Source: the human T2T-CHM13v2.0 reference genome, Homo sapiens. From it: a stretch of 64,000 nucleotides of DNA. How positions within the stretch are numbered: the first letter of the stretch is position 1; the number at the start of each line of letters is the position of its first letter. A program made the translations under genes and the position numbers. A model generated the notes under the pieces. That model saw only the letters and a program-made list of their open reading frames with translations, was not told where the DNA came from and did no database searches. Location of the stretch: assembly GCF_009914755.1 (NCBI RefSeq), contig NC_060935.1; one strand, 5' to 3'. This document shows, one piece after another, positions 1-64,000 of this stretch.

Positions 1-135
1 GGGGGTGTTATTATTATTATTTCCATTTTACTGATAAGGAAATTATGACTCTGAGAAGTTCACTAACTTCCCCAAAGTGATACAATGTGCAAATGCCAGA
101 GCTGGGGCTAGAACCCAGCTTTGCCTCGCCTCAGA
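1..135 (-). mobile_element. MIR SINE fragment
   Basis: ccattttactgataaggaaa...taacttccccaaag resembles the reverse-complemented MIR core; boundaries approximate. Confidence 0.55.
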
Positions 136-3100
136 GCTGGGGGATGCACCTCCTACTCTACTGCAGAAACCCCATGGAAGACAAATAAAACCACAGAATA
201 TGGTTTTTCAGGCTGGGTACTTTTCCCAACCCTTCCTCCACCCCAACCGCATTCCAAACACACATTCCCACTCTCCTTCTCTCCTGGATGGAAATCCATT
301 CCACTCTCCCTGCCTCCTGAGATGGCCACTTCCCCAGGCCCCCTCTACTCCCTCCAGGAGCAACAGCCACAATGACAGCAGCCTTCCTGCACTCCTGGGC
401 CTCGGATCTTGCTGGAGCCAAGGACACAAGGTTCCCAGCAACTACAAATGGGTAGATTTAATTGATGAATTGACTGGGATTGTCCAGCCACCTGTCAGGG
501 CTGATGAAAAGGCAGATTTATAGCAAAAGGCAAGAAGCCTCATAGTTCTCCCACCCTGGGATGTGAGCTTCTGTCTTCTGAGTCTGGGGGAGCAGGGGAG
601 GATTAGACACACCATTCATTTCTGCGTATGGCTCTGACAGTGCATTGCCATCATGAAACATCACCCTCAGGTGTAAAACAATAGCATTTTGCACTTACAT
701 TGGGTTCATATTTTACCATCACAAGGCACCTGTCAGCTCAGAATGCAGAAACCCTTAAATCACCATTAATTTAGCCTCGCCCTGCCTGCCAAGGGAGTAA
801 GCAAATACATAAAGAGGAAACTGAGGCACAGACCAGCAAATACCTCAAATCTCTGCTATGTGCCACGCTGAAGACTGGGCACATGGGCAGCAGGTTAAGT
901 GGCCACAGAAGCAATGGGTGTGTTCAGAACTCCAGGGACAGAAGGGGGAGTAGTAGGAGCCTGGTGTCCTAACTCTGGCCTCACAGAGTCTGGTGCTGCC
1001 TCTACAGCAGGGGTTTCCCCACCTTCTCAGACTCATTTGAATCTTCAGAGCGGTGACAAAGCCCTAGCAAGCTCCCAGAGGAGCCCCAGACCCCTGCCTT
1101 GAAGTCTGACAGAACTACCTCCCCTCTGGGTGCTCACCCCTCACCTGCTGTGTGACCTCAGGCAAGCCGCTTAGCCCTCCTGAGCCTCCTTTACAAAAGG
1201 GCAGGATGTGATTGCACCATCTTAGCTGCCTCCCAGAGCTGCCAAGATGGTGGAATGGAATGGGGCAGTTCTTGATTCCCCATGAGGATGTTATAATATG
1301 CGAGATAGGGATTGTTCACTCTCCCTGAGGGGTCGAGGGTGCCTAAGGTTACTGCAGGGATGGAAGGGCACAGCTCCACCCTGCAGCTCTGCAGAATTCC
1401 AAGCCCTCTCCAAACCCTACTTCCTCTCGGCTGACTCCTGCACCCTTCAGTGTCCTCCTTCCCCAGTCATTTCTGATCCAGGGACCAGAGAAGACATTCA
1501 TTGCCTCAGGAGATATTTACCAAGCACCAGCCACGCGCTGCACCACAGTATCCCAGGTATGGTGGGAGGCATCAAAGACAAGGAGAATGGCTCCACCTTC
1601 CAGGAGCTTGTAAAGGACAGGGGGAGCAGGAAAGGGGGTTAAACAATAGCACCAGGCCATATGTGACCCGGGGGCTGAAAGCACTGATTTAGCCAGGAGC
1701 CATGGGGAGGGAAGGGGAAAGTTATTCAGCAGCCAGAGAAAAAGCGTTGGGAAGAGGTAGGAGCTGAGCTGAGCTGGAAGACCTGGATAGGTGGGGTGAC
1801 AAGGGGGGGCACTCCCAGAGAAGACAGCCCAACAACAGTGGGTGAGGCATGCATGTTGGGGGATGCTGTGGAAACCTTGCAGGCTGGAGCACTGGGTGGG
1901 TTTGGGGAGAAGAGCTGAAACCAGCTGGATTGAGGAGTTTGGGCCTCAGCGGTGGAAGACAGTTGGGGGTCGAAGGCAGTGGGGGATATGTGGAGGTTTG
2001 CAAGCTTAGGAAAGCAAGGTTTGAGGGTCCAGCAGTCCCCGACAGTGGTGCCTGAGGTTATCCAAGTTCTTGTAGTCCTTATGTCTAACTTCTGTGGCAT
2101 TTTGGCTGGACATCTATTTCCCTAAAGTCTTATTGGCCTAATGTTGTGGAGTCCCCAAAAGAAAGGAGACTCACATTTTGCAGCACCTTCTTGTGCCAGG
2201 CACCAGGTTTGACCATTTAATCCTCACACAAAGGTATGAGGTGGAGGGCCCATTAGTCTCATTTTAAGGGTGAGGAAAAGGAGGCTGAAGGAGTCGACAT
2301 CTTCTCCAAGATCCTACAGCCAGGAAGAGATGGAGTCAAAATTCAACCAGCTCCAAACCCGAGCTTTTTCCATCATGTTGTTGAGTTCAAAGTTTGGGCT
2401 CTGAAGAAGTTTCCCCTCATGCCTTCTCTCCAAGCTGGTCCCAATTTGGAAAGCAAATCCCCTGACAGAGATTCCTCCCTTCCCCTCCAATCCCAGCCAC
2501 TCCCCGCAGCTCTTTCTTCCCTCTGCAGACAGAACCAGGCATATTTACCGAAAGAAAGAAGAGGAGGGGGAACACTTCATAAATAAAGACAGAGACACTC
2601 AGATCAACAGCAAAGCTTCTTCTGGTCAAAGGGGGAAATGGATTTTTAATAGAAAATGGAAGTTATGGGCTTGGTTGTCATGTGACAGACGCCCAGACTT
2701 AAACCCATTTAATCTTCTCTGCCGTTTAACATTGAGCACCACCCCGATGCTGTGTTTCATAAAACAGGCTCCAAATTGCTAGGAGATTAGAAGTGTGGAA
2801 ATAGCACAGCAATATTTTTAAACCAGAAATCGCCCCCAGGCATTTGGGCTGCCTGCCCCCAGGGTCACCGCTGAAACCTAAGTATCCATTGCATCAACTC
2901 ACTCGCTCGCCCTCCACCGCTTGCTTGGGCATCAGGATTAGTTTTGCAAAGGGAACTCGAGCCCCGTGTATGTGACCCCCAGGGCTCCCACCCCACCTGC
3001 CTGTGTGGGATGGAAGTGTCTGTCTGCAGTGGGAGGAGCTGGCTGACTGAGGTTGCTCTGAGGTGTACACTGAATTACCCCCATGTCATCATCTGTAATC

Positions 3101-3489
3101 ATCGTAAAGGACAACCCGAGGGGACTGAAATATTAACACCTCGCCACCTCCACTGGGAGATGAGTCATTTTGTTCTCTTCCCTTACAATATTTACTCATC
3201 TCATTCACTGGACTTTTCATCCAGGAGTATCTGCCAGCACTGGGGCCCCTGCCACACCCCCTCAGAGACAGGCAAGATCCTTCAAGGGCAGCCTCACCCA
3301 GGCATGGCAACCATTCGTAGGAGAGGTCATGGGTCTTCAGGGGAGCAGGGGGCAGGGGACAGGAGGAATGGTCAGGACCAACCGGCCAGTAGGTATTCTC
3401 TCCCTTGCAAGGCCATTAGCTCCCCGAGGGCAGTGACTGTCTAGTCACCACTCTGTCTCCTGGGCACATACTAGGCACACAGTACAGTA

Positions 3490-3720
3490 GTGAAAAGCCC
3501 ACCCTCTGGTACCAGGCTCCCTGGGTTTGAATCCCTACTCTGTCACTTACAAGCAGTGTGTGTAACCCCAGGCAAGACTGCCTCACCTTTCTGTGCCTCA
3601 GTTTCCCCATCTATACAAAGGTGGTGACAATGTCTACCTCAAGGGTTGTTATGGTTGGACGAGTTAATATATATGAAGAGCTTGGGACAGTTTCTGCTTT
3701 ATGTAAGTGCCTGGCACCAC
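3490..3720 (+). mobile_element. MIR SINE
   Basis: ctgggtttgaatccc...ctgtgcctcagtttccccatctata MIR core. Confidence 0.7.
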
Positions 3721-3852
3721 CTAAGTATTTGTGGCTGTTGTTACAAGCATTATCATTATAGCAGGCAAGCAGTAAGTATTTGTGGGAAAAGTGAATCCTT
3801 GTGCAACAAATATTTACTGCTCACCTCTGATGATAATAATAATAACCTAAAA

Positions 3853-3970
3853 CCGTGGTTCTCAAACATCAGTATGCATAAGAATCACCTGGAGAGCTTG
3901 TTAAAAATGCAGAGCCTTAGATAACAGATTCACCAAGTCTGTCATAGGGCCAGAAATTCTATTTCTGAGA
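3853..3970. mobile_element. MER5-like hAT DNA transposon fragment
   Basis: gtggttctcaaac...agaatcacctggagagcttgttaaaaatgcaga is typical of MER5A. Confidence 0.6.
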
Positions 3971-4530
3971 CTGGTGTCCTCTGTCTATACTGAGAGTAAC
4001 AGTCCTTTGGAAAAGTAGATTTGCCATCCTGGACTTCTATACTTCCTTTCCCAACGACAGACAATTGTCATCTGCTTGGCTGACAAGACCCTACCACCAC
4101 ATTAATTAACTTAATTTGGAGATCAAGATAAGAAAACAACAGTGGTAGAATCAATAGCAACAGAGCATTGCAGTAGCCACACAGCTTTTGCTAATTCCCA
4201 GGCCTTACGCAGAGTTCTTCATGCAGATGTGAGCTGGAGAGGTTTCTTGGATTGATTTGCAAGGTTGATTACTTCACTGTATTTCCACACAAAGGTTTTC
4301 ATGGGAGATGTGTTATGTGCCCTCACTCTGATTGTTCTCATCCCAGAGTTGGAAAAATTGGTTCTAGAGAGGATCAACCAGTAGGGTGATCCTCCCACCG
4401 GCTCACCCACCAAGTCCATTCAAAACCCAGAGGAGGACCAGCCAGACGGTGTCTTGCTGCTTCACTAAAAACCCTTTATGTTGCATCTTGGAAACTGTCT
4501 GAGCCCAGACACTGGCAAGGAGAGGGTTGA

Positions 4531-5240
<710 letters not shown>

Positions 5241-8200
5241 CTTTATGCCAGGATGTGTGGCTCAGCAGGCACATGACAGGCTAGATTCAGACCATCCCCA
5301 TGGTGTGAGCACACTGTGGGGGGATTTTCTGACAAAAGAGATCAATTGGGGTATGATAATTCAGAATTACCTGGGAATCTCCCTGTCATTAGACATTCCA
5401 TCCCTCCCCCAACTAAACGCCAGCAGCTCCCCACCCTAGTCATTGAGATGACCAAAAAACGCTCCCCATTTCCAATCCCCATGCAAAGCACAGCTCAAGT
5501 GTCCTCCCTGTGTCCATCAGAAACATGGGTGGTTTTGCTGTTTGTTTTTAAGATTCTTAGCACAAACATGGTTTCTGTGACCAGCAACCAGAAACCTGCG
5601 AGGTCCAGTGGAGACGCAGCTATCCTTCAACCTCCAAGGCCCTGTGCCATCAGCTCCAGGAGAAGTTATGAGCAACAGCTGACTGTCGGACAGACTCTTT
5701 AATCTTCCAGCCCTTTCTAGACAGGGCCTGTCAAAGGAAGGTCCCTTATGGCCAAAATTTCTTTCCAGGGAGTCAGCTCAGACAGCACAGTTGTCCCCAG
5801 AGAATCCTAGATTTAGATTGTTAATGCTTGAGGGACTTAAGAGATTATTTTTTCCAATCTCCTCCATTCACAAGGCCTAGAGAGGTGGAGTCATCTACCC
5901 CAGGGACACAGCTCACCAGCATCCCAGCTGGGGCTACAGTGCTGTCTCCAGTGTTCTCTCAGTTCTGGCCACCCTGCTGTCAGAAAACTAGCCATTGTGG
6001 AACTCAGGAGCACCATGAAGCACCGAAACGATGTCATTCGAGGGTGTATCAGAGCAACTAGGGATGCTGCGTGTCCAGAGCAGGGGCCTCAGATGGGCAG
6101 GACATCTGCCTATCACAGTCGCAGGGCTGTCAAGTGGAAGAGGGCTTTGCCTTGCTCTATGTGGTCCAAGCGGTGACATCAGGACCAGTGAGTAGAAGGT
6201 CCAAGACCACAACAGGGTTTGACTCATTCTAAGGATGAGCTCTGTAATAGTCAGAGCTGTGTGGCCAGGAATGGGCTGCCTTGCAAGGAAGGAGTCCCTG
6301 TTGCAGGAAGTGCTAGTGAAGACAGAAAAAGACACTGGGTGGGAAAGCTGCAGAGGGAGTCAGCCTCTGATTAGGGGACAGATTCCACAGCCTTAAAGAT
6401 GCCTTCCAACCCTGCAAGACTTTTACCCAAGGTGATCACCTGAATCTCCCTCTCCCACCCCCAACGCAGGGGTCCTATCCTCTCTCATACCCCACGACTG
6501 CGGGAGGGTCACCCTAGTAGCAGGGTGTCCACCAGTCTCGACTCGGCAGAGTTTTCAGAGATTCCAGTGAATACTGTGACCTTAAATGAGGTCACATAAG
6601 ATGGGACTGTGCCTACTGCTCTTCCCACAAAAGACTGTGGATTCCCTGCAGGGAGAATGTCCCTTTGGGGGAGTTGGTCCAGAGGACTATGGACTACACT
6701 TGCATCTAAGAACCTTGGAGGGGAATGGGAGGAGGGAGAAGAGGTAGGCTTCCTCCCACTCCCACTACCACTGGGGCCTCAAGGGATCTGCCAAGTTTGC
6801 TCCAGGAAGACTATTGCCAGCCTGGCTGTGCCTCATCAGCTGTTCCCCATGATGCTGAAAAGCAAAGCTAGGAAAATTCTCCATATGTTGGGGCCCACGG
6901 AGGGGGAGACAGCCACAAACAGCTGTGAGACCTTCATCGTTCCTGTATGATGAAATGACAGTAATTATGCCTCACATTTCAGCAGAGCATTTATAAGGCT
7001 AAAACGGGTTTGCTGTGGTTTTTACATGTGTGTGTTCATATGTTGCCTCATTCTGTATACAAAGCACTGTCACATGATGTACATTTTTATGCCTCTTATT
7101 CTTATTTATGCACATATACAGTAACAACTGCTCTGTAGGATAGCCAGGACGGGGGTAATTTTGCCCATTTTACAGATTACGAAATAAAGGCACATGAACC
7201 ATTAGGCAACTTGCCCAGGTAAGACAGGCTGAGCTTTGTTTTTTAGGTCCATGGATAATGTTCTTTCCAACACACAGACACACATACACACATGCACGTG
7301 CAAACACACATGCATCTCTTTAGAATCAGTTTAATGGATATGCAACTAACTAGCATTTGAATAATTGTTGTTAATGAAGATGGTGACCTTGGAAACTGTT
7401 AGTGCAAGCATCATGTAGAGACAGGGCACAGGGAGTGGGGCAGGGCAGCTGAACGAATGAGGGGAGTAGCAGCTGGAGTGGCATGGGTGGTCCCCAAGGC
7501 TAATGCTGTTCACTCTAAAGCAGCACAGGACAAACATCTGTTTAACAAGGCACACAGGCTGTGGAGCCCACAGCCTCCCCAACATGTAGGATCCCACAGG
7601 CCATGGCCTGCCATAGGCAGCACTTGACCTCTGGGTTACATGCTGCTTCCCTGTGACAGACTAGGTCATGGAAGGAAGAGCAGTCCCAAGGTCACAGGCT
7701 GCCAAGAGTGTTCTCTATATGCAAAACTGCCTGAAAAATAGAGGTTCATCTCAGCAGGGAGAGACACAGAAATACATCCAGCAACAGTTATGAGGGCTCC
7801 CTCGCTTTGTGAGGAGTGCTTACGCAGGCTTTATGGCATGAACTCCAGAATAGTTCTTACTCTGGCCAACCGTGGTAGAGATTTAACAACCAACCCCAGC
7901 CTTCCTTTGGCAGATATGAGACCAACCTTTGCCTCACCTCAAATCTAAGTCTGGAGCCAACTTCAGCCCTCTTCATTTCCACTGATGGCCAGGGGAAGGA
8001 AGTGTGCTGGGCACCCCAGGGACACTCAGGTGACCACATGGCCTCAGCCATGTGGAGTCCTACATGCTATCCAGCTAGGTGACGGATGGAAGGAGTTGAC
8101 GTCCCCTGTCCTGGCCACTACTCTGTCTTTCTTATTGTTATAAAGTCTAAGCCAACTGGCTTGGCCAAAAATGTGGCTGATTAATTCAACTGCTTAGGGA

Positions 8201-11200
8201 AGGATCTGATGATGCATTCTGGAGAGGGGGCAGGGAGAGGAAGGTAGAGGCAATGCAGAGGAAAAAGTAGAGGTCTAATGTTTATTGAGCACTAACTATG
8301 TTCTGGCTACTTGATATGCATTATCTTCTTTAATCTCATTTCATAGCTGGAGAAAGTGGGGCTCAGAGAGGCCCAAAGTCACATGGCCAGTAAGTGCAGA
8401 GCCAGGATGTGAATGAAAGATTTGCCTTGACTCCAAATTTCTACCACACCAGTGGGTTGCAACCTTTCTTATTTTTCATTCTACTCCAATATATGAAATT
8501 GGATAATGAATAAAAGCTCTGGTTGAAGCTCTGCCCTCTGGCCCTCCCCCTCTCTACCTCTGTCCATCCCCTGAGGCTCCACCTCACCCCTTAGGCCTCC
8601 ATACCAAATCTCTTGGAAACCTCTGTGGGCTCTGGTGGGCCAGGCCCCTTCTGGATCAGTGGATATGCAGAAAAATAATCTGGGAAGGCTTTGGAGCTGC
8701 ACCTGCCATAGTAGTATCCTCTCAGGGCCCTGGAAATGCAGACAAAACCATTCCCGAGGCCACACTCCCACTGCAGCATCCCAGCTGGCTCGCTGGGAGG
8801 GGCCACTCAGCTCTCCTGAAGTGCTCACTCCTCAAGCATCACTCCAGGCTCTTGACACGCCCTTCCCTCAGTGACTGTAGTGCCTGTCCTCCCTCTGCCC
8901 CGCCATAACCAACCCACATACCTGAAGCTGCCCTAGGGGAGGTGGAATGAGAAGCTGGTGCTATATCTTTCATCTCTCTGAAGCCACGACCACCTCCCAG
9001 GCTAGGTGGTGACAAACCAGGAGGGTGAAAGAGCATTCTGCCTCACTTCACACCCCCATGCCATCAGCAACTACCTCACTACCTGCTGATGGCAGCCCTA
9101 GGCACCCAGCTCCCTGCATTCTAGGGGTGCACCCACCAGGAATCTAATGCGGGCCCTGGATTTCTATAGCTAGTTTGCCCCTCTCTTCACCCTCTTCTTC
9201 CTGCACCATGAGAGGAGCAACCCACATCCCAAGTTTGGTCTACCTTACGGTGTCTTGGCCCATTGCTACCCATCCTACCCCAATATCCCCAGTGCCACTG
9301 TCTGTCCTTGGATAGGGGTGGTGGGAGCTCTGGGGCTGCCTTGCCAGATGGTGAAGCCAGTGCTGAGCACTGGAGGCACATATGGAGGCAACAAAATGTA
9401 GGAGACAGAAGCATTACCAACAGCAGTCCTTCTCCCAGCTCCTTCCCCACCCCCTTCCATGCAAGGAGGAAGCCAATGACTGGCTGCTACTGAGGTTGAG
9501 GTCAAGATGCTACTCACAGAGGGCACAGCTTTTGGCCTGGCTAGGTGAGCATGCAAATCCATATGCAGATTATATGCAAATCTGGGGTGTGCCCTTGGGT
9601 TCCTGGCACCCTGCCATCGCTGCTGCCTGTAGCTCACCCTATTCATGCACCTGGGTACCCGCTAGAATCGACTGGGCTGGGAGCTGAGAAAGTGCTTCAG
9701 GAACTAGGGGATCTTCTCTTGACTACTTCAGAGGTCCCCCAGAAAACAACTCCTCCAAGATCACGGAGGAGGGAAGAAGCTCGCAGCCTGGAACTCGTAT
9801 CCCTGCAGAAAAACTCTCTGAGCATCTGCCCTCCCCTCTCTTCATCTACAATTAAATCATCCTTCACCAGCCAGAGCAGGGTACCAAGCAAGTGGCAAGT
9901 GGCAAGGATGTGTCTTCTCTAAGACACAGAGAAGGTCAGGAAGGCTTGAGGTCTGCATCCCTCTGTCATAGGCTAACAGTCCATGGGGTGCTCTGGACAG
10001 ACCTTGACCCTGTGTCTGGGGGCTCCTAGCCAGCCTGTTTGGGGCCTGCTTCCCTACCAAGCTCTCCCTGGGCCAAAGCCCTGTCTGCTTGCTCACATCC
10101 TCTCTGATCCTCATCCTAAGAAAACTAAGCCTCTCTGTCCAGTCCCCCGGGATCTGTTCAACTTAAGCGCCGCCTTTGGGTCTACTGCTTACTTGTTTTT
10201 TGTTTCTAATTAGCTCCCCCATTCTACTGCAGAAATATATTAAAGGCAGCTGGCTTTGATGCCCAGAAAAACGAAGCGTCGGAAAGGCTTGTCGGGCATC
10301 ATGGCCCTGCCAATCTCCCTCATGTTATTCTAGCAACCGGGGTCTCTCTGCCACTCAGCCCCTCCCCAGTATTCACTGGCCCTTCGCCTGCCTCCCCTAA
10401 GTTGCGTTTGCCATTTCAAGATTTTAAAAACACATTTCCCCATTGCCCCCCCCCCTTTTTTTAATTAGACACTGAACAGAATGTTGGAGATTTTCTTAAT
10501 GCCCTGACGAAGGCTTTTAATTTGGTCTTCCCAAGAGAGAAGAACCATGAGTCCCCATCGGAGAAGTTGGGGTGGGAAATGAAAAAATCAATGCAATCCA
10601 TTATTTTGGCTTTTAGAAAACAGGAATTTTAGTGCCGGGGAAGCTTGTTCTTTTACACAGTAAAAATGCAAATGCAGGCAACACAGATGCTGGCACGCTG
10701 GATGGAACAACGGAGAGCGCCTCGCCGGGGTTCATCCGGCTGCCTAAACCTGGATTTGTTTTGGCAATAATAAGGCAGTTATTGGAGACTCGATAACCGA
10801 TGATTAAAACACCTTCCCAGTTTAGTTCTGGGGAATCAGTCTGAGCTCAGGCATCATAAAAAAAAGGTATTTTGAGAGGAATGGAAATAACAGAAGCTTA
10901 AAACACATTCAATAACTGCTTAATTCCATCCAAAGGATGCTCCATCTCATCCTGTTTTCTTCTCTCTCTCCCTGCCTCCTCCCGCTCCTCACAGATGGAC
11001 GTACAAATTATTGCAAGAGGATATTGTTTTCTGTAACAGGCTCGAACATTCACATTTACATTTTCCTTGGTGCCGCGGGGGTGACTGGCAACGGGAGAGA
11101 AAATACTCCAAACCCCATCTTTCTTGCTGTCTCCGCATCACATCTTCCCCCAAGCCGCCTCTGCCACCCCCTACCACGCCACCCCAAGCAGAACAGGCCC

Positions 11201-13445
11201 CAGGGACCAGCCTGGCACCTAAGACCCAATTAAGGCACCAAGGAAAAGAAAAGCCTGTCTGGCGAGGCACCCTGGCGCCCAACAGACAGACGCTGGAGCC
11301 TCTGAATCGCAGGGGCACCGGGCTCTGCAGACCCAAAGGCCACCGAGGAGCCGCCACAACTGGCATCTCCAGCCCGCCTACAGGTCCAAGGCCACTGGCA
11401 ACTTCCATCTCGAGTTGGACAAGATTTTGCCCCTTGGCTGTCCTGTTGCCTTCTGGGCCTTTCTCCACCCCCAACCCCATCTGCTCCCGCCCTATCAAAT
11501 AGCTCGGCTTCATTTATTAATGCCAGGCTCCTGGAAGGGGGAGGGGAGTGTCCTTCAGGTATTTGCTGAGGGGCCTCCTGCACTCCCCGGGAATGGGCTG
11601 TCCTGGAAGATGTCTCCAGAGAGTGTTGTGGAGGCATGGGGGAGTTGGGGACAAAGCCGGGCTAGAGTGTGGCAGCGGCTTCGGCCTGTGCTTTCTCGCC
11701 TGACAAATTGCGAAAGGGGATGGGGGTTGGAGAGAGAACTATCGAGAGAGAAAGCCGCTCCTCACCTTATGTATTTTTAATATTAATGTAATTAAAGCTG
11801 CGAGCCGAGCCAGCCTGCGGGGGCGGAGGGAGGCAGGAAGAACCTGGGGAGAGGGAGACTGGGGTTCGGGGGTGGGGCTTGAACAGGAGGCAGGCTTCTT
11901 GCTCTGCTAAGGTAGGATGAAGGAGTGCGATGCGGGGGGCAAGGGGTTAAACAGCAGAGACCAGCCTTGGTGTGTAACCCGGGGGACCCCACTGGGCCTG
12001 AGAAACTCAACTACTTTGTCGACGATTTTTGAGGCCACCCTTCCTTGTCCCGCAATCCGATCGCCTAGTAAATGCCAGCAGTATCTGGGCCTTGAGTCTG
12101 GCTTTGACCCGGCAGTATCTACAAATAAGGGTTATCCTCTTTCCCCCAACCCACGATGTATCGCAGTGGGCTCCGGCAGGCTGCAGACTCCAGACCCCTG
12201 GAGCACCGGCAGGGCAGGGTTGGACCCCTCCCCGGGTGGCAACCCTCCACTGGAGTGCCCTTCCTCATCGTCTTGGGGTTAAGAGTTGCCGCCCGGCCAG
12301 GGCAACAGCCAGGGCAAAGGGAGAGAGAAGCCGCCCCGGGGCGAGAAGGAGAAAAGTTAGAGGGCTGAACAGGTGACGCTGAGCTTGTTGGAGCGTGTGT
12401 GCTCCACCGCGCAAGGGCGCGGAGTTCGGCCGCCTCATCTCCCGCCATCTGCGCGCCCGGGGGCACGTCCTCTGCGATAGCCTGGAACCCAGACTACCTG
12501 CGCCTGCCTGGTCCCGACTCAGTGCCCAGGTGGCTTCAGTCGGAAATGTCTGCCCTCTTCCAACCTCCCGATCCCGGCTGCCTCGCGGATCAGGTACGCA
12601 GCGCCCCAGCCGCAGGTCTGGACATGCCGGACACCTGGACCCACCCCTAGCAACCCCCTCTCTCCGGGAAGAGGGACACGCCCCCCAGCCTGAAGACTTG
12701 TCCCCAGGTCCAACTGGCCAGGCGCGGAAGCGGAGAATCTCGCATCTTGGGGCGCGCTGCCCGAGGTGGCCACGGTGGCGCACCAAGCCGGGGCTAAAGC
12801 CGGGGCAGAGGGGTGGGGTAGGGCCGGGGGAGGGTGACCTCTGGGTTTGGAGAACAAACTTGCTATCCGAGGGACCTCCAGCTCTCGGGACTCTCACTAT
12901 CCCCACCCTGCCTCCAGCCAATGCGCGGATAAGCGCCATGCGGTGCGCCAACATTCGCGCCAGGGCTGGGGTCCGCGGCGGGAGAGGGACGCACGGACAT
13001 AGCGGAGGAATCAGCCGCCGAGTCCGAGGCCTGAATAAGCAAGGACTCCTAGGTCAAGAGTCACGGCCTGAGGACCCCTCGACTCGGAGGGCACTCCGGG
13101 GTCCCAGTGCCACCAAGCCGCAGGAAGAGGGCAAGGGGCTGGGGGAGGGGTCCAGGGCAGAACTGCCGCCGTGCAGGGAGCAGGGAGATGAGGGGCTCCT
13201 TTGCCACCACCCCTACGGGCGCGCCCCAAAACGGCAGACGCGGGTGGCTGGCGGAGCGGTCGGGGGCTGACTCTCACTCGGCCCCTGTCAGGGTGCCTGC
13301 CCCTCCCCGCTGCGCCCCACCCGGGGCCTTGCACCCCGGTCGGTTCCCCCACGCACCTGGAGCCCGCCGGGCACCCCGCCTCGCCGCCAGCCGCGCCACC
13401 CTGGCCCCGCCGCCTCCGCCGCCCAGCCGCCCGCGCAGGTCTCAC

Positions 13446-13491
13446 CTTTGTGTAAAGAGTCCAGGAGCAGGAGGAAAGTTACCAGCCACAT
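13446..13491 (-). CDS. DSCAML1: DSCAML1 first coding exon, signal peptide MWLVTFLLLLDSLHK+1 nt; intron 1 runs off the left edge
   Basis: ATG at 13491-13489; peptide recognised as the DSCAML1 N-terminus; donor AAG|GTGAGA at 13446/13445, phase 1. Confidence 0.93.
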
Positions 13492-13671
13492 GCCATAAAG
13501 AGGCCCTATTCTCCGGGGAGGTGGTCCTGTGGCCGGCCGTGCGGCAGCGCCTCTCCCCCGCTCAGCGCGCTCCCAGCCGCCCGCACTCGGCGCCCCGCTC
13601 TCTCTGCTCCTCAGCCCAGCGCTCGGCTGCGGCGGCGGCTCCTCCCTCCTCGGCTCCCCGGCTCCTGTCAT
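13492..13671 (-). other. DSCAML1: DSCAML1 5' UTR or possible 60-aa in-frame N-terminal extension (MTGAGEPRREE...)
   Basis: In-frame ATG at 13671, 180 nt upstream, with no intervening stop. Confidence 0.6.
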
Positions 13672-14849
13672 CCGCGGGGCTGGGCTAGGCGGCCGCTCTC
13701 CCCGCCCCCCCGCGGCACCCCGGGTGGTGAGCGCCGCGCGAGCCCGGAGCCCAGACGGACCCCAGCCCCACAAGCCCAGGAACAGGAGCGGCGGCCCGGG
13801 GCAGACCGCCCCGACCCGGCTCCGCTGTCTGAGAGGCGAGGGGTCCCTGTCACCCACCGGCTTGGAGCCTGTGGTCGCAGACAGGCATGTGTCATCCATG
13901 TGCCAACAGCCTGCCATGCTTCAGCCAAGGACGCCCGGTTTCTACTGGCCTAAGTCACCTGGGACACGAGCTTCCTGCCTCTTTCGGACTCAGCTTACCC
14001 GGCCCCCCCACCCTCCCCAGGAGGAGCATGGACGCTCTGGGTAGAATCCCAGGCTTTTCAGTGCTGTCTGGTGCTACTCCCCACCCCAAAGTTCATAGCT
14101 GCCCTTCCAACCCCTCGTGACTTCCGCAAGCCTGCCCTCCGGAGAACCCCAGATGAGTCCAGCCACCCCCTGGCACGCTGTTCGAATTTTCCTCAGCACT
14201 TGGCACATTGTGACTATTTAAACGGTTATTCACAATGAGCAGTTTAATGTCTACGCTACCTGTGTTATCTTCCTCCTTTGTCTTCACCTACCCACCCCTA
14301 TAGCTTTCCTGCCTGACAGAAATTGGCTTATTCCTTACACTCATCTTTATGAAGTTGGCATAGAATAGGACTGGAGTGAGGGCGTCTTCTCAGTGACCAA
14401 ATGAATGTTGAGCACCTGCTGTGTCAGGCACTGGCTCAGGCACTGGGGACTCAGGCATGGCTGAGCCAGGTCTGCTGTAAAAGGTCAATATGGTTGGAAA
14501 GCCCTCCTTTCGTCTTAATTCCAAAATAAGAGGATACATAGAACCCAGAGAAGGGATCCAGGTATCCCTGAGAATGGCCTATGAGCCAGGACTGTAGCTC
14601 CCTTTGCAGGGTCATGGAAGCTGCTTTGAGTATGCCCTGACAATTGGGCTGTACCTGGGCAGACTCTAAGGTGTGGAGTGCGAAGTTTGGAGGGAGAGAA
14701 GGGGTCCACTGGCTAGCTGCATTTGCCAGAGGAAGAAAATTTACTTCCTCGAAATGTGCGGCCTAAGTTCACATGGGAGAATTGGGACTCCTCACTCCCA
14801 GGTTTTGCCAAAATATCCCTAGAAATTTTAACTAAATTTTGAAAAGTGT

Positions 14850-15175
14850 GTTTTTTAATATGTTAAAATGTACATAACATAAAATTTACCATTTCAACCA
14901 TTTGAAGTGTACTATTCTGTGGCATTAAATACATTCACGATGTGCAACCATCATCACTTACCATTTCCAAAACTTTTTCATCATCCCAAACAGAATCCTG
15001 CACCCATTAAATAATAACTCCCCCTTCCCCTCCCCTCCCCCAGCTCCTGGCAACCACTATTCTACTTTGTCTCTATGAAGTTGCTTATTCTAGGTACCTC
15101 ATAAGTGAGATCATAAAGTATGTATCCTTTTGTGCTTGGCTTACTTCACTCAGCATAATGTTTTCAAGGTTCGTC
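14850..15175 (-). mobile_element. L1M (L1MB-like) 3' end fragment
   Basis: acataacataaaatttaccatt...ctggcaaccactattctactttgtctctatg...ttcactcagcataatgttttcaaggttc. Confidence 0.8.
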
Positions 15176-16049
15176 CTTTAAACGGGTGAGAAAATCGGGG
15201 CTTAACTTGTTCAAGGCCACCAAGGTTGTATCAGAAGCAAGACTAGAACCCAGGCCTCCCGACTCCAGAGCAGAGCTTGCTCTATAAGCTGCAGCATCCC
15301 TCGGTGGCTCAGCTCTTCATGCAAAATCACCACCCTGAAACAATTTGCAGGAGGTGTTTTGTCATCTGGAAACACAGGCATAGAACAGAGACGGGGGGAC
15401 AGACTGCAGGGGGTGTTTGAGATGACCCAGACCGATCTTTTGCTTTACAGATAAGGAAACTGAGGCCCAGAGTGGGGAAGCCATGAGCCTTCCCCGAGGT
15501 CACGCAGGGAGTGACAGAGCCCTCACGTTTCCAGTCTTCTGTCTTAGCTCCCATCTCTCACCGCCCTCAGCCTGCTGGCTTATTCTTCTACCATGCCCCC
15601 TCCCTTCTAAAGGGAACGGTCATTGAGAGGAATCCAGTTATTTAAAACTAAGCCTATTGACCCAGAGCACCTGGTCAGGTCATGCCTAAAATAAACCGCT
15701 AAGGCAGACAGGATGAAAGGGGCTGCTGTCTGCTGGGAGGGGATCTGAGTGGGCCTGGGGTAGCGGCACAGCTGCTCCGTGCCTCACACGCTGGAAGTAG
15801 CGGTGGACCCTCTTCTTTGCATCCACCCCAAGTACCTCCTACAACCTGAGTGTAGGAGGCTTTATGCTAGTTATACACAGGGGGCTTTAAAGAACCACAA
15901 CATGTGTGTTACCCGAAGGGCGAGGTCATTCATTGTGCCGGTGACTGCAGTCTGGCTGTCCCGGGAGGAGACATATACGTGGAAATAAACGGGTGGTCAG
16001 TTGGGGAGAGCAGACCTGGGGACCCCCTCTGGCAAAAGGAAGCTTTCTA

Positions 16050-16265
16050 ATGTCATGGTTAAGAGCCTGGCTTTGGAAACAGCAGGAGATGAGTCCTCAG
16101 CCCAGCTCTGCCACTTGCCAGCTGTGTGCCTGGGAAATGTATGTGTGCCAAGCTGCAGTTTCCTTACCAGTGGAATGGGGACATCCCCAGCATCTGCCTT
16201 GGAAAGTCGTAGCGAGGATTAAATAAGACAAGCCCCATGGCTGACGCATAGTGAGCACAGGTAAC
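16050..16265 (+). mobile_element. MIR SINE
   Basis: tggttaagagcctggctttgg...cagctctgccacttgccagctgtgtg...gaggattaaat. Confidence 0.7.
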
Positions 16266-19200
16266 TACCATGAATGGGAACAGCTTTGCTCACAAGGACC
16301 TTGACCTGTGGGAACTGGGAGGAGGGAACAGCTCCACTGGGGGAATGCTGGGACGATATTGTGCCTTCCATGCTGTGACAAAGCCAGAGCCAAGGAGCTG
16401 GGAATCCAGGAAAGGGGCTGCAGAAACACGGAAGGTGCACATTGAGGCAGAAGAGCCTGGAGAGATGGCTAACAAAAGAAGGACCTGAAAAACAGGCAGG
16501 TCAGGCCTCATGCTTTTTGTGTTTCCCATTGATTTTGTTCTTCCTTAGTATCTAGGGAAATGTCTTTGAAAATGACAGGTTGGCTCAGATGTATTTAGAA
16601 GTCTCCTCTTCGACAGGAGTTGTATTGGGGTGGGCAAGCCAGCATGCCAGGAAATCCCAAGGGAAAAATGAAACGCCGGGGAAGAGAGTCAGGCGGCGTG
16701 TTCTACCCCACGCCCACCTTAAACCCTGACAGTCCCCTCCCCAGCTGACATTTTAGAGGGGCTATATTTTGATAGAAGGGACAGTTCCCAAAATTATATG
16801 GAAAACTTCACACCCACACACAAATATATTCATGCCAGAGTGAGAACAAACACAGTTGCCCAGGCAAACATTCATGTGTACAGGTAAACATAAACACCTA
16901 ATGACAGGCACACCTGTGCTTCAATGTGATTTGAACCCAATCCAGAAATTCTGCATTGGCACCTATGCATATGCTCCATTTTTTTAAGCCTCAAATTTGT
17001 GGGATTCCTTTCTAGTAGGGACACACTACCCATTTAAAAGCAGTGATCAGTTTTAATATTTTCTTGCATCAGAATGCTGGGTGATGATCTGTCTGTATTT
17101 TGGCTTTTGTGCTTTTGTTTTTGTTTTTTTTAAACAATGCCAGTTGAAGCAGCTATATGAAGTCACTGGGAGCTGAGCCCTCTCCAATTCAGGTTAATCA
17201 TGGATATTTAGGGGGTATTATTTTGCCATGTTATATTAAGACTAGAGCCATCCTGAGAAACAGCAGATGTTTTTATTGTTTAACTCAAACAATAAGCTTA
17301 TATATTTTGGATACTTTTCTTCAAAAACAAAGGCATAAAATTATTTTAACAATGGCTTCATATGCCCTCTGGAATTCTTTGACAACTTGAGTATAAACAG
17401 GGTTTTCATAAAAGGAATCAATACTGAACCAGGTCTGTGTGAAAAACTTAACTTTTGGTATTATATAGCTAATTCAAGATTGACCTTCTTAGTACTTACT
17501 TATCAGTTGGGGGAGGAAAAAACAAGGATCTCCCTGCTTCCCTCCCCAAAATTTATAATTGATTTTAATATTATAGAAAGAGTTCTCATCTACAAATCAG
17601 AAATCCTAGGTTCTTGTGTCACCTCTGTCTCCATAGCCAGCTGTGTTACCTGTGACAAGTCACCTTGCCTTTCTGGACCTCAGTTTCTTCACCATTGAGG
17701 TGAAAGAGCTGGGCTGGAATGATCACCAAGATCCCTTCCTAGGACCAAACACAAGGTAAATGCAAACAAATATGCCCATTCCCCCCTCCTACCCCACATA
17801 GGTGTATAGTGTGTACCCACAAATGTGTGCAGGCAGAGAAACAGAAGCTTTTATGCACAGATATTCAGAAACTAATAGGCACAAAAAATTACACAAAATA
17901 AACAGTTTTGGCTTCAAATATATACACATACATCTAAAATACCATCTTCTTGAGATGAGATGAATCAGTACAATTCATAGACTGTGATGCCTATATATAA
18001 AAAAATATTATGTGTCATTATACTACCCAGGTTCTCCTTAAACCAAAATTCTGTCTGCTGGGCTCAGAAGATGTCTAGGTATGCTTGCCACTTACTCTCT
18101 CATCATTTTGGATGATAATATTATGGCTCTAAGATCACTGGAGCAAAGGGTCTAAAGCCCTGGGGCTCCGCCTGTACAGATGCAGTCTCTGGGGTCCCAT
18201 TGCCCTTGTTCAGGCTGCTGTCTCAGCAGTGACACCAGGATGGTTGGTCAGGGGCTGCGGAAGCCCCCAGCAAGGCAGGAGTCCCCTGAATAACTGTGGC
18301 CTCTCTCCTGCTGTTCTTTCTCAGCTCACAACTCTGAAATCGGTTGAGAAGCCAACCCAGAGAGGTTCCATGTAGTCCGGATTCGACAGAGCTGAAGCTC
18401 ATTGTCACATTTCTCTCTGGGGAGCAGTGGGGTGGAAGGTATGGAAACTAAGAGAGATAGGAAAAAAAAGAAAGTGCAATGAGCAGAGCTAAACTTGCTG
18501 GCTTCCCAAGTCTTCCGGCATTTCTTCTGGCCCATGTGTCACTCACAAATGTGCTTATCAAATTTTATGAAAGTGTCTTCTACACTGGAAAACCTTCACC
18601 TTTCTCAAGTACCCAGTGCCCCCCTTTTTCACCTGTTTAAGGCTTCCCATTCAGCAGGGCCTGGTCAGGCACCCCCAGTTTTCCCTGACCAGGCCTCCTC
18701 TGGTCTCCCACTGCCTCAGACATCTACTTGGCCCATGGGTCTCATCCCTTTGTCTAGAATTGTGGCTATTTAGGCATGTGTCTGACTTGTCTCCTCTTCT
18801 AGACACTGGGCTCCGACCCTTTCGATTTGTACCTGCAGGCCCTAGCCTGGTGCCTCCTGGCTCTAGGGGTACACTCAGTAAGTGTTGATTTAATGACCAG
18901 ATGGGCTCATTCTTATAAGGTAGCAGATATCTGATTACAGCCTCACGTGCCATGCCTTCCAGAGAGATGTCCCTTAACTAGGATCAAAGCCTTAAGCTTG
19001 AAAGTTCTCGTATTGGAGTTTCTCGTCTCTAAGAGTGAGCATTTGGCAGGACATTAGACCCCGCAGGAGTGCTGACCCCTAAAACCAAAGAAGTCTCAGC
19101 AGTTCCTGCTGAGCCCGCATCACTGTGGTCTTCACAGTTGTCATCTTGACCTTGTAGGCAGCGCCTCTAGGTTCCAGAGGCTTTATGTTTTCGTCCATTT

Positions 19201-21060
19201 CTGATTCTCACCTAAAAGGATCTGGATACATATGCCAGAATTGTTTTGATCATTATATAGATGAAGACACAAAGTCAGAGGAGTCCCAGAGGCATATTTG
19301 GGATGTTTAATACCATGACACTTACACAGCTCAAGCTTCAGATTCCTTTAGGGCCCTAGTAATGTGTTCACATGGTCAGATATGAAAACACTGTAGAATA
19401 ATAGAGTTTAACTACTGTCAATCACAGCTGCTACCCTTTTCTGCTCTGGCTTCTCGGTGGGTCTGGTGAACATTTTGGGGGGATCTGACTCTGGCTTGGG
19501 ATTGGTGGAATGTATTTATATGGTTCACAGGCCATGCACGTACTTCCAGGATAGGGAATGGCTTGCAGGAACACTCCTATCACCGACTGGGCCAGCTCAC
19601 TGCGCTTTGTGACATGAAGTTGCAGAACCAGAAGTTGTATCACAGTATAACTGTGGCCTCAGGTGCCTGCACCAGGGGTGTGTGTGTAGCATAGGAAAGA
19701 CAAGGTTTGAAATGCATGGAGCCAAAAGCCAGCTTATGTAAAGCTGTGAGCAGAAGTAACGTAAAAAAATTTTTTTTAATTTAGAAAGCATTTTTGAGGT
19801 GTGTCAGTTAATACAAATATTATGTTATCTGTCTGGATTTCATGATGGCATTTGTCAGTTTTTTCAAGATTTGTAACTTGTTGCAATTTCTTTTTATCTT
19901 TCTAAATTAATAATCACATTTGATTATTAATATATTAATGATCATATTTGTATCTAATTTTGTATTCATAATTGTGTATTGTTTTCCTTAGTGAGGCCTA
20001 AGCTTCCAGCCCTCAATGGTCTAAGCTTCCAGCCCTGCAAAACCTGAATCCGTCCCAGGAACTTTCCTTGGGTTACACTGTGGCTGGGGACCAGGTTCTC
20101 TGGATTCTGGTCAGGGCTCCCCGCTTGCCTCAGAGGTCTTAAGTCTGTATGTCAATCATGTATTTGTACAGTGCTGTTCACACAGAAGCCCCCTTGGAGA
20201 GATTTTCCTCCCCAGAGAAGAGAAAGTCAAGGCCCAGGCCCATGGTGGTGACCTTGACTTAGATGATGAAAGTTCTCTTCCTAGAAAGTCTGCCCATTTC
20301 ACCACAGGCTGGACTTGCCAGTCCATGCGCTGGAGGATCTCAGGATGGGAGACAACTTGGTGCTGCCGTAACGCCTTCCACGGTCTCTCTGCAGGGCAGC
20401 ATCCCTCCTGTCACTGTGACTGGCCACCAGCATTGTGGACCGAGACCCTCCTCAAAGTCCAGGAGTTGCTACAAAACACTAGCAAGTCCTCCAGCCACTC
20501 TGAGCAGGAGAAATGTGCGGCCCAGAAATTCCACCTGCTGGAGGCCAAAGCCACGGCTCCTGGGGTGCCCCAGTGGTGAGTGGGCTGCAATTTGGGACAG
20601 TGAGGCTGAACAAAGACATTGCCTGGAGACCACGGGGAATGTTGGCCCCTCAGTTACAGAATCTGAGAGGGGGCAGTGCCTTAGAGCTCAGCTCACCTGG
20701 CCCCATCTCATACCCACTGGCTTTCTACACCGACCCAACAGGTGTCAACTCAGTCTCTCAAATGCTGCCAGGGAAAAGGGGCTTGCTCCCCACACAGAAG
20801 TTTATCTAATTTCACTGTCCACAGTCATGTACACATGCTTTTCTTTATCAAGCCCAAATCTGCCTTAGCTTTCTGGAGTTCAAAAGATGTGCCCAATCTG
20901 GACAAAATGACAGCTATTCAAATATTCAAGAACTGCTACCGCAGGCCCCCACACCTTCCTTTTGCCAGGCTACGTATCTTTTTTCTTTTCTGACATAATT
21001 TCTAGACCTTTCCCTATTCTGGTTTCCCTCTTTGCTTATATTCAACTTTAGCAATATCTC

Positions 21061-21353
21061 GTCCGGGCATGGTGGCTCACGCCTGTAATCCCAGCACTTC
21101 GAGAGGCTGAGGTGAGAGGGTCACTTGAGCCCAGGAATTCAAGACCAGCCTGGACAACACATGGAGACCCATCTCTACAAAAACATTTAAAAGTAGCCAG
21201 GCACGGTGGTGCATGCCTGTAGTCCCAGCTACTCGGGAGGTTGAGGTGGGAGGATCTTCTGAGCCTGGGAGGCTGAGGATGTTAGTGAGCTGTGATTGTA
21301 CCACTGTGCTCCAGACTGGGTGACAGACTCTGTCTCATAAAAGAAAAAAAAAA
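21061..21353 (+). mobile_element. Alu (AluJ-like)
   Basis: gtccgggcatggtggctcacgcctgtaatcccagcac...tgagcccagg, A-rich tail. Confidence 0.93.
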
Positions 21354-22944
21354 TCTCTCTTAAAACAGAATAGACTCATGAATCCGGATGAGGTCTGAGC
21401 AGCTCCAGTCCAGCGCCATCACCCCCTCAGTAGGTAGCTGATCTTCTCTTACTGTTGTCCAATGTTTTGTTGGATTTCCTGGGCTGACATGCCAATCACT
21501 CTGGACCACTATCCCACGAACTTCTACTGAACTGGCCTCCTTGGCCTGTAATCCTGATGTGGATTATTTGAGAGAAAACATGATCCCATTCATCATTTGG
21601 TGAAAGTTGGGAAATGGGGTGTTGCCTGGGTCAAATGGCACTTACTTACACAATGGGTGACTCAGAATGTCATCTAAGGTCCTAGCCCAGCCCCAGTGAG
21701 GGTGGCAGAGCTCAGCTAAGAATGCAGCAATAAGGTTCCCATTTCAGGCCACAATGACATTGAAACCCAGCATCTTTACCAAACTTGACCTTATTTTTGA
21801 TAAATCCAGCAGAAAACAGAAAAAGATCTAACATAGCATTTCACAAGTGTTTCATGAGAAGGTAATAGGTAAGGTGCAAAAACTGATCTATGGTCAAATA
21901 GGTTTGGAAAACAGTGGAATAATCAAAGGTAAATAGGTTTTTGTGGGAGTTGTTTTTGTTTTTGTTTTTTACTGCAGGCTTTAACACGCTGGTGGGCATT
22001 GTCAATCTCCAAGTGCTACAGTATGAGGTTTTGGGGGATCCATTTCCCACTTCTCCTGGTTAAAAACTCTGTTCTTTCACTGTTTCTGGTCCACACCTGG
22101 CCTAAAGGAAGTACATTTTGTTGGTTTACTCATTCTTTTGGCAACTCTGTGCCCAGCCCCTGTGCAAGGAGTTCCCCGATCCCTGGAAAGTCTAGCACAG
22201 AGTCCCTGCCCTCAGGAAGCTTGCATTCCAGTGGAGTAGAAGATGTTTAAAGAGCAACACAGGGAAGCCTACATGCTCAGAGTCAGCAGGTCAGAGTGTG
22301 AAGGGACCTGGGGAGCATCTCCTGCAAGTGCCTAGGAAACAGTGGCTGGCAGGTGAAGGGCGTCCCAGGTCACATGGCAGAGTCAGGGCTTAGGTCCAGG
22401 GCTCCTGACCGCCTGGCCTGCGCTCAGCTAAGTGGTGTTTACCTCCCTCCTAGGCCCTGTTGCCTTCAGACTCTTGCCCACCTTGTTCACCACTCCATCC
22501 TCAGTACCCAAGGCAGGTCTTTGATGACTGTTTGTCGAATGAAGCTATGATGATGTGGCTGGGTTGGATGATCTTTACAGTCTCACCTAGGGCAAGGGGT
22601 TCGATAAGTCTGTGAAGAGAGCTGCTTAAGCTCAGAGAAAGGAGTGGTCAGTAAAAACCAAGGTAGGATGTGAGTTGGGCTTGAGCAATGGGAAGGATAT
22701 GCAGAGAGGCAGGGAAAAGGCCTCCCTGCAGGGGCTCAGGAAAGCCTGACTCTATGGTGTGTCTACCCATCTGAGACACCCACACATCTGGCACATGGCA
22801 GTTCAGAGCTGTGTCCTCAAAGACTCATCGGTCCAAACTCTGAGCTGAACTGGCGGGCTAATTGTTTGTCTGCATCAGCCAAAGTAGCTTCTTCTTTTGG
22901 CAAATCATAATCAGAGTCCTGGACTCCTACTAATAACAATGATT

Positions 22945-23135
22945 ATAATTGAGCACTTGCTGTGGGCCCAGCACTATGCTAATTACTCCAGATGCATAAT
23001 CTCCAAACAACCCTATAAGACTGGTATGATTATTATCATCCCCATTTTACAGACAGTGAAACTGAGACATAGAGAAATTAACTAAGTTGTCCAATTCACG
23101 CAGCGTCAGATGCTCAAGGCAGTCTAATTTCAAAC
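22945..23135 (-). mobile_element. MIR SINE
   Basis: cccattttacagacagtgaaactgagacatagagaaattaactaagttgtcc. Confidence 0.7.
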
Positions 23136-24048
23136 TCATCATTCTATGTATTGACTTTGGTGGTGGTGGTAGTGTTACTGCTGTTACATTTTTTAAAGTT
23201 TGAACATGGAAAATTTCAAGAATATACAAAAGTGGGGAGAACAGTATAACGAATTATTATGCACTCATTTCCCAGATGCTACAAGAGTTGACTCATGGCC
23301 AGTTTTTTGTTTCATCTATGCTCCCCTCCCATCACCATGAATTTTTCTGAAGCAAATTTCTTGTGTTACATAATTTCATCCATTGATCATTTTGTGTGCA
23401 TCTCTCAAGGATGAGGCCAAATCCTCTTTCTCAATCACAATACTTTTTGCCTCCTGACTGAGAAGTTCCTTGGCCGGGGCACCCGCTTCCCCCAAGCCAC
23501 ACGCCAGATTTCAGGCTAGCCACTTCCCCACACAGTGGGCACAGAGGCAACAGGCTCAGCGGGTAGCCTGTCCCCAGCTCCTCACCACACAGCCTGACCA
23601 AATGGCATCTCTCTGCCTCCTCAGAGTGAATTTTTATCGCTGAAGCCCCTGCCATCAGTCTAGTTGCTCTGCAGATGGGGAACTGGATGTGGTGGTCTGC
23701 CTGGTGGGGTTGTTGACACAAGGATGAGTCTTTCTTGACCAGGCCTGTCCTAGGCTCCAACCCTGGCCTTGCCCCAAATCCCAGTACCTACTTCAGAATG
23801 ATTTGGGGGGTGGGAGATCTCCTCTGCCTGGGAGGAAATGACTCCCCACTCCGCCCAGCCTAAGAGCAAGAAGGGATGAGATGGAGCCAAGAACCTGGAG
23901 TCAGAGATTCACCGCACTTCTCATGAGCTGGGAGGACCAAGTCTCACCTTTTTGGTCTGTGGAAGTGGGAACAGAACACCGACCCTGCAGCGTGGCTGTG
24001 AATGTCTAAGGAGATGGGCAAGTTTTCTCCGCAGAGTTGTTTAGCTAG

Positions 24049-24531
<483 letters not shown>

Positions 24532-26228
24532 TGCAGTTTTCAAAGTATGCTCACATGAAGATACCACAGCAAGACAGACATCAATATCCGCATGTTACAG
24601 ATGAGGAAATTGAGGCTTCAGAAAGAGAGTGACTTGCTAAAAATTATGCAGGCACTAAATGACAGAGCCATTAAGTGACAAAATATAGAATTAGAAGGCC
24701 TTCGGACTCTATATTCTGGGCAATCTGCCGACACATTCCTATGGGTCAAACCTTTAGGAGGAGTCCTGAGACCATGGCTGGGCTGTCCCTGCCCCTCTGG
24801 AAAAGATAATAGGCGCATGCCCGAAGCCCCTGGCATGCGACATGCTATCCCCTGAGAGCATTTGCCATCTCTGGGTCTCAGTGGCTCCGAAACCACACAA
24901 CTACACATGCACACAGGCACAGGTGAGGTGAAGGAGAGAGAGATCCCAGACTACAGAATCCGGGATCTGTATTTTCTGTTTCCCAGTATTTGGATGTAAG
25001 AAGCTTAGCATAGGTCTTGGGGCTGGCATTTGGGAAATCCTGAACTAGAAGATAAACTAGAAGGTTTATGTTCTGTAGTTTCATAAACACTATCCACTTA
25101 AGCTTGTCAAAAACACTAATACAGTGTCTGGCACATACTTGATAGTCAACAAAAATTTGCTGAATAATAAATGGCTGAAAAACACGCAATCACCCAGCCC
25201 AGCAGAAGCCTTGGTGAACACTGCTTCATCCCTCACCCACTTTACATGTTCGCAGCACTTTGTGGCGTACATATCTCATTTACACACATGATCTCGTTCA
25301 ATCTCTTTAATGAGTTGGATATCACAAACCCCATCTCACAGATGAGAAAACTGAGGCTCCGAGACACTAAAGGACTTCCCCAGGGCTGCCCAGGTGGTCA
25401 GTGACCGAGCCAAGCTCACGCCCACGCCTGTCTACCCTGCTCTAGCAGCTCCGTCACTGCCCCGCCCCTGCTTCATATCATTTCCACTGCGAAGCTTGAG
25501 AGGAGGAAAAATCCATCCAGAGAGAATGAATCTTCCAGATCCGTTGGGAATGCCTCAGATTTAGGAGAGGCGACCTCAGGAGTTTGCCCTGAGACCCCAG
25601 GCTCAGGAGAAGTCTTGCCTCATTTGGCGAAGGGGCTCAGTGCAGACCTCCAGGGTGGGGCAGGTCCTGGGAGGCCAGCTGCCGCGTCTGCACTCCTGGA
25701 AAGTGCAGTGTGGGAAGGGTGGGAGCTGTGGGAAGGGAGGGGAGCCCTCCTCCCCGCTGTGCCTGACTCCTTGGGCGTGGCTCTGATGGCTGGAGAGGAC
25801 AACCCGCCTCCCTGGCCCACTACTGGATGTGTCTCTGCGGTCCTCCGCGGAAGGAAGCTCCAGGCCTCCGCACTGGGAACCTGGTGTCTGCCTCCCCCTA
25901 GTGCCACAGGACAGGATGGTGGCGCCGCAGGCTGCTGTGCAGTACAACATAGACGGCGGCCACTCAAATTCTCCACTACACAGGTCCTGCCCTTCACCCC
26001 AGTCATGTCTCGCAGTGAAGCCGGAGGCTGGGCTCACTCCCTGCCCCAGCCTGTGTCCTTGCCAGCCTCTAAGAACTACTGGAGGGGACCAATGGTGTCC
26101 TCCAAAACAGACCTCTGATTCTCAGCTGAGGAGGCTGAATCGCCGCGCAGCGCTCCAGATGCTAGGTCCACCCACGCAACCCTCCTGGGTTGCTCTGCTC
26201 CTCCCCAGTTCCAGCTCAACTAGCAACG

Positions 26229-26531
26229 CACAACACACACAAACTCACACAGTCACATACACACTCACACTCACTTACACATTCACATACTCTTACACAC
26301 ACACACCCACACACTCACACACACATTCACACATTCACACACACGCATATTCACATACACACATTCACACACTCACACATTCACACACACTCATACACAC
26401 ATTCACATACACACATTCCCACACTCACACATATTCAAATATTTTCACACACATTCACACTCACACACATTCACACACTCACTTACACATTCGCACACAC
26501 ATACACACATTCACATACATACATATTCACA
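26229..26531. repeat. Degenerate (CA)n/(CACATT)n low-complexity tract
   Basis: ~300 bp of cacacattcacac-type repeats. Confidence 0.95.
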
Positions 26532-29500
26532 TTTCAATCTTGGCGCCACACTTCAATCTCTCCCTTCTCTTAATTTCAATTCCTTTCATTTTCTGATAGA
26601 GACAAAGGAGACACGTGGACCCAAAACTCCGTGGACCCAAACTCCGTGGACCCAAAACTCCGTGGACTCAAAACTCCAGCGCCCTCTGGGGGAGGGGCAA
26701 GTACCCCTCAACCCCTTCTCCTTCACCCTTAGTGGCAAGTCCCGCTTTTCTAGGGGGCAAGAACCCCCAATCCCTTATTTCCGCACCCCGACCTCTTATC
26801 TCTGTGTCCCAATCCCTTATTTCCGCACCCCGACCTCTTATCTCTGTGCCCCAATCCCTTATTTCCGTGCCCCAACCCTTTCTCTGCTTTTCTGGAGGGC
26901 AAGAAACCCCCACCCCCTTCTCCGTATCTCTACTCTTTTCTCTAGGCTTGCCTCCTTCACTATGGGCAAGCTTCCACCTTCCATTCCTCCTTCTTCTCCC
27001 TTAGCCTGTATCCTTAAGAACTTAAAACCTCTTCAACTCTCACCTGACCTAAAATCAAAGTGTCTTATTTTCTTCTGCAATGCCGCTTGACCCCAATACA
27101 AACTCGACAGTAGTTCCAAATAGCCGGAAAACAGCTCTTTCAATTTTTCCATCCTACAAGAGCTAAATAATTCTTGTCGTAAAATGGGCAAATGATCTGA
27201 GGTGCCTGACGTCCACGCATTCTTTTACACATCAGTCCCTTCCTAGTCTCTGTGCCCAGTGCAACTCGTCCCAAATCTTCCTTCTTTCCCTCCCGCCTGT
27301 CCCCTCAGTCCCAACCCCAAGCGTCGCTGAGTCTTTCTAATCTTCCTTTTCTACAGACCCATCTGACCTCTCCCCTCCTCGCCAGACCAAGCTAGGTCCC
27401 ATTTCTTCCTCAGCCTCCGCTCCTCCACCCTGTAATCTTTTTATCGCCTCTCCTCCTCACACCCGGTCTGACTTACAGTTTCGTTCTGTGACTAGCCCTC
27501 CCCCACCTGCCCAGCAATTTACTCTTAAAAAGGTGGCTGGAGCTAAAGGCATAGTCAAGGTTAATGCTCCTTTTTCTTTATCCCAAATCAGATAGCGTTT
27601 AGGCTCTTTTTCATCAAATATAAAACCCCAGCCGAGTTCATGGCTCGTTCGGCAGCAACCCTGAGAAGCTTTACAGCCCTAGACCCTAAAAGGTCAAAAG
27701 GCCATCTTATTCTCAATATACATTTTATTACCCAATCTGCTCCCGACATTAAATAAAACTCCAAAAATTAGAATCTGGCCCTCAAACCCCACAACAGGAC
27801 TTAATTAACCTCACCTTCAAGGTGTACAATAATAAAAAAAGTTGCAATTCCTTACCTCCACTGTGAGACAAACCCCAGCTACATCTCCAGCACACAAGAA
27901 CTTCCAAACGCCTGAACTGCAGCGGCCAGGCGTTCCTCCAGAACCTCCTCCCCCAGGAGCTTACTACAAGTGCTAGAAATCTGGACACCAGGCCAAGGAA
28001 TGCCTGCAGCCCAGGATTCCTCCTAAGCCGTGTCCCATCTGCGCGGGACCCCACTGGAAATCGGACTGTTCAACTCACCTGGCAGCCACTCCCAGAGCCC
28101 CTGGAACTCTGGCCCAAGGCTCCCTGACTGACTCCTTCTCGGCTTAGCAGCTGAAGACTGAGGCTGCCTGATTGCCTTGGAAGCCCCGTAGACCATCGCG
28201 GATGCCGAGCTTTAAGTAACTCTCACAGTGGAGTGTAAGTCCATCCCCTTCTTAATCAATACGGAGGCTACCCACTCCACATTACCTTCTTTTCAAAGGC
28301 CTGTTTCCCTTGCCTCCATAACTGCTGTGCGTATTGACAGCCAGACTTCTAAACCTCTTAAAACTCCCCAACTCTGGTGCCAACTTAGACAACACTCTTT
28401 TATGCACTCTTTTTTAGTTATCTCCACCTGCCCAGTTCCCTTATTAGGCCGAGATATTTTAACCAAATTATCTGCTTCCCTGACTATTCCTGGATTACAG
28501 CTGCATCTCATTGCTGCCCTTCTTCCCAATCCAAAGCCTCCTTTGCGTCCTCCTCTTGTATTCCCCCACCTTAACCCACAAGAGACCTCTACTCCCTCCT
28601 TGGCGACCAATCATGCACCCCTTACCATCTCATTAAAACCTAATCACCCTTACCCCACTCAATGCCAATATCCCATCCCACAGCAAGCTTTGAAAGGATT
28701 AATGCCTGTTATCACTCGCCTGCTACAGCATGGCCTTTTAAAGCCTATAAACTCTCCTTACAATTCCCCCATTTTACCTGTCCTAAAACCAGACAAGCCT
28801 TACAAGTTAGTTCAGGATCTATGCCTTATCAACCAAATTGTTTTGCCTATCCACCCCATGGTGCCAAACCCATATACTCTCCTATCCGCAATACCTCCCT
28901 CCACAATCCATTATTCTGTTCTGGATCTCAAACGTGCTTTCTTTACTATTCCTTTGCACCCGTCATCCCAGCCTCTCTTCGCTTCACTTGGACTGACCCT
29001 GACACCCATCAGGCTCAGCAAATTACCTGGGCTGTACTGCCACAAGGCTTCACAGACAGCCCCCATTACTTCAGTCAAGCCCAAATTTCATCCTCATCTG
29101 TTACCTATCTCGGCATAATTCTCGTAAAAACACACGTGCTCTCCCTGCTGATCGTGTCCGACTAATCTCCCAAACCTCAATCCTTTACAAAACAACAACT
29201 CCTTTCCTTCCTAGGCATGGTTAGTGCAGTCAAAATTCTTACACAAGAGCCAGGACCGCACACTGTAGCCTTTCTGTGCAAACAACTTGACCTTACTGTT
29301 TTAGCCTAGCCCTCATGTCTGCGTGCAGCGGCTGCCACTGCTTTAATACTTTTAGAGGCCTTTCCTACAAGGTCTGAGAAGGCCACCACAGTCATTTCTT
29401 CCCTTCTGTCAGACATAATTCCTCAGTTTAGCCTTCCCACCTCTATACAGTCTGATAACAGACCAGCCTTTATTAGTCAAATCAGCCAAGCATTTTTTCA

Positions 29501-30308
29501 GGCTCTTAGTATTCAGTGACAGACTAATGGTCTATTAAAAACACACCTCACCAAGCTCAGCCACCAACTTAAAAAGGACTGGACAATACTTTTACCACTT
29601 TCCCTTCTCAGAAGTCAGACATGTCCTCAGAATGCTACAAGGTACAGCCCATTTAACCTCCTGTATAGATGCTCCTTTTTATTAGGCCCCAGTCTCATTC
29701 CAGACACCAGACCAACTTCGACTGTGCCCCAAAAAACTTGTCATCCCTACTATCTTCTGTCTAGTCATACTCCTATTCACCGTTCTCAACTACTCATACA
29801 TGCCCTGCTCTTGTTTACACTGCCGGTTTATACTGTTTCTCCAAGCCATCACAGCTGATATCTCCTCGTGCTATCTCCAAATTGCCACTCTTAACTCTTG
29901 AAGTAAATAAATAATCTTTGCTGGCAGGACTATGCTGAATCTCCATAGGCACTCTCTAATTAAATGTCCTAGGTCCTCCCAATTCTTAGACCTTTTATAC
30001 CTGTTTTTCTCCTTCTCTTATTCCATTTAGTTTTTCAATTCATACAAAACCGTATCCAGGCCATCACCAATCATTCTACATGACAAATGTTTCTTCTAAC
30101 AACCCCACAATATCACCCCTTACCACAAGACCTCCCTTCAGCTTAATCTCTCCCACTCTAGGTTCCCACGCCACCCCTAATCCCGCTTGAAGCAGCCCGG
30201 AGAAACATCGTCCATTCTGTCTCCATACCACTCCCCCAAAATTTTCACCGCCCCAACACTTCAACACTATTTTGTTTTATTTTTCTTATTAATATATGAA
30301 GGCAGGAA
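26532..30308 (+). mobile_element. HERV-H internal region, 5'-truncated and internally deleted
   Basis: HERV-H leader tttcaatcttggcgccacacttcaatctctccc; ~40-bp leader tandem repeats at 26765-26875; decayed gag Zn knuckles near 27961-28070; pro/pol remnants; PPT gaaggcaggaa before the LTR. Confidence 0.93.
27961..29165 (+). pseudogene. Defective HERV-H gag-pro-pol
   Basis: [13 protein letters not shown] knuckle (first knuckle has a stop); protease motif decayed to INTEA; RT motifs LDLKRAFFTIPL and VLPQGFTDSP in different frames; no YxDD seen. Confidence 0.85.
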
Positions 30309-30744
30309 TGTCAGGCCTCTGAGCCCAAGCCAAGCCATCGCATCCCCTGTGACTTGCACCTATACGCCCAGATGGCTTGAAGTAACTGAAGAATCACAAA
30401 AGAAGTGAAAAGGCCCTGCCCCGCCTTAACTGATGACATTCCACCATTGTGATTTGTTTCTGCCCCACCTTAACTGAGTGATTAACCCTGTGAATTTCCT
30501 TCTCCTGGCTCAGAAGCTCCCCCACTGAGCACCTTGTGACCCCCCTTCCCTGCCCACCAGAGAACAACCCCCTTTGACTGTAATTTTCCATTATCTTCCC
30601 AAATCCTATAAAACGGCCCCACCCCTATCTCCCTTCGCTGACTCTCTTTTTGGACTCAGCCCGCCTGCACCCAGGTGAAATAAACAGCCATGTTGCTCAC
30701 ACAAAGCCTGTTTGGTGGTTCTCTTCACACGGATGCGCATGAAA
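30309..30744 (+). mobile_element. LTR7 (3' LTR of HERV-H)
   Basis: Starts tgtcaggcctctgagcccaagc, ends catgaaa; TATAAAA at 30607; AATAAA at 30679. Confidence 0.95.
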
Positions 30745-32181
30745 CTTAGTTCATAATTGGCTAAGCCAGGGCTCAAATCCAGGTCTGCTGATTCCAAAGC
30801 CTGTGACCTTAGCTGTGAGGCCAAGGAAGAAGGGATCACGCACACCTCTGACCACCCCAGCTGCCTACCCTGACCCCACAACTTCCTTGCTCCTGGAGGC
30901 ATGGAGCAGGGACAGGGGTGGTCCACCTGGTTGGTAATCAATCACTCATTCATTCCTCTACTCAACCAGTCACGTGTGCACTCAGTAAACATGTATGGAG
31001 GGTGCACTAAGTGCCCAAAGGGGGGTGAGGCACTGGGATCGGTGGGTGAACTTTCAGATGCAATCCCTCCCTCATGTAGCTTATAAGCAGTGGGGCCTCA
31101 GATGTGAAGGCAAAGCTCAGAATTCAGGGGATTCAGGGTCCCCTGGCAGGTGCCCAGGGTGCTAGAGAGAGCAGGTCAGGAACACTCTTGAACAGCGGAG
31201 GCCCAGCCTGGCTCGTCCCCCTCCTGCCCCCTGGGGCGGGTGTCTGCGGCCTCCAGGCTACTCCTGGATGATTTTATTAGCTGTGTTGGGAGCATATGGT
31301 CCTCGGACATGAGACCTGAAGTAGTATTTACTGGAGAGCCGAGGACACCGGGTTCCCGTGTGGGCTGGGTTTGGCACGCACTCGGTTACTGATTGATAGG
31401 CCATTCAGGAAACAAAGACCACAAGAGAATTCAGCATGCTCCTGGCTCGGGGCCAAGCCAGCCTCATCTCCTTTGCTTTGTCAAGTGTGTCTTTTTGTCT
31501 GCCTTCATCACTTGCTGGGCGCCTCTGTGTTCACTGCCGGGAGGAAGCCAAGTGTGTATTTGCAGGGGCTGTGGGGGTGTATCCAGCTTTTCTCTAAGAA
31601 CAGCTATCCAAGGGGCGGGAGGGAACAAGGGGGTCAGCCACAGCTCTCCCCTTACCCCTTCCCCTGAAAAGTCACAGCTCCTTGACGTGTGAGCTGAAGC
31701 TTGGGACTTTTGTCTTGTGTCTGTTTTTTCCAAAGCCAAGTCCAGAGACAGACCAGGGCCTTCCCAAGGTCACACAGCAAGCCAAGGGCAGAGCTGGCAG
31801 TGAAACCAATTTTCCACCTTCCACGGTGTGGTCTGCACTGAGCTGCAGGCAGGGCTTCCGGGGCCACAAATTGCTTCCCCAGCTCAGAACATTGCCCTCT
31901 TCTCCCCTCCCTGCTGCCCTGCTCACCAGGGGGAATTCCTCTCAGTGACACCAAAGAAGCCCTTTGGGGAAGTGACAGTGAGCATTTCTTGAAAAGGGAA
32001 CCAAGTTTAGACATCTAGAGACAGTAGCAGCCGCGGTGACTGGCGGCCTCCTGGGGCTGAGGAACTTCGGGGTGTCACTCAGGGTGACAGCAGGTAGCCC
32101 AGCAAGCCCATAGGAGCAGGACAGGCCAGGCTGGGCCTCCACTGTTCCAGGACTGTTCCTGACCTGGTGTCACCTGCACCC

Positions 32182-32298
32182 TGTGAAGGGAAGCTCAGAA
32201 TTCAGGGAGACTCAGGGTCCCCTGGCAGGTGCTCTGCCCTGGTCTCCCGCCCTGCCAGGGGACCCTAAGTCTCCCTAAATTCTGAGCTTGCCTTCACA
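32182..32298. repeat. Inverted repeat, 48-bp arms (45/48 complementary), 21-nt spacer
   Basis: 32182-32229 versus reverse complement of 32251-32298; third copy at 31087-31153. Confidence 0.9.
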
Positions 32299-34311
32299 TC
32301 TGAGGCCCCACTGCCTACAAACTGAAAATGAAATCTGCCAAAACGGGTTGGGGAGCTGCCACTCCTGAACATAGCTCGTCCCAGTCCCTTCTAGGCATGA
32401 GGTCCCTCCACACCTGGGGGAGACCCTCCCCCAATCTCCCAATGCCACCTTCTTTGCCCCTCCAGTGTCAGGTTGAAGCTCTGGGAATGAACGTTTGAAG
32501 TTCTAAACAGGATTTCTTCCCAAGTCCTCAGTCACTCAACGGCAAACTATGAAGTGTCCCCAGCCTGTGAGGCTCCTCCTGCAGCCAAAACTGGGAGGGG
32601 GCACTGAGTCTGGGCCCAGGCTTTCTTCCAAGGCTAGGACACTCGGGCCCTTCCGTGGCTCTCCCAGTGCAGCCCTGGGCTCAGCACTGCCCTCCCAATG
32701 TCCCGGAAGGAGGCCGCTGTGGCCCTGGCTCCGAGGCCCAGGCCCAATCCATCTTCCCAGCCAGTGACTCGCTCTGACAACAGGGCCGAGCTGCCGTGGC
32801 ATTTGCCTCTGATCTCCGCTGGCCAGGCATTTGTCAGGCAGCCTGCTAGGAATGAAGAATGGGCGCTTGGTGAGGCACAGATTACCCGCCCCAGAGGCCC
32901 CTGATGAATTGCAGTTCAGAGCTCAGCTGCCTGGGGCCATGGATCAACAGGGAGGCGACTAATCTCCCCCACAGCAGCCCTGCCGAGCAGAGCGGAGGGA
33001 GGGTGGAAGCCTGGAGAGTCTGGGAGGAGACGCTACACCACCCCCTGCCCTGGGCCTTTCTTCAGCACAACACCCCTCACGCCCTCCACTCCCACCCGTC
33101 TGTCCAGGGAGCCCACTTCCTTCACTAGACGCAGCGCCAGTGGAGACGCTCAGTTCTTTGGGGGCACCCCTTCCTTGCTCCCTGTACAAGAGAGAGAGTT
33201 CGGAATTGCTGGGGGGGTGGGGTGGAGATTTCTCCTGATGCCCCAAAGCATTTAGAAAAACTGGAGGCCCATGCCAGGGGCACCCTCACCCTGGACAGGA
33301 GATCAGCCTGTAGGAGCTAGCGATCGGCCTGTCTGAGGCTCTTCTTCCTCTGATGGGGAAGTCCAGGCCACCCAGCCAGGAAGTGCCTGCCAGAACCCAG
33401 CAGAAGCCCTCCTGCCCCCATGCCCACAGGGCTCTTTCTCTGGAGCTGCTCAGAGGCTGGATGGGTTTGGATGGTGGACCCTTTAGCAAGGGATAGGTGT
33501 GGGACTGGCTGCTGGCTCACAGGCTAATTCTCCTGGCCCTCCCTGGGCTTCCTACCCAGCTCTTCCTGTTCATGGGTGCTGTGAGGAAGGCCAGGACTCA
33601 GCGGACTTAGCAGAGACCCTGCAACCCCATTGCCCAAGGCCAGCACTTCTGGGCCTGGGGGCTCTGGAAGTGCTCTCCCAGGGGCTGGCAGGGCAGAGCT
33701 ACCTGCCCTCTCCCCAGATGGTGAAACAAGTCCAGTTTCCCTTGGGCCCTCACCTGCTCCGCCTGGCTGCGTTCCCCTCACCCTCACCTGGACATGCTCA
33801 CCTACTAAGCTGTGACTGTCACCTTTTGCTCCACTTCGAGTTCACCTGGGGAGGCTGAACAACCACCGATGCCCCATCAGTTGAATCAGACTCACGGCAG
33901 CTGGGGTTGAGAAGAGCTACTCAGGCAAAGCCTCTTTCCCCTCCCACCCTACAAACGTCCCTGCTTGACTTCTCTGCCCCTCCCCATGTCCTGCTGTTGT
34001 TGATTTACTCAGACTACAGGGTTAGAGGCGTCGCCGTTCCCCAGGAGTTGGGGAAGATGTGTAGATCACGTGGGGTCTCTGCCTCTGGGAAGGAATGAGC
34101 ACTTAAGACCCCACAGCCAAGAATTACCCCAGAGTGGGGCAAGTGCTGTACCTGGGGGGTGAACAAGCGGAATGAGAAGAGCTGAGGGCTTTCCTAGGAA
34201 ATCACGGCACCGGGCGGACCATTCAGGAGCCAGGAGCCCCTCCTCCCGGCAAAGGCCCTTGGAAAGATTGAGTTGAAAACACACAGCTGGAGGGGATTCG
34301 GCGCAAGCCAC

Positions 34312-34344
34312 GTGCTCCCTCTGGTGGTCAGAAAGGGAATTGCG
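34312..34344 (-). promoter_or_regulatory. Candidate CTCF site (core plus upstream motif)
   Basis: Minus strand CGCAATTCC-N5-TGACCACCAGAGGGAGCAC. Confidence 0.7.
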
Positions 34345-36469
34345 GCCTCAGACGAAGACTGTCATGGTCGGAGTTGTCTGATTAAGAGTAATTCACCCAA
34401 TAATTTCCTAGGCTTGGTAGATCTTTGTGACTCAATGCAGGTCTGAATTGTGGAAAATCCCAAAGTGAAGTGAAAGTTCAGTAACTGCCAGCCCATGTGA
34501 CCTTTCTGGAGAGAGAAGGGAAATGTTCACAAGAGTCCTGGTTAGGAAGCAGGTCCCAGGCCTCTGAACACCACCTGGGGCCATGGGGCTCGTTAAGCCT
34601 CCGCCTGCAGAGGCCACCCCCCAAACCTCATATTCAACCGGGCTGGGGAAATCTGGGTACGTGGTGGTTTGAAAAGCCCCTCAGGTTCAGACCTGATAAA
34701 GCCTCACATTTCACAAGGAGGGAGGCCTTGAGGCAGGGTCAGCGAAGGGAAGTGACTCATCCAGAGCAGGTGGAATTTCCCTCTGAGGGTGGCAGGCTGG
34801 ATTGTCCTCTGTATGGAACATTCTAGAACATTCTAGAAACGTGATTCTTCTCCAGTGCTCTTACTTCTCCTGGGGTGGGCCACAGGTCTGAATACCCCCT
34901 CTTCCTGTTTGCCTTGCTGCTGCATCCAAGAGGCTTTGGGAGCCTCCCTCCTCCTGAAAGCCCCCCTGGCTAGACCTGCCCCATTCAAGTTCATTTCTCC
35001 CACCCTCGAGGGAGAGCTCAAGTGTGTGCCTCTATCTCCTGCAAAGAAAACTGAATTCCATTTAAGGGTTTGGCCTACACCAATGAGTCCACATTTGGAG
35101 TGGGGTGTCACAAGGACTTGGTGCTGAGTTGTAAGTCACCTGGCCTTCCCCTGCCTGGCTCCTGGTCTCCTCTGGAGTTTCTCCCCACAACCCCAGGCCT
35201 TCTCTGTTTCCCCTTCACTCTCCAAACCCACAGGCAGTCAGTGGGTAGTCCACCTCCCTGCCCCACCAACCGCTTCCCGTCCTTTGGATGTTCGTGTGGT
35301 GGGAAGAGCTCTGGAAGGGGAGCCAGAGACCTGCAGTTTACCTCTGGCTCCGACTCAGGCTGGCCATGTCACTCTGGATAAGCCACGGCCTCTCTTAGAG
35401 CCTCGGTTTCCCCTTCTGTAAATTGAAGACGGTCTGTTTTGCTCTCTAAGGACCCTTCCCTGCTCAAGCCTTCTGTGTTTCTAGGAGAGTTGGTGGTTAT
35501 CAGGGACTGGGGGCAGTGGATTAAGACAAAGAGCTTAATTCCCAAGTGGAGTGAGGTCTATCCTGCCTCTGGCCCCCAAACACACCCTGTTCATTTCCTG
35601 GTCCTGTAGCTTGGTTCTCCTGCCAGTTCTCCCCTCTCCTCCCTCAAAAGCTTGCAGGCCCAGATGAGGAAGCCAGACGCTAGGTGGTGCCAGAATCCCA
35701 CAATCCCTCCAGCCTTCGAGGCCTCTGAGTGAAGGGAGGGAGAGGAAAGTTGGGCTCCTTCCTGAGTGCAGAAGGTCCCAGAGGCCTCCCTGCATGGCCA
35801 TGGCCTTGGACTCACAGCAAAGGGGGCATGGGCATTAGGAGTCGGGCACATTAGGAGTCCGCACTAGGTGGAGCGACCTGGAAGCATCTCAGGCTGAGGC
35901 TGCCCTGGGTGGGTCCCTGCCTGCATGGACGGGGGCTGGAGCAAGTGTGACAGTGGTCTCACTCTCACCATCTGTTCCCTGGCCCCAGGCCCTGGAATTA
36001 ACCAACCCTCCAAATAGGTGGCCCCAAGAGTGGAAAGAGGTGGCCCGAGCTTAGTACCAGGAGGGGGCTGGGAAGAGGGCTGGCTCCTTCAGGACATGTG
36101 CAGAGGCCCAGCACCAGGCTCCCCGGACCCACCCACCTTGGCCCAGGGGGGTACATATGGAAAACGGCAGAGCACAGGAATGTGACCACACACAGGCCCA
36201 TCTTGGTAGCCTGGGGCCTCTCCACAGCAACTGCTAAGCAGGGTCGCTTCCAGGAACCCAACAGTGGTGCCTGGGGCAGAGGCCTCATGGGTATCCAATG
36301 GGCTGTGGTTTTGACCTCTGGGCCTTTCAGACTTCCCAGGTGTATAAAAGCCAGGCTGAGGCCTCTGTCCCCAGGGCTTCTGCCAGTTCAAGGGGTGTGA
36401 GGAGTGGCCTACAGATGACAACACTGAACTTCTTGCTTTTACAGGCAGACAGGTGCCTGAGCAATTAAT

Positions 36470-36784
36470 TGAAAAAACAAATGAGACCCGGCTGTATTTG
36501 TACTTGAGCTTGGAGAGGCTGGTGGTGACAGAGGAGGGAGACAGGCAGGCAGGTGAGGGAAGCAGCGGTCTCTGACGCCGGCTTTATTATAAGCATGAGG
36601 TGGCACGAGGCAGGCGTTGGCGATGCCACCTGGGGGTCACATTGAGTCTGGAGCTTCCTTCAGCCCAAGCGCTGGCAGTGACGGGGACAAAGGTCTAAAG
36701 CCCAGGGAAGAAGGGGAGGCGCCAGAGGCAGGGCCATGCTTGGCTTCCCAGCTGGCCCCAGTGCAGTGGGTGGCACCGCCGAGG
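36470..36784 (-). other. FXYD2: FXYD2 terminal non-coding exon (3' UTR)
   Basis: Acceptor tcttctcag|CCTCGG at 36785/36784; AATAAA 36583-36588 and AATACA 36493-36498; 3' end approximate. Confidence 0.8.
36583..36588 (-). terminator. FXYD2: FXYD2 polyadenylation signal AATAAA
   Basis: tttatt on the + strand within the last exon. Confidence 0.75.
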
Positions 36785-37083
36785 CTGAGAAGACAAAGGC
36801 AGGATGGGGTTGGGTGGGAGGCAGCAGAGGTTGGGGTTTTACTTCCCCCTTGTCCATCTCACTTTTCTCCAGGGCTCCTCTGTGATCTCCTGCGGCACAC
36901 ACTCCACGCCAGGCCCTTGGCCATCATTTTAAACACACGATGGGTGACAGACCACCTGGCTGATGTGTGGACGACCCTAAAATTCTTATTTACCGAGTCC
37001 AGGAGCCAGAATTCTTCCCTGTTGCTCCCAAGCCTGCCCTGCCCTCCCCGCACCTTCCCCAGGCCCTCCTAGCATACCTGCTG

Positions 37084-37108
37084 TTACGGCTCATCTTCAT
37101 TGATTTGC
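37084..37108 (-). CDS. FXYD2: FXYD2 last coding exon (R)QINEDEP*; exon extends to 37078
   Basis: ccaccag|G CAA ATC AAT GAA GAT GAG CCG TAA CAGCAG|gtatgc. Confidence 0.95.
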
Positions 37109-37163
37109 CTGGTGGGGGAAGGAAAAGCAACAGGTGAGAGGGCAGGGGGAGGGGTGGGTCTAG

Positions 37164-37772
<609 letters not shown>

Positions 37773-38040
37773 TTCTCTCTCTTTATATAAGGCTGGACCA
37801 TAGGCATTTAAGAACCTGAGTCAGTCAGTCAGTCAGCAAATATTTACTGGAGCAGATCCACGGTGGGCTGTTGGCATATCGAGAGTAGCAGCAGAGACTG
37901 GGCCATCATGGTGCCCCCAGCACAGCTGCCCGATGAACACCTGGAGAAGGATGGCAGCAACTCCAAAGTGGAGCCCCTTGCTTAGGCCACCTGCCTCCTG
38001 TGCCTATGTGATCAGCTGCCACCCGGCACTGCCCTCCGGG

Positions 38041-38212
38041 AGCTGCCACGGGCAACATGTGAAAATGGGGAGACCTGCAGGACTGTGGCCCGAGCCTTGG
38101 GGTGGGCTGGCAGTGGCACACGTAGAGAGAGCTGCCATGGGCAACACGGGAAAATGGGGAGACCCGCAGGACTGTGGCCCGAGCCTTGGGGTGGGGTGGC
38201 AGTGGCACACGT
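38041..38212. repeat. 89-bp-period tandem duplication (2 copies)
   Basis: agctgccacgggcaac...ggcacacgt at 38041-38123 and 38130-38212. Confidence 0.9.
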
Positions 38213-38719
38213 GCATTAGAAGTCCAGAGCCCACAGGTGTGCTTGCTGTATCTTCTTTCCATGGGTTGTGTTTTCTGTGTATTTTTCTTTGGGTTGGACC
38301 AAAACAAGTCAATGTGCAGTTATTAAGCTCCTGCTGTGTGCCCCTCGGGGCTTGAGGATACATAACTCTCTTTGTCTCCCCCAGAACACTCCGAGTCTGC
38401 ACTGGACCGTTCTCAGAGCGCTGTCCTGACTGCCATGTCTTTGGATGCTAGCCCTAATCTTGTGAGGCAGGTGGGATCATCCCTATTTAACAAATGAGTT
38501 TGGGACCATGGTTAGCAGCGGGGGGCCTAGTCCCCCTGCCTGGCCCTCCGGTTACCCAGTTACCCCGTGGGTTTGCTCTCACTTCTGCGGCTCCTCCCGG
38601 GCCCACTGGAGGGTGCACTTGAGCAAGCAGGAACCTCACACTGTGCTCCCAGCGAGCCTGGCACCCCACCGGGCACCCATTCCCACATCCTGCAGTGGGG
38701 GGCGTGGTGGGGAGGCTCA

Positions 38720-39271
<552 letters not shown>

Positions 39272-41065
39272 CTAAAACCATTGCCAGCAGGCTTCTGCTC
39301 CAGGCGGCTTCAGACACGCTCAACTGGGGACCAAATACCGAGTGTCCGAGGGGGATCCGTGCTGTCTGGGGGGCCTCTGACCACTCCGGAAGGGTGGCTC
39401 TCTCCTGCTCCTTGATTCCTACCATGGTAGAAAAGGCCAGGAGAAGCCTCTCCCATTAGACTCCCAGCGGCCTCTCTCCACAGGACCATTTGGCTATCAG
39501 GTGCTTAGCAGCTATTTGGGAAATGCATGAATAAATAAAACAGAACCTTAAAGTTTATCAGACAGAAGGAGGAAGCCGAGCCCAATGTGTAGACTTGTTC
39601 AAAGTCCTAATGAAAGCTGAGACAGACCTCCTTTCCTGCGTTACCATCCTCAGGGGAAGCAGATCTAGTTAAGAAACATTAATATATAGTGCTGGTCAGG
39701 CACCGGGCAAAAACTAACAAACCCTAACTCATCTAACCATTATGGCAACCTTATGAGGCGTCAATGTCATTCTGGTGTAATCCACAAGAGGGTGGAAGTG
39801 CAGAGAAGAAATTCCCCCACAGTTATACAGCAAGTCAGGGGTAGAGCTGGTGTTTGAACCCAGGAAGCAGGGGGCTGAGAATGGAGGTGCATAAGCCCTT
39901 TGATCTGCCACCTCTCAATGGCGGGAGGGAAGGAGCCCGTTAGAGGCAAGGTCCTGCCCCTGCCTCTGGTGGCCTCCCCCGGATTTGGAGCCGCTCAGCA
40001 GGCAGGTCTCACAGTGGTGCCCTGCAACTGAGTACACTTGCCCCGGACAGCCAGACGGTGGCCTGGCCAGGACGCTTCTGCCACAGCTGAGGGCCGCTAC
40101 TCTTTCCTGCCCTGCCGGAGCCCCTTCTCGCACGAGGGAAGTGGAGCCCGAGGAGGAAGGAACGCGCAAGTTAGCACTTTCCGGGCTGTGCCAAACTGTG
40201 CCCCTGAGCAGCAGTGAGACTTAGGGTCTGTCAAGCCCAGCTGTCCCCAGCGGCCAGTCCCTGGGCCAGGAAAGGACAGGCCAGGAAGAGTCAGTGCCCA
40301 TCCTGACGGGCCTGAGGTGCTGGGTGCTCAGGGAGGCCATGAAGGACCCAGGTCCCACACAGAAGGCCGTCAGGGCTGTCTTCCCAGATTTGGTTCAGGC
40401 CTTGTTTAAGGTCATATGGGGATTTAAGTGTCAGAGCAACAGCTAGACGCCAGCTGAGGCTTCCCCACACGCCCCAGGAAACCTCCTCCTCCGTGGCCAC
40501 CTGGCCCTGAGCCGCTTGCTGAGACCCTCCCTGCCCAGCACCCTCCCCTTTCTGCATCTGGCTCAAAACCCACCTCTGTCAGCAAGTGCCCCTCTTGGTT
40601 TCCAGGCCTGAGTCAGTTCCTGTGACAGGAAGCCTTTGGAGAGTGTGACTTGAACTTGGCGGGCTCTCACCCCAAATCCAGCCTAGGAAGGCTGACCAGA
40701 GGGGCCTGCTCCTTCCCCAGCCAGATGGACGCCGTCTGCCTCCCGCCCAAGTTCAGACGGTCTAGCAAGATGCATTGAACTCAGGGCGGGTGTGTGCCAG
40801 GAGGCCGAGGAGGAACGCTCAGCTCTCCAGCTTCTATCTGCTGCCTTTCTGCCACTCAAGCTATCTTTCTTTGGGGTTAAAGCAGGGTCCTCCTTTAAGT
40901 TGCAAATTTTCTTAGAGAGGAGGCCGACAGGAAGAGGGGCTGGGTACTCTGGAAGGCTGAGGTGGCAGGAGAGGGAAGAGTAGGGTCCAGCTGACCCCAC
41001 AAAGGCAGGCCAATCAGAGCCACCCAGCATTGCACACGCCCGGGCACGCACACCAGCACACTCAC

Positions 41066-41090
41066 CACCGTCCATCGACAACCCAGTCAT
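41066..41090 (-). CDS. FXYD2: FXYD2 exon 1a (gamma-a, MTGLSMDG+1 nt)
   Basis: ATG ACT GGG TTG TCG ATG GAC GGT G|gtgagt; joined CDS 25+39+75+37+25=201 nt = 66 aa plus stop. Confidence 0.96.
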
Positions 41091-41194
41091 TTCCCCAGGT
41101 GAATGGGCTGCCTCCACTCCCCTCTTCCTGCTGTCTCTGCTTTTTGGAGAGTGTCTGGCTGCCTCCACGGGGTGGCCGGGGACGAGGTGCGGGC

Positions 41195-41227
41195 ATTAAA
41201 CATTAACAGTGCCAGGTAATATTTACC
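41195..41227 (-). promoter_or_regulatory. FXYD2: Two HNF1-type sites in the FXYD2a proximal promoter
   Basis: GTTAATGTTTAAT (41195-41207) and GGTAAATATTACC (41215-41227) resemble GTTAATNATTAAC; HNF1B is a known FXYD2a regulator. Confidence 0.8.
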
Positions 41228-41340
41228 CTGGTCACAAGAAAAGCTGCAGTGTGGATGGAGGGGCTCCTTCTGCAGGGTGAGGACGTGCGTGGGGAGGCAG
41301 GGGCAGGGAGGAGCTGGCTGAGTTTCCAAACCTTCCCAAA

Positions 41341-41351
41341 GGAAATTTCCA
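41341..41351 (-). promoter_or_regulatory. TonE/NF-kB-like motif TGGAAATTTCC upstream of exon 1a
   Basis: Fits TGGAAANNYNY; motif match only. Confidence 0.3.
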
Positions 41352-42339
41352 AAGAGAAGGGTTGGGATGGGTCAGCAGTCGTGCTGTTCTGCCAGCTGGG
41401 GAAGCTACAGCTGGGGCGGTGGGAACAGGAAAGTGGAAGTTGCACAATCTCTTCAGTGTACACTGTACTTGGGAGTTTCTGGGGGCAGTGGCCCACAGTG
41501 GCCCCCAGCCCAGGCAGGGCCCACCGCACCAGCCACCATGGATGCCGCCACTGCAGCTGGTGTTCCTTATGTGGTACTGGAGGCTTTCCTGCAGTGGTCC
41601 CTAGGAGCCTGGCCCACTGCTCCCCCACCACATCCCTGGAGCACCGCCAAAGCTGACCAGCAGTAGATCCTCCAGAAGGGCCCTTCATCTGTCATCCTAT
41701 TCACCCATCAACGTGCACCCTGCAGGTTACACCTCATTCAGAAGGGCTTCAGTCATCCCCAACTAATTTCTCCTTCCCTGCCGCCCTGGCACTTCCTCCT
41801 ACCACCATTTGGCCTGGCTCTCGGATTGTGTCCTTGCCAGTTTACCATGGAGCATGCAGGATCCTTAAGGACAGGGCAAGACTTTCATCGTGGGGAAAAC
41901 CCCCTGCGTTTATGGTTTACCAAGCACTTTCCTCACTGTTTTTTCTCCTCAAGCTTTATGTTTCCCATTTTACTGATGAGGCAGGTGTCTAAGGCACAGA
42001 GAGGTAGGGGCCTTGCCCAGGGTCACACAGCCAGTGTGGGGGAAGTGGAGACTGACAATCAGGCCTCCTGCTGCAGGAGGCAGATGCTTTCCACACCTCG
42101 CAGGCAGCCTCCCCACTCCGCTGTGACCTCCTTCGCCCCAGGACTCCTGTGCCGGGTAGTCACAGGTACTGTAGAATCCTCGTTGAGTTCTAGTCCATTG
42201 AATTGGCCTCCAGAAAAGGCTGAAGCCCAATGGCCACAAAACAGCCAAGGTCAGTGGCCAGCGGACAGCAGGGGAGCTTGAGCCCTTCTGAAGGGAGCCA
42301 CTGTATCCATGAATCCTCCCCAAGCAGGGGCAGGGCTTG

Positions 42340-42525
42340 GCACTTGAGTTCACACCCTGGCCCTCTCACTTGCTAATGGTGTGGTCTCAGTCAATGACTT
42401 CACCTCTCTGTGCCTCAGTCTCCTCATCTGTAAAATGGGCACAGTACCCAGCTCCTAGGGTGGTGGTGAGGGGAAGTGAGATAATGCATGCAAAGAGCAT
42501 ATCCCAGGGCCTGGCACACGGTGAG
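42340..42525 (+). mobile_element. MIR SINE
   Basis: cacctctctgtgcctcagtctcctcatctgtaaaatggg. Confidence 0.75.
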
Positions 42526-43166
42526 TGGCATCATTTTTACTGTTATATGTGTGTTGATTGAAGAAATGACAAGCATTAGCCTTTGGCAAATGTTTGCTGT
42601 TGGACATGGAAAAGCCAGCCACCCTCCAATGAAAATGGGCACGAATGAGTGAGACGGAGAGAATGGCATGGCCCTGCAGATCAGGCGCTGCAATACCCGT
42701 TCAGCTCCCTTCTGCTTCTGGAGCCAAGAAATATATATTCGTGCAAACATCACAGCAGAGCCAGCGTTTGGTGAAGATGGACCACGTGCCAGGCTCTTGG
42801 AATGCACTGCATCACTTAATTCCTACTAATGGCGTTTTACAGATAAAGAAACTTGAGGCTGCTCATTTGCTTTCCACAATAGCCCCTGGACGTGGCCAGG
42901 GCACTGGGTACACCAGAAAAAACGAGGGCAGGAAGGTGAAGGGACTTGCCTGAAACACACAGTTAATGGCAAACTGGAGGTAGAAAGCCCAGATCCTCCA
43001 AGATGTGCTACCAAAGCTACTGCCATCTCCACACAAGACAAGGGTGCTCCCTTTATTATACAGGATTGTGTTATCTTATTGCATTTGGTCTGTATTTGTA
43101 AGCCTCCATGGAGTCTTTCGGGAATAATAAGAGATGTAAAAATAAGTGGGAAGTTAAATAAATTCA

Positions 43167-43237
<71 letters not shown>

Positions 43238-43254
43238 GTCTATCTATCTATCTA
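43167..43254 (+). repeat. Compound microsatellite (TCTG)8(TCTA)9TCTG(TCTA)4
   Basis: Read directly. Confidence 0.97.
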
Positions 43255-43464
43255 TCCATTGACAACCCAGTCATTTCCCCACCCAAATGGACTGTCTCCA
43301 CTTGCCTCTTCCTGCTGTCTTTGCTCCTTGGTGGGGTGGCTGGGGATGAGGTGGGGGCATTAAACATTAACAGTGCCAGGTAATATTTACCCTGGTCACA
43401 AACAAAGCTGCAGTGTGGATGGAAGGGCTCCCACTGCGGGGGGGAGGAGGTGCATGGGGAGGCA
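43255..43464 (-). pseudogene. Duplicated FXYD2a promoter and pseudo-exon 1a
   Basis: Aligns to 41071-41299 with a ~21-nt deletion; 47-bp identical core; encodes MTGLSMDR* (43248-43274); no splice donor. Confidence 0.92.
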
Positions 43465-43469
43465 CCAAC

Positions 43470-43497
43470 AGATGGATGGATAGATAGATAAATAGAG

Positions 43498-43546
<49 letters not shown>

Positions 43547-43578
43547 TGGATGATAGATCGATCAATAGATAGATGAAT
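43470..43578 (+). repeat. (TAGA)n/(GATG)n microsatellite
   Basis: Read directly; reverse complement of the left (TCTA)n array. Confidence 0.97.
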
Positions 43579-43590
43579 AGGAAGCAATAG

Positions 43591-43996
<406 letters not shown>

Positions 43997-44402
43997 TAAA
44001 GAAGGCATTATTATCACCCCATTTCATAGAGGAAGAAACTGAGGCCCAGATAAGTTAAATAACTTGCCAGAGGTCAGATGGCCAGAGGGTAGGGGAACCA
44101 AGATTTCAAGCCAGCAGCCTGGCTTCTGAGTTCCTGCATCTCTAAGGGACGGATGGACAGACAAGTAAATGAGGCAGTTGGACAGCTGCCTTCCCAGCCC
44201 TCGCAGCTCAGATATGCTCTGCACACACGTTACAGCAGGCCAGTGACTCCGTATGGAGATGCTCTTTTTTGGAAATTCTGCCTCTCTTCCTTTCTGCTTT
44301 TCCTGCACTTCTGGGGAGCTTGTGGGTGCACTTGAAAGGGACGGGGCTGGCACCTGTGTTAGAGCCTGAGCAGGGAGGAGGAATGGGGCTCAGAGGACTC
44401 AC

Positions 44403-44421
44403 CCAGGTACCACCTGTCCAT
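44403..44421 (-). CDS. FXYD2: FXYD2 exon 1b (gamma-b, MDRWYL+1 nt)
   Basis: GCC ATG GAC AGG TGG TAC CTG G|gtgagt; strong Kozak context; gives a 64-aa isoform. Confidence 0.96.
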
Positions 44422-45170
44422 GGCAGGAGCTGCTGGTTGTGTCCAGGAGTGCAGGAGAGCAGGGAGGTGCTGCTTGCCTGGGGCCTGGATGGAGAGTGGC
44501 ACTCCCCCTCTTCACACTTCAGGTGAGCCCACAAACAGGAAGAGACACAGGGAGGGAGGAGGGGCTGGCAAAGGAGCCCTTACCTCGTGCCCACTTGCTG
44601 GGGCGGGTTGGGGCAAGGGATGCACGTGAAAGCCAGGGGAGATTTTCTGACCTCCACCTGGCACTTGAGGATGGGCAAGCTGTCAGATGCAGCAGAGCCA
44701 ACCACAGCCCCCGCCCTGGCCCTCTCCCTCGAGGGGCTCCACACTGCAGCCAGCCCAGGGTGCCCGAAAAGGGTACAGGAGCCGGGAGGAATCAAGGAGC
44801 CCACTCTTCCCCAGGCCCCTGGGCTGGTGGCATGTGAGGGAGACCTTTAGGGGCATGTGTGGGTCCCCTGAGCTTTACTCCGCTGCACCTCTGCCCTCCA
44901 GTCCAGCTGGGCCGTTGGCCGGAGGTATCCTGCCCAAGACCCCGGTCTGTAGCTAGGCATCCCCTGAGACTGGGAGGCACAGCTGCAGCCTCTCAGAGGG
45001 GTGGGAATGGTTTCCAGGACCCTGTCGTGGCACCTGAGGCACCGGCCCCAGCTTCCTGTGTCGTTCTGGCAGTTGGCAGAGAGATGGGGAGCAGCTGCGG
45101 GGCTGGGAGCCGGAGCTGTGATGGGGGCCGCTCCTGTGGCCTGCCCTTTCCTCAGCTGGGACCCCTCACT

Positions 45171-45208
45171 CAGCCCGCAGTGACTCACCCAGCCCACAGT
45201 GACTCACC
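45171..45208. promoter_or_regulatory. Tandem AP-1 sites in a 19-bp direct repeat upstream of exon 1b
   Basis: TGACTCA at 45181-45187 and 45200-45206. Confidence 0.5.
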
Positions 45209-46322
45209 CAGGCTGTGATGTCAGGCCTGCCTGCCACACCTCAGAGGGCTCAGCTGGAGACACCAGCAGCCTAATGAGTCCTCTGGGGGCTGCTGGTTGG
45301 TATCAGAGGGGAATGGCCAGAAGACAACACTGCTAGGCCCAGGGCATGGTCAGAGCCAGAAGCCAGCAGGGAGCCACAGGGAGCCCCACCAGGCGGGGCA
45401 GGCCACTAGGCAGGGTGTCCTACCATGCAGGGCAGCCCACTACACTGCCCAGGCAGTCTCTGTTCCTCGGCCACCAAGGCCTTGCCCACAGCAAAGCCAC
45501 AGTGAGCAGTCTCTGTGTGGCTGACTTGGGACCACAGGGTCTCCGTCAGGTTCCTGTAGCCGCCCTGGCACGGCCACCCCAACGTGGACACTGAGAAGCA
45601 GAGTTAGGAGGGGCTGGCTCTGGCCCCAGCCTCTGACCCGGGCTCTGGTCACTCTGACTCCCGCCTCTCTGTCCCTCCTTTGCAACACTCCCTGTCCTGA
45701 GGGGAGGACTCATGACGTCCCAGGGAGCCCTCTCAGGGCTGAAATAGAGACCAGGAGGTCTAAGAGGTGCTATTTGTTATCAGGATGGGCTGAGATCGGC
45801 GCTGGGGCCCCTGAGCACAGCCCTGACTCCAGGCTCTCTGCACCTTTCCCTCCAGACCACCCTGGAGGCAGGGCCAGACCTGTCCTGGGGTGGATAACAG
45901 CTCGGCTGGCAGGCGGGCCTGTCCCATGCTCCCAAGTGGAAACCTGCCCACTCAGCCCAGAGCGGCTGAGTGGAAATTCCCCAAGCTGGGGTTAGAGAAG
46001 TTTACAAACCTCGGGACTGGGTGAGACTTAGAGGTACCTGGTCCAAACATATTCTAAGTGGTCCAGAAAAGTGGAGCTCTCAGCCAAATCCCCCCCACCC
46101 ACACCGCCAGTATACACACTCTGTTCCCTGCCCGCCACCAGTGTTGTGAAGGAAGGCATCTCTATCTCAGAGCCCGGTGTGATTGATGGTCCAACCAGAA
46201 AGGACACCAAAGCCATCCCATCCAAACCCCTCCCTTTAAAAGTTGCTCCCTCTCCTGCTCAAAATCCTCAGAGAGGGCTCGGATGATACGCAAAATCTTT
46301 GTGTGTCCAAAAAAGAAGCCCC

Positions 46323-46616
<294 letters not shown>

Positions 46617-46719
46617 AAGAAGCCCTTCTCATTCTGGCTCTAGGCACCTGTGAGCTGGTCCCCCACCTCCCCGCCCTGCTTTCTGCTCCAGCCATGCTGG
46701 CCTTCTTGACACCCCTCAC

Positions 46720-47045
46720 CCTCCAGGACCTCCGCACCGGCTGTTCCCGCTTCCTAAATGCTCAGCCTCCACAGGGCTTCCTGCTCGGTACACGCTGCCT
46801 TCAGGGCTTTCTTCAAAGCCCTGATTCTGGACATCCCTGTATAAAATGTTCACACCCACTGCCTCAGCCTGGCTTTTCCTCTGTGGCACTTGTTCTTAAC
46901 TAAGGTATGTATTTCCCTTATCTTGTTTGTCCCTCTCCCAACTAAAATGTAAGCACCAGGAGAGCAAGGATTTTTGTTTGTTTGTTCATTCCCCCATGCC
47001 TGGAACAGTGCATCGTGGGACCCAGTTTTATTAAATGAATGAATC
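46720..47045 (+). mobile_element. L2 3' end fragment
   Basis: aatgtaagcaccaggagagcaagga...cctggaacagtgc...ttaaatgaatgaat. Confidence 0.65.
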
Positions 47046-50000
47046 AGTCCCAGGCAAAAATCAGGCAAAGATGGGGACAGGATAGAGGGGAAATCACTTC
47101 TCCCATGCTGCAGGCAGACCTAGGACTTGCCTCAGGCAGCCTCCTTCCATGCTGTCGCCTGCCCTGTGAGGAGTCACAAGACCCGATTTGCCCTCACAGA
47201 GGCAGCAACCCTCACCTTGCTGACAGCTCCCCCAGAGTCCCTCTCGGGGTTCTCTCTCCCTCCTCTTGCACCCCATCCCCCCACTCCCCTAACCTCCCCT
47301 TCCTTCTCCAGCCCAGCAGCAATTTTCAGAAATTGTCCTGTTTGTTCTTTGGGGGAAGCCCAGGCATTTGTTAAGTCAAGCAGGTCCCACCCCTCTCGCT
47401 TCACTCATGTTTAAGTCCTTCTCAGACTTCCTTCCTGTCCTCCCCCAGCTAGCTCAGGTCATGGGTCCTAGCTAGCACTGGGGACAGGGAACCCCTCTCT
47501 GAGACACCTGCTCTCCTGCAGAGAGGTTGCGGCCCTTCCACCTGTGGCCCATGTTCCTGAGAGCAGCTCAGTTCAGGAGGGTCTCTCCTCCTAGACACCA
47601 CGCAAGGCACCCTGAGGGCCAGACACACCCATGCATAAATCCCCTTTCATCCTGAGACTTTGCTGAGGACTGCCTGACCCTGGGCAAGGGCACCCCTCTG
47701 GGTCTCCTCCCACCTGTAAAATAGGGTAATAACACCTACCTTGCAGTATTGTTGTGGGAACAGAGGCAAGGTAGGTCAAGCGTTTGGCCAGAGAAGGTCC
47801 TAAAAACTGATGGCTGTGTTTTCCTTACTCCGAACTGAGCCCCCCAGGAGACAAGAACACTCACAGCAATCCCTTCCCTTGGCTCAGTCCCCAGTTGCGG
47901 TGATCTCTAAAGCAGGCCTCTGGGAGCACCCTGCCCTGGTATGATCCTGCTGGCCACAACTCACCCTGCATCTCCAGCCTCCCTTTCTTCTCCACACAAA
48001 ACCAAGAAACCTCCTTTGTCTAATGGTTCCAGGATGGAGACAAAGGAGCATCCAGCTGTGCTCTCCTGTTCTCTGCAAGACCCAGAGCTCTGGGAGATGT
48101 TGGGAGGTAGAGAGAGGCAGTGCCCACTCCTGGATGCGTCAGCACTGTCACAGCTGATGGGACCGTGCCCTCAGTGGCGAGGCCTCCATCTCCCCTGTCT
48201 CCCCTAGGCAGGCCTCCCTTTTGTCTCCTGACTCCTAAGTCTCAGGGCAGTCATTTGGGGTGGTCGTTGCTGGGTTGGTGGGGCAGGGAGGAAATAGGCT
48301 GGAATCCAGCTGACCTCTGTTTTCCTGGTGATCAAAGGCAGAGGCCCTCACCACCAGCTTCCCAGAATGGGGTTCTCCAGCTCCGCCAGCTCTGGCCTTT
48401 GTGGGAGTTTACAGCCTTGAACTCCAGGTCCCCAGATCAGTTCCTCCTGGTGTTGGCTTGCAGCTGGAAAGGGGCTCCAATGAAGCAGAAGCCAGAAGCA
48501 CCTAGAAAGCCATGACCCCAGGCCCAAGTCAGTCCTCAGCTGCATAACCCGTATGGCCACTGGGCAGGGAAAGTGGCAGTTCCCAAGCCCCATTTGTCCC
48601 ACTCAGAGGTCCTGAATCCTGAGGAACGCTGGCTCCTGCCTCCTGCTATGGTTGCAGGTGCCAGGTCCCTGGGGTCTTATAAGGCAGGGCTGGAAGGAGG
48701 TGGGCCCCAGAGGGTCCATTCCTTAAGTGTTGGCTTCAAGAAGGCCTGAGCCATGGTGCACAGAGGTTCTGAGAACTGCCAAAGGGCAATGTACTCTGAG
48801 AGTCAAGGTCACCAGCTGGTGACAAGGGCAAACCCATTTGACCCACCTCCCCCACAGTGAATGCCTTGGAGAGAAATGCATTCTTGACTGTTCTCAGAAC
48901 TCACATCCAGGCTTGAACCACAACAGAGCCCATTCCTCTCCAGCTTTTCTTGGTTTTCTCCTCCCAGTAACCAAACTCCCTCTCACCTCTGGGAGAGGCT
49001 CGCCACCTCCGGGAAGACCTCGCGGAGCAAGCCCACCCCTGGTTACTCTTACCTTCCCTCCACCACCTTCCGGATGCCACTGACATGGCTTGAATGGCCA
49101 GCATGTGGCCGTGTCACCATTCTCTTCATTTATAGCACAGATTGCCAAGTCCCTGGCCTCCTTGAGGCCTCAGGTCGGGTAAGCTGTTAAACGTTTGTAC
49201 CTGCACTGAGCCTGGTGCCCACTCTCCACACTTGGCAGCAATTCCACCCTATTCCAGGGTCTCAGTGGTTCCAAAGAGCTGCTTAGAGCCTCCCAACAAT
49301 TCAGCCAGGCAGGCTGTGAGATGCCCATTTTACAGAGGACACTGCAGGTGGTCTGCAAACAGGTCAGAACATGAACCCAAGTCTAACAGAGACAAGAGGA
49401 ACCCGGCCATCAGAGAATGAGGAGACAAGGAAATGGATAGTGATGCCAACATTTATAGCATAATGGCTACATGGAGAATTGTCACGGTGCTTCGATGTCC
49501 ATTGTATCACTTTGACCCTGTGAGATAACAGAAAACATCTTGATGCATTTATTTTATAGGTGATGAAACTGAGGCTTAAGTGGCTTTTCCAGGGTTACAC
49601 AGTGAGCAGGAGGCCCAGCTTACCCCAAAGCTAGGAAGGACTTGATTATTCAGAAAAGGAAACTGACAGAGAGGCTGGGGTCTTTCCAAGCTCACACTGT
49701 TAGAGCAGAAGGGACCTCGGGGATGTTCTGAGCCTCAGGCTCTACCAGACTGCCTCCAAGCCCAGCTCAGAGGTAGGAAACCGTTCTTCTGGATAGTGCA
49801 GGGGGGCCCACCCCCTCCAGTCCCTGCCATCCAGGTCCTTCAGGACATGCGATCACAGCATCACCTGCTCTGCCATCATTGCCTTGGCAGGTGCCCCACT
49901 GTTGTGCAACCAGGCCCGGGGCTGGGCTGGCCCCATCAGATCAACAGCTGGTTGGCTTGAGCCGGCTGAGTCTGCCCCCCTGGAGCTCAGCTGTGACAGC

Positions 50001-52259
50001 AATAAATCACACTAATGGAGAGAGGTGGCCATTCCTTCTCTGTGGCCTGGAGACAGGTTTTTCCAAAGCTCCTCCCCTGGCTCAGGCAAACACACCTGAC
50101 CTTTCTCTCGCTGGGCCCAGGGTGAGGCAGAGCAGCCAGGAACAAGGTGGGGTGAACCAGACAGAGCTGGAGTGCTCTCCCACCCCTGCTTTGCCCAGCC
50201 TCCCCGCCAAGCCCATGATTCCAAGCAAGGTAAGGCCCTCCTCCCAGAGGAAGGGGCCAACAGCCCGGTGACCTTGGAGTGTGCTTCGCCTGGCACTCCC
50301 CTCACACCGCTCCCTACAGCTTGTACTCTGCCTCTGACTCTCTTCCAAGAACAATTTGGCAAGTTCTAATCTACATCTTGCAAAAAAAAAACAAAAAACA
50401 AAAAACAGAGAGGTAGGAGGGCCACAGCACCTGGGGTCCCAGAAGGCAGACTGACCTATTCCTACAGCAGGGGTAAGTAACGCAGAAAACCTCCAGGCAA
50501 AGAGACATGGAGATCTTCGAAATGGAATGGGGGGTGGAGGGAGTCACTGGGAGGCAAAAGGTGTGGGACACCTGAGGTTACTGAGACAGGGAACTTGGGA
50601 TTCCCTTCTGGGAAATGACACAGCATGGCAGCTGTCCTTCTTATTCAGTCAAGCTACATTGCCTCATTAAACCAAATCACAGCTACAAACCAGTGCCACA
50701 TGCCTGGAGGCTGAGTGGACACTCCTGGTCCTCCTCATGGAGATATATAGCACTCTGAGTTCTGATCCAGCTCATCTGTGTGAAGTCCTCAAACAAGCAC
50801 ATAGTAAGTGCTCCATAAACTTCAGCTGCTCATTTTTTTAATTATTACCATTTTGACCATCATTTCTTCGATTGTTCTTCATGTGTCTTGTTTCCAGACC
50901 ATTAGACTCCCACAGGAGGCTCCTTGGAGCATGGTCCAGCTAGTTTATGTCTTGAAGGGGCAGCCATGCTCCAGGTGCAGTCTTGGGAGCCATCTGATCA
51001 CTGTCCCTTCTTCTGAGCATCTGCCTGCTGAAGGAGGCTAGGCCATGTGCTGACAAGCACTATGGACAGACAGCCCGGGGTCAAGTCCTAGCTCCTCCAT
51101 CCCCCAGCTGTGTAACCTGGACCAGGACGATTGTATCTCTGACCAATCTCAGAATATAGCTGGATTACTAGGAGGAAAACTAAGTGAGTGCTTAGAGGCG
51201 GGCAAAGTAAGGATAACCATTTGTAGATGATGTGCTAGAGATGCTGACCATCATTCCTTACTCTTAACATAATTATTATGAGAAAAATTAGAACCTCCTC
51301 ATTGGACTTCCTTATTCCTATGTCGAAGTATAATGTTCTGTTTTTACTAACGTATGGGGGGCGGCACACACAAAGCTTTGCATGTCTAGGGCCTCTAGGG
51401 ATCTCAGCCTGGCCTCGCTATGAAATTTCTGCAAGGCCTGTCAATTCCCTGATGTATCACGAGTGTTCCCGAACAATAAGCTCATTTACCAGGTCTTGCT
51501 GTGACCAGATAGTTTTTAATCGCCATGATCACTGGGTTGACAGGTTGAGCTTGAGCTCTACCATAAGCCTGTGTCTTTCCAAAGGCCTGGGGGACCGAAG
51601 GCAGAAGCAAGAGCACACGTAGAGAAGGCACCGAGCAAGCGGATCTGTGCGGTTCTTCGGTTCTAAACAACTTGCGGAATCCAGGCGGACTCAGGGCCTG
51701 TGTGGCCACTGGGCAGGGAAGGTGGTGGTTCCCAGGCCCATCGAAACCACAAGGAGCACTGACTTCTGTCTCCTGCTATAGCTTCAGGTGCCAGGTTCAC
51801 TGGGGTCTTAGAAGTTGGGGCTGGAAGGAGGTGGGCCCAGAGGGTCCCGCTCCTTAAGTGCTGGCTTCAAGATGGAAGATATTAAGACGTTCCAGGGGTC
51901 GATTCTTTTTTCAAGACCCTAAGATGTTCCAGGCTTCTGTAGAGCAGGCACAGTCCTTGCCCTCCAGGAATTGTATCAATAAAGACACAAAACACTAGAG
52001 GCAGAAGCTGCACACAGGCAACCTCCACGCAGAATCTGCCCACATCTGTGTTGGTTTGGCCAACAGTGGTTTTTAGAAAGTTGAGTCAGAGTGTCTTTGG
52101 GAGGACACCGTAGGTGACTGCAGGTGCCATGCCCCATCGTCACTCCAGCAGATTCACATATTGGCATTACCTGCCTGGTCTCTACAGTCTGGATGCCAAG
52201 TATGAAGTGTGAATATAAAGGCAGCAAACAAGTGTGATTGGGGCACAAGAAAGGGATTC

Positions 52260-52566
<307 letters not shown>

Positions 52567-52585
52567 GGGATTCGATTCTACCTAA

Positions 52586-52954
<369 letters not shown>

Positions 52955-53405
52955 TAGTGGCCCCAGAACTGACCAAAGAGAAATGTTAGGATGTTTTACT
53001 CCAGGCCACTGAGTACTTGGAGAAGCCATTGTGACTCCCTTTTTTGCTCCAAGACAGTGTGCAATGTACAGGTCCTGCTATGGGATGTGGCTTGAGCCCA
53101 GTGGCCTGGGAAGGCGGGAGAGAGGGAGGGAGGAATAGAAATGGCGGGAAGGTGCGGGACGAAGGGCTGAGCAGGAGAGGAAAGTGAAGGAAGAAAAGGA
53201 AAGGAGGGAAGAGAAGCGGGGAGGAGGCAACAGTGACAGCAGCTGACGGGGCTCTGTGCCTGCCTGGGTGGCTATCCAGTCCTTCCTCTTCCCTCTGACC
53301 ATGGACGGACTCCCTCTAGCCCTTTAAGTTCCACAGACCCTACAAACACTCAAGTTCTTTCACAGAAAGGAAAGCACCTCCGAGCCACTAGGAAACAAAG
53401 GATAT

Positions 53406-53411
53406 TTTATT
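53406..53411 (-). terminator. FXYD6: FXYD6 polyadenylation signal AATAAA
   Basis: tttatt on the + strand, followed on the minus strand by U/GU-rich sequence. Confidence 0.8.
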
Positions 53412-54438
53412 CCTTTTTTCTGTTGTTGTTGAGGATAGATCACGATACAGAGAACAGCAATGGGTCACAGCGCACGGTTTGGTTGGTTTCCGCGGGAACA
53501 CAGAGGACAGGAGGGGCGGGATCTGGGTTGAGTTCCCACTCTCGTTATGACCTTCAACCTCTCACTGTTCCCAAGGGCTGCACGGAGCCTGCTGAGTCTC
53601 CAACCCACCTCGCTCACCGCTCTGACCACCGACAGGCAGAGCAAAGGATGCGGGAGTTGCCTCTGCTGCCCATCTAAGGGGACGTAGGCAGAGAAGCAAA
53701 GGCCTCTGCTCTCCCTCCATCCATCCCGGTGTGCTGGCCCCAACGGAACAGGAGTCCTTCAACTATTGCCTGCCAGAGACCCAATTGCAGGGACTGTAGT
53801 CTGCATCTGGATGAGCTGGGCTGTAGATTGAAGTCTCAGAAGCAGGGAAGGTTGGAAGGGGTAGGGTCCCAGAGCCCATGGAGTTATTGCTGAGAAGATA
53901 TGCAGGGGACACATTCCCCAGGGGCAGAGTAGAAGCCCTGGGCCTGGAATCCCCGGGCGCTCTGTGAAGGGGCGGGGCAGATGGGGACTCCTCGTGGAAG
54001 CCCCTGGGAAGAAATTAACCACGGAAGGGCATAGCCTGCCTGACGTCAACGCTGGGCTCACCAGCTCCTTGCTTTGTATCTCCAGTTGCTAAGAGACCTT
54101 CAGACTGGGATCAGGTGGGATAAGGAAGCAAGGTTTTTGTTAAAGGAGTGAAAGGAGTCCATGAAGAATGATGACAAAGTGCTGCAAACCTTCCCAGGTC
54201 CCAAGACGACTGAAGACCACTGCCCGTGCTCTTACCCTACGCATCCCTAAATCAGGGGAGGGGGCTGGTCTCGGGCAACAAGCAGCCTCCTAGGAGCAGA
54301 AGGTGATGGAGGGCCACGGGGGCAGGGAGGAGCAGATGGCCATGTGGCTCAGCCCCTGCCTGGGAAAGCGAGTCCACAGTTCACTAACAAACACAATACC
54401 ATCCACAAACAAGTAGCCACAAAGACCACAGTTAGCAA

Positions 54439-54473
54439 ACACACACAGTCACACACACACACACACACACACA
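54439..54473. repeat. (CA)n microsatellite in the FXYD6 3' UTR ((GU)n in the mRNA)
   Basis: Read directly. Confidence 0.9.
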
Positions 54474-56207
54474 TCACGGGAGGTGGGCAGGACCGCAGGC
54501 TGCAGTGGGGAGGCAAGTGTTAGTTGCATCATCAGGTGGAGGAATGGTGTTAGAGGGGATAGGGTGGGGGACACACAAGTTCTTGGCTTCTCCTGGGGAA
54601 AGGGCTGTTGCTGAAGTGGCCGGTTTTCTTAAGCATCGACATTTGCATCCAAAGGTTCAAGCAGCCGCCTCAGGTTCCAGAGGCTGAGGAGGAGGATAAT
54701 TTAAATTAAAAACACTTCAGCTGCCTCTGGTATCCTTATCTGCTTCTCTCCCTTCCTTGAGCACCTGCCCACTGAAATTCCCGGTATGACAGCCTCGTCT
54801 GAGACGCAGAGAAAGGAGACAAAGACACAGGGGAGGGGTGAACCTCAGAAGAAGCCTCTCCCAGGTGGGCTGGAGCCTGGCAGACATGGAAAGGAAATTG
54901 TTAAACCCAGGACCTCCCCAGTGGTTGCTCACAGTCCTGAGCCTTAGGATAAAAGGTTTCTGAGAAAGAACTAGTTTGGGAAAAAAAAAATGAAAAGACA
55001 TTTCATTTCCAGGCTGCCTCCTCTGAGCCTTCCCAGATTCTCAGTCTGTGATGAAATAGACAGAACACCAAGCTACCAGGAAGGGCACCTGCCTCCTAGA
55101 TCGGAATCTTCGTCCATTCGCACTTAGGTGATCACTTGCCTTCGAGAGCCCCATCCAGAAGACGGGAGTAATGAGCCCTGCTCTGCCCATCACGGGCCGC
55201 TATGAGGATGCAAAAGCACTTAGGAAAGAATTTAAATGCTACACAGGCACACGATATTGTTACGCACAGTCAAAGCTGGTGCATCGGGCACTTCATCATC
55301 CAGAAACCTCTTTTACCTTACAATGTGAGATAAACTTATATACCTTTCTATAATGCCTTACTTGTATGGGGGGAAAAAAAGGCAGAAGTGAGCTGACAAA
55401 ACACAAACCTTTTCCCTTAGGATATTCCAGGGCATGTCATAAAGTGAGACGCACAGGACAGAGGGGAGCAGTGGCGCTGAACCACAGCCGCAAAGGCCTG
55501 AGTTCACAGTCCGGGCTGTCACTCTCCACGGGGCTATTCCCTCTCATCTTGGTTTCACCTATAAAATGGGCTAAACCCCACCTGTCCCATCCTCTTTTTC
55601 TGGCAGACTCGAGTGAGTCTGTGTGTGTGGTGGCACTCTGAAAACTGTACAGCATTTGCCAGTTACTACTCTCCTGTGCCCCCTACGATGAACAATGGAA
55701 ATAGATACTAAAATCAGTGCCCTTAAATGTGGAGAGGGAAGGATCATATACTATTTGCTCTACTTTTGGTTAGGGTTGGGAAGTTTCATAATAAGGTGTT
55801 TAAAAAAAAAAGTGGCCCTAAAGTACTTTCTGAGTCACCACGGAAAGCCATTATCTTTATGCTACTTTGAGATTAGGAGCATTTCACTAACTCTAATTCT
55901 CCCATGTTGCACTTGGGATGACGCCCTATGCACTCGGCCAGTGGGCTGTGTGGAAGCCCCATTTCCTGGTGTTGGCATGCATGTGTGTGGGACACTTCGG
56001 GTGTTTCTAGTCCTGGTCTCTCTCACAGCCCCTTTCAGACTCCTGAAGGCTCCTCAGGGCAGGGCCCATAATAAAAGCTGTGCCCACTGCAAAAGCTAGC
56101 CCCATCCTTCCCGCCTGAACCCCTGTCCAGGCCCTGATGCAGACGGTGATGGCAACAGGGGCCAATCCAGGCACTGAGCATCTCACCTTCCACCTGATGG
56201 CTGCACT

Positions 56208-56236
56208 TCAGTTCTCTGCTTTCTGGGGCTCTGTTG
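56208..56236 (-). CDS. FXYD6: FXYD6 last coding exon (A)TEPQKAEN*; exon extends to 56187
   Basis: tttccag|CA ACA GAG...AAC TGA...GAAG|gtgaga; total CDS 288 nt = 95 aa plus stop. Confidence 0.95.
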
Positions 56237-56724
56237 CTGGAAAGAAAACCAGAATGGATTATAGTGTATAGACTCCTCACCCCCGTGGGCCACCCCCAAC
56301 AGCAGCCGTGTCTCTGCCTGACTCTGGGGGAGCAAAGAGGTGACGGGCATGGGATTTCGAGTCAGAACGATCTGGGTTCAATCCTGGCCCTGCTACTTGC
56401 TGCTTACAGGAACCTGGTAACCTCTCTCAGTCCCTCGGTTACAAAATGGGGACAATGATGCCTATTTCAGGGCTGTGTGCCCATTAAATGATATGGGGTC
56501 TGTGCCTGGCACAAGCAGATGCTCTGTAAATAGCAGGTGACACTAGTAGTAGCCTGTTTGGTGGAGTGAGGGGGCAATGCTGCAGAGGCCCTGGAGACCC
56601 ACTCTCCTGGCACTGCGGGAGCATGTCTGGCTGGCCATGCACCTGGCAACAGTCCCTTCCTGAGCCACAGAGGGGTCTCTCTGTTCCCTCTTTTCCACCT
56701 GGGCAGGTGGTCACGGACAGTTAC

Positions 56725-56774
56725 CATTGGCGGTGATGAGGTTCTCCACCTGGGCTTCCTCATCTCCTGGGGCC
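56725..56774 (-). CDS. FXYD6: FXYD6 exon (R)APGDEEAQVENLITAN(A), 50 nt
   Basis: ctgcag|G GCC CCA...AAT G|gtaact. Confidence 0.95.
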
Positions 56775-57553
56775 CTGCAGGAGAAAGAGACACACAGCCC
56801 CATCAGAGATCTCCAGGGCAGACCCAGAGAGCATCGTTCTGCTCCTCACTGGGGCACAGCTGCCTGCAGTCAGGCTCCTCCCAGTGCCCTGAGGGGCTGG
56901 AGCTCACTCTGCTGTGGGATGCATGGGACAGAGGGAAAGGTCTGGACTGAAGGGTCAGACTCAGAGGGAACTTACAGGCACCCTTCAATGTCAGCCCTCA
57001 TGGGAAGGGGAGGCTAGGGCCACATGGGGGCTTGGGTGTGTCCTGCCACACGCTTTGGACTTCTGGGGTCCAAGCTACCCTTGGCTATTATAGTAAACTA
57101 ATGGGGTATGACCTCTATGTGGGAGTAGAAAGAAGGTCCAAGTGTCTATTCAGCTCAAAGAGCCTCATGAACAGGTGACAAGTGGGGACTGTGTCGCAGG
57201 TCCTGTAGAGAGGACCTGGGCATCTAGAGAGGCCAGGAAGCCCTCTGCTTCCCTTCTCCCAAGCTCAACTGTCCCAAGGGCCTCCAGAAAAGGTTCCAGT
57301 ACTTTCTTGTCCACTCCCCGTCCCCCACATAGATCAGAAGAGACAGGATGGGCTGACCTTCAATGTTTTGACCTCTCCTTTGCCCCAGAGTCTACCTGGC
57401 AGTCCTCAAACTTCCAGCCCTACGTCCCAACACACACGTTCTGCCTCCGAGACAAGAATCCAAGAGAATGCCCATTTGGGGGTCACACACCAGGGGTCCC
57501 TTCCTGTCCCACCTAGTATCACCCCCCCAAGGCCACTGCCACGGCATCCTTAC

Positions 57554-57590
57554 CGGGGCTTCTGATTGAAACTGCACTTGCACCTGCGAC
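57554..57590 (-). CDS. FXYD6: FXYD6 exon (S)RRCKCSFNQKP(R), 37 nt
   Basis: ttttcag|GT CGC...CCC CG|gtaagg. Confidence 0.95.
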
Positions 57591-58128
57591 CTGAAAAGCA
57601 AAGAAACCATCCAAGGTCATGCTGCTGGCTTGGCCACAGCAGGGCCAAGGGTCTGTGCAGGTTGTGGGACTATGTAAATGGCACCCCCTAGACCTGGGCA
57701 GTGCACAGTTTGCACAGCTGCACACAGTGGCCCTCGGATGGGGTAGCTTCTTCTGGGGCAAAGGAAATACATTCTATAGCTGGAATGGCTACACCCCCAC
57801 AGCCCTCTTGATCATGTGAGTAAAGAGGGATCTGTGCAGATCAGGCTCATGTGGGAACAACAAACTCGGAGGCACATCCCTCGCACACTAGGGCAGCACC
57901 TGTCTCCTTCCTCCGTGACTGCCCCATTCATGCCCTATAGACACAGCACTGGGAAGCCACCCTGCTCGTTCCTATCTATGCTCATTGTCATATGACATTT
58001 TCTTTGTTCCCGTGTCACTGTTTTACTGAGCACTTACTATGTGCCCAGCACTCTACTGGGTCGTGAAGATAACACGGAGGGCAGGCAGCCTCCTTTCCTC
58101 TCCAGGAGAGGGACCAACCAGGCTCTCA

Positions 58129-58329
<201 letters not shown>

Positions 58330-58395
58330 CTACCCCTCCTGCCAGGCAGGGCTGCATTCCCCCTGACCCCTGCACCCAGGGTTGCCATCGCTCAC

Positions 58396-58434
58396 CATAA
58401 TGAAAAGGGTCCATTTCCTTCTCCTTTTCAGCTG
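58396..58434 (-). CDS. FXYD6: FXYD6 FXYD-motif exon (A)AEKEKEMDPFHY(D), 39 nt
   Basis: ttgcag|CA GCT GAA...CAT TAT G|gtgagc. Confidence 0.96.
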
Positions 58435-59124
58435 CTGCAAAAACAAACAGTTGGTCAAGAGAAAGAAAGCTACACAAACTGGTTCCCAAATATCTAACCT
58501 TGCCTCACAGACCTCAGTCTCCACAAAGGAATTCCAGAGCAGCAGGGCCCATTAAACAGAGATGCCTAGAGGTGCACGGTAGGGCGGGCCTGCCAGTTAG
58601 GGGGTTAGGGGAACCCTAAGGGCCGAGGTCAGTGAAGGCATCGAAACTCAGTGAGGCTCTGAGTCATGCAACACCCACATTCATTGCCCCTTTGTATTCT
58701 TACATCATCCCCAGAAGGCAGGGTCAGTTTTCCTCTTGTGACACACGGAGAAACCGAGACCAAGGAAGGACATATGACTTGCACGAGGCCAGCACTTGCT
58801 AATATGGTCTAGAGACTGATGTGCAGGTCTGAATCCCAGGGTTCAGGCCACAAATCCACAGAGGCGCAGTGAGCTTGCGGGGCTTAAAAACTACTCCCTG
58901 CCGGACCCTTAGGGGGCGAGGGGGCAGGCTGTGCTGAGGTCTGTGAATAAATAGCTGCCACCTCCACGACTTTCTCTGCTGACTGAAGGGAGAGGCCCCT
59001 GACTAGACATGAAGAACGTGAGAGTCCCCCAGCCCTAATGTCCCAAGGGGCCCAGAACCTTCCAGCAGAGAGGGCTGGACAGGGTTGTCATCTTGTCACA
59101 GCCAGGTCCCAGAGGGGTACTTAC

Positions 59125-59182
59125 CACTGGCCAGGACCATGGGGGCCAGCAGGCTGCAGAGGAAGACCAGCACCAACTCCAT
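59125..59182 (-). CDS. FXYD6: FXYD6 first coding exon, signal peptide MELVLVFLCSLLAPMVLAS+1 nt; exon starts at 59187; upstream non-coding exon(s) not located in this window
   Basis: ccccag|ACGCC ATG GAG...AGT G|gtaagt. Confidence 0.96.
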
Positions 59183-59344
59183 GGCGTCTGGGGACAGAGG
59201 GAGGAAAAAATGATTCTCTGGCTAAGAAGCCTCCATCCGTCAGCTCCAAGCGTCAGCCTGACCAGGGGCCAAGCCAAATCCCCAGCTTTGCTCTGCACTC
59301 ATGACTTGGTGAGGGTTCAAACAACCTAAGCACAAGCAGTTGAC

Positions 59345-59633
59345 TTTTTTTTTTTTTGAGACAGAGTCTCGCTATCTTGCCCAGGCTAGAGCGTAGTGGC
59401 ATGATCTCGGCTCACTGCAACCTCCGCCTCCCAGGTTCAAGTGATTCTTCTGCCTCAGCCTCCTGAGTAGCTGGCATTAGAGGCGTGTGCCATCATGCCC
59501 GGCTAATTTTTTGTATTTTTAGTAGAGACAGGGTTTCATCATGTTGGCCAGGCTGGTCTCGAACTCTTGACCTCAAGTGGTCCATCTGCCTCAGCCTCCC
59601 AAAGGGCTGGGATTATAGGCGTGAGCCACCACC
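59345..59633 (-). mobile_element. Alu (AluS-like)
   Basis: Poly(T) plus reverse Alu; TSD cagttgac. Confidence 0.93.
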
Positions 59634-60545
59634 AGTTGACATTTCTTGGACTCTTAGAGAATGCTCTGCATGTATTAATTCAATTGGCACAATTGAGTTA
59701 GTACAATTAGCAAGCACTACAACTAACGCAGGCCGAGAACCTGAAGCTTAATGAGGCTGACATGCACCAGAGTGAGTAGCAGGGCCTAGATCCTAACCCA
59801 GCATGGTAACTCCTCCACCACGTTGCCTCTGGGACGTGACTTTGAAGATCTCAACTGTGTCCTTCTCTCCAGGCCACCCTTCTGTGGCCATCCCTAGTTC
59901 ATTCTGACAGCCAATACCCCATCAGAAATGTCTCTTAATATCAGACTAAATGGGGCCAGTAAACCAGTGTCCCTCTAGTCTAGCCAGCTGGGTGGAGAGG
60001 AGACTTGTGGTTTCCTGGGCCCTGAAGCGCTGACAGCCCTCCTTCAGGTACCCTTTACGTCCCACCTCAAAAGTCCCCAAGTCAGCTCTTCCCACAGGCT
60101 TTGGTTCAGAATCCTCCAGAAAGGTGGTTTGATTCTACAAAAGGAGTTTGAAGGCTGGTTCCACGAGCCTCAGCACCCCAGCCTCTGCTTCCCCAGAGGA
60201 TGCGGAGGTCTCTGCTCAGGAGCTCATCAGTCCTGGTCTCTGGGTGGATGGCCCCAGGTGGGCTATCCTGGTGGAAGCAGGAGGCAGGGCCAAGAGGTGG
60301 CACCCAGGGATAGATTTCAATGGCAGGACACACATCTCACTCCTGGGCTTAAAGGAGCATGGTTAAGAGCCAGAGAGGAGACAGAGAGGCTTTTCCTGAA
60401 CCAGGAAAGCCCAAGGCTGGGTGCTGTTTTCCATGTGGGGTGAAACTGGCAGTGGCCTGAACCCCTGGACATCCGTCCAGTCCAAGACCCTGATTGCCCC
60501 CAGCACGGTCACTACCTTCCTCCGGCCTTGAGCAAGCAGCCGCCA

Positions 60546-60579
60546 CTGCACTTCACCTCTCGGCCACCAGGGGTCAGAA
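60546..60579 (+). promoter_or_regulatory. Candidate CTCF site in FXYD6 intron
   Basis: CTGCACTTCA-N5-CGGCCACCAGGGGTCAGA. Confidence 0.55.
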
Positions 60580-60745
60580 CGACTGCATCCACAGCCACGT
60601 CAAGGCCCAAACCTTGATTCAAAAAGCCTTTATCAAAAGGTGGTAATTTGCTTTCAATGCTGTCTCATTTCACACTTGTATTTCCTTTGAATGCTACACT
60701 GTATCTTATATGTATAAAAATATATGTAACATACACATATAATGA

Positions 60746-61195
<450 letters not shown>

Positions 61196-61254
61196 TGAAA
61201 ATACATATTTTTAATCATTCCCTTGCTCTTCTTCTAAAAAGCTGCCAATCAACA

Positions 61255-61400
61255 GATATAAAATTTCAGTTATGCAAAATGAGTAAGTGCTAGAGATCTG
61301 CTGTATAACACTGTACAGCATAATTAACAATATTGAATTGCACACTTCAAGATATGTTAAGAGGGTAGATCTCATAGTAAGTGTTCTTTCCACAATTTAA
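61255..61400 (+). mobile_element. L1M 3' terminal fragment
   Basis: agagatctgctgtataac...aagagggtagatctcatagtaagtgttct. Confidence 0.7.
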
Positions 61401-63750
61401 AATATACAATTCACACATCAGGAAGTTTGCCATCTTAAACTGTACAATTCAGTGATTTTTAGAACATTTACAAACTTATGCATTCGTCACCAATCTCGGG
61501 TTCCAAGACATTTCATCCTCCCAAGAAGAAACTTGTATCCATCGGCAGTCACCCCCGACTCCCCTTCCCTTCAACCCTGAAACCATTCATCTACTTTTTG
61601 TCTCAATGGGTTTGCCCACTCTGGACATTTCACATAAATGAAATAATAAAATACATGGACTTCTGTGTCTGGCTTTCAAGTTAGCATAATGTTTTCAGGG
61701 TTCATCTACCTTGTAGCATGTATGCATATTTTATTTCTCTTTATGGCTGAATAATATTCCACTGTATGGATATTCACCTTGCTCTTTGTCTTAAAAATAT
61801 ATTTAACACGTACATATATCTAAATATTATGTTGCTTAGTGTAGCTTTTTTGAACTTTATAATTATGATATCATGTTTATAGTCTTTTGAAACTTGCTTT
61901 TTCTGTCCGACATTATGCTTCTGTGGTTCACTGACTTACTACATTTAGCTATAGTGCATTCATTTTCAGTGTGGTGTAATATTCCATTGTGCAGGTAAAT
62001 GATCATGTAGTGCTCTAGTCTCCTGCCAATGGATGTCTGTTTCTTTTTCCCCCTCAATTTTATGCTATTACAAATACAGTTGTGGACATTTTTGTGCATA
62101 CTGCTCAGGGCACACATGCAAGAATTTTGAGGAAACAGTTTTTCGATTCTTTGATCACCACTCCCATAAGAAATACATTTTACATTGCAACCCAGCATAA
62201 CACAGATTCATGTAACCAGAAGCAATTATCACAAAATAATACTTACTATGAATGAGATAGTTTCTTTTCTATTTTATTCTGTTTCTTTACAAAAAACATT
62301 TCCAGGCTCCTTAATGGGTCACACTCGGCAGTTTGAACAGTTATGTTCTAGACGTGAGCCTAGGACTGAAGTCATTCATTGGGTTGTATAGTATGCAAAC
62401 TGTCCACTTCACACAATGATTTAAAATTGTTTCCACAGTGGTCATCTCCATGATAATATCCCACCAGCTGCATATCACTGTCCCCATTACTCTACAACCT
62501 GTTGTGGATATTTTCTGTTGTCAGATATTTTCATTTTTGCCAATCTAGAGGTAAAAGATGGCTTTAATGTGATTACACTGTAATAGAGCTGGACTTTTTT
62601 CTCTGTGTTTATTTGTCATTCCTGTTTCTTCATCAGTGATATGTTTTTCATGCCGTTTGCCCGTTTTCCAAGTGAGTTGACATTATTATTGTTGTTAATT
62701 TCTTATTCTGAATACTAAACCTTTGTCATTAAGTATAGCAAATATCTCCTTCCAGTTTGTGGCTTATTTTTTCACTTTTAAAAATTGTCTTCTGTTGAAC
62801 AGAATTTCTTAATCCTAACATACTTGAATGCTGTGATTTTTGTGTCTTAAGACATCCTTTGTCACCCTGAGGTCAGAGTTTTCATCTAAAAACCCCAAGG
62901 TTTTGTCTTTTACATTTAAATCTATTTGACATCTGAAACTGATGTTTGTGTATGGTGTGAGGTAGGAGTCTAGTTTTACTTTTTCCCATAATGATAACTT
63001 GTACTGTAACCTGGTTCCAGGGGCAGACTGCCTCCCCTTTTCCTCATGATGGGCTATGCCACCTTTGTCACATATCTGATTTCTATTTGGTGTGCATCAG
63101 TTTCTGGGCTATCTCTTTGGGTCTCTTGGTCAATTTGTCTGTACTGCATTAAAATTACTGTGTTTCAATTATGATAGCTTCATAGTAATCTTGCCACATG
63201 GTAAGAGAAGCTCCCATCTTTTTTTCTCCTCTTCCCTCTCCTCCTCTTTCTTCAGGAATGTCTTCATTATTCTTGGTTTTCTGCTCTCAAATTTCAGAAT
63301 TAGCTTTTCAAATTCATCTAAAACTGTTAGGATTTTCATGGGAACTGCAATGGACCTATCTATAGAACAACCTGGGGAGAAATGACATATTTCTGATCTT
63401 GAGTCCCCTGTCTATAAATACATCTTTTGATTTGTTTAGGTCCTTTTCAATAAAGTTCCATAAATGCTTTCATACAGGTGTTGCACATGTTCTGTTAGAT
63501 TCATTCCTAAGTGCCTTATCATTTTTATTGCTGCTTTCAATGTCACCTTGTATGTGTTTTCTAATTTTTGCTGGTAGAGAGAAAAGCAACTGATCTTTAC
63601 ATATTGATCTTAAATCCAATAATCTTGTTAAACTCCCGAATTATTTGTAATAACTTACCTAGAAATGCCTTTGGGTTTTCTCTGTAGATATATCATCTTC
63701 AAATGATATTGTTCCTTCTTTCTAATTCTCACGCTGTTTATTTCTATTTT
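61400..63750 (-). mobile_element. Nested old L1M (MB/ME-like) fragments
   Basis: catttcacataaatgaaataata...ttagcataatgttttcagggttcatc; tatggtgtgaggtagg; T-rich degraded L1 sequence; boundaries rough. Confidence 0.65.
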
Positions 63751-63767
63751 TTTTTAGAAAATTATAG

Positions 63768-64000
63768 TTTTTATTTTATTTTATTATTCTTTAAGTTTTA
63801 GGGTACATGTGCACAACGTGCAGGTTTGTTACATATGTATACATGTGCCATGTTGGTGTGCTGCACCCATTAACTCGTCATTTAACATTAGGTATATCTC
63901 CTAATGCTATCCCTCCCCCTCCCCCCACCCCACAACAGGCCCCGGTGTGTGATGTTCCCCTTCCTGTGTCCATGTGTTCTCATTGTTCAATTCCCACCTA
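63768..64000 (-). mobile_element. L1PA (primate L1) 3' end; continues past the window
   Basis: ttaagttttagggtacatgtgcacaacgtgcaggtttgttac...cccctccccccaccccacaac is the canonical L1PA 3' UTR. Confidence 0.95.

What the first reader, a model, noticed from the sequence alone, without database searches (positions are those of the whole stretch)
43162..43578. Fold-back cassette: copied FXYD2a promoter and exon 1a clamped between inverted microsatellites
Seen: 43255-43464 duplicates 41071-41299 in the same orientation, ~2.2 kb upstream. Left flank is (TCTG/TCTA)n and right flank is (TAGA)n, its reverse complement. The symmetry extends to the inner junction (TCTATCCAT/ATGGATAGA) and outer ends (ATTCATCT 43162-43169 / AGATGAAT 43571-43578). 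The microsatellite replaces the splice donor and supplies a stop: MTGLSMDR*. Inference: the arms can pair (>50 bp) in ssDNA or in gamma-b/read-through pre-mRNA, looping out the promoter copy. STR length or inversion between the arms could tune a shadow promoter/enhancer that governs gamma-a versus gamma-b output. I know of no description of this arrangement but cannot search.
Basis: partly seen in the sequence, partly recalled or inferred. Interest (0 to 1): 0.8.

Follow-up and report, generated by a model that had tools for sequence, protein, structure and literature searches.

The report
Dead FXYD2 promoter copy between inverted microsatellites
A 210-base decayed copy of the start of the kidney and pancreas gene FXYD2 sits 2.2 kb upstream of the real one between two mirror-image microsatellites; it is most likely a repair scar whose kept HNF1 sites match an upstream HNF1B binding site already in print.

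Summary
Window 43255-43464 is a same-orientation copy of 41071-41299, which holds the first 20 nt of the FXYD2 gamma-a coding sequence, its 5'UTR and about 143 nt of proximal promoter. Identity is 184 of 209 aligned columns (88%), with a 20-nt gap. The whole assembly holds only these two copies. The copy is bracketed by (TCTG)8(TCTA)n and (TAGA)n arms that can pair.

The copy looks dead as a promoter or exon. The 20-nt gap removes the annotated gamma-a start site, the splice donor was never copied, the reading frame is MTGLSMDR*, and all 7 CpGs of the original are gone.

Both HNF1 sites survive unchanged inside a 47-nt identical run. One of them (43379-43391) coincides with the "-2235" HNF1B site that a 2016 paper reports as ChIP-positive and as contributing to reporter activity.

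The inverted arms are best read as the scar of a templated insertion at a break in a palindromic GATA-type microsatellite. That class exists at 8 or more other loci. Nothing supports a regulatory clamp, and the shadow-promoter reading is contradicted. Cross-species dating could not be done.

The parts
41071..41299 (-). Template (original): the first 20 nt of the gamma-a coding sequence, the 5'UTR of exon 1a (exon 41066-41156) and about 143 nt of proximal promoter.
   Evidence: Hub gene table; alignments; translation MTGLSMDGG.
41148..41167 (-). 20 nt present in the original and absent from the copy. It contains the annotated gamma-a transcription start (41156). Its 3' part is one of two copies of GGCTGCCTCCAC (41106-41117 and 41157-41168).
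   Evidence: Gap in the alignments; repeat found. Without an outgroup I cannot tell whether this was a deletion in the copy or an insertion in the original.
41195..41227 (-). Original tandem HNF1 sites: A at 41195-41207 and B at 41215-41227. Site B covers -59 to -71 of the start, matching the published '-69' site.
   Evidence: PMC5325337 passages.
43162..43254 (+). Left arm: ATTCA (TCTG)8 (TCTA)9 TCTG (TCTA)4. It abuts the copy directly, and its last unit runs into TCCAT, which is shared with the template (5-nt microhomology).
   Evidence: unit-by-unit print.
43255..43464 (-). Decayed copy of the gamma-a exon 1a start plus proximal promoter: 88% identical, 1 CpG where the original has 7.
43248..43274 (-). 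Pseudo-exon reading frame MTGLSMDR*. The stop comes from the first TAG of the microsatellite, and no splice donor was copied.
   Evidence: sequence.
43359..43391 (-). Copied tandem HNF1 sites: A at 43359-43371 and B at 43379-43391. Both are identical to the original and lie inside a 47-nt run of identity. Site B covers -2223 to -2235 of the gamma-a start, matching the published '-2235' HNF1B site.
   Evidence: PMC5325337.
43465..43471 (+). 7 nt (CCAACAG) between the end of homology and the right arm. It is filler or a remnant of the target site.
43470..43578 (+). Right arm: (ATGG)2 then (ATAG/AGAT)n with 12 perfect units, degenerate at its outer end (TGGATGA, TCGATCAA). It is the reverse complement of the left arm's TCTA part.

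Best explanation
This is a relic of an old local templated insertion. A break at or next to a GATA-type microsatellite, most likely at the centre of a palindromic (TCTA)n(TAGA)n repeat, was repaired by priming on a 5-nt microhomology (TCCAT) in FXYD2 exon 1a, 2.2 kb away. About 229 nt were copied through the 5'UTR into the proximal promoter, and the new strand was then rejoined to the other half of the repeat.

The copy has no working start site, no splice donor and almost no CpG left, so it is dead as an exon and as a promoter. It did carry the tandem HNF1 sites with it. These remain intact and act, at least in reporter and ChIP assays in ovarian cancer cell lines, as a distal HNF1B-bound element about 2.2 kb upstream of the gamma-a promoter. 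It is an enhancer made from a duplicated promoter.

Shown: the duplication, its limits, its decay and the retained sites. Taken from a paper: binding and reporter effect. Inferred: the repair mechanism and that the palindromic repeat was there first.
For: - **Two copies only, no flank paralogy.** This fits insertion of a copied segment, not a transposable element or a larger tandem duplication.
- **Junctions.** The left junction shares TCCAT between the arm end and the template. The right junction has 7 nt of filler.
- **Palindromic repeats exist as a class.** 9 loci have a gap of 0-150 nt, and 8 of them have spacers of 20 nt or less. My hand estimate from the run counts expects about 0.2 such loci by chance.
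- **Germline templated insertions at microhomology are documented in humans** (PMC8421209, passages).
- **The copy is decayed.** All 7 CpGs of the original are non-CpG in the copy, and the 20-nt gap covers the annotated start.
- **The HNF1 module is retained.** Both sites are 100% identical. The probability that none of 18 substitution events falls in the 33-nt pair is 0.028.
- **Published binding.** HNF1B sites at -69 and -2235 were both ChIP-PCR positive in TOV-21G cells, and reporter activity dropped when either was destroyed. HNF1A Cut&Run signal is reported at the FXYD2 locus in beta cells, but the figure was not visible to me (PMC10480445).
Against: - **No outgroup genome was available.** The order of events (repeat first, copy first, or both together) is not shown.
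- **The run of identity is weak evidence of constraint.** It is only borderline once adjacent mismatches are treated as single events (p 0.10). Gene conversion could explain it equally well.
- **The binding evidence is a single study.** It used cancer cell lines with over-expressed HNF1B. The ChIP primers are in a supplement I could not open, so cross-amplification between the 88%-identical paralogs cannot be excluded.
- **A small numbering mismatch.** The published positions differ by 2166 nt, while the two site-B copies are 2164 nt apart here.
- **No sign of a general process.** The two look-alike loci with non-repeat spacers between inverted GATA arms have single-copy spacers (0 of 2 with a paralog).
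Confidence: 0.55

Rival explanations
1. The copy is a purely neutral scar. It does nothing in vivo, and the published -2235 signal reflects paralog cross-amplification in ChIP-PCR and an over-expression reporter setting.
For: The CpGs, the start-site region and the donor are all lost. The event-wise run test is not significant (p 0.10). There is only one supporting study, in cancer cell lines, and its primers were not visible to me.
Against: Both HNF1 sites are untouched while 18 substitution events hit the rest (P 0.028). The reporter loss on mutating the distal site does not depend on ChIP primer specificity.
Confidence: 0.3
2. The insert and the right arm arose together in one replication-based template-switching event (FoSTeS/MMBIR or fold-back). 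A stalled end in a simple (TCTA)n repeat copied the exon 1a/promoter segment and then the repeat itself in inverted orientation. This is a rival only for the origin, not for the function.
For: The arms are reverse complements and both inner ends carry TCCA-type units. Inverted segments joined at microhomology are typical of such events. Fold-back formation of inverted duplications in humans is documented (PMC3907307, search listing and abstract only).
Against: The internal order of the arms is not mirrored: (TCTG)8 occurs only on the left. Outer-flank symmetry is at chance level. Ready-made palindromic repeats are an existing class, which makes the simpler one-break model sufficient.
Confidence: 0.25
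3. One reading: the arms pair in single-stranded DNA or in pre-mRNA, or recombine to invert the insert, so that repeat length or orientation tunes a shadow promoter and the gamma-a versus gamma-b choice.
For: The predicted hairpins are very stable. The insert lies in gamma-b intron 1 and carries HNF1 sites. Repeat runs of 12-13 perfect units are likely to vary in length between people (general knowledge, not tested).
Against: The annotated start region is deleted, there is no donor and the hub table lists no transcript from the copy. The 204-242-nt spacer and the 48-55-nt near-perfect match are unfavourable for cruciform extrusion and for homologous inversion (thresholds recalled). In the transcribed strand the (CAGA)n part cannot wobble-pair with (UCUA)n, which limits the duplex to the UAGA/UCUA part (reasoned from the sequence). 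No data of any kind link the repeat to expression.
Confidence: 0.04
4. The identical 47-nt core is a recent gene-conversion tract between the paralogs, not a result of selection.
For: The 69-nt block 41191-41259 has only one two-base event, against about 82-85% identity outside it. The paralogs are 2.2 kb apart in direct orientation.
Against: The tract would have to coincide with the only known functional motifs. The probability of sparing the predefined HNF1 pair by chance is 0.028.
Confidence: 0.15

Closest known systems
Germline templated insertions at microhomology (MMBIR / FoSTeS / synthesis-dependent end joining)
   Same: The segment was copied from a nearby template. There are only two copies, no target-site duplication, no poly-A, 5-nt microhomology at one junction and a short filler at the other. 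Such events are reported as germline variants in humans (PMC8421209).
   Different: The events catalogued in that paper are mostly short, inverted and within 100 bp of their template. This one is about 229 nt, in direct orientation, 2.2 kb away, old (K2P 0.13) and sits between inverted microsatellite arms.
The published distal HNF1B site of FXYD2 at -2235 (Oncotarget 2016, PMC5325337)
   Same: It has the same position as HNF1 site B of the copy (43379-43391, which is -2223 to -2235). It was reported as bound by HNF1B and as contributing to reporter activity.
   Different: In the passages I read, the paper treats it as a predicted site in the promoter region. It does not describe it as part of a duplicated promoter and pseudo-exon, and does not mention the flanking repeats.
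Shadow (redundant) enhancers and enhancers derived from promoters
   Same: A second copy of the same transcription-factor module sits near the same gene.
   Different: Here the second module arose by copying the promoter itself. Endogenous redundancy or necessity has not been tested.
Palindromic AT-rich repeats and palindromic compound microsatellites as fragile sites
   Same: The arms are inverted, AT-rich and able to form hairpins. I found 8 or more palindromic (TCTA)n(TAGA)n loci with spacers of 20 nt or less in the same genome.
   Different: The present spacer is 204-242 nt, so the locus is no longer a near-perfect palindrome. Fragility of GATA-type palindromes is inferred, not shown.

Membership tests
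Templated insertion (local copied segment) | The inserted segment has a template elsewhere, and only that segment is duplicated. | tested here: met
   Two places in the whole assembly. The paralogy ends at 41071/43255 and 41299/43464.
Templated insertion (local copied segment) | Microhomology or short filler at the junctions, with no transposon hallmarks. | tested here: met
   TCCAT is shared at the left junction and there are 7 nt of filler at the right. There is no direct flanking repeat and no poly-A.
Templated insertion (local copied segment) | An empty site exists in outgroup species. | not testable with these tools
   No non-human vertebrate genomes are held. states that the assembly has no relatives here.
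HNF1-dependent distal enhancer of FXYD2a | HNF1 recognition motifs are present. | tested here: met
   Site A is at 43359-43371, 2 mismatches to a consensus I recalled; there are 3 such sites in the 64 kb. Site B at 43379-43391 is identical to the promoter site.
HNF1-dependent distal enhancer of FXYD2a | The factor occupies the site, and activity is lost on mutation. | not testable with these tools
   Reported in PMC5325337: ChIP-PCR in TOV-21G cells and a reporter in A2780 cells.
HNF1-dependent distal enhancer of FXYD2a | Sequence constraint on the module. | tested here: inconclusive
   A 47-nt identical run: site-wise p 0.028, event-wise p 0.10, HNF1 pair spared with P 0.028. Gene conversion is not excluded.
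Alternative (shadow) promoter with its own first exon | The start-site region is retained. | tested here: not met
   The 20-nt gap removes original 41148-41167, which contains the annotated start at 41156.
Alternative (shadow) promoter with its own first exon | A splice donor joins the exon to downstream exons. | tested here: not met
   Homology ends 5 nt short of the exon end and its donor (41071 versus exon end 41066). The frame is MTGLSMDR*, followed by GT-free repeat.
Cruciform-forming palindrome or foldback element | Inverted arms with a short spacer. | tested here: not met
   The arms are present, but the spacer is 204-242 nt.
Cruciform-forming palindrome or foldback element | Multiple genomic copies (foldback transposon). 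| tested here: not met
   The insert has only its template as a relative.
Known structured RNA | A match to a curated RNA family. | tested here: not met
   0 Rfam matches at E up to 1 in 42900-43700.

The most novel reading that the evidence does not exclude
The HNF1 module captured between two arrays of consensus GATA-factor sites (each AGATAG unit is a WGATAR motif) is a length-polymorphic regulatory element. Arm length, and possibly hairpin formation in gamma-b or read-through pre-mRNA (UAG-rich duplex, a favoured ADAR context), would modulate FXYD2a output in distal nephron and beta cells, making it an expression-linked microsatellite for a gene tied to magnesium handling and to beta-cell state in type 2 diabetes. 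More broadly, palindromic microsatellites would be hotspots that capture copied regulatory DNA.
Probability: 0.06. Interest if true: 0.6.

Novelty: new member of a known kind. Interest (0 to 1): 0.3.

Why it matters
FXYD2 is a direct HNF1B/HNF1A target. It is linked to renal magnesium wasting and is a reproducible beta-cell marker of type 2 diabetes (PMC6119663; PMC10480445).

Knowing that the distal -2235 HNF1B site is a decayed paralog of the proximal promoter has practical consequences:
- ChIP, ATAC and reporter data at the two sites can be confounded by the 47-nt identical core.
- Primers and short reads need paralog-specific variants to tell the sites apart.
- Variant interpretation in this region should treat the two modules as possibly redundant.

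It is also a clean, datable example of a promoter fragment copied into a palindromic microsatellite.

Tried and rejected
- **Repeat family:** rejected. The insert has two copies in the whole assembly.
- **Larger tandem or segmental duplication with later deletion:** rejected. There is no further paralogy on either side.
- **Retrocopy:** rejected on the sequence. The copy includes about 143 nt of untranscribed promoter and has no poly-A.
- **Outer 8-mer symmetry as evidence that unique flank was inverted along with the arm:** rejected. 148 of 500 shuffles score as well.
- **A general class of inverted GATA arms holding copied inserts:** not supported. The spacers of the two look-alike loci (L003 at C1:73560126-73560304 and L004 at C1:104583161-104583324) are single copy, 0 of 2. 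The other two of the five loci at 150-300 nt (C2, C12) are mosaic palindromic repeats by their printed matches; I fetched them as L005 and L006 but did not analyse them further.
- **Known RNA family:** none.
- **Literature that led nowhere:** Adalat 2009 and Ferre 2011 are not held. Searches for FXYD2 gene organisation, duplication or tandem repeat found nothing on this structure. One search on palindromic tetranucleotide repeats returned only unrelated organelle-genome, Y-chromosome-palindrome and cancer papers.

Full report
**What is there**

FXYD2 lies on the minus strand. Its gamma-a first exon is 41066-41156 and its gamma-b first exon is 44403-44497 (hub table). Window 43255-43464 is a same-orientation copy of 41071-41299.

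A global alignment gives 184 matches, 25 mismatches (17 transitions, 8 transversions), a 20-nt gap and a 1-nt gap. Ungapped identity is 88.0% and the K2P distance is 0.132. The copied piece holds the first 20 nt of the gamma-a coding sequence, the 5'UTR and about 143 nt of proximal promoter.

A sensitive self-BLAST of 33000-50000 finds no further paralogy on either side. The other hits in that region are three Alus, an 84-nt intronic tandem duplication, a weak 83-nt inverted match (41964-42042 / 42361-42439, 69%) and the self-inverted arms. A search of the whole 3.1-Gb assembly with the 210-nt copy finds only the copy and its template, so neither is a member of a repeat family.

**The flanks**

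Tandem Repeats Finder reports 43166-43256 as (ATCT)22.8 and 43470-43574 as (AGAT)26. Unit by unit:
- The left arm reads ATTCA (TCTG)8 (TCTA)9 TCTG (TCTA)4 TCCA.
- The reverse complement of the right arm reads TCTA TCTA TTGA TCGA TCTA TCA TCCA TA (TCTA)12 TCTC TCTA TTTA TCTA TCTA TCCA TCCA TCTG.

The arms are complementary over 79 nt at 86%, 55 nt at 96% and 48 nt at 98%, with 204-242 nt between them.

As single strands they fold into one long hairpin. The transcribed-strand RNA folds at -181.7 kcal/mol against -110.8 +/- 5.2 for shuffles (z -13.6). The plus-strand DNA folds at -95.8 against -48.7 +/- 4.6 (z -10.2). That follows automatically from inverted repeats and is not evidence of function.

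**State of the copy**

- The reading frame is MTGLSMDR*, with the stop supplied by the repeat. The original reads MTGLSMDGG followed by a gtgagt donor.
- Homology ends 5 nt short of the exon end and its donor (41071 versus exon end 41066), so no splice donor was copied.
- The 20-nt gap corresponds to original 41148-41167, which contains the annotated gamma-a start at 41156. I cannot tell whether this is a deletion in the copy or an insertion in the original. In the original, its 3' part is the second of two copies of GGCTGCCTCCAC (41106-41117 and 41157-41168).
- All 7 CpGs of the original are non-CpG in the copy, which has a single CpG. These account for 7 of the 25 mismatches.

Together these argue that the copy is not a working promoter or exon.

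**What survived**

Both HNF1-like sites are identical in the two copies. Site A is ATTAAACATTAAC at 41195-41207 and 43359-43371. Site B is GGTAATATTTACC at 41215-41227 and 43379-43391. They lie inside a 47-nt run of identity.

The statistics on that run are mixed:
- Shuffling mismatch positions site by site gives p 0.028, or 0.007 after removing CpG columns.
- Treating adjacent mismatches as 18 events gives p 0.10 for the run.
- The probability that no event hits the predefined 33-nt HNF1 pair is 0.028.

This is suggestive of constraint but does not exclude a gene-conversion tract.

**Literature**

A 2016 Oncotarget paper (PMC5325337, passages read) predicted two HNF1B sites at -69 and -2235 of the FXYD2a start. 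It found both positive by ChIP-PCR in TOV-21G cells. It also saw HNF1B-driven reporter activity fall when either site was destroyed.

With the start at 41156, -69 falls inside site B of the promoter (-59 to -71) and -2235 is the upstream end of site B of the copy (-2223 to -2235). The published spacing is 2166 nt and the spacing here is 2164 nt.

In the passages I read, the paper does not describe it as a duplicated promoter. Its primers and construct limits are in a supplement I could not open. With 88% identity and a 47-nt identical core, cross-amplification cannot be excluded.

A 2023 study reports HNF1A Cut&Run signal and HNF1A motifs at the FXYD2 locus in beta cells (PMC10480445), but I could not see the figure. 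Reviews repeat that HNF1B activates gamma-a and not gamma-b (PMC6119663). The primary papers (Adalat 2009, Ferre 2011) are not held.

Searches for FXYD2 with gene-organisation, duplication or tandem-repeat terms found nothing about this structure.

**How rare is the arrangement**

I searched the whole assembly for (TCTA)4, a gap, then (TAGA)4:

| Gap | Loci found | Note |
|---|---|---|
| 0-150 nt | 9 | 8 have spacers of 20 nt or less |
| 150-300 nt | 5, including this one | 2 are mosaic palindromic repeats |
| 300-450 nt | 3, including this one | |

The tool warns that such counts are lower bounds.

Run starts in one register number 1388 forward and 1373 reverse. Scaling by four registers, which is my assumption, gives roughly 5,500 runs per strand. 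By hand calculation that expects about 1.5 chance pairs per 150-nt bin and about 0.2 for spacers of 20 nt or less.

So an inverted pair some 200-300 nt apart is about what chance gives, whereas truly palindromic (TCTA)n(TAGA)n repeats are strongly enriched and form a real class.

The spacers of the two look-alike loci with non-repeat spacers are single copy. Of the three non-repeat spacers tested, only the FXYD2 one has a template.

**Most likely history (inferred)**

1. A palindromic (TCTA)n(TAGA)n repeat broke near its centre.
2. The 3' end finishing in TCTATCCAT annealed to TCCAT in exon 1a (41071-41075).
3. It was extended through 41299.
4. The new strand was joined to the other half of the repeat, leaving 7 nt of filler (43465-43471).

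Germline templated insertions at microhomology are documented in humans (PMC8421209), although the catalogued ones are mostly shorter, inverted and closer to their template.

A one-step template-switch or fold-back event that made the right arm at the same time is a serious rival. Independent births of the two arms seem least likely, because both arms abut the insert.

From the divergence (K2P 0.13; non-CpG mismatches 18 of 194) and recalled neutral rates, the event is tens of millions of years old. I could not date it, because no non-human vertebrate genome is available here.

Nothing supports a clamp that tunes promoter choice:
- The start region and the donor are missing.
- The spacer is long for cruciform extrusion, and the near-perfect arm match (48-55 nt) is short for homologous inversion. 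Both thresholds are recalled from general knowledge.
- In the transcribed strand the (CAGA)n part cannot wobble-pair with (UCUA)n, so the RNA duplex is limited to the UAGA/UCUA part.
- No Rfam family matches.

The arms are arrays of AGATAG units, which fit the WGATAR GATA-factor motif (recalled), and the UAG-rich duplex would suit ADAR. These remain untested speculations and are kept as the novel case.

**Verdict**

This is a new member of a known kind, namely a templated-insertion relic that donated a transcription-factor module. Its interest is modest. The main practical point is that the two HNF1 modules of FXYD2 are paralogs, which can confound assays and may act redundantly.

Noticed in passing
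window 43654-43971: An Alu sits 80 nt beyond the right arm (masked 43655-43965). It is flanked by a perfect 16-nt direct repeat at 43654-43669 and 43956-43971, most likely its target-site duplication. Related Alus lie at 37472-37772 and 46325-46617.
   Followed up: partly
window 38040-38212: An 84-nt tandem duplication (38040-38123 and 38129-38212, 94% identical) lies in the FXYD2 intron between the exons at 37271-37307 and 38818-38892.
   Followed up: no
window 41106-41117 and 41157-41168: A 12-nt direct repeat, GGCTGCCTCCAC, occurs twice around the gamma-a start, with 0.02 expected by chance. The second copy lies in the 20 nt that the upstream paralog lacks.
   Followed up: partly
G000 C3:29749816, C9:37311983, C9:141164991, C10:25621060, C12:67359981, C13:81714603, C16:11674154, C23:15839224: Eight palindromic (TCTA)n(TAGA)n microsatellites have spacers of 20 nt or less, against about 0.2 expected by my hand estimate. 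Several have a TATA-like centre.
   Followed up: partly
window 50837-50849: This is the only other site in the 64 kb within 2 mismatches of the recalled HNF1 consensus (TTTAATTATTACC). It lies inside the FXYD6-AS1 span. Mononucleotide shuffles give 0-3 such sites, so it may be chance.
   Followed up: no
window 45165-45211 and 45377-45442: Short tandem arrays lie upstream of the gamma-b exon: a 19-nt unit x2.5 and a 34-nt unit x1.9.
   Followed up: no
window 41098-41101 versus 43282-43285: Four consecutive differences (GGTG in the original, CCCA in the copy) lie just upstream of the ATG. On the coding strand the original reads CACCTG (an E-box-like hexamer, recalled) and the copy does not.
   Followed up: no
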